A program made the translations under genes and the position numbers. From positions 57,970,001 through 58,034,000 of the forward strand of contig OX597831.1 of the NCBI GenBank assembly GCA_951406725.2: a DNA stretch of 64,000 nt, in the 5' to 3' direction. The DNA is from Octopus vulgaris. Lineage: Eukaryota. A model generated the notes under the pieces. The model did not search any database. It had not been told where the DNA came from and saw nothing but the letters and a program-made list of their open reading frames with translations. Shown here one piece after another: positions 1 through 64,000 of the stretch. Every line of letters begins with the position of its first letter. Positions within the stretch are counted from its first letter, which is position 1.

Positions 1-34
1 TCTATTTGTCTCTATTTAACTATCTATCTATCTA

Positions 35-90
<56 letters not shown>

Positions 91-94
91 TCTA

Positions 95-153
<59 letters not shown>

Positions 154-154
154 G

Positions 155-189
<35 letters not shown>

Positions 190-250
190 ATCTATTTGTC
201 TGTCTGTCTGTCTGTTTGTCCATCTATCTATCTGTTTATCTATCTGTTTA
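1..250. repeat. (TCTA)n/(TCTG)n compound microsatellite
   Basis: Directly visible tetranucleotide arrays. Confidence 0.97.
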
Positions 251-672
251 TATATATATTTTTTTTTATACACGCACACACGCACGTATTTGTATATACA
301 TTTACAATTCATTATCTGTACCTGACTATGTGCATGAAGCGTATGCATGCATACATATAAGTGTATGTGTGTATATGTGTATGTGCGTGTGTCTGTCTGT
401 GCATCAAAGGACTGTTTGTCATGTGGGCGGCAGTGAACATGACATGATGTGACGACATAAGATTGAATTTCTTTAAAAGGTGCTACATGTAATAAGACTA
501 ACTGAGATGCATGAATATAAAAGATGGTGTTGTTGATGTCATTATTTTTATTATTATTATTGTTGTATTTTGTTGTTGTTGTTACTGTTATTGTTATTAT
601 CATAATCATTATCATTATTTTTCGTTTTTGGATTTGGTTTGCAAGATTCTTTATATGAGTTTGTGTGTTGAA

Positions 673-912
673 GTATATTCTGTTGTGTCGGGGGGGGGGG
701 GGATACACACTCACTGGTAAAATTTCCACTTATTTCCTATTTCTATTTTCCTAAAATTTTTGTTGCGTCATGGCAACCTTTTCAATAGTCTTGAGACTCT
801 GTCCGAAAATTTTAGGAAAATAAAAATAAGAAATAAGTGGAAATTTTTACTGGTGATTGTGTTACATTATAAGGCACAAAAAAAAATGACTCTCCCCAGA
901 CACAATAGAATT
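673..912. mobile_element. Palindromic fold-back element; a related half copy lies at ~48760-48900
   Basis: cactggtaaaatttccacttatttcc...cctaaaatttt is the inverse of aaaattttagg...aagtggaaatttttactggtg; outer arms ttctgttgtgtc-ggg / ccccagacacaatagaa. Confidence 0.7.
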
Positions 913-1259
913 ATTATCATCATCAACATCATCATCATCATTATTATTATTATTATTGACTTGCCTCTTCTCTCAAAATTACTGGTCTTGTGCCAAAAGT
1001 TAGAAACAAAATTATCATCCTCAGCATCATCATCATTTTTAATTGTTAATGAATAAAAGAAATCATTGAAAAATAAATCATCATAGATATTGAAACATTA
1101 TTGGGTGGTGTCCATCCTTTCAGGGTCAAAAAAAATCTTTCATCCTTTTGGGATTGATAAAATAAGTATTAGTTGGGCACAGGGGTTAATGTAATCGACT
1201 AACACCCTCTGCTGAACTTGCTGACCTTGGTACCGAAATTTGAAACTATCATTACTATT

Positions 1260-1550
1260 CTTCTTCTTCTTCTTCTTCTTCTTCTTCTTCTTCTTCTTCT
1301 TCTTCTTCTTCTTCTTCTTCTTCTTCTTCTTCTTCTTCTTCTTCTTCTTCTTCTTCTTCTTCTTCTTCTTCTTCTTCTTCTTCTTCTTCTTCTTCTTCTT
1401 CTTCTTCTTCTTCTTCTTCTTCTTCTTCTTCTTCTTCTTCTTCTTCTTCTTCGTCTTCTTCTTCTCATCATCATCATCATCATTATTATTATTTTTATTA
1501 TTATTACCATTATTATTATTATTATTTTCATTATCATTATTATTATTATT
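1260..1550. repeat. (CTT)n followed by (CAT)n/(ATT)n microsatellite
   Basis: Directly visible. Confidence 0.98.
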
Positions 1551-1695
1551 AATAATTCCACAAAAGTCAACTTGCCTTTCATCCTTTTGAGGTTGATAAA
1601 TTAAGTACCTGTGAAACACTGGGGTCAATGTAATCAACTAGTCCCCTCCCCCCAAATTTCAGGCATTGTGCCTATAGTAGAAAGGATTATTATTG

Positions 1696-1744
<49 letters not shown>

Positions 1745-1745
1745 C

Positions 1746-2252
1746 GAGTGAGAGAGCAGTGCATGCCATCAAAGTGACACTGGGGTAAAATATATGAAGC
1801 CCAGTATGCCCATCAGGACTACCCATCTGATAAGGGTACACATGCATCACAACCATATGTGTGCAACATATTGATCTCATACCAAGATAAAATGCTCATG
1901 ACCTTGCAGGTGGGGCCCCGTTAGAATTTTCTTCAGGTCGAGTAGCCCATCTCAAAAGGTCCCTGAATTTCTTGAGGTGAATTATCCAAACCCTAAACAA
2001 TTCCTTTCAACAAATGGCTATGATGCTCCCTTACTATTTCTACTCATGATTAAAGATGCTCATATTGTCAGCTTCTAAGGGACATGCTCAACTGGTGAAG
2101 ATCAAGCAACTGACAAGCAAATCCGTGGTATTGAGCAGAATATTTGCTGTAGCCCATCTTTTATACCAAGACAAAACAATGTACACAATGATACTTCCAA
2201 TCAGTTAAGATCAGAAGCTATGAGAGCCACTACCTGGTACTGCATCAGGGCA
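1746..2252 (-). mobile_element. ~550-bp non-coding interspersed repeat (family X) embedded in (ATT)n
   Basis: Colinear with 3890-4443 from gagtgagagagcagtgc to gcatcagggca, with an internal deletion; ends in (TAA)n on the minus strand. Confidence 0.8.
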
Positions 2253-2260
2253 ATTATCAT

Positions 2261-2493
2261 CTATTTCTTTACTGCCCGCAAGGGGCTAAACACAGAGAGG
2301 ACAAACAAGGACAAACAGATGGATTAAGTCGATTATATCGATCCCAGTGTGTAACTGGTACTTAATTTATCGACCCCGAAAGGATGAAATGCAAAGTCGA
2401 CCTCGGTGGAATTTGAACTCAGAACGTAATGACAGACAAAATACTGCTAAGCATTTCGCCTGGTGTGCTAATGTTTCTGGCAGCTTGCCGCCT
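2261..2493 (-). mobile_element. tRNA-derived SINE, family A
   Basis: Reverse complement of ggcggtgagctggcagaa...gagttcaaattc (B box)...gactttgcctttcatcctttcggggtcgataaattaagtacc; many copies in the window. Confidence 0.85.
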
Positions 2494-2539
2494 TTCTCAG
2501 GGCAATTATTATCATTATCATCATTATTATTATTACTAA

Positions 2540-3070
2540 GGCAACAAACTGGCAGAATCATTAGCATGGTGGGCAAAATTTTTAGAGGCATTTCGTTTAT
2601 CTTTATGACCTCAAATTCTTCTGAGATCAACTTTGCCTTTCATCCTTTTGGGGGTTTATAAAATAAATACCAATTGAACACTGGAATTGGCTGGTTGTTC
2701 CTTCTTGAGCCATGCCTGGCTCATAAGGGCCGGTTTCCCGGTTTCTTGGCGTATAGGTTCCCCACCTGGACAGGGCGCCAGTCCGTCGCAGGTAAACTGC
2801 AAGATGCAGGAGGAAAGAGTGAGAGAAAGTTGTGGCAAAAGTGTCAGCAGAAGTTCACCATTACCTTCTGCTGGAGCCGCATGGAGCTTAGGTGTTTCGC
2901 TCATAAACACACACATCTCCCGGTCTGAGATTCAAACCCGCGATCCCTCGACCACGAGTCCGCTGCTCTAACCACTAGGCTATGTGCCTCCACTGAACAC
3001 TGGAGTCAATGTAAACAACTAGTCCCTCCTCCAAAATTTCAGGCCTTATGCCTATAGTAGAGAGGATTAT
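2540..3070 (+). mobile_element. SINE family A copy interrupted by a family C SINE
   Basis: Family A head at 2540-2685 resumes at 2994 and ends in an ATT tail. Confidence 0.8.
2686..2993 (-). mobile_element. tRNA-derived SINE, family C, with 11-bp TSD
   Basis: Minus-strand head gtggaggcacatagcctagtggttagagcagcggactcg; TSD tgaacactgga at 2675-2685 and 2994-3004. Confidence 0.9.
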
Positions 3071-3076
3071 TATTAT

Positions 3077-3385
3077 TAGTTGGCAGAATCATTAACACAT
3101 CAGACAAAATGCGTAGCAGAATTTTGTCTGTCTTTGCATTCAAAGTTAAAATTCTGCTGTGGTTGACAATTAGGATAGTGAGTTGGCAGAATTGTTAGCA
3201 CACCAGACGAAATGCTTAGTGGCATTTCATTTGTCTTTATGTTCTGAGTTCCAATTCTGCTGAGGTCAACTTAACCTTTTATCCTTTCAAGGTTGATAAA
3301 ATAAGTACCAGGAGAGCACAGGGGTCAATGTAATTGAATAACCCCTCCCCCAAATTTCAGGCCTTGTGCGTATCATAGAAAGAAT
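3077..3385 (+). mobile_element. SINE family A, truncated head followed by a full copy
   Basis: Two successive ttggcagaat...ttagc heads; the second runs to the agaaagaatt tail. Confidence 0.75.
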
Positions 3386-3573
3386 TTATCATCATCCTCA
3401 TCATCATCATTCAACATCTGTCTCCCATGCTGGCATTGGTCAGATGACTTGGCAGGAGCTAGCAAGCCAGGAAGCAGCAGCAGGTTGTATTGTCTACTTT
3501 GGCATGGTTTCTATGGCTTGATACCCTTCGTAACACAAATGACACTACAGAATGCACTAGGTGCTTATTTTAT

Positions 3574-3876
3574 TATTATATCTCTTTATCATAGGTTTTG
3601 TAGGAGCTCCTGGAGTCTTGCATTGATAGCAGGCTTGCTACCTGCAGCCTATGATAGCATGCTATCCATTCTTTTCAGCTATCTAATACTTACCTGATTA
3701 TTCTGGTTGTACCAAGGAGGCACAGTTTTTTAACAGTTCTATTGGGCATTCTATCCCAATTTCCTTTATATTCCCCTTGATGTCTTCTGATACTGTTCTC
3801 AAAGACCCAACAATAATTGGTACTGTGTTCACCTTCTTCATTTTCCATAGTTGGGCTATTTTGTACTTAAGAAGGT
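3574..3876 (-). mobile_element. 5'-truncated R4/Dong-like LINE (REL endonuclease C-terminus + 3' UTR)
   Basis: KYKIAQLWKMKKVNTVPIIVGSLRTV...LGTTRIIR, followed by a UTR ending in ataataataaaataa. Confidence 0.75.
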
Positions 3877-3889
3877 TGTTATCATTATT

Positions 3890-4443
3890 GAGTGAGAGAG
3901 CAGTGCATGCCATCAAAGTGACACTTGGGTAAAATATACGAAGCCCAGTATACCCATCATGACTAAACATTTGATAAGAGTACACCAGGCACATGCATCA
4001 CAACCATATGTGCACGACGTTGATCTCATATCAAGATGAACAGTGCATGACCTTGCAGGTGGGGTCCAATCAGAATTTTGTTCAAGTCGAGTAGTCCATC
4101 CTGTTCAAAATGTCCTTGAATAAGGGTTGTTTAAGGATGTTGAAAAAAACACCTATGTTTCCAGAGATAAGTTATGCAAACCCCAAAGAATTCCTCTCAA
4201 CACATGGCTATAATATTCCCCCCACTACTTCTACTCGTGATCAGAGATGCACATATTGTCAGCCACCAAGGGACATGCTCAACTGGTTACGGTCAAACAA
4301 CTGACAAGCAAATCTGTGGTATTGAGCAGAATATTTGATGTAGCCCATCTTTTATACCAAGACAAAACAATGTACATGATAACACTTCCAGTCAGTTAAG
4401 ATCAGAAGCTGTGAGAGTCACTGCCTGGTACTGCATCAGGGCA
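3890..4443 (-). mobile_element. Family X repeat, full-length copy
   Basis: Colinear with 1746-2252; flanked by ATT/CAT repeats. Confidence 0.8.
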
Positions 4444-4496
4444 TTCATCATCATCATCATCGTTGTTGTTGTTGTTATTATTTTTGCTATTATCAA

Positions 4497-4778
4497 GGTA
4501 GTGAGCTGGCAGAATCATTAGCATGCTGGATGAAATGCTTAGTGGTATTTTGTCTGCCACTACATTCTGAGTTCAAATTCTGTCGAGGTTGACTTTACTT
4601 TTCATTCTTTTGGTGTTGATAAATTAAGTACCAGTAAAACACTGGGGTTGATGTAATTGACTACTCCCCTCTCCAAAATTTCAGGCCTTGTGCTCTTGGT
4701 AGAAAGGATTCTTCTTTTCTTCTTCTTCTTCTTCTTCTTCTTCTTCTTCTTCTTCTTCTTCTTCTTCTTCTTCTTCTT

Positions 4779-4846
<68 letters not shown>

Positions 4847-5062
4847 GGTGGTGAGTTGGCAGAATTGTTAGTGTGCCAGACAAAATGCTTTGTGACATTT
4901 TGTCCGTCTTTATGTTCTGAGTTCAAATTCTGCTGAGGTCATCTTTGTCTTTCATCCTTTCGGGAGTCAATGAAATAAGTACCAATGGAGTCCTGAGGTT
5001 GATGTAATCGACTAGCAACCTCCCCCAAAATTCAGGTTTTGTGCTTATAGCAGAAAGGACTA
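4497..5062 (+). mobile_element. Two tandem SINE family A copies (4497-4710, 4847-5062) separated by (CTT)n(ATT)n
   Basis: Both carry the head, B box and agaaagga tail. Confidence 0.85.
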
Positions 5063-5299
5063 TTATTATTATTATTAGTTGTTGCTGTTCTTTAGCCTCA
5101 GAGCAGTTTTATCAAAGGCATTCCAACCATGACCAACCCATCTCATTTCCTATTTACAGACTACTAAAGTACCCATATTACATGTTACACAGCATATAAT
5201 TGTTTTCTTTCTTTAAGAGAGTGATTTGAGGGTCATTTGCTTGCTATTCCTAGCAGAAGGAATGACTAGTGTTTAGGATGGTGATACTAATATTACTAA

Positions 5300-5960
5300 C
5301 ATTGTCGTAGCCACTATCGCCACCACCGATGCCACCACTACTGCTACTATCATCACCACTCCAGCACAACCACCAGCACCTGTAGCAGCGGCAGTAGCAG
5401 CATCAGCAGCAGTAGCAGTAGAAGCAGCAGTACCATCACCACCACCACCACTACTAACACCACCACCACTACCACCGCCACTACCACTGCCACCTCCACA
5501 ACCAACACCACTGCCACCACCACAACCGTGACCACCACCACAACTGCGACCACCACCACTACTAACACCACCACCACTACCACCGCCACTGCCACCACCA
5601 CCACCACCACCACCACCACTACCACCACCACCACTGGGCCACCACTGCCACCACTTCCACCACCACCACCACCACCTCTCATAATTTCCAGTACCTACAC
5701 AACCGACATCCATCACTTTCACCACTGATGACAACTCTGTTGCTATTTTACCCAACTTGCTAGAAACAGCAGTCAAATATTTCTATTATCACAACCATAC
5801 TGTCTTAAAAAAACAGTAAGCACCTCATAGCGGATAATGTAATCTTGGATTCATTAAGTTTGATTAAAAAAAACAAGACAAAAACAAATGAACAAAAAGC
5901 ACAAAAAATGGAATGGTCTCTGCTCAAACGTCTGCTGAATCAAAACTGATTTGGGTCTTA

Positions 5961-6025
<65 letters not shown>

Positions 6026-6590
6026 CATGATAAGAACAGCAACGATGATGACGATGATGATGATTATAACTACCACCTCCATCAATACCACCACCACCAC
6101 CACCACCACAACTACCATCGGCACCACCTCTACTACTACTACTACTACTACTACCACCATAAGAACAGCAATGATGATGACGATTACAACTACCACCACC
6201 GTCACTACCACTACCACCACCAACACCAACACCAACACCAACACCAACACCACCACAACCACCCACCCCAATCACCACCACCACCACCACCACTGCCATC
6301 AGCACCGCCGCTACAGCTACTACTACTACCACTACTATTACTATAATGATGATGACAATGATGACGACGACAACAATGATGATAACACTGATGATGACGA
6401 TGATGACTACCACCACCACCACCACCACCACTGCCACTACTACTACTACTACTACTACTACGACTACTACTACTACTACTACTGTATTTGTGTATAATCA
6501 ATTATATCTTTTACTTCTTTCCTTCCCCCGCCACCCCGCACCTTCCACCTCATTGTCTCCATCATCATCACCATCGTCATCATCATGACT
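5300..6590. repeat. Compound trinucleotide low-complexity region (CCA, CTA, GAT, CAG)
   Basis: Directly visible; source of many spurious ORFs. Confidence 0.95.
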
Positions 6591-6906
6591 GTTGTATGAA
6601 CTGAGATATGTAGTTTAAAAAAAAAGGGGCTCAACAGCCGATCAAGGTACTTTATTCTACTAATGACAGGTTTATTTTGTCTGCCAGCCTACCACCATAC
6701 TAAATAAGCTACCGTTGAAATATATATATACTGGCATTCCGTCAGTTATGACTGCAAGGCTTCCAGTTGATCTGACCAATAGGATAGTCCATTCATGAAA
6801 TTAACATGCAAGTGGCTGAGTATTCCACAGACATGCGTACCCTTAACGTAGTTCTCAGGGAGATTCAGTGTGATATAGAATGTGACAAGGCTGGCCCTTT
6901 GAATAA

Positions 6907-7134
6907 CTCTTTTTTTACTCTTTTACTTGTTTCAGTCATTTGACTGTGGCCATGCTGGAGCACCGCCTTTAGTCGAGCAAATCGACCCCCAGGACTTATT
7001 CTTTGTAAGCCTGGTACTTATTCTGTTGGTCTCTTTTTGCCGAACTGCTAGGTTACGGGGACGTAAACACACCAGCATCGGTTGTCAAGCAATGTTGGAG
7101 GGACAAACACAGACACACAAACATTTACACACAC

Positions 7135-7181
<47 letters not shown>

Positions 7182-7190
7182 TATATATGT
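6907..7190 (-). mobile_element. SINE family B, 3' half
   Basis: ttttacttgtttcagtcatttgactgtggccatgctggagcacc... is shared with more than ten copies. Confidence 0.85.
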
Positions 7191-7192
7191 GT

Positions 7193-7302
7193 GTGTTTTT
7201 GTTATGTATTTGTCTGAATATTTTTTTATCATACCTAATGTGCCTACTATGATAGGAATTGTTTCTGATTTTAGATTCCACATTCGAGTTACCTCTATTT
7301 CC
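7193..7302 (-). mobile_element. Fragment of the same R4/Dong-like LINE family as 11068-11450
   Basis: Near-identical reverse complement of ~11157-11267 (EIEVTRMWNLK-ETIPIIVGTLGMIKK). Confidence 0.85.
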
Positions 7303-7747
7303 AAGGGCTACAATACATTCTCATCGGCTATTAATGGCAATAGACGCTATGAAAGACCGTTGAATAAAAAGGAAGTTACTCTAATAGGTAGAAAAAGAAA
7401 AAAAAAGAAAAAAGATAAAAAATACACACAACCATATTCTCAAAATACATAGGCATAAACCTCCTGCGTTCATAGCGTCTACATACGTACACACTCACAC
7501 AAACAGGTATACGTACATGCACATACACACACACACAAACATATATGTATATGTATGTACTCATACATACACACATATTTACGCAGGAGGGTTTGTATCT
7601 ATGTATTGTGAAAATATGGTTGCGTGTATTTTTTTATCTTTTTTCTTTTTTTCTTTTTCTACCAATTAGAGTAACTTCCCTTTTATCCAACGGTTTTCCA
7701 TAGCGTCTGTTGCCATTAACAGCAGACGAGAATGTATCGTAGCTCTT
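7303..7747. mobile_element. Long-TIR fold-back element (MITE-like)
   Basis: Arms ~7303-7469 and ~7581-7747 are imperfect reverse complements (aagggctacaatacattctc / gagaatgtatcgtagctctt) around a CA/TA-rich spacer. Confidence 0.85.
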
Positions 7748-7819
7748 CGCTCCAACATTCGAAACTCCAAGTACTATAATAACAACCTTTTACTGTTTGT
7801 TCTAAATTATAACATATAT

Positions 7820-8005
7820 ATAAGGAGAATTCACAAAAAAACAAAAGACGAAGACAGGTGGTGCAGACAACAAACAGATGTATTAGTATAATGCTTGGGA
7901 AGTGAAAAATCTTTAACATTTCGAGCCAACGCTCTTCCACAGAAAGGAACACAGAAAGAAACAAGGAGAGAAAATAAAGAATGTGTAGTGGCTAGTGATC
8001 TATCA
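7820..8005 (-). mobile_element. Penelope-like short element with a degenerate hammerhead motif, in (TA)n
   Basis: Homologous to 39940-40130; minus strand ctgtgga-agagc...gctc-gaaatgtt. Confidence 0.6.
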
Positions 8006-8605
8006 AATATATATATTTATATATATACATATTTGAGGGAAACCACTGTGGACACCCTTATGCTAGAAATAGATCCGCTATGGTCTTGCCACAAAGAGAT
8101 GTTCTCAAGAAAAATTTAGCAAAACAACCAAAATGTAATCGAGCAAGACAAAAGAAAAAAGCAATAAAAATATGGATTATTTGCATACATGTTTCACTAT
8201 TAGCATATTATGTAATTTTACTGACATAAATGTCTGTAGATCATCAGTGTGACCATCCAGATGAATATAATTTGCAGGACTGCATACTAGGACGTCCACA
8301 CCAAGTCAGATTTGTAAACAGTTCTACCCATTACACTCGTGGTTACTATTTCAAATGTCCTCATTTTGGCTTGCTAAATTACCGGAAAAACTGATGCTGC
8401 AGATAATACTTTACTGCAGAAGCCTTTGCTGGTTAAAGAACGTATTAATTTAAATTTAAATTTAAATTTAAAATGAGGGTGAGAAATTAGATATTAATTT
8501 AATTAACATCGATTTCACACCTGTAGTGTAGCATATAAAAAAAAACCTGAAGGTTCAGTAAAATTGTACTATATACATATTAGAGGGAAACCACTATATG
8601 GACAC

Positions 8606-8665
<60 letters not shown>

Positions 8666-9193
8666 ATATATGTATATTTACATATATGCATATGCGTGTG
8701 TGTGAGTGTTTGTGTTGCCTTGTCTTCATTTCACATCGGGGTTGATAAATTAAGGACCAGTTACACACTGGGGTCGATATAATCGACTCAATCCGTTTGT
8801 CTGTTCTTGTTTGTCCTCTCTGTGTTTAGCCCCTTGTGGGTAGTAAAGAAATAGGTATATGTAGGTTTCATATATCTGAATTTATGAATGGACTACACCA
8901 AGTTATTCAACTACTTTATGTAGAATAGATCTGTCTAATTGATATTGATCTAGAGTTAAATAACTGTTTAAAGTTTTGGCAAAAAGGCTGGCAGCCTTAT
9001 GGAGAAAGGGTACTTATTTAATTGACTTCTTAAAGAATGAAAAGTAAAGCCAACTTCAGCAGAATATAAACTCAGAACATAGAAAAAATGCCACCAAGCA
9101 TTCTGTCTGCTATACAAAGGATTCTGCCTGTTCTCTGACTTAACCAACAGTTAAATAATAACATTGTGTAACATGATCTTTGTCCTTGGGTAG

Positions 9194-9605
9194 CAGCTGT
9201 TATTTCTTATTTGTTTACCCCTAGAAAGTATGAAAAATGGCTAATATTTCCTTCAAATTTTGTTTTTGTTACGGTGTTTATTCTAACCTCAAAGAAGCCC
9301 TCTCAACACATGACTATGGTGCTCTCCAACTACTCAGAGATGCACATATTGTGTCAGCCATTAAAGGACATGCTGAACTGGTTAAAGTCAAGCAACTAAC
9401 AAGCAAATCTGTAATATTAAGCAGAATATTTGCTATAACGATATTTCTGCTTTAGCAACTTACCACTGAATCTGTCTGAAATGTAATGAAAAATAGGTCA
9501 GTTTGAAAACATCGATGTCCAGGTCACAAAAGCAAAGTTTGAAGGGAATAGTAGTCATTTCCTTTGATTTCTTGATAGAAGCAAATAGGAAATAACACTT
9601 ACTGA
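9194..9605. mobile_element. MITE-like element with ~80-bp imperfect TIRs carrying a piece of family X
   Basis: cagctgttatttcttatttg...ccttcaaattttgtttttgttac versus the inverse gtcacaaaagcaaagtttgaaggg...gaaataacacttactg; second copy inverted at ~43266-43655. Confidence 0.7.
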
Positions 9606-9765
9606 CTGAAGACAAAAAAATTTTATTTTGTTATTCTGTGTAATTGTTTAAAATTTGGCAAAAGGCTAGCAGCTTTATGGAGAAAGGGTAAGTTGGTTAC
9701 ATCAACTGCAGTATTCATCTGGTACTTGTTTTATTGACTTCTAAATGATGAAAAGCAAAGACAGC

Positions 9766-10042
9766 CATATACCCTCCAGCCTTTATCAGGTGTTTTGGAG
9801 AAATTTTGAAACCTGAGTTCTCATTTCTAAGATATTTTTCGATATTATTATTATTGTTCAGGTCACTGCTTGGAATCGAACTTGGAATCTTGGGGTTAGT
9901 AGTGCACACTCTTAACCACTACACCATATCCTCAAGACACCTGAAGAAGGCTGGAGGGTATATCAGCCAAAACGTGTTTACAACAAACAAGATGAGGACC
10001 AATATCCGTCGAATGTAAATAATGTGAATAATGTAAATAATG
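9766..10042 (-). mobile_element. Composite tRNA-head/hammerhead element with inverted arms, copy 1
   Basis: Minus-strand A/B boxes (tggtgtagtggttaag; gttcgattcc) between inverted cacCTGANGAaggctg...cagcc-(G/A)AAA arms. Confidence 0.7.
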
Positions 10043-10169
10043 CTAAGTCACATGTTCTAAACAAAAAGCACCATTTAAACTCAAACTATAAAGAGTTGAA
10101 AGAAACACCATTAAGTATTTTGTCTGCCATACTAAGGATTCTTCTTGTTCACTGCCTCAAACTAAAGGG

Positions 10170-10460
10170 TCAAGACCCCCTTCAGTCATCAATTAGCATG
10201 GAAAGTTCCTCTCTGAGGCACAAGCCTGGGCAAGGTGGTTTATGGAAGATCAGCAGTCGCCCATGCACACCAGCCTCCCCTCTTCACACCACTGATGTTA
10301 TCCAAAGGAAAGGCAAAAGCTGATACAGCTTGGTACCACTGACATCACAACTCATTTCTACAGCAAGTGAACTGGAGCAATGTGAAATAAAGTTTCTTGT
10401 TCAAGAACACAACACACAGCTCAGCCTGGGAATTGAACTTATGATTGTGAGCCTGACACT
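10170..10460 (-). mobile_element. tRNA/CORE-like SINE, same family as 35980-36305
   Basis: actggagcaatgtgaaataaag..ttgttcaagaacacaac is the inverse of a CORE-like block; shared tail. Confidence 0.7.
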
Positions 10461-10663
10461 AAACTTAAAATTTCTGTGGATGGGGATAGTTGATTACATC
10501 GACCCCAGTGCTGAAGTAGTACTCTTTTTTATCAATCCTGAAACGATAGAAGGCAAAGTCAACCTTGATGGAATTTGAACATAAAGAGCTAGAAAAAATG
10601 CCACTACGCATTTTGTCTGACATACTAATGATTCTGCCAGCTCACTGCTTTAATCTAGGATGA

Positions 10664-10779
<116 letters not shown>

Positions 10780-11021
10780 GTGCTCATGGGAACTGCTCAT
10801 ATCCCAAGCAAAATACTTTCTATGTAATCTCAAGTTTTAAAACAAACATAATTTTCGTATGATTTTTTTTTAGACATTCACTAGTACAACACTAAGTACA
10901 AAACCAAATTTATGCCACCCTAGGCATAACACCAAAACGAACTTCCAACTTGTTGTCTCTTGAAGTGTCTGGGTGAGACTTGGAGCCAGCATGTGCAAAT
11001 GTAAAGCAAAAGTCAAACATA

Positions 11022-11022
<1 letters not shown>
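10780..11022 (+). mobile_element. Short 5'-truncated R4/Dong-like LINE tail in (TAA)n
   Basis: VLMGTAHIPSKILSM* then 3' UTR, flanked on both sides by (TAA)n. Confidence 0.7.
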
Positions 11023-11067
<45 letters not shown>

Positions 11068-11071
<4 letters not shown>

Positions 11072-11446
11072 TACTTTCTAATTGATGTATCAATACCAGC
11101 AGATGACAACGTGTCTTTAAAAGAAATGGAGAAACTTTTAAAATACAAAAACCTCGAAATAGAGGTAACTCGAATGTGGAATCTAAAAACAGAAACAATT
11201 CCTATCATAGTAGGCACATTAGGTATGATAAAAAAAATATTCAGACAAATATATAACAAAAAACACCAGGACTTACAAATACATATAACATACAAAAAAT
11301 TGCACTACTGGGCACGGCACACATCCTACACAAAACACTTTCAATATAGAAACCATCAGAGCATCACAACAAACCACAGCACATACCCAAGGCACACAGA
11401 GCTGCGCTCGGTAGTGAAGTGAAAGCATGCTATAAAAATAAAACTA

Positions 11447-11450
<4 letters not shown>
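11068..11450 (+). mobile_element. 5'-truncated R4/Dong-like LINE (REL endonuclease domain) in (TAA)n
   Basis: FLIDVSIPADDNVSLKEMEKLLKYKNLEIEVTRMWNLKTETIPIIVGTLGMI, then after a frameshift ALLGTAHILHKTLSI*; (TAA)n on both sides. Confidence 0.85.
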
Positions 11451-11496
<46 letters not shown>

Positions 11497-11510
11497 TAAT
11501 AATAATAATT

Positions 11511-11740
11511 TATTTCTTTATTGCCCACAAGGGGCTAAACATAGAGGGACAAACAAGGACAGACAAAGGGATTAAGTCAATTACATCGACCCCAGTGCGA
11601 ACTGGTACTTTATTTATCGACCCCGAAAGGATCAAAGGCAAAGTCAACCTCGGCGGAATTTGAACTCAGAACATAATGACAGAGGAAATACTGCTAAGCA
11701 TTTCGCCCAGCGCGCTAACGTTTCTGCCAGCTCAACGCCC
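11511..11740 (-). mobile_element. SINE family A within (TAA)n
   Basis: Full-length inverse copy flanked by aataat arrays. Confidence 0.88.
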
Positions 11741-11786
<46 letters not shown>

Positions 11787-12394
11787 GCAACAACAAAAAC
11801 ATCTAACCTTTGTTTCTTTTATGGCCACTGACCTCCAAGCAATTTAGCTTCACTGCAAGTTTTATATATTTAGACTGGAATTACTGAGAGAAACCTCCAA
11901 ATTCTAAAAAAAATGTCGATATGACCATTGTCTGCATCGAGTAAATAGTGAGATAGTTGCGGGGGAAAAAAGCACAATATTGATTTACCTACTTGTCAGT
12001 TGTGAGTCAGAAATCTGCTGATAGTGATTTATATCGGTTCAGAATAAAGCAATGAACAAAACATTCCGTTCTATATTGCTTCAGTTCACCTTGTTTTTAA
12101 GCAGAAGTACTAATAAGATCCTTCTGAAAAGTTCTCTGCAATTGACTGTTGTTTTATCCGGCAAAAGATGTGTCTCACATCTGCTTTACACCTTGAAAAC
12201 TGAAGCTAAATTACCTCTTTTCAAGAATTTTTTAGACCTTTGTTCTTTTATTCTTCTACTTGTTTCAGTAATTGGACAGTGGCTATGCAGGGACATTGCC
12301 TTGAAGGGTTTAGTTGGTCATATCGACTCCCATTTTTTAAAGTCTAGTACCTTTTCTTTATCAAATTCTATTTGTTGAAATGCTAAGTCACATT

Positions 12395-12580
12395 TCTATT
12401 TTAAGAGATGAGGAATTATGTACATTATTTACATTATTTACATTATTTACATTCGACAGATATTTGTCCTCATCTTGTTTGCAGTTAACTCAACCTTTCG
12501 GTTGATATACCCTCCAGCCTTCATCAGGTGTCTTGGAGAAATTTTGAAACCTGGGTTCTCATTCCTAAGATATTCTTCGA

Positions 12581-12613
<33 letters not shown>

Positions 12614-12630
12614 CATTATTATTATTATTA

Positions 12631-12667
<37 letters not shown>

Positions 12668-12801
12668 CATTATTATTATTATTATTATTGTTCAGGTCAC
12701 TGCTTGGAATCGAACTCAGAATCTTGGGGTTAGTAGTGCACACTCTTAACCACTACACCATATTCCCAAGACACCTGAAGAAGGCTGGAGGGTATATCAG
12801 C
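12395..12801 (-). mobile_element. Composite tRNA-head/hammerhead element with inverted arms, copy 2
   Basis: Core nearly identical to 9766-9965 with expanded (ATT)n; the left arm is the inverse of the right arm of copy 1. Confidence 0.72.
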
Positions 12802-13276
12802 ATGGGCAATGGGCGTTAAATGATGATGAGGATGATAAAGATTTGATTATAAGAATATAACAGGATTTTAAAATAAATATTGAATAGGTATAGGAGTGGC
12901 TGTGTGGTCAGTAGCTTGCTTACCAACCACATGGTTCTGGGTTCAGTCTATCTAGCTATCTATCTATCCACACACACACACACACACACTTGTAGATATA
13001 TGTATGTTTATACACCCACCCACGCACATATGTCAACAAGACAGGATCTCCCTACATCATCTCTTAAGAAAACAATTCAACTCAATCTTACAGAACTAAT
13101 CTCCACTACCAACAACTCAACACTAATTCTCCACAGATAAACATACTTGTCCATGTGTAGATGAAGTCCTTACAAATGTATTTGTTTATACATGCACATA
13201 TATTTTTGCTTTGTCTGCTTAATATTAATATCATTTTCTTTATACAAGAAAATATGTCTGTGTACATCGTTATAAC

Positions 13277-14150
<874 letters not shown>

Positions 14151-14522
14151 GGTGATAGGCAGAGTCTTCAGATTATCAGATAAAATGCTTTGTGATACTT
14201 GCATTCTGAGTTCAAATTTCACTAAGGGCTAACAAATGTGCATCTATGGGATCGTTTACTAAATCTAATAGAAGAAGCAGCTAATTTCCCCTTAAATTAC
14301 ACTTGAAAACAGCGATAGCCAAAGCTATATAAGAGTGCATCAGTCATACACGATGCCTGGAAAAAAATTGATAGTTAACTTAGCTAGAAAGCATTGGTTG
14401 CCGGTTGCTCAAATAGAGCTAACCTTATGTTAAGCAGTAGCCTCTATTCCATAAAAGACTCTCAAAATACAATGATAAAACAAACCCAGGACACACTGCC
14501 TTCTCTCCGTTTTAGGTACACT

Positions 14523-15023
14523 CTATAGCTGTGAAACGTGGCCTATGTGGGTGGTCGATCAATGAAGGCTGGAAGTCTTTGACAATGATTGCCTCTAGTG
14601 CATTCTTCACTGCTGTTGGGTGGATCGAGTTCCCACCGCCAATCTCCAACTTTGCTTGTCTCTACGGCCCCTTCCATCTGTCCTTCTGCAACGGCGCTTG
14701 CGGTGGTTTGGCCATGCATGTAGGCATCCGGTGGGTGAACTGAGCTGTGATGTCCTTCTCCCAACTCCACATCCCAACTGGCAGAAACGCACGGGCGGGC
14801 AGCTGAAGACCTGAGCTACGACGATCAAGGAGGATCTCTCCGTGCTCACGGGTCCACAAGTGGTTGGGCTGTGTCGATGGAACTGCGACTGGCTCGCTAT
14901 CTCCAGTGAACTGGCGCAGGACCATCTTGCGGGGGCTGCCATGGTTCAAGATGCCTCGAGGGTGGTAGAAGAAGCCGATTCAACCCGGCCAGGGTGAATG
15001 TCGCCACAAGTACAGGTAAGTAA
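14523..15023 (+). mobile_element. 5'-truncated RTE-clade LINE (ORF C-terminus with stops)
   Basis: YSCETWP..RLEVFDNDCL..LLQRRLRWFGHA..KRTGGQLKT*; caagta-type tail; possible TSD gtacact (14516-22 / 15024-30). Confidence 0.88.
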
Positions 15024-15180
15024 GTACACTTGTGGATGCAATATATCAAAATTATCTCAATCCACAATGATATACTTACGTATATACACAGTAAATACTT
15101 CCCTTGCTCTCGCTCCCATCTGAATATTTCATCATCCCATTATCCAATAGTTTTGTGTTATCCTCATTGATTCCATTGTA

Positions 15181-15467
15181 CAGGGTGTCCACAAAGTCTG
15201 GGTACATGGCATAAATAAAATCATAACACAATTAAGAAATAATAATTTCTTAAAGTATGTGTTAATCCCCGTGTGGGTACATGGCGTAAATAAAATCATA
15301 ACATAAACAATTAAATGTAAGAAATAATAATTTCTTAAAGTATGTGTTAATCCCCATGTGGGTACATGGAGTAAATAAAATCATAACATAAAGAATTAAA
15401 TATAAGAAATAATAATTTCTTAAAGTATGTGTTAATCCCTATGTACCTAGACTTTGTGGACACCCTG
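15181..15467. mobile_element. Tc1/mariner-type MITE with three internal tandem units
   Basis: TA-cagggtgtccacaaagtct...agactttgtggacaccctg-TA; internal unit gggtacatgg...gtatgtgttaatccc present three times. Confidence 0.9.
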
Positions 15468-15765
15468 TATATTGAACTGACATCTTTCAATGCAAATCTG
15501 AAACTGAAAATGTGTGGAAACCTGTCATTTGGAATGTCTCTGCTGTTTGGGGGTAAACTTAATACACAACATACGAAGTACTTGTAAGCACTTGGTGCTT
15601 GGGTACCTCTTGCATAGTCCATTCTGTTTTAAACATTCAAGCTAGGTCGTTGTTTTGTTCTTTCTTTTTTTTTTGCCATGGAGGCTGTGCAAAAAATGGT
15701 CAAGGTGCTCCCTTCATTCATTGAATAATATAAAAAAAAAATCAAAATATAATGCTGAACCTTAT

Positions 15766-16150
15766 CATCATTCATCATTGTTCGACCATGGTCAAGACAA
15801 TGGAATTTACCATGTTATGCCAGACTTTACGGTCCATCATAGCATTACGGAGGTCCTGTTGCTGGATGCCTGTATCCCTGGAGATTACATCAGGGTAGGA
15901 GAGTGTGTGCCCTCTTGTATCGCAAGCAGATGGCTTCCAGAGGAGAAGAGTAGAAATGACCTAGTTTTCAGCTCTACAACAATGTCCAGCAAACTGGACT
16001 CTTCTACCTTTCACAAGAGATGATACAGGTGGTAGTTTCCCATATATTTGTACTTTGGTTGGATGATGTTTCCACAAGAGATTTTGAACCTTATGAAGGA
16101 GATGACAGAGGACCATGGTATGTCATGAATTGCTGTTTTCAAGAAGACCT
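15766..16150 (-). mobile_element. 5'-truncated RTE-clade LINE
   Basis: Minus translation ..RRVQFAGHCCRAEN..LLLWKP..TLSYPDVISRDTGIQQQDLRNAMMDRKVW; tga-repeat tail. Confidence 0.75.
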
Positions 16151-16244
16151 GCCCACCACAACAGAATTGATATCCTGAAAATTAAGCGCTATGTAAAAAG
16201 CATTGGTGTGGATGTTGATGTCACATAAAAAGTACTGGTGATGG

Positions 16245-16430
16245 TACCATTTGAAAAGCATCCCGTGCACTCTGTAAAGTGGTTGGTGTTAGGAAGGGTA
16301 TTCAGCTGTAGAAACCAAGCTGAAACAGATTATGGAACCTGGTGTGGTCCCTGACTTTGCTAATTCCGGTCAAGCTGTCCAGTCCATGCCAACATAGAAA
16401 ATGGACATCAAATGTTGATGATGATGATGA
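16245..16430 (+). mobile_element. Family D repeat (probable RTE 3' UTR) with (GAT)n tail
   Basis: gtggttggtgttaggaagggtattcagctgtagaaacc... as at 45615, 51720, 44060 and others. Confidence 0.7.
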
Positions 16431-16499
16431 ACAACAACATTGAGAACAACAATCGAAAAAGTCACCACCGCCACCAGCACTAGAACAACAACAACAACA

Positions 16500-16846
16500 G
16501 GAAGCACAATGGCCCAATGGTTAGGGCAGTGGACTCGCGGTCGGAGGATCGCGGTTTTGATTCCCAGACCGGGCGTTGCATGTGTTTATTGAGCGAAAAC
16601 ACCTAAAGCTCCACGAGGCTCTGGCAGGAAGTGGTGGCGACCTCTGTTGTACTCTTTCACCCCAACTTTCTCTCACTCTTTCTTCCTACGCAACCACTGA
16701 GCCTGGATGTGCATTCATCCATCCGTCGATGCTCTCGGTGTTGGGGGGTTGACCTGCTTTCTCTTCTGCAGGTCTTACAAATAGCAAAGGGCCACGGTTC
16801 GGACTTTTCCCATCTTGCGAGCTCTGGGACGAAGACCGTTTGCTCA
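16500..16846 (+). mobile_element. tRNA-derived SINE with the family C2 head and a different tail
   Basis: Head shared with 24715 and 38748 up to ctttctctcactctttctt, then an unrelated tail ending in (CAA/CAG)n. Confidence 0.8.
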
Positions 16847-17186
16847 ACAGCAACAGCAACAGCAGCAACAACAATAACAACAATGACAGCAGCAGCAACA
16901 ACCCTTTGAAATACAGGTAAAATTAATTTTTACTAGGTGAGTGCACTGGAGCAACATGAAACAAAGTGTCTTGCTCAAGGACACAATTTGTTACCAGGAA
17001 CTGAACTCACGACCTTATGGTCATGAGCCAAATAGAGCTAAATTACCAAATAACCTAACTACTTAGCCACACACCATCACGTATATCTAGTTTAAAATAT
17101 AATGCATGCTCATATGGTCAAGTGGCGAAGAAGTTTACTTTTCAAATATGAGGTCATGCCATCTTGAGCGAGTGTGTTCATGTCAA

Positions 17187-17515
17187 CTTACTTAAGCCCT
17201 TTTGCTCCTTATGAAGCAGAGGGCCATCAACAACCTTTCTGCACTGTTCTCATCTCTGTGTTATCATTAAGGTCTTTTCTCTTTTGGGTTTTGTTGGCTC
17301 TGAATTGTCATCAATGCTTCTGTAACTTGACTTTTCTCTAGGTGGGGCTGTTGGTCCTATGCAAACCCATTTTTACTTCTTGTAAGAGGTGGTGCATATT
17401 AATCTGGTCTCTATCATTTGATCTGTTTAGCATGAAAGACCCTACCAGGTATAGACTCTGCTGGCGTAACTCTCAGGGTTCTTGAAATGCAAAACCTATG
17501 ACACCACAACAAGGA
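17187..17515 (-). mobile_element. Bipartite non-autonomous RTE derivative (5' end fused to 3' end)
   Basis: Minus strand begins ccttgttgtggtg..accctgagagttacgccagc (RTE 5'-like) and ends gttgatggccctctgcttcataaggagcaaaagggcttaagtaag (RTE 3'-like). Confidence 0.55.
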
Positions 17516-17552
17516 CTGGATCTCATGGTGGATAAGAGTATGTGAACCCATA

Positions 17553-17767
17553 CTCTTTACTCTTTTACTCTTTTACTTGTTTCAGTCATTTGACTACAGC
17601 CATGCTGGATCACTGCCTTTAGTCGAATCAAATCGATCCTGGGACTTATTCTTTGTAAGGCTAGTACTTATTCTATCGGTCTCTTTTGTTGAACTGCTAA
17701 GTAATGGGGACCTAAACACACCAGCATCGGTTTTCAAGCGATGTTGGGGTGACAAACACAGATACAC

Positions 17768-17805
<38 letters not shown>

Positions 17806-17931
17806 CGATGGGCTTCTTTCAGTTTCCATCTACCAAATTCACTCACAAGGCTTTGGTTGGCACGAGGCTATAGTAGAAGACACTTGCCCAAGGTGCCACA
17901 CAGTGGGACTGAACCCGGAACCATGTGGTTG
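17553..17931 (-). mobile_element. SINE family B
   Basis: Inverse of the ggttccgggttcagtcccac...gaaacaagtaaaagag consensus. Confidence 0.88.
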
Positions 17932-18584
17932 ACATTTTTTTTCAATGGATGTCCAATAGATGGATCGTACTTGTAATTCAGAAGTCCAGTCTAGTCACAT
18001 ATTGTGTTAAGTTGATTGGAATTAAGAATTACAATGTGGATGTGCTTATCTGTGGATTACTTGGCCATTCATATGTTAATTTTACAAACTGGACATTCAG
18101 TTGACTGACTGACTCAGTGGTTATCATCAAAACTAATAGACAAGTCATCACAGCTGGACAAACGATATAGTGTTTTCTTATATTTAGTTTGTTCAAACTA
18201 TGATAGATAAGGCCATGCTGGAGCACCAAGTTTATCACCAGATGTGGTTGTATGGTTAAGAAGCTTGTTTTCCAACCACATAGTTTAGGATTCAGCATCA
18301 TTTCATGATATTTTAGGCAAGTGTCTTCTGCTATAGCCCTGGGCCTACCAAAATCTTGTAAATAGATTTGACAGAAACTGAAAGTTTGCTATGTGTGTCT
18401 GTGTGTGCGAGAGCGCATGTGTGCCCTTGTCTTGACAACATGCGCTGTCAAGACAAGAGCACACATGCATCAATGTTGTTCCTTGATCCTTTCATCCTAC
18501 CATCAATTCATCCGTTTGTCTACCCATCTATCCATCCCTCCATCCATTCATCCTCCTTCCTTCCATCATTCAAATAGTCACTCA

Positions 18585-18665
18585 GTACATACATATATGC
18601 ATACACACATACATACATACATACATACATACATACACGCATACATACAGACATACACGTACATG

Positions 18666-18697
<32 letters not shown>

Positions 18698-18775
18698 CAT
18701 ACATACACACATACATACACACATACATACAGACATATACATACACACATACGTACAGACATATACATACAAGCA

Positions 18776-18809
<34 letters not shown>

Positions 18810-18934
18810 CATACATACAAACATACATACACACATACGTACAGACATATACATACAAGCATACATACATACATACATACATACATACATACATACATAC
18901 ATACATACATACATACATACATACATACATACAC

Positions 18935-18967
<33 letters not shown>

Positions 18968-19291
18968 CGTACATACATACATACATACATACATACATAC
19001 ATACATACATACATACATACATACATACATACATACATACATACATACATACATACATACATACATACATACATACATACATACATACATACATACATAC
19101 ATACATACATACATACATACATACATACATACATACATACATACATACATACATACATACATACATACATACATACATACATACATACATACATACATAC
19201 ATACATACATACACACATATACATACATACATACATACATACATACATACATACATACATACATACATACATACATACATACATACATACA

Positions 19292-19325
<34 letters not shown>

Positions 19326-19331
19326 CATACA
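18585..19331. repeat. (TACA)n microsatellite, ~750 bp
   Basis: Directly visible. Confidence 0.98.
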
Positions 19332-20287
19332 TCAATGTTGTTCATTTCCAGTATCCTATGAAAAACCTGTTTGGCCAAGGGAAAATATTACCTGATTTGG
19401 AAACAGGTAAGGGTTGGCAACAGAAAGAGCATCCAGCCACAGAAAAATAAAACCTACCTCAACAAATCCCATTCAATTCCAGATTTCCTATGCAAGCATG
19501 GAAAGGCTAACGTTGGTATCAAATATTGGATAAAAATTAAAGTTAACGTCAGTGGAATTTGAACTCAGAATGTAAAGATGGACAAAGTACATTTTGCCTG
19601 GTGCAGTAACCATCCTGCTAACCACTGCCTTTTGTTTTTGTTTTTTGGTGTTAATATTGAAAACTCGAGAAACTTTTATAAAAGAGAACACACCAGCCTT
19701 CAGTTTATGGAAATTATCTTTAAATTCTCTTATCAAACCAACCATACAAATGAATACTCACTTTCCTCCATGGCCTCAGTGTATAGCCTTCCATGACTAA
19801 TATCCTAACAGTACTCAATTAAAACTTCCATTCCAAGGATGGCTCTGGGCAATGTTGAAACTCAGCCATAATTTAGTGCTGTTATCATATTTATTCTTGC
19901 CATAAACTTGACAAGTTCGTCTAAAAGTACAAGTGACATCTGGATTTGTAGGTAGTGAAACATCACTTCCTCCCTTTCTTCTATCTTTCTTTCTTGCTAT
20001 CCTTTCTTCCTTCTTTCTATGCTTTCATCCTACCACTCATCCATCCATCCATCCATCCATCCATCCATCTCTCCATCCATCTCTCCATCCATCCATCCAT
20101 CCATCCATCCATCCATCTATCCATCTTCCTCACTTCCTATTATCATTCAAATAGTCATGCAATATATACATGCATAAATACACACACACACACACACACA
20201 CACGCACGCACGCACACACACACACACACACATATTTTATTATGTGCAGCATGTATGTATACATATACATATGCAAACATATGTATA

Positions 20288-20506
20288 GGCGGTGAGCTGG
20301 CAGAAACGTTAGCGCGCCGGGCGAAATGCGTAGCCGTATTTCATTCCAAGTTCAAATTCTGCCGAGGTCGACTTTGCCTTTCATCCTTTCGGGGTCGATA
20401 AATTAAGTACCAGTTATGGACTGGGGTCGATGTAATCGACTTAATCCGTTTGTCTGTCCTTGTTTGTCCCCTCTGTGTTTAGCTCCTTGTGGGTAGTAAA
20501 GAAATA
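20288..20506 (+). mobile_element. SINE family A, young copy
   Basis: ggcggtgagctggcagaaacgttagc...gtagtaaagaaat; CpGs retained. Confidence 0.9.
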
Positions 20507-21265
20507 TATACATATGCAAGCATATAATAGGCACAGGATAGTTACTATGTGGTCTTGAGTTCTAGCTCACTGTTTGGCACCTTGGGCAAGTTTTCTACTG
20601 TGGCCTCAAGCTGACCAATGCCTTGTAAGTGGAAATGGCATATTTGTAGGCATATTTAAAATTTTTGTCCTGTATGTAAATTTGAAAGAATTATTTAAAC
20701 CCTGTGATGGTTTTCACCTAAGCATGCTGGATTAGAGTATGCATTATTGACAATGCCTAATAAAGCAGAAATGCATTTAGCATTCTCATTTGTTACAGTA
20801 GGGATAAGTTCTGTCTCCCTCCAATATATACATATTGTATTTTTAAACACAGCTCACCCATAGGAGAAATTAGGTTCAAAGTTTGGTGCAAGGTAAGCAA
20901 TTTTTGGGGTGGGATATGTCAATTATCTCCACCCCAGTACTCAGCTGGTACTTATTTCATTGACCCTGAAAGAATGAAAGGCAACATCAACCTTGGTGGA
21001 ATTTGAACTCAGAACACTAAGACAAACAAAATGTCACTAAGAATTTTGCCTGGTGTGCTTACAATTCTGCCTGCTCACTGCCTTGTCCATAGGAGATATT
21101 ATCTTTGGACAAATACTACAGTGAATTTTGCTTATCATAATGTATTTATATTAAGTATGATACATAAATGGCTCCTCCTCTCATGTCACCATGTCAGTAC
21201 CGATCAAGCAGAGCTTGAACAAAAAGCATTTCTAGTGGTAACCATCCTATCTCTTATTCAGACAA

Positions 21266-21636
21266 CATCATCATCATCATCATCATGGCTTGGCTTCACA
21301 AACAAAGATCAGGAAGGCTGTCCACATCGTGTGCATGCACACTCATGTCTGACAAGTCCAATACGGAAAAGGCAGGTCCGTGAGCAGTGTCCACAGATGA
21401 AGGTAACATCCGGTGTGGTGTCAGAGGTGGCTTGCGCTTTCCTCCTGCGTCTCTTCTTTGTTCCTTAAACTCGTTGACCGCATTGAAGATTGTGTGACGC
21501 CAGACATCACAGTCCACAGCCAGGTCTGATCAGCATTGGTGGTCAATATGACATGCTGTAAGAGACTTCTTGAGGCAGTTTTTGTAGTGCTTCCTTGGGG
21601 CTCCTCTCACATGGTGACCGGTGGAGAGTTTGCATA
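21266..21636 (-). mobile_element. 5'-truncated RTE (BovB-like) LINE with C-terminal zinc knuckle
   Basis: Minus ..RGAPRKHYKNCLKKSL..WRHTIFNAVNEF..CGHCSRTCLFRIGLVRHECAC; (GAT)n tail. Confidence 0.8.
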
Positions 21637-21997
21637 GTACATACAAAATTACACTATCAAGTATGTTATTGTCTTCTTAAGTAGATTTTAGTTGTTCTTA
21701 CTAGTTTAAAGAGGGACAATTTCAATCAGAAACATTTGTTTTTTAGTCAAAGGAGTCAGTGCAGCATCCACAAGTTTTCTTGTGCTTTCAATACTGATAA
21801 GAAAAAGATGAAATTCCTCAGTGGTGTTAAATCAGGTGATATTATGTTTACCATCCAAAGACAGGAACACTATATCTAAAGAGCTTCCACACAGGTTCCA
21901 TCAATCAAATTCCTGCACAAGTTTGGAGGGATCTGATGCCATGGTAGGAAACATTTCATCATCATCATTGTCATCGTTGCCTTCATCATCATCGTCG

Positions 21998-22034
<37 letters not shown>

Positions 22035-22037
<3 letters not shown>

Positions 22038-22920
22038 TTAGTGTCTGTTTCATTTAGTATCTGTTTTCCATACCAGCATGAAATCTGGTAAGCTGGGGAG
22101 TGCACCAGGCTCCAGTCTGTTTTGGCTTGATGTCTATAGTTGAATGCCCTTCCCAACACCAACCACCCAACAGGGTATACTGGGTGTCTTTAACGAGTCA
22201 TCAGTATAGGTGCCTTTTATGTGTCACCAGTATCAGTCTCCTTTTACGTGTCACAGCAATTGTGCCTTTCATGTATCACCGGCACCGGCCATGACAACAA
22301 TTCCACTTAGCTAGAAGTATCTTCTCAAGCACAGCAAATCACCGAAAGTCTTGGTCACTTGTCATCACTTCCATAAGACTCAACAGCCAAAGATCATATT
22401 TCACCACCTTATTACTTTACTGCCCACAAGGGGCTATGCACAGAGGGGACAAACAAGGACAGACAAATGAATTAAGTTGATTATATCGATCCCAGTGTGT
22501 AACTGGTATTTATTTAATTGACCCTGAAAGGATGAAAGGTAAAGTCGACCTCGGCTGAATTTGAACTCAGAATGTAGCAGACAAAATACCTATTTCTTTA
22601 CTGCTCACAAGGGGACAAACAAGGACAGACAAGTGGATTAAGTCAATTATATCGACCCCAGTGTGTAACTGGTACTTATTTAATCGACCCCGAAAGGATG
22701 AAAGGCAAAGTCGACCTTGGTGGAATTTGAACTAAGAACGTAGCAGTAGACGAAATACTGCTATGCATTTCGCCCGGCGTGTTAACATTTCTGCCAGCTC
22801 ATTGCCTTGCTGCGAGCTGGCAGAGATGTTTCACCACCTTGTCCCACATTTCACCATCTTGTCCCACATCTTCTTGGGTCTACCTCTTCCAAAGGTTCCC
22901 TCCGCAGTTAGAGATTGGCT
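22035..22920 (-). mobile_element. RTE LINE 3' end continuous with the family D UTR, interrupted by two family A SINEs (22411-22810)
   Basis: Minus GRGRPKKMWDK..AVLEK leads into ggcac repeats, gttggtgttgggaagggcat and (GAT)n; tttcaccacctt occurs on both sides of the SINE pair. Confidence 0.65.
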
Positions 22921-23344
22921 AGGATTTGTCCTGGAACTCTGTAGTTGCAAAGCAGAATTCTTAACTGCATCATGATACCTGACTAAATCTATAAGTTAGA
23001 TCCTGCTTCTAAAGAGAATTTGTGTGATGAGAAAAATGACCAACTGATGTATTTGAGTTACAAGAAATTCTTTTACTAGTTGCTGCCAAAACGTACATTA
23101 TTAGTTAGTTAGTTGGTAGTCTATCGATACAGATATTGATATACTGGCAACAGACTAGTGACAGGCTGGCAATATAATGTTCTAAAGAATGCTAATTGTA
23201 AAACGTCAGCTGGCTGACTGCCAGGGTATAATTCGGAGTAAAAAAAAAGAACAAAAAAAAGAACAAAAAATAAAAATGATATTCAAGTGGTTTCTCTTTG
23301 TCTAAGACATAGTTCATGTGTGTCAAGTTGTTATTTCTTTGTAT

Positions 23345-24042
23345 GTTGTTGATGATGATGATGATGGTGGTGGGGATGACGATGACGATGGTGATGATGG
23401 TGATGATGGTGATGATGATGATCATCATCATCACTGTTGTCATCATCTGCCTTCATATCATGTTTATTCTCCAGATCAATGTCAATATAATATTCAAGAT
23501 CACGAACTCTCCGATCACCGTTGTCATTGTAATCATCATCATCATCATCATCATCATCGTTGTTGTCAACCTCCTCTTCCTCTACCTTCGCCTTGTCACC
23601 CTCCTCTTCGTCTACCTCCTCCTCGTCATCCTCCTCATCGTTTTTGTCACCACCAACACCACCACCACCACCACAATTATCGCAATCATCATTGTCATCA
23701 TCGTCATCATCACTGTTACCACCACCAATACCATCATCACCAACACCACCACAACCACTATCATTATCATCATCATCATCGTTGTCGACATAATTGTTAC
23801 CATCATCATCATCATCATCATCAACAGCATCATCATCATCATCATCATCATCGTCATCGTCGCCATCATCATTGTCGTCGTCATTGTCATCGTCATCGTC
23901 ATCGTCATCATCATCATCATCATCATCAACAGCATCATCATCATCACCATCATCATCGTCGTCATCGTCATTGTCGTCGTCATTGTCATTGTTATCGTCA
24001 TCGTCATCATCGTTATCATCATCATCATCATCATCATCATTG
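23345..24042. repeat. (GAT)n/(CAT)n/(CAC)n low-complexity tract
   Basis: Directly visible. Confidence 0.95.
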
Positions 24043-24544
24043 CTGTCTCCATAGCCAAATCTTTCTCAGTTGTAAACCATTGTTCATATCTGACTGCTGC
24101 ACAGTATTGATTTCTAGTCTCTTCTTGACTTCCTAACTGCCAATGTCATTTCACTGATATTTGTTGGACATATTTTAACCTCGGCTGGTAATTAGTATTT
24201 TAATCATAAATTCTGACTACATCTTTTGTTCTTATTCTTCAGCCCTTCTAACTCTATCTAAGACTTTTGAATATATCTCAGACAGACAAATATAATACAC
24301 CTTATTGCTTACATCCCAGACAGTTTAACACAACCCACAGAATTTATCTTTCACCTTTTTTTTTTAATCTTTTATTTGTTTCAGTCATTAGATTGCAGCC
24401 CTGCAGGGGCCCCACCTGGAAGTATTTTTAGTCGAATGAATTGAACCCAGTACTTAGTTTTGATTTTAAAGCCTTATTCCTTATTCTATTAGTTATCAAG
24501 CAGTGGTGGGATCAAACACAAGCATAAAGACACACACATAGATA

Positions 24545-24616
<72 letters not shown>

Positions 24617-24714
24617 CATGCATACATACATACATACATGCATACATATATGCATACATATACATATTTATACTTATATACATACATAAATATATATATT
24701 TATACATACATACA

Positions 24715-25026
24715 TGAGGTGCAATGGCCCAGTGGTTAGGGCAGCGGACTTGCGGTCGTAGGATCGTGGTTTCGATTCCTAGACCGGGCGTTGTGAGTGT
24801 TTATTGAGCTAAAAACACCTAAAGCTCCACGAGGCTCTGGCAGGGGGTGGTGGCAATCCCTGCTGTACTCTTTCGCCACACCTTACTCCCACACTTTCTT
24901 CTGTTGGCCTGCTCGCTTAGCCAGCGGGGTGGCGTCATTTGAAGGCTAAAACAACGCGAAGTGCATTGTGACCACCGATGTGTAGCAACATCTGATAGCC
25001 TTGTCGGTCACGGTGATCATGGTGAC
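24715..25026 (+). mobile_element. tRNA-derived SINE, family C2
   Basis: gaggtgcaatggcccagtggttagggcagcggacttgcgg...gtcacggtgatcatggtga; homologous to 38748-39060. Confidence 0.88.
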
Positions 25027-25044
25027 ATACATACATATGTGACC

Positions 25045-25235
25045 GCGTGTGTATAGTTGGCGATTTTCTTCCTCTGCCTTCCCTTCTTTGGACTTTTTCT
25101 ATATTTCTGATGAAGAGCTCTGCTCGAAATGTGAAATCGTCTTTCTTTTCTTTCCTTCCCTGAGCATCCAATAACACTGTACTTATTCTACGTCCAAGCG
25201 TTGTTGCTTTTTCTTGCTTGTTCATGTTTGGGTGC
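25045..25235 (+). mobile_element. Penelope-like short element with a hammerhead motif
   Basis: tttCTGATGAagagctctgctcGAAAtgtgaaa at 25104-25136; related to the inverse copy at 41650-41850. Confidence 0.65.
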
Positions 25236-25359
25236 AGTGGATAAATTGTCTAAATTACGCAAAAATGAAAATAACGCTGACATCTCATTTTAACAGATAT
25301 ATTTACCAAAATTACATAAAAATATCTTGAAATACTAAAGAGTAAATTTATTCAATAAA

Positions 25360-25600
25360 ATCACAACTGGCTTCAACTATGGCCTCTAGACAACTTTGGA
25401 ATCTCCTGCAACTCTTCTGGATGGTTTCCTTGTTTTATGTTGGTGTAAATGCAGAGAAAGCAAGAACCCCACCAGGTCCTGTCTCTGCTACTACATGTTA
25501 CCACTGCAATTGTGGATTTTATGGCAATATTGGCCTAATAAGACATCTCAAGACACATAAAGCATAAGCTGCTTATCTTCAGAAACATGTAAGATGAATG
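25360..25600 (+). mobile_element. Decayed RTE LINE C-terminus
   Basis: TCYHCNCGFYGNIGLIRHLKTHKA* resembles the RTE terminal zinc finger. Confidence 0.5.
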
Positions 25601-25861
25601 CCTATCTCTATCCCACACTACTGATTATATCCTGTACTATCAGCTGTATTCCACACAATTTAACATTAGCCTGCTCTACTGAGATTGCTTCAAACTATAG
25701 ACTTTATCTCATGATACTAACTCTAGCCTGTGCTATTGACTGTAATGTAATCCACACTATTGAATGTGTTCAATACTGTTGACTTCAGCTCATACAGGTG
25801 AAAATATTTCAAACTATTGATTGTATCTCAAGCTATAGATTGTACTACACAGTACTGAATG

Positions 25862-26172
25862 TGTGGAGGCACATGGCCTAGTGATTAGAGCATCAGATTC
25901 GTGGTCGAGGGATCTCGGGTTTGAATCTCAGACCAGACGATGTGTGTGTTTATGAGCGAAACACCTAAGCTCCACGTGTCTCCGGCAGAAGGTAATGGCG
26001 AAACTTCTGCTGACTCTTTCGCCACAACTTTCTCTCACTCTTTCCTCCTGAATCTTGCAGCTCACCTGTGACAGACCGGTGTCACGTCCAGGTGGGGAAC
26101 CTATACGCCAAGATACCGGGAAACTGGCCCTTATGAGCCAGGCATGGCTCGAGAAGAAACAAACAACAAAAA
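25862..26172 (+). mobile_element. SINE family C with ~15-bp TSD
   Basis: TSD acagtactgaatgtg at 25849-25863 and 26173-26187. Confidence 0.9.
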
Positions 26173-26529
26173 ACAGTACTGAATGTGGTCCACTCTGTTG
26201 ACCACCCTGCACTATCAATTATAGTCCTCCCCTCATTGACTGTAGTTTATACAATTGAATGTAGCATACAATTTTGAGTTTACTTCTGAGTATATTTCAC
26301 ATGACTGATAGTAGTTCACAGTGTTGACTGTAGCCCACACTATTGTCATTATCCCATGCTATTTACAGGATTTGAAATGATTGACTTTATATCACACTAT
26401 TGGCTCTATCAAATGTCATTGACTATCGAATGTCATTGACTATCAAATGTCATTGACTATCGAATGTCATTGTAACCTACACTACTGAATATATTCCACA
26501 TTATTGAAAGTGTACTACACTATATAGAC

Positions 26530-26825
26530 CAGTGGTTCCCGAAGTGGGTGGTATTGCCCCACCACTCTTAGGGATGGTGGAAAGGTCCAGGGGTTGTGAA
26601 GAAAAGTGAGGTGATAATGGGGTGGTCAAAAGATGGCACTGGTTGTAAAAACAATAAAATAATAGATTAATTAAGTTAAGTTATATTTGTGAAATTCTGA
26701 TGTTTGGAACTTGCTGCAGAAAATGGTCAACTTCTGTGGTGGTGAGTGTGTGTGAAGTGGGGGGTTGCTCAAAATGTACCCTGGATGCCAAGGGGCGGCA
26801 GCCTGAAAATGTTTGGTAGCTACTG
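26530..26825. mobile_element. hAT (Charlie-like) MITE
   Basis: cagtggttccc...ggtagctactg termini; imperfect 8-bp TSD atatagac/caatagac. Confidence 0.7.
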
Positions 26826-27462
26826 CAATAGACTGTATCCCATATCATTGACAATATCCCACAGCATTGGCTGTATCCTATAATATTGATTGTAAACCAA
26901 TTCTACTGACTGTAGGCCATGCAAGCAACTAATTCCATTCACAGTTCTTCAGATAATCAGTATAGCCACACTTTACGGCCACTTTGATCATCTCCATTGA
27001 ATTGTTTACCAGTTATAAAGTGGGAAATGGAATTATGAATCAATTGTCCATCCATATTTTCTATTTGATTATATCCAATAACTGGGTAGATGATCAACTC
27101 TATTAAGTTTAGGGAAAGTTAATATTTGCTTTTGTCTTATTCATATAATAAGGTTAATTAAGTGAAGCAGTTCATAGCTGGAATCTAAACTTGGCTGTTA
27201 ATTCTGGAAGCTGTCCAAGTGTTTGCCTTTACTATATAAAACTCACTAATATATACAGGTCTAAGCAGAAAAAGTGGGCCAGCTGGCACGAGCCTATGAT
27301 TTTGAGAAGGCTTTTTCCCCTGCCCCTGTCAGATGCAAAGGCAAATCCTTTAGTAAAGAATTCTCTATTTTTTTTAATAAATCTTCTTTGTGTTTTTTTT
27401 ATTGTTATGTTACTCATTAGTACGTCATGTATAATACATGTACATGTATATATTCTGTAACC

Positions 27463-28422
27463 CAGTGACCTCCAACCTTTTTTTATACCACAGACCAGCT
27501 TTATGTCAGACAATTTTTCCATGAACTGGCTGCGGCACATATGTGTAATTTAAGTGCATTTTGATAAAGAGAGCAATTTATTAAATGGGAGAAAAAGTGT
27601 ATAATCTTTTGACTCGTGTACCAAAACTCTTTAAAATCTGAAGTTTAGTAGGGATTAGAAAATCAGTTGAAAATTATTACAAATGAGCAAAACGTCCCCC
27701 TGTCCAAAGGACGGTGCTGAGTTGTCAAACATTTAAACCAAATTTTCTCAAAACAATTTGTCCGACCGTCCCATAGGCCTCCCTTTGAGAAACACTGATT
27801 TAACCTAAATTTGAGGCACCAGCAAAAAAAGAAATAAAGATAGACTTTTTTTTATTCTGAAGAAAAACGATTTTATTCATACAAATATGCAACCGAAGAG
27901 TTTAAAGTACCAGTAAGTACATTGCAACAGATGATGTACTTGCACATACAAATGCACGTTCTCACGGCTTTATCGATTGCATTCTCACCTGGAATCGATT
28001 TTTGTAATTTTTTCAAGACTTATACACGCCCTGATACCGTTGGTATCTACATATCAAATTTGAGTGTAATTGGATAGAGGATGCCCGTGATCCTAGAAGA
28101 CACACAAACAGACAGAACGGATTTTATATAATAGATAAATAGAAAATATACATGGATTGTAAAATGTGCTTACAGTTATATGATAGATAATAAAGGTAGA
28201 CATAAAATATGCATTAATTATAAAAATATACATTAATTATAAAATGTAATTACAGTTATGATAGATGAATATTGAATATTGAAACAAATCTTTTAAAATT
28301 AAAGTCTAATATTCAATTTATCTGTTATATAATCTTAAACAAGTTAATCATTTCTATGTGACCCAGTGACAAATGACCCATGGACCAGTACTGGTCTGCG
28401 GCCTGATGGTTGGGGACCTCCG
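27463..28422. mobile_element. hAT (MER1/Charlie-like) non-autonomous element with a nested insertion
   Basis: cagtgacctccaacc...ggttggggacctccg; perfect 8-bp TSD ctgtaacc at 27455-62 and 28423-30. Confidence 0.85.
27680..28135 (+). mobile_element. Possible Helitron/Helentron-type non-autonomous element nested in the hAT element
   Basis: 3' end caaatttgag...cacacaaacagacagaacggattttatataatagat resembles DINE-1/HINE-like ends; small 5' hairpin cgtcc..ggacg. Confidence 0.4.
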
Positions 28423-28627
28423 CTGTAACCCATAAATAAATTATAGGTATTTAGCACTGATTATTAGGATATTTAATGAGCAGTTTGAAATGTACTTACA
28501 TTTCAGACCTTACCTAAAGTATTTCCAGTTCAAATAGAGCCTGTATTTCATATTTGACCAGGGCCTGTTACAGGCTGAACTATATGACAGTAAGGCTAAA
28601 AATCCCCACAAACAGCTGGTTTTGGTA

Positions 28628-29370
28628 CAGTGTTTCTCAACCTATTTTCTCCCAGGCTCCACAATAATTTTCCAGAAAAATGTATGCACCACTGGTGGTA
28701 GGGGAAAAGCAACTTTGTTTTTAATATTTTATTACAAAATGTGGTGAGCTGGCAGAAGTGTTAGCACGCTGGGCGAAATGCTTAGAGGCATTTTGCCTGT
28801 CTTTATGTTCTGAGTTCAAATTCTGCCGAGGTCAGCCTTGCCTTTCATCTTTACAGGGTCAATAAATTGAATACCAGTTGTGTACTGGGGTCAATCTAAT
28901 CGATTGGTCCCCTCCCCTGAAATTTCAGGCTTTGTGCCTAGAGTAGAAAAGAATATTTTATCATAATTTTATTACATAAGGAAAAGACATCGCATAATTA
29001 TAAAGCAAAAAAAAAAAAAATAATGCTCTAAGTGATTTTCATCCCCTGGGGGAAATTTCTCCCTTCCTTCTATTTCTTAGCAAACTCTCTCTTTCTCTCT
29101 GCTTCTTACTCAGAAAGCAACTGTAGATGGCAACACCAACAGTTGGCAGTCAAATTTCACACGTTTATCACAATTATTTACTACAAAAGAATCTACAGTT
29201 AACTCTTTTATGAAGTACTGAGTACAAAAACAAAAAGTACATTATTGATTAAGAAAAAAATGCAAATCACTTTAATTAAAACCTTGTGCCTGGTGATTAC
29301 AGTACCATGCTCCACCACAATTTTCTTAGGCCCCAATGGTGGGGCATAGGCCCCAGGTTGGAATTCACTG
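28628..29370. mobile_element. hAT-like element containing a SINE A copy (28741-28955)
   Basis: cagtgtttctcaacc...ggttggaattcactg termini; TSD not conserved. Confidence 0.55.
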
Positions 29371-29652
29371 AACTAGATGAATATATTTTATTGAATATCT
29401 TGACCACTTAGTAATGGGAGTTTACTGTTAAGTTACTTTTAAACCATGCACGAATTGTTGATTAGAGAAATGTGGTGCAGTTGGTTATTGAGCACTCAAC
29501 GTTTTACTAATCCTAATTCATTCCTAAATCTCATTCATATCTCATCCTACCATCTTGTAAGACTTAATGAAATATAGTGACATACCAAAAGACAGGATCT
29601 GATTGGCTGGAATGTTTTTGATCACAGGTCTACTTGATATATATATGTATGT

Positions 29653-29703
<51 letters not shown>

Positions 29704-29761
29704 CGTGTGTGTGTATTAGTGTGTGTATGTGTGTGTATGCATACATACATACATACATACG

Positions 29762-29797
<36 letters not shown>

Positions 29798-29975
29798 TAT
29801 ACATATATAAAAATTAGAAAAAACACCTTTTATCAATTCAAAATGAACAATTAAATTACACCATCTAGAAAATTACATATAATAGAAATATTAACAATAA
29901 AATAACAATGATATACCAATGATTAAGTAAATTGCAAAATAATAATAAAAACGTATAGATCTGGTATATGTTTTA

Positions 29976-30029
<54 letters not shown>

Positions 30030-30089
30030 TTTATTATACACACACATACACACACATATATATATATATCATAGACTATCTTGTTGTTA

Positions 30090-30358
30090 GACAATGTATG
30101 AGGGTTCTGCAATTTCTTTCTGAACAACCACACAGAAGATTTGTTTATAGTGATCAAATGTTTGTGTTCACATAAGCTCACTCCTTCCATCAAATTGACA
30201 CTACCTGTACAGGTGCACAATCTGCCACATGTCAGATGACGAACTGTTAGATGAAGTGTTTGGCTCAAGAACACAACACAGTGCCCAGTCTGGGAATTGA
30301 AACTACAGTCAAGAAATCATGGGTACAACACCCTAACCACTAAGCCATGTGCCTTCAC
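30090..30358 (-). mobile_element. tRNA/CORE-like SINE
   Basis: Minus head gaaggcacatggcttagtggttagggtg..ttcaattcccag, then ttgtgttcttgagc. Confidence 0.7.
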
Positions 30359-31445
30359 ACACACACACACACACACACACAAACATTTAGGTGTGTGTAT
30401 GTATGTGAGCGGGTGTATTTGTGTGTCTGTTAGCAACTTTAAGTTTCTTGCATCTGCATATTAATTGCCGTCACCCCAAGACCAAGCTTTATGTAGCAGC
30501 ATTTGTTAAACCAAGCAATTAAATAGAACCACTCATGATCATAGCTACCTGTTACACTGTTAGCTCATTATTACATAGTGTTTCGTGCTTGGAGTCAAAC
30601 TCCATACTTAATCATGTGAACTCCAGCATGGTCGGATGGCATAGATTCCTACCTCATTGGAACTTGTACCACCAACCATCCTTACCTGAAGATTGCTCCC
30701 TCCTTCAGGTATGAGTCTCTGACTAATAAGATATGAAGTTATCTGAACTAATACAGACAATTAATTTATTTTGTCCCACAAATTGAGCACTTTACAATTT
30801 GTCCATAAATGTGTGTGTGTGTGTAAGTGAGAGTGTGAATTAGAGAGTGTCAGAGGATGTATGTGCTGTTATTCTTAGTCTAACGAATTCATTATCTTTC
30901 TTCATAAGAATATTTTAAAATTCTTCCTTATCATGCTAACGAAGCATTTTTAGTGAGTAATCTTCCCTACTTCTCTCTCTCACTCTGTTTTATGTAAGTC
31001 CTTCCTCATCACTATATATGCATAGATAAAGAAAGAAAGATATGCATACATACATATATATACTTATATGTATATATATGAATATATATATATGTGTGTA
31101 TGTGTGTGTGTATGCATTGCACATTTTACTGTCACTAAAATGTGTAGCTAAAGATAAATGTTTATTTCAAGCTGAACTGCACAACAAATATTCTATTTCC
31201 TCTACTTAGAATCGGTGAGTAATATTCATAAAAGAAATAAGATAATATTTTCTATTCTTTAAAAAAAGAAATAGTTTTACATGAGTGGCTTCCTTCTAGC
31301 TGAAGTGGGATGGTCTTCTCACTTCAAGAAAATTATTTTTTTTTTACGACAGAGATGAATACAGGTATATAAAATAACATGCAACATAAATTCTTGATTT
31401 ATTAAAATTTTTTCTGCCTCTAGATGATGTATCATAATTACCAAA

Positions 31446-31826
31446 TAGGCGTAGGAGTGGCTGTGTAAGTAGCTTGCATACCAACATGGTTCCGGGTTCA
31501 GTCCCACTGCATAGCACCTTGGGCAAGTGTCTTCTACTATAGCCTCAGGCCGACCAAAGCCTTGTGATTGGATTTGGTAGACGGAAACTGAATGAAGCCT
31601 GTCGTATATATGTGTATATATATATGTTTGTGTGTCTGTGTTTGTCTCCCCAACATCGCTTGACAACTGATGGTGGTGTGTTTATGTCCCCATCACTTAG
31701 CAATTCTGCAAGAGAGGCCAATAGAATAAGTACTAGGCTTATAAAGAAAAAGTCCTGGGGTCGATTTACTCGACTAAAGGCGGTGCTCCAGCATGGTCAC
31801 AGTCAAATAAAAGAATAAAAGAATAA
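31446..31826 (+). mobile_element. SINE family B
   Basis: taggcgtaggagtggctgtg...aaaagaataaaagaat. Confidence 0.88.
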
Positions 31827-31962
31827 ATGGTATATGTTTCTGCCTGAATTGGCATTATCAGCTTGACAATGTTCTTAATCTATCTCCAGCTGTCAAGAGG
31901 CTTAGACTTATGCATGAAGAGTTGAACACATTTTTGGCATAGGTAATTTACATAATTTAAAC

Positions 31963-32103
31963 AAGCATGAGCTAAGAAAAATAACTCAGAAGAGCTAGTG
32001 GCATGTATTTGGACAACATAGACAAATACAAATATATCATATTTGTCCGTTGTTCAAATACATACCACTGGTCTCTCTAAGTTATTTTTATTAGCTAATG
32101 CTT
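31963..32103. repeat. Imperfect ~140-bp palindrome (old MITE-like)
   Basis: aagcatgagcta..agtggcatgtatttggacaac..gacaaata / tatttgtc.gttgttcaaatacataccact..tagctaatgctt. Confidence 0.7.
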
Positions 32104-32937
32104 CTATTTTTTATGACTGGATGCTAACCATTCAACTGTGATGTAGTAGTGGACCTTACCTTTTTTTTTTTATCACTCATCAGTTAAGGGTTCTGTGTCT
32201 TTGCTCAAGAAGTCAACCTGATTAGCTATCTCTAGATTTGTAAATATAACCATAAGATTACATCATATGTAAACAAGCATAAGTTAGTTTTTGAAGCATT
32301 GAAATGTATTGTAGAACAAGTACAACGATAAATTATTTTCAACATGTAAATACTGAACAGTATATGTAAGGGATAAAATCTTTCTAAGAGCAGAAAAATT
32401 TACTGGCAACCACTCATGCTGGTTGCCGGAAAAAAATTTATCTTTCTACTTGTTCTATAACCATAAGATTAAAATTCCAGTAACTTAAACACTGGAATAA
32501 TAATTTTCATTATTTCAGCCCAGGCCTGTGGATGGACAGAATCTGTAGAACGACAGACAAAGGGTGGCAGACAAAATCATTTGTAGTATTCAGTTGTACC
32601 TCTGTACTGGTACCTGTACTGGAGCTGGTGTGCTAACTGCTATTTCTAGCATCAGAGGTTGTACACAGAAAATGTTGTACATAGAAGATGATGAGATCTG
32701 TTGAGATTTTTACAAATTAACTTTTATTCTTTTTGTATACAAGCAAAATACAAATACTGTTGTTATTATGACTGACAAACATTGAGAGAGTCTGGATGTT
32801 ATTGTTCTTGGTGTAGTTGTAATAGTAGTCAAAAACTTAACTACTAGACATTGTGTTGCTGTCACCAGTTGTTCATTAAGTTGATGTCAGCTCAGTTCAA
32901 CAGCTGCCCACATCTGTTCACTGATTGTCTGTTGTGC

Positions 32938-33342
32938 TGTTTCTGCTGTCTCATATGCTGTCTCTGTTGCATTCCAAAGCTCTCTGTCTGGTAGTCGTGG
33001 TGTGTTAATTTTATACTGACTGATGGGCTCAGAAAAGAGTCTGCCAAAAGTTGAAAAAGATGAATGAACACACAATGCTCATATGCACACTGAATTCATA
33101 AAACTGAAATTGTGTTTTTATTCTTCTCTTCCACTTTATTTTGACATGCGCATTGTGTTTTTATTCTTCTTTTCTGTTTTATGAATTCAGTGTGCATATG
33201 AGCATTGTGTGTTCATTCATCTTTTTCAACTTTTGGCAGACTCTTTTCTGAGCCCATCAATCAGTATAAAATTAACACACCACGACTACCAGACAGAGAG
33301 CTTTCGAATGCAACAGAGACAGCATATGAGACAGCAGAAACA
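32938..33342. repeat. Near-perfect inverted repeat, 172-bp arms and ~61-nt loop
   Basis: 32938-33109 is the reverse complement of 33171-33342, about three mismatches by eye. Confidence 0.93.
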
Positions 33343-33509
33343 TGATGGTCTGCATGCCACATCTGACACCTCTATCACACAGCTTTGCTGCAATTTTCTT
33401 GTTTTTAATTTGTATCTTTTTAATTAGTTAGGTTTTAAGTAAGGAGTGGTGGCCATAGGATCTTCATGCCCTCTGGGATGGGTGAAATTGAAGCTGTTTT
33501 ATTAAAATT

Positions 33510-34075
33510 GTTGCAAGTTGATGACTGCAGGAATGACATGTACAGAGAAGGAATCCTTGCAGGGCAATATTCTGGGGAGAAATGACTGGGTAGAGTGAGT
33601 AGTGGGGCTTGTGAGCTTGGTAACAACATGTGTGATGACAGGAGGTAAAATAAATGAGTTAAGAATGCCTGGGTGAAGTTAACAGAAACTAGCCATCTCT
33701 GATAAGCAAAGGCTGTTGTCATTGTAGTAGCAAAAAAAGACTGGGAAAGGAGACAGAGGTTGGTGTGAGTCTGTGAGTGATTCATATATTACATGTAATG
33801 AAAGGAGCACATGACTGTGGGTAAGAAATGTGTAGGGAAGGATACCTAGAGGGCTAATATTCCATAAAGAAAAATGACATGATGTAATGGCCAGTGGGGG
33901 CCTGTGAGTTTGGAAACAAGATGGGTGATGAGAAGAAGTTAAAATGACTGACTGGGTTGAGTTAACATTAGAGCAACCATTGTCACAGTGGTAATAAAAA
34001 ACGATAGAGAAAGGAGACAATTAATCTGTGGGCCAGACACTGGTGTGTGTCTGTGAGTGGTCAGTAGATTCCAGA
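33510..34075. repeat. Old ~280-bp tandem duplication
   Basis: gtggggcttgtgagcttggtaacaac / gtgggggcctgtgagtttggaaacaag, plus gaaaggagaca and tctgtgagtg, repeated at similar spacing. Confidence 0.6.
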
Positions 34076-34091
34076 TAGCAAAAGAAATACA

Positions 34092-34280
34092 TATTTCTTT
34101 ACTACCCACAAGGGGCTAAACACAGAGAGGACAAACAAGGACAGACAAATGGATTAAGTCGATTACATCGACCCCAATGCGTAACTGGTACTAAATTTAT
34201 CGACCCTGAAAGAATGAAAGGCAAAGTCGACCTCGGCGGAATTTGAACTCAGAACGTAATGGCAGATGAAATACGGCTAC
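34092..34280 (-). mobile_element. SINE family A
   Basis: Inverse copy, tatttctttactacccacaagggg...gaaatacggctac. Confidence 0.85.
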
Positions 34281-35847
34281 GCTTATAATTTAAACAGTTA
34301 TAATCTAACACGAGCACCTAACGTTTCTGTGTTTTCTCTGGGTAATAACAAGTTGTTGTTGTTGTTTAGTCGTAGGTCTGCTTTCATTAATCAAACATAT
34401 CAAGTGCCACATAAAAAGCACTCAGTACACTCTATGGAGTGGTTGGCATTAGGAAGGGAATTCAGCTGTAAAAACCTTGCCAAAACAGACAGTGAAGCTT
34501 GGTGCAGTCCTCTGGCTTGCCAAGCACCCATCAAACCATGCAACCTATACCAGCATAGAAAACAAGCATTAAATGACAATGGCAATGATGACAATGATGA
34601 TGATGGCAATGATGATAATGGCGATGATGATGATTTTTTTGTATATCAAGGACAACATTGTTCAATGTGTCTTTCTGGTTTTAAGAGGTTAGGGAATGCT
34701 TCAAAGGTGGCTTGAAATTTGACTGCTATCTGGGCTGGATTAAGACCCTAAGCACTTAGAAGATTTTGATGCCCCACCATATAAGTATAATTCAAAATAT
34801 AAACAATAATAAACCATAAAATAAATTTTTAGTTTTCAAAATAAAACAAAACTAACAGTAAGATGGAAAATAATGTTTATTGGGTATTTCCGCTTAATAT
34901 TTGAAAAATTCTTCCCTTTTTTATTGCAAAGTGTTTGATCAGATTCTCAAAATTAATCTTATACAACACATCTGCTTCAATACTTAATAGAGATAAGACA
35001 TCCTGAACATTTTCATAGCAAGTTTACAGTGATTTCTTTTGTGCTGTAAACCAATTACCATTTCTGTGGCACATCTCCCTTCTTTTGATTGACTAAGCAT
35101 GTGTTTATTTTGCTTAATGGTTAATCCAGTGCCGACTGCTATTTGCAAAAAGCTCAGCAATAACACAAAAGCTTCTTTATTCTTTAAAAATTACACTACA
35201 GGTTTTATTTTTTCTCAGCCCCAAGTAAGGCCCAATTGAGCAAACCAATGATAAACATATTTCAGCTTCCTTTTTAGGGAAAACAGAGACCACATTAACA
35301 AATGTATGTTTTTGTATATTAAGAGAATGGTTTGTGATCTGAGGGAGAATTAGCTGCTATTTCCAGCATCTTTAATGACCACATAAAACCTCCTTAGGCA
35401 TATTCTACAGGTGCAAGAAATGCAATGACACCATTATACAGCCACTTATTTTTCTTTGTGGTGAAATATGTCATCCAAGAATTGTTTCTCTGGATTTATA
35501 TGCATCTATTTCTGTAAATGGTTTCTTTCAAGAAAAGAAGGAAAGAGATGATGGCAATGTTTAACAATAGAAGCACACAAACACACACACACACACACAC
35601 ACACATGCACACACACACACATGCATGCATATATATGCCACACATCTTTAAAAGACCAGAAATAAATTGGAGCTACTTCACATGGATAAATATGTCCTGA
35701 TATTCAAAGAATTCTACCTGAAATATGTGACCACTCTCTCTCTCTCTCTCTCTCTCTGTTATATATATATATGTAGATGTTCGTGTGTGTGTGTGTGCAT
35801 ATACATATATACATACACACACATACATACATACATACATACATACA

Positions 35848-35879
<32 letters not shown>

Positions 35880-35979
35880 CATACATATACATACATATAT
35901 ATATGTGTGTGGTATGTTGCACAGATATTATACATTAAACATGTATATATGTATTGTACATACATACATACATTTTTTT

Positions 35980-36305
35980 AAGACCCCCTTCAGTCATGAA
36001 TGACCATGGGATTGCACCTAGAAAGTTACCCTCCGAGGTACAAGTCCGGGCGGGCAAGATTGTTTATGAAAGACCAGCAGTCACCCATGCATACCAGCTT
36101 CCCTCTTCATGCCACCGATGTTAGGGAAAGGCTGATACAGCTTGGCATCACTGATGTCGCAACTCATTTCTACAGCTGAGTTAACTGGAGCAACATGAAA
36201 TAAAATGTCTTGCTCAAGAACGCAACACGCAGCCTGGTCAGGGAATCGAACTCACAACCTCACAATCGTAAGCTCGACACTCTAACCACTGAGCCATATG
36301 CCATC
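35980..36305 (-). mobile_element. tRNA(Arg)-like/CORE-like SINE
   Basis: Minus head atggctcagtggttagagtgtcgagcttacgattgtgaggttgtgagttcgattcc, then ttgagcaagacattttatttcatgttgctccagt. Confidence 0.85.
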
Positions 36306-36741
36306 ACTATACATATATACACACATACATACACACATACATACATTCATTCATACACACATACATACACACACACATACATACACACATACATACATAC
36401 ATACACACATACATACATACATACATTCATTCATACATACACACATACATACACACATACATACACATATACATACATACATACATACATACATACATAC
36501 ATACATACATACACACATACATATATACATACATATGTATACATACATATACACATATATGTGTGTGGTATGTTGCACAGATATTATACATTAAAGAGAA
36601 AGAGAGAGAGAGAGAGAGAAGAGAAAGAAAGAGAAGAAAGAGAGAGAAGCCACTCCCTAAAGAAAGGACCACTCACCATGCAACACCTACTCTTTAATTA
36701 AAACTTCAGGACCATAAACCCAATTTCCTTTCTCATCTTAA

Positions 36742-37484
36742 CCCTTTAGCATTTAAACAGGCCATATCCAGTCCAAATATACTACATGTTTTACATTCAA
36801 ACTGACTTGATCCAGTCTCTCATCCCTATTCTACAATGTCATTCTAAAAACATTCAATCACACCATTGAAATCTCAAAGCTGTGAGATAATGCATAATTA
36901 CCATAAATCCTCGAGTATAATCCGCATTTTTTCCCCAAAATTTAAAGGTCAAAATCCCTAGTGCATACTATATACGAGGTTAAAAATGAAAAATATTTTC
37001 TAAGCAACGTCCGAGTCGCTATTTGCTGTCTGGCAATGTTTAATCAGATGCATTTTGTGATGTCAGCTGCGAAAATACCTTAAGCTAAGCCTGAAAGCAA
37101 TGAAGTCTTTAAAAAATCATCCATAACTTGCAGTAAGCAACATTTATTAAAATAAAAAATATTCAGAACACAGAATAACATATAACAAAAACAATTTGCA
37201 AACACATTTACATTCCCATATAACAGTTAAGAACATCACCATTATTGTATTACGCATGCGCAGAAGTGTTTGTTCGACTAGGTGCTGCTGGCTTAATTAC
37301 GCATGACTCAAGTTAAAGAAGGGGTGCATATTATACATAAGGTTTAGTGTTTTCATAAGTACAGCCCCCTAAAAATCCCGTGCGTATTATACTCAAGGGC
37401 GGACTATACTCGAGGATTTACAGTAATTTAAAACAATGGGAATAAATATACCTTATATTTGACAATAATTTGAATACTAAAGGA
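36742..37484. mobile_element. piggyBac-type MITE hosting a nested TA-targeting MITE
   Basis: TTAA-ccctttagcatt...aatactaaagga-TTAA. Confidence 0.75.
36901..37423. mobile_element. Tc1/mariner-superfamily (pogo/Tc2-like) MITE
   Basis: TA-ccataaatcctcgagtata...tatactcgaggatttacag-TA with subterminal repeats. Confidence 0.85.
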
Positions 37485-38083
37485 TTAAAAGTAGGCTGAT
37501 TCGCTCATACCCCTTGTTCATACCAAAGTGTGAGATAGACATTAAAAGTAAGCATATTCTTGATGCCACCAGGACTATGGGGTTGTCTCAATGAGATTGC
37601 TGTCCTGAAGTAATTAACTGGCTCTGAAGCACTGCAAGTTCACTGAGTTTGATATTGTGGATGACAGTGTTGTAAGAAGCTTGCTTCCCAGCCACATGGT
37701 TCTGGGGTCAATCCCACTACATGGCACCTTGGGCGAATGACTTCTACTATAGCTTCGGGCCAACTAAAGCCTTAAGAGTAGATTTGGTAGATAGAAACTG
37801 AAAGAAGCTTGTCAGATATAATGTCGAACAGCCATACTGATGTGGCGATAAACATTACTTCTCAGTAAAGTAACTACTGATATTAATTTGATTAATATCA
37901 ATTTAAATGACTGAAACAAGTAAAAGAGTAAAAGAGTATATATCAAATTAAATACACAACTGAAAGAACTACTAATAGTTTCATACTATCATGATACTTG
38001 ATCAGGCATATTTATAAAATATGCCATTTATCTTAAAGCAATCTTCCAGACTCTGTTTATGCATTATAAATATATATATATAA

Positions 38084-38302
38084 GTAAATCATAATTATAA
38101 GCTTGCTTATACGCATTCACTGTATATTGGCTATAGAAAATAGTATAGTATTGGGCCATATAAGCCAACGATGGAAAAAAATTGGTCGTATACTAATACA
38201 AATTTTTTTCTATCAAGGGCTTATATACCTCAATATCAGATTATTTCTGTATTAGCCAATATACTGTGAATGCTTATAAGCAAACTTATTATTGTTATTT
38301 AC
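38084..38302. repeat. Imperfect ~220-bp palindrome (MITE-like)
   Basis: gcttatacgcattcactgtatattggcta / tagccaatatactgtgaatgcttataagc. Confidence 0.8.
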
Positions 38303-38747
38303 AACATTTTCACAGATCACCTTTGTTTAATTTAATGCAGAATATATCTGTCTATCTGTTTGTCTGTCTATCTATCTATACATATGTATGCAAATACATA
38401 TAATATATGTAGAATATACCCCAAAGTATCCAGTTGTTGGAGTTGTTGACTACCAAACAACAGAGAACTTCCCATCATTGATTCATTTGTGGTATGATAT
38501 TGGATTACTTAACAATCGGATTTACGTCATTCTGGCCAGCCAATAACTGTGGTGTGCTTCACTTCTGTATGCTTCGATCTGTTATGGATCCTCTGTAATC
38601 AAATATATGTATATAGATATATATATAAATAATATAAAGGTACATACATATGAATATATGTATGTATGTATCTATGTCTGTGTGAGTGTGTGTGTGTATA
38701 TTTATGTATCTATACACACACATGTATATATATATATATATATAAAT

Positions 38748-39060
38748 GTGGAGGCGCAATGGCCCAGTGGTTAGGGCTGCGGACTCACAGTCGTAGGATC
38801 GCGGTTTCGATTCCCAGACCAGTGTTGTGGGTGTTTATTGAGTGAAAACACCAAAAGCTCCACGAGGCTCCGGCAGGGGGTGGTGGCGATCACTGCTGTA
38901 CTCTTTCACAACAACTTTCTCTCACTCTTTCTTCTGTTGGCCAGCTCACTTAGCCAGCGGGGTGGCGTCATTTGAAGGCTAAAACAATGCGAAGCGCATT
39001 GTGACCAGCGATGTGTAGCAAAATCTGATAGCCTGGTCGGTCACGGTGATCACGGTGATA
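38748..39060 (+). mobile_element. SINE family C2
   Basis: gtggaggcgcaatggcccagtggttaggg...cacggtgatcacggtgata, inserted in (TA)n. Confidence 0.9.
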
Positions 39061-39336
39061 TATATAAATAAATAATATAAACAGCAGTTTGCAATGTGTC
39101 ACCAAAAAAGGAGAATTATAATTGTCACAGAATGCAGCTAGGGTGTTAGGAAGGACATCCGGGCATAAAGATTGCCAAAACAGACAGTGAAGCTGAAGCT
39201 TAGAGTAGTCTCCTGTCAAACCGTCCAACCCATGCCAGCATGGTAAGTAGACAGACGTTAAATGATGATGATCACACACACACACACACACACATGTATA
39301 TATATATGTATGCATGTGTATGTATTTATGTACATT

Positions 39337-39594
39337 CTCTTTTACTTTTTTACTTGTTTCAGTCGTTTGACTGCGGCCATGCTGGAGCACTGCCTTTTTT
39401 TTAGTTGAGCAAATTGACCCCAGGACTTATTCTTTGTAAGCCTAGTACTTATTCTATTGGTCTCTTTTGCCGAACCGCTAAGTTACGAGGACGTAAACAC
39501 ACCAGCATCGGTTGTCAAGCGATGTTGTGGGTACAAACACAGACACATAAACACACACACACACATATATATATACACACACACATATATATAT

Positions 39595-39676
<82 letters not shown>

Positions 39677-39757
39677 ATATATATATATACATATATATAC
39701 AACGGGCTTCTTTTAGTTTCCGTCTACCAAATCCACTCACAAGGCTATAGTAGAAGG
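39337..39757 (-). mobile_element. SINE family B
   Basis: Inverse copy with an expanded internal TA/TG tract. Confidence 0.85.
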
Positions 39758-39939
39758 CATAATGAAATAAGTATAAGAATGTGCATTGTCTGTTTAATTG
39801 AAAAATTCGATATGTGGCTGAAGATTGCTCGAGATTTTAAAACTGATGATATACTTACAGGGTTTAATAAAATGAAGTAGCATGAAACAATTGTACTATT
39901 CTACCTTGGATATCCTTGTTGCTTATATATATATATATA

Positions 39940-40130
39940 TAGGGAGAGTTCACAAAAAAAAACAAAAGGCGAAGACAGGTGGTGTAGAAAACAAACAGAT
40001 GTATTAGTATAATACTCAGGAATTGAAAAAGTCTTTTACATTTCGAGCCTACGCTCTTCTACAGAAAGGGACACAGAAAAAAACAAGGAGAGAAAAAAAA
40101 TGTGTGTAGTGGCTACTGATCTATCATGAT
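39940..40130 (-). mobile_element. Penelope-like short element with a degenerate hammerhead, in (TA)n
   Basis: Homologous to 7820-8005; minus ctgtaga-agagcgtaggctc-gaaatgtaaaag. Confidence 0.6.
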
Positions 40131-40328
40131 ATATATATATATATATATAGTGTTTGAAGTGATGTACATATATTGTATATGAAGAAAAGGGAAGCAGTCA
40201 GATATTTTGGATAATTCTTTATTAGTGCTTTCATCCATTCATGAAGATTTTTCAAAATGAATTTTGTAGAAGGTTTCTTGGTTTTTATACAAATGGAGAG
40301 GAGGAGAAGTCAAAGAGAAAAGACACAT

Positions 40329-40435
<107 letters not shown>

Positions 40436-40518
40436 GCTAGCTAGCTAGCTAAATAGATAGATAGATAAAACTTACTTGGAATATATCTATTAGATATATA
40501 TGTACATATATATATGTA

Positions 40519-40560
<42 letters not shown>

Positions 40561-40715
40561 TATGTTTATGATAGGTAACGACAAATATATACATATTTAG
40601 ATTGACTGAAATATATATATATATATATATACATGTGCATTTTCGTTGATTTTTCATATTTTACCCTTACATTTCCACATGTATTTTATATTTTCTTTTC
40701 GTAACATATTTCTGC

Positions 40716-40754
<39 letters not shown>

Positions 40755-40764
40755 ATAAATATAA

Positions 40765-40797
<33 letters not shown>

Positions 40798-40815
40798 TAC
40801 AGGTATATTTATATT

Positions 40816-40857
<42 letters not shown>

Positions 40858-41474
40858 TTTAGATAGATAGATAGATAGATATATTAATGTATCTGAGTAT
40901 ATACACACATACATATTAAAGATAAAGCATTTGGCATGAACTTTGGTTTTGCATATGGTGATTATTTAGTTTATGCTTCTCATCATCCCTGAAGTGCATC
41001 ATCTTTAAAGATAAGGCATATATCTCCAAATAGAAAAGCTGATGCGAGCACACTTCACATAGTAACCTCAGAAACATTTATTAAAATTACACCCTTAACC
41101 AATGAGACCGATCATTTTCTAAATGACTAATTTTCAAAAAGTGATAGGGGAGATAATCTCAAAATTTTAATTAATTGATTAATTAAAATTGATTAAACAT
41201 GGAATGCTGTGAAGAGTGGAATGAGGTTAACAACTCATCTCAGATTCTTTTATTCTTTTATTTTTTTACTTGCTTCAGCCATTTGAATGCAGCCATGCAT
41301 AGTTATGGAACCATTGCAGATGTCTGCTATAGCGGATATATAATTGGTAAAGAGGACAACAAAGGTTAAGAAATAAGGAAATGATGAAAGAGAAGAAAAA
41401 AGAAGCATATTCCTTTACTCCTGTCCTCTATGTTGTCATTTCTTTAATCTATAACCTTCTCATTTTCCCTATTC

Positions 41475-41530
41475 GTCTCTGATGATGGAATACCCCACAC
41501 TCTGGGATATCCCAGAAACAGCTGTAAGAC
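41475..41530 (+). ncRNA. Minimal type I hammerhead ribozyme motif (Penelope/retrozyme type)
   Basis: Stem I gtct/agac; core CTGATGA 41479-85; 12-bp stem II with two mismatches; GAAA 41515-18; palindromic stem III C-AGCT-G; GTA cleavage triplet 41524-26. Confidence 0.75.
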
Positions 41531-41612
41531 TTTGAATTTTTTTCTAATAATAATAATAATGTGAGTGACTTGAGATGTTTGCTTTGCCTTAATGTTTGTT
41601 GACCTCTTTAAC

Positions 41613-41649
<37 letters not shown>

Positions 41650-41653
<4 letters not shown>

Positions 41654-41850
41654 TAATCCAAACAAGAAAACACAGAAAAAAAAGAAAAAAACACAGCAAT
41701 GCAGGACGTGGAACAATCAAAGTATTATTGATGCTCAGGAAAGAAGGGAAGGAGGGTTTAACGTTTCGAGCGGAGCTCTTCGTCGGAAACAAGGAGAAGG
41801 AAAGATCCCAAGGAGGGAAGACAGAGGAGACAATATTTGAGCTGGTGGTG
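41650..41850 (-). mobile_element. Penelope-like short element with a hammerhead motif (CCGACGA variant), in (TA)n
   Basis: Minus tttCCGACGAagagctccgctcGAAAcgttaaa. Confidence 0.6.
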
Positions 41851-41871
41851 CTTAAGAGATCACATGTTGAA

Positions 41872-41914
<43 letters not shown>

Positions 41915-41917
<3 letters not shown>

Positions 41918-42075
41918 CTTCCTTCAGTTTCTGTCTACCAAATCCATTTACAAGGCTTTGGTCAGCCTGAGGCTATAGTAGAAGACACCTGCCAAAGGTG
42001 CCACACAATAGGACTGAACCCGGAACCATGTGGTTGGTAAGCAAGGTACTTACCACACAGCCACTCCTGCACCTA
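41915..42075 (-). mobile_element. SINE family B, 5' half
   Basis: Inverse head ending ccactcctgcacctat, ~100 bp upstream of the exon acceptor. Confidence 0.85.
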
Positions 42076-42176
42076 TATTAATGAAATTTGGATGTTTAAT
42101 TATTTGATTTTTTAATTTACTTAATTCCATGATAAAAATATTAATTGCTTTTGTTTTTTTTTAAATCTCTTTCCAG

Positions 42177-42675
42177 AATCGCCCATGACATTAGCCTGGA
42201 CAGTTTTCCTGATGATGATACTGACGCAGAATTTGACTTCAATCCAAAAGAGCTGGAATTTTACTCTCTGACGCAAAACAAAGAGAAAGAAAGAAAATAT
42301 GATGTTACCGAGAAAACAGTGGTACCGTCATTTCAAGAGAAATCCGATGTCGAGGAATTTACCGGCAAAGATGTCGGAAATTACGGAAGCACAAAAACGA
42401 ATACGACATACGACAAACCAATTTACAAAGCGTCAGACTCTGAAATGGTCCTTCGAAAGAATGAAATCAATAAACAACTGCACAGCAATAGTGATAAAGG
42501 AAACGATAATGGACTCACCAACACAAAAAGTAGAATGGGCACAAGCAACACCACTAACACTACAGCCAACACTTTCACAAACAACACTGTTACCAAGAAC
42601 ACCTATAACAACAACACAACTGCTGCCAATACAAATGGTGCCATCACCACCATGGACAGCAATCGTTACTTGCAG
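42177..42675 (+). CDS. MAPK8IP1: Internal coding exon of a JNK-interacting protein 1 (JIP1/Aplip1)-like scaffold
   Basis: Pyrimidine tract + ttccag acceptor (AG 42175-6); donor CAG|gtaagt at 42675/6. Open frame (R)IAHDISLDSFPDDDTDAEFD...NRYLQ; the start resembles the recalled JIP1 N-terminal RLTHDISLEEFEDED. Phase 2 start, phase 0 end. Confidence 0.85.
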
Positions 42676-42860
42676 GTAAGTAGACGGTCTACACCATCTT
42701 AGCTCTGATTTGTTATTGTTGGCCTTTAATATTTTGAGCATTAACCTCATCTTCAGCAACTAAGAAACTGGCCAAAGTGACAGTCAATAACACAGTAGAA
42801 GTAAATGATAACTTCCTAAATAGGCATGAGGTCAGAATTTGGTTGAAGTGAACCAATAAT

Positions 42861-43038
42861 ACTCTTTTACATGTTTCAGTCATTTGACTGGCGCCATTAG
42901 TCGAGCAAATCGACCCCAGGACTTATTCTTTGCAAGCCTAGTACTTATTCTATCGATCTCTTTTGCCGAACCGCTAAGTTACAGGTTGTTAAGCGATGTT
43001 GGGGGGACAAACACAGACGCACAAACATATATACACAG

Positions 43039-43076
<38 letters not shown>

Positions 43077-43233
43077 GATGGGCTTCTTTCAGTTTCCGTC
43101 TACCAAATCCACTCACAAGGCTTTGGTCGGCCCGAGGCTATAGTAGAAGACACTTGCCCAAGGTGCCATGCAGTGGAAATGAACCTGGAACCATGTGGTT
43201 GGTAAGCAAGCTACTTACCACACAACCACTCCT
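42861..43233 (-). mobile_element. SINE family B
   Basis: Inverse, near full length. Confidence 0.88.
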
Positions 43234-43265
43234 GTGTAACAAAATTTTAATTGTTTTTTGTCTTT

Positions 43266-43655
43266 GGTATTATTTCTTGTTTGCTTCTATCTTGAAACCA
43301 AAGGAAATGACTACTATTCCCTTCAAACTTTACTTTTGTGACCTGGACATCAATGTTTTAAAACTGAGCTATTTTCCATTACATTTCAGACAGATTTAAT
43401 GCTAAATTGCCAGAGCAGAAATATCATTATAACAAATATTCTGCTTAATACCACAGATTTGTTTGTCAGTTGCTTGACTTTAACCACTTGAGCATGTCCT
43501 TTAGTGGCTGACAATATGTGCATCTCTGATGATGAGCTGGATTAGTAGGAGAGCATCATAACCATGTGTCCAGAGAGATTCTTTGGGGTTTGAATAAATG
43601 TAACAAAAGCAAAATTTGAAGGAAATGTTAGCCATTTTTCATAGTATCTACTGAA
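43266..43655. mobile_element. Inverted second copy of the 9194-9605 composite MITE
   Basis: Colinear reverse complement, including the family X segment. Confidence 0.75.
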
Positions 43656-43844
43656 GGATGAAAATCATGTCACACCGTGTAATTATATCAGACTTGTGCA
43701 TTATTTTATCAACCCAAGAATAATAAAAGGCATAGAACATACAACACAAGGCATTTCATTCAATGCATGTATAGTTCTGCCAATCCACTGCCCTTAATAG
43801 AAGAAATAGTATTAATCTCATAATTGCTATCTATAATACAGGGA

Positions 43845-44001
43845 TGAAGGTGCATGGCTCAGTGGTTAGAGTGTCGAGCTTACGATTGTGAGGTTGTGAG
43901 TTTGGATTCCGGACATGGCTGTGTGTTGTGTTCTTGAGCAAGACACTTTATTTCACATTGCTCCAGCTCACTCAGCTGTAGAAATGAGCTGCAACGTCAC
44001 A
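43845..44001 (+). mobile_element. tRNA(Arg)-like/CORE-like SINE head
   Basis: gaaggtgcatggctcagtggttagagtgtcgagcttacg..ttgagcaagacactttatttcacattgctccagctcactcagctgtagaaatgag. Confidence 0.85.
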
Positions 44002-44459
44002 CTCGTGTGTGTGTGTGTGCAAATAAGTATATTTGTTTCTATCTATCTCTATGTATGTATCATCATCATCATCATCATCGTTTAACGTCCGTTTTCAATG
44101 CTGGCATGGGTTTGACAGTTCGACTGGGGTCTGGGAAGCCAGGACGCTGCACTAGGCTCCATTCTGATCTTGCAGTGTTTTTTCAGCTGGATGCCCTTCC
44201 TAATGCCAACTACTCCAAGGGTGTAATGGGTGCTTTTTACGTTCCACCGGCACTGGGGCTAGAGGAGATGGCATTGATCATGATTGGATGGTGCTTTTTA
44301 TGTGCCACTGGCACAGAAGCCACTCAAAGCAGCACTGGCATTGGCCTCGTTCAGATGGTTCTTTTTACGTGCCACTGGCATGAGGGTCATAACTACTATT
44401 TCCATTTGATTGTAATTTGATTTGATTTGATTTTGACATTGATGTTGATGCTGATGATG

Positions 44460-44499
<40 letters not shown>

Positions 44500-44507
44500 A
44501 AAGTAAG

Positions 44508-44906
44508 ATAGGGTGCAGAAGTGGCTGTGTTGTAAGTAGCTTGTTTACCAACCACATGGTTCCGGGTTCAGTCCCACTGCGTGGCATCTTGGGCAAATGT
44601 CTTCTACTATAACCTCGGGCTGACCAAAATCTTGTGAGTGGATTTGGTAGACGGAAACTGAAAGAAGCCCGTCGTATATATGCATATATATGCGTGTGTG
44701 TGTTTGTGTGTCTGTGTTTGTCCCTCTAGCATTGCTTGACAACCGATGCTGGTGTGTTTATGTCCCCGTTACTTAGCGGTTCGGCAAAAGAGACCAATAG
44801 AATAAGTACTGGGTTTACAAAAGAATAAGTCCCGGGGTCGAGTTGCTCGATTAAAAGCGGTGCTCCAGCATGGCCGCAGTCAAATGACTGAAACAAGTAA
44901 AAGAAT
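44508..44906 (+). mobile_element. SINE family B, full length
   Basis: Head through gaaacaagtaaaagaat. Confidence 0.9.
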
Positions 44907-45328
44907 ATAGGGGTTATAGGTGTAACCCACCATGGGATATCACTTATCCAATATACTGTTGGTAAAGTACCCAAATTCTTAATACATAAATGTTTTTAAT
45001 TGCAATGCAATTAATTCATTTATTGTATTAAACGGGTGAAGGTAAAGAAATATTTTTACCATAAATTTAAGATACAAATAAGAAAATGGAGAAACAAATT
45101 CAGTTTGTTCATCAACTTACGATATTATAATTTTAGATTATTTATTCATTTTACAAATGAGAACATCAAAAGCATACAAAATATTATATAAATCAATAGA
45201 TATTATAATAATACAAATACAGTTTTTAAAAGTCATATTATAAATTATTATAAATTATTATAAATTATATTATAAATTATATTATAAATTATATTATAAA
45301 TATATTATAAATTATTGAAATCCAGAAA

Positions 45329-45480
45329 TTACTTCTTACAGCTGTTTCAGCCTATGGTCAACAGTGAATCTAATTTTTCTTTGCCTATAGATGTAAACAT
45401 ACTAGGGTTGTAGGCATTTAAAAACAATATATATAATACTTATGGGTTAAAAGAACCATAGGCCTCATCAGAGGTTATAA
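45329..45480 (-). ncRNA. Hammerhead-like motif with an extended stem II loop
   Basis: Minus CTGATGA-ggcctatggt...~100 nt...accataggct-GAAAC-AGCT-GTA-aga. Confidence 0.6.
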
Positions 45481-45614
45481 TTAACTATAAAAATATAATA
45501 ATAATATTAATATACTAAACATGCTGCACGTATTATTTAATAGAGACAAATAAACAATAAACAAATATCCAATTATACATATATATATATATAACTACAT
45601 ATATATATATATGT

Positions 45615-45793
45615 GCAGGTGGCATGTAAAAAGCACCCACTACACTCGCGGAGTGGTTGGCGTTAGGAAGGGCATCCAGCTGTAGAAACACTGCCAGATC
45701 AGACTGGAGCCTGGTGCAGCCCCTGGCTTCCCAGACCCCGGTCGAACCATCCAACCCATGCTAGCATGGAGAACGGACGTTAAACAATGATGA

Positions 45794-45797
<4 letters not shown>
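45615..45797 (+). mobile_element. Family D repeat (probable RTE 3' UTR), young copy
   Basis: ggcatgtaaaaagcacccac..ggcgttaggaagggcatccagc..ggacgttaaacaatgatgatg. Confidence 0.75.
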
Positions 45798-45836
<39 letters not shown>

Positions 45837-48291
45837 CATATATACATACATATATATGCATACATATACATATATACACATAAAAATACATACATAAGTA
45901 AAGTGTACAATCTATTCACATGCGCATTGTTTATTGTATGTATGTATGTATGTATGTATGTATGTATGCATGAATGTATGTATGCCTGCTTGCATGTATG
46001 CATGTTTGCATGTATGTATGTGTGTATGTATCTATATTGAGCCATGGTCTTTATCATGTGTAATTTTAAATTTATATAACTGCACTTATCGTATGCTGAA
46101 TCACATTAATTATCCAAGTCTGTAAGTTGCCTGTAGATCCAGATTTAGCTGAAGAAATAGTAGTATTCACATGACACTAAAAAATAAAGTAATAATTGAA
46201 TTTTTTATAGTTGACAAAGAATTGTATTAATAATAGATGAATCAACCCGCTAAATGTTTTCACAGATAAAATCTATTGGATACACAATAGGCACAGATAT
46301 GAGAGTGTAGGCTGGAAATTTGCTTCCCAACTATGTGCTTCCAGGTTCGGTCCCCTGTGTGACATCTGGCAAGTGTATTCTGCTATAGCCACCCCAAGGC
46401 AGCCAAAACCTTGTGAGTGGATTTGGTAGATGGAAACTGAAAGAATCTCACAATATATCATCATCATCATCATCATCATCATCTAATGTCTGTTTTCCAT
46501 GCTGGCATGCGTTGGACAGCTTGAGAGTAACTGGTAAGAGTAGGTGCACCATCAAGATTCCATAGTCTGTTTTGGCTGGGTTTCTACGGCTGGATGTCCT
46601 TTCTAATGCCAACTACGTTACAGAGTTGTACTGGGTGATTTTTATGTAGCACTATCACCAGTGCTATTTAAGTGGGACCAGCACCAACACCAATTTTTTT
46701 AAGTGACACCTTGGTTTTAAGATCTCAATTCTGTTATATATATATATATATATAGATAGATACACATACACACACAAATATATATAGATATATATAATTT
46801 ATGGAGATTTTGTTGCATACAGTCATATATATATATAGGACATTCAGATGTAAAAAGCTTGCCAAAATTGACCTCACCTACGCTTGTCCCACGTAAAATG
46901 CACTGAGCCCACTCTGCTGTGTGGTCGGTGTTAGGAAGGGCATCCATTTGTAAAAACCTGCCAAAACAGTTGCAGAAGTCTGGTGCAGGCTTCTGCCTTG
47001 CTGGCTCCTGTCAAACTGACCCACCCATGCCAGCATGGAAGGCAGACATTAAATGATGATAATGATGATGATGATGATATATATACATATGTATGTGTGT
47101 GTACATATGTCTGTTCATGTGTGTGTGTATATGTGCATATGGATGTGTGTATGTGTGCACAGTAATGGTGTTTATGTTATATTAAAAATGATACACTCAA
47201 GAGATTCCCAAGAATTCATTAAAAAACAGTCCCAATCACTGCTATAATCCATAATGAACCACTTTTAGGTCACTTGACAATTTAACATCCTACTACTATC
47301 ATACTACTTACATTCCTTCTTATTCTCCCTTCTCTTTCTCCTTCTTCGTCTTCTTCCTCTCCGCCACCTCCTTCCTAACTTTACCACTATTGCTGTTTAG
47401 AATAACACCCATGCAAATTTTATAAACAAAACATTCAAAAGAGATGTCTCAATAATTCAATCACTACTACCATCCACAACGGGTCACTTTCAGGGCACTT
47501 GACCATTTAACATACTACTATCATAGAACTCCCGCATTCTCCTCCTCCTCCTCCTCCCCCTTCTTCTTCTTCTTCTTCTTCTTCTTCTTCTTCTTCTTCT
47601 TCTTCTTCTTCCCTACCTACTAGAGTAAACAATACAGACAGAGACAGGCAAAAACAAAGAAAATGCCCCTTGTATTTGAATACCATGCAAATATTCTTTT
47701 AAAAAATTTTTCTTTTAATCTTTCTGAAATTTAATTGTTTTCCACACTTACAGTTGAAAAATTCCCCATGACTGAAACCGGTACTGAAACGTTTTTTATA
47801 AAATTATTTTAGCATTTTCTATATATAATTTAATGTCCATTTTCCATGCTGGCATTTGATTTGGCATGGTTTCTATAGCTGGATGCCCTTCCTAATGCCA
47901 ACCCCTCCAAGAGTGTAGTGGGTGCTTTTTATGTGCCACTGGCATGGGTGACAGTTATGTAACACTGGCATTGGCCACAACTATGATCTCACTTGGCTTA
48001 ACAGGTCTTCCCAAGCATGGTATATTGCCAAAGGTCTCGGTCACTTGTCACTGCCTCCATGAGGCCCAACGGTTGAAGGGTGCCAGTTATGTGACACTAG
48101 CATTGAGCACAACTACAATTTCACTTGGGTTCATAGATCTTCTCAAGCACGGCATTTTGGCCAACACTCGAAGGGTGGTTTTTATGTACCACTGGCACAG
48201 GTGCTAGTTATACGACACTGGCATTGGTGATGACTACAGTATATATATACATACATACACATATATATATACGTGTGTGTATATATATATA

Positions 48292-48680
48292 TAGGCACAG
48301 GAGTGGCTCTGTGGTAAGTAGCTTGCTTACCAACCACATGGTTCCAGGTTCAGTCCCACTGCGTGGCACCTTGGGCAAGTGTCTTCTGCTATAGCCTTGG
48401 GCCGACCAAAGCCTTGTGAGTGGATTTGGTAGATGGAAACTGAAAGAAGCCCGTCCATATATATATGCGTGTGTGTGTCTGTTTTTGTCTCCCCACCATC
48501 CCTTGACAACCGATGTTGGTGTGTTCACCTCCCCCGTAACTTAGCGGTTCGGAAAAAGAAACCAATAGAATAAGTATTAGGCTTACAGAGAATAAGTCCT
48601 GGGGTCGATTTGTTCAACTAACAGCGGTACTCCAGAATGCCACAGTCAAATGACTGAAACAAGTAAAAGAATAAAAGAAT
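48292..48680 (+). mobile_element. SINE family B
   Basis: Full consensus match. Confidence 0.9.
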
Positions 48681-48962
48681 ATATATAATTATAGATAGAT
48701 AGGTAATATTATATGTGTGTACATATATATATATATATATATATGTACACACATATATTATTGTGTCTGGGGAGAGTCATTCTCTTTTAGTACCTTATTA
48801 TTTGACACACTAAGCAGTTTGATTTCCACTGATTATCTTATTTATTTTCGAAAATTTTTGTTGTGTCTTGCAACCTTTTCAATAGTTGTTGACTCTTACA
48901 CATATATATGTATGTTTGTACTCCACCTGCCTTCGTCTTTTGTTTATTTTCATAAACCTTCC

Positions 48963-49006
<44 letters not shown>

Positions 49007-49274
49007 ACACACACATATAGGTTTGGTGGTGCAAACAAGGAAAAATAGAACTCAAAACATGAGGATATATATACACACACATTTCTATCTATCTGTTTGC
49101 CTACCTGCCTGCCTGCCTGTCTGTCTATCTATCTATCTATCTATATGTATGTATATATATATATTTATATGTTCATACATTTCTCTTAAATCATTTTTTT
49201 AAACTGAATTTCTTGAAGTACCAAGAAACATCAACAAATTTTGTTTATTTTGTTATTTTCTTGTTCCATTTTAG

Positions 49275-49410
49275 TCAGTACTTCCTGCAAAAACAGTAAA
49301 CAATGTTAATCACAAAGAATGGCCCCAGAACACATCTGGTATCAGCAATGAACCAAAGACACCTCGACGGCCACGCAAATTACCTGAAACTCCAAAGACT
49401 AGAAGTAAAT
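49275..49410 (+). CDS. MAPK8IP1: Internal coding exon of the JIP1/Aplip1-like gene (136 nt, absent from the ORF track)
   Basis: ttttcttgttccattttag acceptor; donor AAT|gtaagt at 49410/1. Encodes SVLPAKTVNNVNHKEWPQNTSGISNEPKTPRRPRKLPETPKTRSK, compared with recalled Drosophila Aplip1 RRRRKLPEIPKNKK. Phase 0 start matches the previous exon; phase 1 end. Confidence 0.85.
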
Positions 49411-49726
49411 GTAAGTATTTTGAAAATTCTTTGATTTCTCAATTTACAATCCCTCTACCATTTTTGTAAATATGATCATCATGGAACTTGTAAATTGGCT
49501 GCTTGATTTGTTACAAATAAGAGTTAATTCTCCTTCAAATCATATCCTATCATCCTGCAAAAGAAGGAAGGGAAAGGAACGAATGAATTAGATTAAAGTT
49601 TCCTTACCAATGTTTCCAAGAACTTAAGGGTTTGTGAGAGTTTACCAGAGGTTCTGTGAGAAATAATGATAAATGTGCTAATGCAGAAGCATTTTTGAGT
49701 CATTTTCGTGCTTAATGCTATATATA

Positions 49727-50150
49727 TAGGTGTAGGAGTGGTTGTGTGGTAAGTAGCCTGTTTACCAACCACATGGTTCCGGGTTCAGTCCCACTGCATG
49801 GCACCTTGGGCAAGTGTCTTCTACTATAGCCTCGGGCCGACCAAAGCCTTGTGAGTGGATTTGGTAGACGGAAACTGAAAGAAGCCCATTGCATATATGT
49901 ATATATATATATATATGTATGTGTGTGTATATATTTGTGTGTCTGCGTTTGTCTCCCCAACATCGCTTGACAACCAATGCTGGTGTGTTTACGTCCCAGT
50001 AACTTAGCAGTTTGGCAAAAGAGTCCGATAGAATAAGTACTAGGCTTCCAAAGAATAAGTCCTGGGGTCGATTTGCTCGACTAAAGGCGGTGCTCCAGCA
50101 TGGCCACAGTCAAATGACTGAAGCAAGTAAAAGAGTAAAGAGTAAAGAGT
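49727..50150 (+). mobile_element. SINE family B
   Basis: Full consensus match with aagagt tail. Confidence 0.9.
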
Positions 50151-51579
50151 ATATAATTCTCTCTCTATATATGTAATGATTTTTATGTAGGGGTTTCCAA
50201 TGGGACAAAATGTTTTCCAAGGGTTTCTCAAAAATAAAAGTGTAAGTTTGGGAAACAGTGCATTAGATATTTGAAGTCTAAGGTGTACTATGTTCAAGAC
50301 AAAAAGAAAAAAATTTTTGGAATGGTCAATGCTGGAATGTCTTTAACAATAAGTTTGTTCAGTTAGGGCTGACTCATAGCTAAACAATAACCACAATAGC
50401 AACAACAGCAACACCAACAACAGATAAGTCAACAGCTTTGGGTGTGGTGAGTGTGAAGAATTCATATATTTTGTTTTGAGAAAAATTTTCAAAAGTAGCA
50501 AAGCAAAAGGAATGTGTATTTGCCTAAAGATCTCTCTTGACAGAACAGAGGGTAGGAATTGAACTCATGAAATCTGGTTCACAATATTCTCAGAATTCAT
50601 TGTGTCTAAGTGATATCATTAACAACACAGGATTATTTGAAGTGTTATTATTACTTGTTGAAAACTTTAACCGTTTGTCTGTCTGACTGGCTGGCTGTTG
50701 GTATACACACACAATAAATTATTCCCATATATTTGTCTGTCTGTCTGTCTGTCTGTCTGCCTGCCTGCCTGCCTGTCTGTCTGTCTGCCTGCCTGCCTGC
50801 CTGTCTGTCTGTCTGTCTGCCTGCCTGTCTGTCTATCCATCCATCTATTCATCTGCCTATCTATCTGTCTGTCTGTCTCTCTGTTCATCAATCCATCCAT
50901 CCATCTTTCTTTCTTTCTTTCTCTCTTTCTTTCCATGTCCACTTTCTACCTGACTCTTCAGCTATTTATCTGTTTATTCTTCTAGTCATCTATCATCTCT
51001 GCGTGTATGCCATTTTGCTTGTTCACTCCCACTTACCAAAATCATAAGCATAATATTACATCAATACAAGTTTGTGCATTATTATATATTATTATTTTAT
51101 TATCATATTATTATTATATTATACTATATTATTATATTATTATATTATATTATTATATCATTATTTCACATGGTAAAACTTTGTACTGAAATATTTTCAA
51201 TATTACCATCATTGTAAAGTCAATTTTACTCTCCATCCTTACTGGGATGATAAAATAAAAACCAGTTGCATTCTGGGTGGGGTCAATGTAATTAGTTAAT
51301 CTTCTTTCCCTAAGAAATAGCTGGCCTTGTGCCAAAACTTAAAACCATAATTATTTACCTTGTTCCAAATAAATAAGCTACTATTGGGGTCAGCAGATGC
51401 AGTAGGATCACTGGCAGATTGACAATGAACCAAGAATTCAGATGTGATGTGCATACAGATGTAGCTGGTAGTCAAGGCAACTATGACATGTTAATGAGAT
51501 GTAGTTTATAGTTTCCAAGGGATTTGTTTTGTGTCTGTGATGGTTGTAGTAAGAGATATGAACAATATGTGAACAGAAG

Positions 51580-51964
51580 GAGGAGTGGCTGTGTGGTAAG
51601 TAACTTGCTTACCAACCACATGGTTCTGGGTTCAGTCCCACTGTGTGGCACCTTGGGCAAGTGTCTTCTGCTATAGCCTTGTGACTGGATTTGAAAGATG
51701 GAAACTGAAAGAAGCCTGTCGGTGACACGTAAAAGCACCAACTGATCGTGGCCGTTTGCCAATCTCCTCTGGCTCCTGTGCCGGTGGCACGTAAAAAGCA
51801 CCCACTACACTCATGGAGTGGTTGGCGTTAGGAAGGGCATCCGGCTGTAGAAACACTGCCAGATCAGACTGGTGCCTGGTGCAGCCTCCTGGCTTCCCAG
51901 ACCTTGGTCGAACTGTCCAACCCATGCTAGCATGGAAAACGGATGTTAAACGATGATGATGATG

Positions 51965-52004
<40 letters not shown>

Positions 52005-52231
52005 TTGTGTGTCTGTGTTTGTCCCCCCCCCCGACATCGCTTGACAACCAATGCTGGTGTGTTTACGTCCCCTGTAACTTAGTGGTTTGGCAAAAGAGAC
52101 CGATAGAATAAGTACTAGGCTTACAAAGAATAAGTCCTGGGGTCGATTTGCTCAACTAAAAAAAGGCAGCGCTCCAGCATGGCCACAGTCAAATGACTGA
52201 AACAAGTAAAGGAGTAAAAGAGTAAAAGAGT
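51580..52231 (+). mobile_element. SINE family B with a family D segment (51720-51965) in its middle
   Basis: B head, then D body with (GAT)n, then B 3' half. Confidence 0.8.
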
Positions 52232-52711
52232 AGAAGGCATAAAAGTCAAGGAGTTGTTATTTCTTTTGGCCACAAAGTAATCCTCATATCAAAGAGTTTC
52301 TGACTAGTTGTTGTCCAGGATAGAACTTGCAATCCCATTTCTCACAATTCACACTCTTGTCACCATCGTTGTTGTTGTCATCATCAATGCCATTGTCTTT
52401 ATTGTTGTTGTTGTGACATTGTTGTATCTTTGTTGTCATGCCATTGTCATTGTTTTGTTGTCATTGTCATTGTATCATTATCATCGTGTTGTTGTTGTTG
52501 TCATCATCATCACCAACATCACTATCACTATCATAATTACCATCATTGTTATTGTTTAATGTCTGATTTCCATGGTAAAGTGGGTTGGATGGTTTGGCAG
52601 GATCTGACAGGCTGCACATCTGCTTCAGGTCCCAATATAAGATTTGGTATGGTTTCTAACGTCAACTACTTTGTAGTGTGTATTGGATACCATTATTTTT
52701 TTTTTGACAAA

Positions 52712-52935
52712 GCTTGCAGAAATGTTAGCATGCTGGGCGAAATGTAAGCGGTATTTTGTCTGCCGCTACGTTCTGTGTTCAAATTCCGCCGAGGTCGACT
52801 TTGCCTTTCATCCTTTCAGGGTCAATTAAATAAGTACCAGTTACACACTGGGGTCGATGTAATCAACTTAATCTGTTTGTCTGTCCTTGTTTGTCCCCTC
52901 TGTGTTTAGCCCCTTGTGGGTTGTAAAGAAATAGG
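52712..52935 (+). mobile_element. SINE family A
   Basis: gcttgcagaaatgttagc...gtaaagaaatagg. Confidence 0.85.
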
Positions 52936-53379
52936 ATATCATTTTGTTTGTGACACTGGCACTGGTGAGGCTGCCAACTACTTACAAGACAAACTAAAGA
53001 AAGGAAACAAAGAAAACCCCCTCAGCTAAGTGGGGTGCATCTGAGAGAGAGATAAAAGTAGCTTTATACCAGGTGTTGAAGGCTAAGGTATGATAGAAGG
53101 ACAAGGAGAGATGTCTTGCCATAGAAGAGATACATGGCTACCCAAAATTATTTTTAAAATAAAAGGACAAATGGGATGATTATAGTTAGAACATATTTGT
53201 TCTTAGGTCTGTCCATCAAAACTGACCAAGGGTTTTATCAATGATAACAGAGTATTTTGAGTGAGAGAACCTCTGCATGGCCATTGGACCTGCTAGGAAC
53301 AGTAGTTACATCTTCCTCAAATTACACCTTACGATCTTAGAAATGCACAGATACATTGGACAATTTATTTATGGCAGGG

Positions 53380-54190
53380 TGATCATGGCTGGAATGCCTT
53401 GATCATAAGTCTTTCTTTAAGAACAGACTTGGGGCCAAATAATAATATCAAAGGATTTTTTGAGCCAGAGAAAAAGCTTGAAATCAACCATACTACTTTA
53501 AAAATGGAAGGATGTTGGATAATGTAGTTTTAGATATATTACAACTGAAAATAAAAATGACAGGATGGTCACATTTGGAATGTTTTTGATTATAAATCTG
53601 TTCCATCAGAGTTAACCTGGCAAAAAAGTTCCATGAACTGTAAAAGGATCTTCTGCATGGTCATTGGATCTGTTAGAAATAGCAGTCACACCTCAAATCA
53701 CAGTATAATTACTGGAGTGCTAATAGTAGTTGCTACAGATCCCTCAAATTTCATTTTACTGCATTAAAAATGGTAAGATATATTAGACAATGAAGTTCTT
53801 CGTATCTTCTGGCATGGCTAGAATGGCAATGTGGTCATGGCTAGAATGCCTTTGACTATAGGAGAGAATTGACCTTGGGCTAAACAATACCAGCAAAAGG
53901 TTTGGTTGAATCAAGGTGGAAGAGTCTGTATGGTTGATCATCATACTAGAAATATGAAGCAAATCTTTTTCAAGTCATATTAATCATCTTATAATAATGG
54001 GAACGACACATCGGATAATGTCATATGACAGTTAACCCAGGACTGTCTTACATCACAAGTTCAGTCTATCAGTGCTGACCAGGGGCTGAACAACAACGAT
54101 GATGACGATGATGATGGTGATGGTGCTGGTGACGGTGGTGGCAGCAGTGGCAGTGATGGCAGTGACAACAACAATGACGATGGTGATGAT
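53380..54190 (+). repeat. Local segmental duplication, copy 1 (built of tandem degenerate family E units)
   Basis: Colinear with 56281-57420. Confidence 0.9.
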
Positions 54191-55574
54191 GATGACATCA
54201 ACAATGACAACAACAATATCAACAATGAAGATCCTCTCCATATATTAAAAAGCAGGCTAAACTGTATTTAATGATTTTAACTTATGCAGATGACCTGGGG
54301 TCAGTTACTTCAGATTCCAGATTTCATCATAAATCAGAATTTTTTAATCTTCTTGACTTTTGTGGGCTACAATAGAAGACAATTACCCAATTTGCCATGC
54401 AGTGGGATTGAACCCAAAACTGTATAGTTGCAAAGTGATCTTTTTAACCACACAGCCATGCCAGTACCTATTATGAATAACACAGTTTTCAATACACTCA
54501 GGTGTTAGTATAGTTTTTCTAAAGCTTTTAATCATAATTTTTTAAATTCATGAGTTTATCGAGATATTCCTTGTGTTGCACAAATCCGTTTGGTGCACTC
54601 TTTGATAACCACTGCCTTAAGGTGTATGAAATTCAAAACATGGTAGTTAGTTATGGGTATTGAATGTACAAGATGTACTATAACCGGATACAACATGGTT
54701 AATGGAGCATGGGAATTGAATGTTGATAATATACGATGGGAAGTGAGAAATGAGTCAAGTGTAATCCTTTGGATGTGTTATGAGTCATCCTTACCTGTAT
54801 TTATGATACAGGTAAAGTGCAACACAGGTAAACACAAGGATTGGCTTTTCACAAAAACAATCAATTGATTTGTAAATCAGTGACATCTGCACTAGTATGG
54901 ACTCATGGACTTGTTATTGTTCTGTTTAGCTCTGTCCCAACTAGATTAGCCATGACTGTGGGAAAAAAATCACCATTTGTCTTGATTGAACATCAGTTTA
55001 ATTCGTAAGTCTTATCATTAAGATTTGATCTCTCCACACCTTTAGTCTTTCTCTGTCGCTAGAACCCATCACTGCAAGTTCATCAACTGTCCATACCACA
55101 TGTCAAAAGGAGGGTTTTCTACTTGGATTATTTTCAACCTGCTAGAAAAGGCAGTCAAACCTCTCTCAAATCAAACACAACCATATGAAAGAAGAAAGGT
55201 CATATTGGGAAGAAAAAGGAGCACATTGATAATTTTAAATACATTATGCTTAAAAAACAATTAGATGGTCACAGGTAGGACATTTTCGGTCATTGGCTCT
55301 CACATGATATACAGACAGACAAACAGACTGACAGACAGACACACACACCTACACACACACGCAAACAGACATAAACAGACTAGTTGTAGTCTGATTTATC
55401 AACTAATTGAACACAAAAGATTTATGGGTATGTGGCAAAGGAAAGTGAGATAATCCAAGTCTAATCATGTAATCTCGTTAAAGTAGTATTTCCTTAATTG
55501 ATAATCAAATCAAGGTCAGTGTACTGGCTTACAGCTATGATTTGCATAAATAGAGCAGCCTAACAATTGCTGTC

Positions 55575-56015
55575 TTCACCACCACCACCACCACCACCAC
55601 CATCACTGTCACCGCCACCACCATCACAACCACCTCCACCGTTACCACCACCGTCGCCACCGCCGCCACCACCACCACCACCACCACCACCACCACCACC
55701 ACCACCAACACCACTACTACCACCACCACCACCACCATCACCACCACCACCACCACCACCACCACCACCACCATCATCACCATCACCACCACCACCACCA
55801 CCACCACCACCACCACTGCTACCACCGCCACTACCGCCACTGCCACCACCACCATCACAACCACTGCCACCGTCACCGCCGCCGTCACCACCACCAACGC
55901 CACCACAACCACCACCACCACCACCACCACCATCACCACCACCTCCTCTGCTGCTGCTGCTGCCATCACCACTACCAGTATTGTCTTCATCATCATCACT
56001 ATTATCGTATTCATC
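55575..56015. repeat. (CCA)n/(CAT)n microsatellite
   Basis: Directly visible. Confidence 0.96.
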
Positions 56016-56280
56016 ATCACGTGCACTCGAGTTATTTGTTTTAAATATCCTCATAATTTTTGATTCACCTTGAAAAAAAAATAATAAATTCACAATACAC
56101 CTGCACATAAGTGTGTTATGGCATATTGACTGAAAATTTCAGACTTAAAAGTATGTAGTCAGTTAAATGCCAAAGTGCAATTCAGGGATATAGACACCTC
56201 ATCTCACCTGAGGTGTATATGATTTACTCCTGCATGCAGGGTTTCCTAATACAATTTGGTGTTTCTCGTATGGTGTGCAG

Positions 56281-56859
56281 TGATCATGGCTGGAACACCT
56301 TGATCATAAGTCTTTCTTTAAGAACAGACTTGGGGCTAAATAATAATATCAAAGGAGTTTTTGAGACAGAGAAAAAAATACAAATCAACCATACTACTTT
56401 AAAAATGGAAGGATGTTGGATAATGTAGTTTTAGATGTATTACAACTGAAAATATAAATGACAGGATGGTCTCATTTGGAATGTTTTTGATTATAGATCT
56501 GTTCTGTTGGTGTTAACCAATAGTAAAAAAGTTCCATGAACTGTAAAAGGATCTTCTGCATGGTCATTGGATCTGTTAGAAATAGCAGTCACACCTCCCT
56601 CAAATCACAGTATGAGTTGCTGAAGCATGGAACTAATTGCCGGCATCAGTTGTTAGTTGTCGGAGCACTGCATCCTTCAAAACTTCCATGCTTTCTGAGA
56701 TTCGCCAACACTACACCTGATTTTCTCACTTCTATACACACACAAGCATGTATCTGAATCATACATTGTTCACTTCCCAGACATTTGTACATTACTGCAT
56801 ATACTTTATACGCACTTTCTGACAAGTTGTGGTGCACCTGAGCACTGTATACAATAATT

Positions 56860-56938
<79 letters not shown>

Positions 56939-57420
56939 TGGAGTGCTAATGATAGTTGCTACAGATCCCTCAAATTTCATTTTACTGCATTAAAAATGGG
57001 AAGATATATTAGATAATGAAGTTCTTCATATCTTCTAGCATGGCTAGAATGGCAATGTGGTCATGGCTAGAATGCCTTTGACTATAGGACTTCTCCATGA
57101 GAATGGACCTTGGGCTAAACATTAACAGCAAAAGGTTTGGCTGAACCAAGGTGGAAGAGTCTGTATGGTTGATCATCATACTAGAAATATGAACCAAATC
57201 TTTCTCAAGTCACATTAATCATCTTATAATAATGGGAAAGACACATTGGATAATGTCATGTGACAGTCAACCCTGGACTGTCTTACATCGTAAATTCAGC
57301 CTATCAGTGCTGACCAGGGGCTGAACAACAACGACGATGACAATGATGACGGTGATGGTGCTGATGACGGTAGTGGCAGCAATGGCAGCGACAGCAGTGA
57401 CAACGACAATGACGATGATG
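56281..57420 (+). repeat. Local segmental duplication, copy 2 (with LINE insertion)
   Basis: tgatcatggctgga...gggctgaacaacaacga matches 53380-54190 except for 56613-56935. Confidence 0.9.
56613..56935 (+). mobile_element. 5'-truncated CR1/L2-like LINE with (ATT)n tail
   Basis: VAEAWN*LPASVVSCRSTASFKTSML resembles the CR1/L2 ORF2 C-terminal WNxLP motif; absent from the paralogous site at ~53705. Confidence 0.8.
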
Positions 57421-57479
57421 ACAGTGGTTTTGTATCAACTGTCCAGTCTATTCTGTATGCTGGTCAAGTGGGCCTATGG

Positions 57480-57801
57480 TCAAAAATGTTCCAACAGTAG
57501 CATAGAGTATGTGCTGCTGGAGCAGTTTTGCAAAGGCTTCTGAGCAGGTATCGCTAAGCTTTTGGCGAAATTTGATGCAGATTCTCTGCTCAACTTTCTC
57601 TGTCATGGTCAATGCGATGATCACATGCTACACACCTTCCTTCCAAGCACAGCTGTAAACAGCTGAAGTGAGCTAGAATATTAATACTTAGTGTACATGC
57701 ACAGCAGAGTTCGAGGTCAATCTCTGCCAAGCAGCTTCACCTTGTGTGCTTTAGCTTCGTCACTATGGCAACAGTCCGGATACTTATTGATCAGAGCTTG
57801 T
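57480..57801 (-). mobile_element. Mariner remnant (5' TIR + transposase N-terminus)
   Basis: Minus TA-caagctctgatcaataagtatccggactg TIR-like end; ATG at 57606 gives MTEKVEQRICIKFRQKLSDTCSEAF (mariner HTH-like EQRxxIKF). Confidence 0.75.
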
Positions 57802-58112
57802 ATATACATACTTGTTTATGTATATGTGTCAGTGATGTGTGTGCATGTGTGATTGTGATTATCAGTATCGATTATGTAAGGTGTGATTGGATGCATGTGT
57901 GAATAAAAGAACTGATAAAGTATCAAAGACAAAAGTTCATGGTGTCTGGTTTCAGCATTTAATACTCAAAGTTCAGAATTCAAACACCATAGTGGCACCG
58001 GCATAAGTGCATTTGTGCCAGTGGAACATAAGAAGCACCTGGCACACTCTGTATAGTGATTAGCATTAGGAAGGACATCCAGCTGGAGAAACTATGCCAA
58101 AACAGACAATTG

Positions 58113-58423
58113 TTGTTGTTTGTTTGTTCCTTCTAGAGCCATGACTGGCTCCCAAGGGCCGGTTTCCCGGTTTCCTTGGCATATAGGTTCCCCACCTGGA
58201 TGGAACGCCGGTCCGTCACAGATGAGCTGAAAGATGCTGGAGGAAAGAGTGAGAGAAAGTTGTGGCGAAAGAGTCAGCAGAAGTTTGCCATTACCTTCTG
58301 CTGGAGCCGCGTGGAGCTTAGGTGTTTTGCTCATAAACACACACATCGCCCGATCTGAGATTCGAACCTGCGATCCCTCAACCGCAAGTCCGCTGCTCTA
58401 ACCACTAGGCCATGTGCCTCCAC
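58113..58423 (-). mobile_element. SINE family C inserted in a family D repeat, 13-bp TSD
   Basis: aaacagacaattg at 58100-58112 and 58424-58436. Confidence 0.9.
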
Positions 58424-58489
58424 AAACAGACAATTGGAACCTGCTGCAGCTCCTGTCCAACCCATGCCAGCATGAAAAATGAGCATTAA

Positions 58490-58709
58490 CCCTTTCATTA
58501 CGAACCCGACTGAAACCAGCTCTGGCGCTGAGTACAAATGTCTTGTTTTCATAAGTTTTGAATTAAAATCTTCTACTAAACCTTAGTCACAATTTATGTT
58601 CCTAACACTAAGTAAATGATAACTGAGTTATGTTGATAAATTCTTCGTTATATTTAAATTAACTGAAAGAAACACAGAGCATCTCAAAATAAATACAGTA
58701 ATGAAAGGG
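58490..58709. mobile_element. piggyBac-type MITE inserted in the tail of the same family D repeat
   Basis: TTAA-ccctttcattac...gtaatgaaaggg-TTAA, perfect 12-bp TIR. Confidence 0.88.
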
Positions 58710-58799
58710 TTAAACAATGATGATGATGATGAAGATGATGAATGCTTGATTTTATCTGTCATCATTCGGAGATCAATAAAAATAAGTACCAGTAATATA

Positions 58800-59212
58800 C
58801 TCTTTACTCTTTTACTTGTTTCAGTCATTTGACTGCAGCCATGCTCGAGCACCGCCTTTTTTAATCGAGCAACTCGACCCTGGGACTTATTCTTTTGTAA
58901 GCCCAGTACTTATCCTATCGGTCTCTTTTGCCGAACCGCTAAGTAACGGGGACATAAACACACCAGCATCGGTTGTCAAGCAATGCTAGAGGGACAAACA
59001 CAGACACACAAACATATACACACACATACATATATATATACATATATACGACAGGCTTCTTTCAGTTTCCGTCTACCAAATCCACTCACAAGGCTTTGGT
59101 CGGCCCGAGGCTATAGTAGAAGACACTTGCCCAAGGTGCCACGCAGTGGGACTGAACCCGGAACCATGTGGTTGGTAAACAAGCTACTTACCACACAGCC
59201 ACTCCTATGCCT
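58800..59212 (-). mobile_element. SINE family B, young full-length copy
   Basis: Inverse consensus, CpGs retained. Confidence 0.9.
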
Positions 59213-59814
59213 ATGCTAACTTCTTTTGGAAAAGTCTATTACAACAGAGTAGTTTGACTTTATGATATGTAACTAGGATATATCAGTCAGGATGAGTCCA
59301 TTGCGTGTCTGAAATATGTTTTCAGCTAGGAATGGTCCATGGTATATTTAAAGTCTGATAGCTATGTTAGAAATCAATATTCCTTGAGAAGATACTATTT
59401 TTCTGATCTAATGAATCTGCTGTGATCCAAATAGGAAACAGAAAGTTTAATAACTGACAGTCTTAATTATTGGTTATTGATGCCTATGTTGTTAAGCAGC
59501 AGATCACCTCTGTTCAAATAGACCGAAACTATGGCCATCCTATCTTGTTAGCAATCTCTGAGACTTCATTACCAATTATTACTTTCTCTCCTTAAATCAA
59601 AAAAAAAAAAAAAAAAAGTTAGGGTATGTTTGAAGGTTTTGGCTGCTATTTCTAGCATGAAGAATGACCATGTATAAGATGACTCATTGAGTTGTTTTTT
59701 TCTTATTTAGCTCCAGGTTATCCCTAATCAAGTTGACCTGTGATCAATGGCACTCCAGTTAAAATCATTGTCTTTTTAAGGGAATATAGAGCTACATTAT
59801 CTAATATGTTTTCC

Positions 59815-60044
59815 TTTACTCTTTTACTTTTTTACTTGTTTCAGTCATTTGACTGTGGCCATGCTGGAGCACCGCCTATAGTTGAGCAAATCGACCCCGG
59901 GACTTATTCTTTGTAAGCCTAGTACTTATTCTATCGGTCTCTTTTGCCGAACCGCTAAGTTACGGGGGACGTAAACACACCAGCATCGGTTGTCAAGCGA
60001 CGTTGGGGAGACAAACACAGACACACAAACATACACACACACAT

Positions 60045-60106
<62 letters not shown>

Positions 60107-60359
60107 ACATACATATATATATATATACATACATATATACTTAGGGCTTCTTTAAGTTTCAAACACATACACACACATACATATATATATATACATATAT
60201 ATGACGGGCTTCTTTTAGTTTCCGTCTACCAAGTCTAATCACAAGGCTTTAGTCAGCCCGAGGCTATAGTAGAAGACACTTGCCCAAGGTGCCACGCAGT
60301 GGGACTAAACCCGAAACTATGTGGTTGGTAAACAAGCTACTTACCACACAGCCACTCCT
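59815..60359 (-). mobile_element. SINE family B
   Basis: Inverse consensus with a duplicated internal microsatellite block. Confidence 0.9.
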
Positions 60360-60516
60360 TATTTTTTTTTAAATTCAAGATAATAGAATGCAATTTAAAT
60401 GAAATTTGACTGCTATTTTTTTTTTAATAACTTGAATAATGCTTCTAAAATTGTTCCCTTGATTGGCTAAAGTATCGGTCATTATTAATGATTGCATATA
60501 GTTTCTTGTTATCTAG

Positions 60517-60900
60517 ACCCTCCTGTAAACACAGCACCACGAGAGAAGTCTCTGGCAGAAGAACTTCTCGAAGCTACCCGGCAAAAGCTACCCCTTCTCC
60601 GAGACATAGAAGTCGACAATGACGATGACAACGAGAGCTGCAACTCTGGTGATGTGGAGGTCGATGACGATGACGATGTGTTTCTACCACCAACACAGAA
60701 CGGAGCAAAATACAAGGAGAAGTCTCAGGAAAATCTGTTTGATCGTCTCTTGTACTTTAACATTGCTTCGAGAAATACAAAAGCCTACATCCATTGTGAT
60801 AATCCTTATATCAAAGAAGATTCTTTCCCTGCTGAGAAAAATGGGTCTCGCTCCGCAAATGGTGGAGCTAGAGTGTGCAGAGCAACTTCTGATAGTGAAG
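60517..60900 (+). CDS. MAPK8IP1: Internal coding exon of the JIP1/Aplip1-like gene
   Basis: tttcttgttatctag acceptor; donor AAG|gtaatc at 60900/1. Phase 1 start joins T+AC=Tyr, then PPVNTAPREKSLAEELLEA...YIKEDSFPAE...SDSE, compared with recalled Aplip1 SLADEF and YLMDEDSSPDSE. An in-frame alternative AG lies at 60500-1. Confidence 0.82.
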
Positions 60901-60945
60901 GTAATCTTCTTGTTTTTTTTTTTTTTTGCATTATTTTTCTTAATA

Positions 60946-61001
<56 letters not shown>

Positions 61002-61026
61002 TGTGTGGCTGTGTGGGTTTGTGCCC

Positions 61027-61059
<33 letters not shown>

Positions 61060-61460
61060 CCCTGTGTGTGTACGTGTACTTGTGTGTATATGTGTGTGTG
61101 TACTTATTTACCTAAGCACTTTGCTCTCTATGAAGCATAGGCCATTGACAACTTTTCTCCACTTTTCTCTAAATTAGTCTCACACACACACACATACACA
61201 TACAAATAAGTATATATATATACATACATACATAAAGATTCATTGTTAAAACTGACAGACATCCAATTCCTTTCCTTATGGACAAAATATACAACAAACT
61301 ATGATTGTAATTGCTTGTATATGTGTGAGCAAATAACTGGATGTGATTGCATGTGTCGATTTGTTTGTCTGACATGTGTATGAGAGTGCTTGCATGTTAT
61401 AGTGTGTGTATGCATGTATATGATTATGAATGTGTGTACATGAGTGTGAATGTGTGCATG

Positions 61461-61500
<40 letters not shown>

Positions 61501-61516
61501 TGTATGGGTTTGTTTA

Positions 61517-62362
61517 TACTCTTTACTCTTTTACACTTTTACTTGTTTCAGTCATGTGATTGTGGCCATGCTGGAGCACCTTTAGTCGAGCGACCGCCAG
61601 GACTTATTCTTTCGAAGCCTAGTACTTATTCTATCGGTCTCTTTTGCCGAACCACTAAGTTACGGGGACATAAACACACCAGCATCAGTTGTCATGCGAT
61701 GTTGGGGGACAAACATATACACACAAACATATACACACACATACATATATGTATATATATATACACATATACGACGGGCTTCTTTTCAGTTTCCGTCTAC
61801 AAAATCCCCTCACAAGGTTTTGGTTGGCCCGATGCTATAGTAGAAGACACTTGCCCAAGGTGCCATGCAGTGGAACTGAACCTGGCACTATGTGGTTCAT
61901 AAGCTAGCTACTTACCACACAGCCACTATGTGATTAAATGTGTGTTTGTGTATATGTGATCCCTTATCTTTTTATCTTTTACTTGTTTCTGTCATTAGAC
62001 TGTGGCCATGCTGGGGCATAGTCGTGAAGAATTTTAGTTGAATGAATCCGTCCCAGTACTACTTATTTTTTGTGAAGCCTGGTACTTATTCTGTTGGTCT
62101 CTTTTACCGAACTGCTAAGTTATGGGGGATGTAAACGTGCCAACACTGGTTGTCAAGCAGTGGTGGGGAACAAACATACACACACACACAAGACAGGCTT
62201 CTTTCAGTTTCTGTATACCAAATCCACTCACAAAGCTTTGGTCAATCTGAGGCTATAGCAGAAGGCACTTGCCCAAGGTGTCACATCACGCGGTGGGACT
62301 GAACCTAGACCACGTGGCTAGGAAGCAAATTTCTCCCCACACACAGCTCTGCCTACACCTAT
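61517..62362 (-). mobile_element. Two tandem SINE family B copies (61517-61927, 61965-62362)
   Basis: Both are inverse, near full length. Confidence 0.85.
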
Positions 62363-62659
62363 GAGAAGCATTGCTTCTGTGTCTGTATTTAAGCGTATAC
62401 ATGTATGTATGTTTTGAATGCTGTGTGTGTGTTTGAGTGTTCACATGTATGTATTTATGTGTGTGTTTGCATTTATGTTGTGATACAACAGGGTATGAAG
62501 TAATTGAGGCACAGTGCTAGAACGGGTGCTGATGTATAGTGCCAGGGGAAAAAAATGCTAGGATGGAAAAGGCTAAGGTATAGGGCATATGTATAGTAGT
62601 ACAGTAACGGGGTGTGAAGGAAACGGCTATCTTATATCTGTTGAAATATGTTAAATATT

Positions 62660-62735
62660 AGAGAGAGAGAGAGAGGGAGATAGAGAATGAGAGAGAGAGA
62701 GAGAGTGAGTGGGTGAGTGAGTGTGAAAGAGGGAA

Positions 62736-62767
<32 letters not shown>

Positions 62768-62820
62768 ATGTATATATATATATATATATATATATAAATA
62801 TATATATGTATATATATGTA

Positions 62821-62873
<53 letters not shown>

Positions 62874-62932
62874 ATGTATATATATATGTGTGTGTGTGTG
62901 TATATATATGTGTGTGTGTGTGTATATATATA

Positions 62933-63023
<91 letters not shown>

Positions 63024-63280
63024 CTGTATATATATCAGAAGTGACTGGAGGGGGTGACAAATAGTCATCAATGTAGAAGGAGGGGAGGAAAGAGAAAAAT
63101 AAGGAACAAGGGAGAGGAGAGAGAGAGGGGGAGTGAGGGAGAGTGGGGGAGATGGAGGGGGAGAGGGAGTGGAAGAGAGGATGGGGTGTGGTTGATAGTC
63201 ATTCAAAGAAACAGAAAGAGAGAAAGAGATGGAGAGGAGATTTTATGGAGAATGAAGATAAAGGGAGTGAGACAGATCAT

Positions 63281-63360
<80 letters not shown>

Positions 63361-63787
63361 AGGGGTGTGAGGGACAAGGGGAGAAATATATGTAAGAAGT
63401 GACTGGAAGGAAAGATAGATAGACATCAATGCGAATATGGAAGGAGGAAAGGTGAGAGAAAAAGGAGGATCGAGAGAGGAGAGAAAGAGAGAGAGAGAGG
63501 GAGAGGGTGAGGGAGAGAGGGAGAGAGAAGAAACGACAGAGAGCGAAGGAACGACGGAGAGAGAAGGAATGACAGAGAGAGAAGGAGGAGGTAAGAAGAG
63601 AGAGTGAGAGAGAGGAAGAGAGGATGGGGTGTGGTAGATAGTTATTCAAAGACACTGAGAGAAAGAAATGAAGAAGAGGTTTATGGAGAAAGAGGATAAG
63701 AGGAATGAGAGAGAGAGAGAGATAGAGGGCGGGAGGGAGGGACGGATGGAGAGAGAGTGGAAAAATTATGTGTGTGTATATGCGTAG

Positions 63788-63820
<33 letters not shown>
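62660..63820. repeat. (GA)n, (TA)n, (TG)n and purine-rich low-complexity region
   Basis: Directly visible. Confidence 0.9.
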
Positions 63821-63822
<2 letters not shown>

Positions 63823-64000
63823 TACAAAATAAAGTGTAAATATGTAATAAATATGAATATGAAATATTTGAAAAATTTGTAGTTTATCCTCATATATGCA
63901 AATCCTATATGTGTGTGTGTGTGTGTGTGTGTGTTTGGGCATGCGTGTGTGCGATGTCTTTTCCTAATTTACAGAAAAGAAGAAATTGGCAAGAATATAA

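Follow-up and report, generated by a model that had tools for sequence, protein, structure and literature searches.

The hammerhead motif that lies in an intron of a JIP1-like gene of Octopus vulgaris is, in our judgement quite probably, a minimal ribozyme carried by a multi-copy repeat that likely represents a truncated Penelope-like element tail, the copy being predicted to be largely inactive and neutral for the gene. In the 64,000-nt stretch of genomic DNA that we analysed (hereafter the window), every element that the original prediction had named for an intact-core sense hammerhead at 41475-41530 was found at its position (Table 1), with the core CUGANGA, GAAA and UH all present. GAAA occupies 41515-41518 and is followed by C at 41519, AGCT at 41520-41523 and GTA at 41524-41526; A41526 precedes the predicted scissile bond, as had been proposed. 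The palindrome ACAGCUGU covers 41518-41525 and is a candidate for the helix III of a dimer. The two mismatches and the U-A closing pair anticipated for stem II were borne out by the register analysis, which gives pairs at 10 of 12 positions, the mismatches A41489·C41511 and C41493·A41507, and U41486-A41514 as closing pair, without an extra unpaired base. A U-A pair at the 10.1-11.1 position probably lowers hammerhead activity.

Table 1. Coordinates of the hammerhead, of the repeat that carries it and of neighbouring features in the window.
Feature	Positions	Strand	Details	Evidence
Type I minimal hammerhead, small palindromic helix III	41475..41530	+	predicted cleavage after 41526	sequence, helix II register, descriptor
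Helix I, 5' strand GTCT	41475..41478	+	pairs with AGAC 41527-41530 (4 bp)	
Core C3-A9, CUGAUGA, intact	41479..41485	+		sequence
Helix II	41486..41514	+	12 positions, 10 of them paired; closed by U-A; loop of 5 nt	
GAAA, 8-nt palindrome ACAGCUGU and H17 = A	41515..41526	+		sequence
Perfect 16-nt palindrome	41501..41516	+	predicted competing hairpin taking G12 and A13	repeat search, folding
Forward body of the repeat	41408..41612	+	pyrimidine-rich 5' part, motif, AT-rich tail, (TA)n end	contig pileup, sequence
Multi-copy upstream piece	41304..41407	-		contig pileup, self-comparison
JIP1-like coding exon	42177..42675	+	residues 15-181 of P0001	AG..GT borders, 100% identity
Second intact-core hammerhead	45334..45473	- (antisense to JIP1)	helix I 2 bp	

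The host gene was identified through three exons (42177-42675, 49275-49409 and 60504-60899), all 100% identical to the protein P0001, which bears the source name "kinase-interacting 1-like [Octopus vulgaris]", contains SH3 and PID domains and finds its best matches among solved structures in the SH3 domains of JIP1 and JIP2. This gene is encoded on the + strand and the hammerhead is therefore sense; it lies 651 nt upstream of the acceptor of the next exon, in agreement with the proposed distance of about 650 nt on the pre-mRNA strand. Since no 5-mer of residues 1-14 of P0001 was found anywhere in the window, the intron harbouring the hammerhead is probably longer than 42 kb. Exon 49275-49409 encodes a stretch, RRPRKLPE, which is kept in P0002 and P0003 and which we take to resemble the JNK-binding motif of JIP1 proteins.

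We searched the window with a descriptor, composed after the motif had been seen, that demands an exact core, a helix II of at least 4 pairs, a palindromic helix III and a helix I of at least 3 pairs. The hammerhead is the single site that it matches in the 64 kb, and 6 of 2000 dinucleotide shuffles match as well; a stricter form (helix II of at least 7 pairs with at most 1 mismatch) misses it. The exact two-motif pattern gave 0 stretches in metagenome contigs and 0 in viral contigs. Rfam gave 0 matches at the gathering score and, at E up to 10, 22 matches with 0 hammerheads among them, and the 86-mer bearing the motif folds no better than its shuffles (z = -0.64). The Rfam and folding results would be compatible with a short motif having arisen by chance in AT-rich intron DNA. 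This reading, the probability of which we consider negligible, is opposed by the rarity of matching shuffles, by the presence of the same 15-nt end within another hammerhead frame (45334-45473), and by the recurrence of the sequence in many contigs of four sequencing runs, where the majority letter improves helix II. The last of these observations effectively refutes it.

These contigs, from four runs with four other organism labels, were mapped onto 40920-41610. Between 2739 and 5089 contigs were placed per run (4 of 4 runs), and those of all four pile up to high depth over 41304-41610, the depth being about that of a single copy in 40944-41230 where this part is covered. At 41472-41495 the contigs sum to a depth ~850-1400 times as high as that of the near-identical flank contigs, a ratio that we take as an order of magnitude only, because summed depth is not copy number. 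The hammerhead thus seen in all four runs as many dispersed copies is not peculiar to JIP1; it sits in a repeat of about 200-300 nt that has many copies in related genomes. Within the window it is a single copy, and no tandem array of the repeat is present there. From the 32 of 16718 pieces that were listed, we took 26 paralogous ones; they differ from the window by 11-19% (median 15%), a divergence bounded by the 80% cut-off, and their starts fall at 41406-41414. Members of the family vary in the motif itself: some carry 38-40 extra letters in loop II, and at 41486 a letter other than that of the window makes up 35-51% of the family depth. A plateau of ~130-260 times the single-copy depth runs across 41304-41327 and 41400-41423, and 41343-41370 is an inverted copy of the repeat tail 41588-41615 (86% over 28 nt).

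In two runs, contigs link the 3' end of the motif (41530) to sequence like that from 41167 onward (41167-41207), which suggests that a related family with another tail may have left a relic just upstream of the motif. A very abundant SINE-like repeat has copies or fragments at 41918-42080, at 41244-41298 and at ~15 other places, and its depth at 41256-41279 exceeds 12,000 times that of a single copy in the four runs.

Compared with its family, the copy in the window has decayed. At 41474, 41493 and 41498 another letter accounts for 96-99% of the depth in all four runs. The one at 41493, carried by 100-120 contigs per run (counted up to 128), is the pairing letter of helix II in 97-99% of the family depth, and the window copy has a mismatch there; the mismatch 41493·41507 is private to this copy or to a small minority. 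Majority departures number at least 2 in 56 nt inside the motif versus at least 7 in 147 nt outside, which is no difference, and in the contigs of the four runs the motif is, relative to the family, kept no better than its flanks. As for the intact core, we calculate that at 4.5-10% divergence age alone would leave the 11-nt core untouched in about 30-60% of copies, and it therefore needs no selection. Near-identical contigs of two organism labels extend to 41437, inside the repeat, because of which the insertion in the JIP1 intron is probably shared with those two labels; a contig from the orthologous site spanning the whole motif is absent from the 32 of 16718 pieces listed.

In folding predictions, the bare 56-nt motif gives a helix I probability of 0.8 and a helix II probability of 0.5. 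In its native context, the predicted probability of helix II falls to 0.07 (41440-41560) or 0.02-0.03 (41400-41620), and that of the competing hairpin 41501-41516 is 0.92-0.97 in contexts of 120-400 nt; once the three majority letters are restored, helix II reaches 0.75-1.0 and helix I 0.7. The native copy is thus predicted to misfold in context, the hairpin replacing helix II, within a nearest-neighbour model that disregards proteins and co-transcriptional order. Between two strands, the palindrome makes a stable 8-bp duplex (-11.1 kcal/mol), and this duplex is present in the two-strand fold, in which helices I and II fail to form. The + strand GAAACAGCTGTH occurs once in the 64 kb, so that the window offers no second sense partner for helix III. 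Because the copy is solitary and predicted to misfold, little or no cleavage would be expected.

These data bear on whether the host could have retained or co-opted this copy, such that, dimerised with a further family transcript, it slowly cuts JIP1 pre-mRNA and thereby tunes splicing or RNA level. The intact core, its sense orientation, its distance of 651 nt from the 3' splice site, the stable duplex formed by the palindrome, an insertion seemingly common to two other organism labels and the precedent of conserved intronic hammerheads in amniotes (PMC6155905) all speak for such a role. We nevertheless hold it to be highly improbable, given the private mismatch and predicted misfold, the helices missing from the two-strand fold, a motif no better conserved than its flanks relative to the family and the lack of a sense partner in the window. 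Further, hammerheads of this class have low activity even when dimeric or trimeric (PMC4209133), and according to work cited in PMC2995048, introns cut by a slow hammerhead were still spliced in mammalian cells. Like the amniote intronic hammerheads, e.g. that of RECK, the octopus motif is of type I and lies in an intron of a protein-coding gene (PMC6155905); however, the RECK-type ribozymes are few, canonical and conserved orthologously, whereas the octopus copy is one of a high-copy repeat and has diverged from the rest of its family. It has neither the low copy number nor the canonical helix sizes of the RECK type.

The closest published counterparts of the octopus hammerhead are the minimal hammerheads that Penelope-like elements carry in their terminal repeats and that survive for the most part as single truncated copies (PMC4209133). 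It shares with them the type I topology, a 4-bp helix I, a long helix II, a palindromic helix III, U-rich 5' and AU-rich 3' flanks and mostly single dispersed copies (PMC4209133); the short helix I and long helix II conform to this type, though weakly populated in context according to the folding. The class consensus has an unpaired base between positions 9 and 10.1 followed by a G10.1-C11.1 pair, with published exceptions (PMC4209133). Unlike that consensus, the octopus copy has neither the extra base nor G10.1-C11.1, and its helix II is longer than those of the published Penelope-type motifs (12 positions versus 7-8, PMC4209133). Individual traits have counterparts in the supplement of the same paper, where 4-nt palindromic loops are given: an AGCU loop with H = A in D. 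willistoni, a long helix II without the extra base in Saccoglossus 2 and a U-A closing pair in S. mansoni 3 (PMC4209133). The parts of that supplement available for searching include the molluscs Lottia and Crassostrea and lack Octopus (PMC4209133). Inverted truncated copies and microsatellite neighbours have been described for Penelope insertions (PMC8557442), a structure into which the inverted tail 41343-41370 and the neighbouring (TA)n fit, while not being specific to the class, and O. vulgaris is reported to hold Penelope-like families with an old expansion (PMC13282606). As to activity, Penelope-type minimal hammerheads do not cleave when monomeric and cleave at a low level when dimeric or trimeric (PMC4209133), and a review presents the dimer model for the small Penelope hammerheads likewise (PMC6765202); the premise of the original prediction, that minimal forms need to dimerise through the palindromic stem III, accords with both sources.

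The octopus copy also differs from published Penelope-type motifs in that no RT or GIY-YIG frame was found next to it in the window. We scanned 300 of the 307 stop-to-stop frames of at least 45 aa (150 of 150 on the plus strand, 150 of 157 on the minus strand) against Pfam and obtained two weak, unrelated matches and none to RT or GIY-YIG. Because no such frame was found, the Penelope-like origin of the repeat is inferred. The absence of a coding frame nearby would also suit another non-autonomous element, either a retrozyme-like monomer or a composite with inverted ends, an alternative that we regard as rather unlikely and under which this copy would still be a neutral relic. The inverted tail at 41343-41370 and the depth plateau of ~130-260 times could mark a subfamily with inverted ends, but inverted truncated copies are already known from Penelope insertions (PMC8557442). 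Retrozyme-like monomers, for their part, are dispersed and related to Penelope ends (bioRxiv 10.64898/2026.07.22.740005). The octopus motif resembles non-LTR retrozymes, which are known in molluscs (mussel), in its type I topology, in a palindromic helix III too weak to do without a partner and in thousands of copies (PMC7229834; bioRxiv 10.64898/2026.07.22.740005). Unlike them, with their tandem repeats and canonical helix sizes, it is solitary and has a long helix II; the window holds no tandem array, and the combination of a long helix II with a 4-bp helix I fits the Penelope type rather than the canonical 6-bp/4-bp arrangement (PMC4209133).

The motif at 41475-41530 is accompanied by others in the window. 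A relaxed census found 7 hammerhead-like relics in the 64 kb, versus a mean of 0.57 and a maximum of 4 in 60 shuffles. The seven fall into at least three sequence families, and the one at 31861 may be a chance match. With 7 relics per 64 kb, it is no surprise that a long intron holds one intact copy in sense orientation. The second intact-core hammerhead, at 45334-45473, has an 11-pair helix II with a loop of ~95 nt and ends in the same GAAACAGCUGUAAGA as 41475-41530; when both ACAGCUGU motifs and 41040-41250 were aligned, only this 15-nt end was common to them.

At 41704-41828 (minus) and 25070-25195 (plus) lie two decayed copies of another family, 76% alike, with the features of a typical short minimal hammerhead (extra base, G-C closing pair); the core is altered in one of the two, and in the other the palindrome is broken and position 17 is a G. 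A third family of ~180 nt is represented by 39943-40126 and 7824-8005, both on the minus strand; both copies are flanked by (TA)n tracts and contain a decayed minimal hammerhead. Finally, the relic at 12454-12580 (minus) combines CUGAUGA, an extra base, a helix II of 5-6 pairs and GAAA, and the repeat around it has three self-matches in the window.

The original prediction had left two outcomes for the motif, namely co-transcriptional cutting of the JIP1 intron or a neutral Penelope relic. The second is favoured by the dispersed repeat, the private mismatch and the published architecture; the first is not supported, in view of the predicted misfold, the missing sense partner in the window and the weak activity of the class. 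By analogy with the published dimers (PMC4209133), two copies of the parent element would pair through the ACAGCUGU palindrome into a shared 8-bp helix III, and the paired copies would cut the tandem transcript after GUA. The octopus copy would then have inserted in the long intron, sense by happenstance, and accumulated point changes, one of which breaks a helix II pair, with the hairpin predicted at 41501-41516 hiding G12 and A13. We infer from this that the copy is neutral for JIP1.

This kind of hammerhead has been in print since 2014 (PMC4209133). In the literature that we searched we found no description of a hammerhead from a cephalopod or from JIP1, and the words 'hammerhead' and 'ribozyme' are absent from the main text of PMC13282606; repeat libraries and supplements, those of that paper included, may hold or annotate the family. 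A far-reaching view would be that the repeat represents an undescribed, abundant octopus family of hammerheads, with an 8-nt palindrome and a loop II of 5 to ~95 nt, whose sense intronic copies, that at 41475-41530 among them, could pair between nascent transcripts and slowly cut these in trans, so that a neuronal scaffold gene would come under repeat-borne control of its pre-mRNA; we rate this a very long shot. If it were true that copies trans-cut host pre-mRNA, a mobile-element ribozyme would be tied to cephalopod gene control, and for the copy at 41475-41530 the evidence points away from such cutting. At the observed density of relics, chance alone would be expected to place an intact core in sense orientation within an intron. 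With the Penelope-like relic as the preferred reading, the octopus would join the animals in whose genomes Penelope-type hammerheads are widely scattered.
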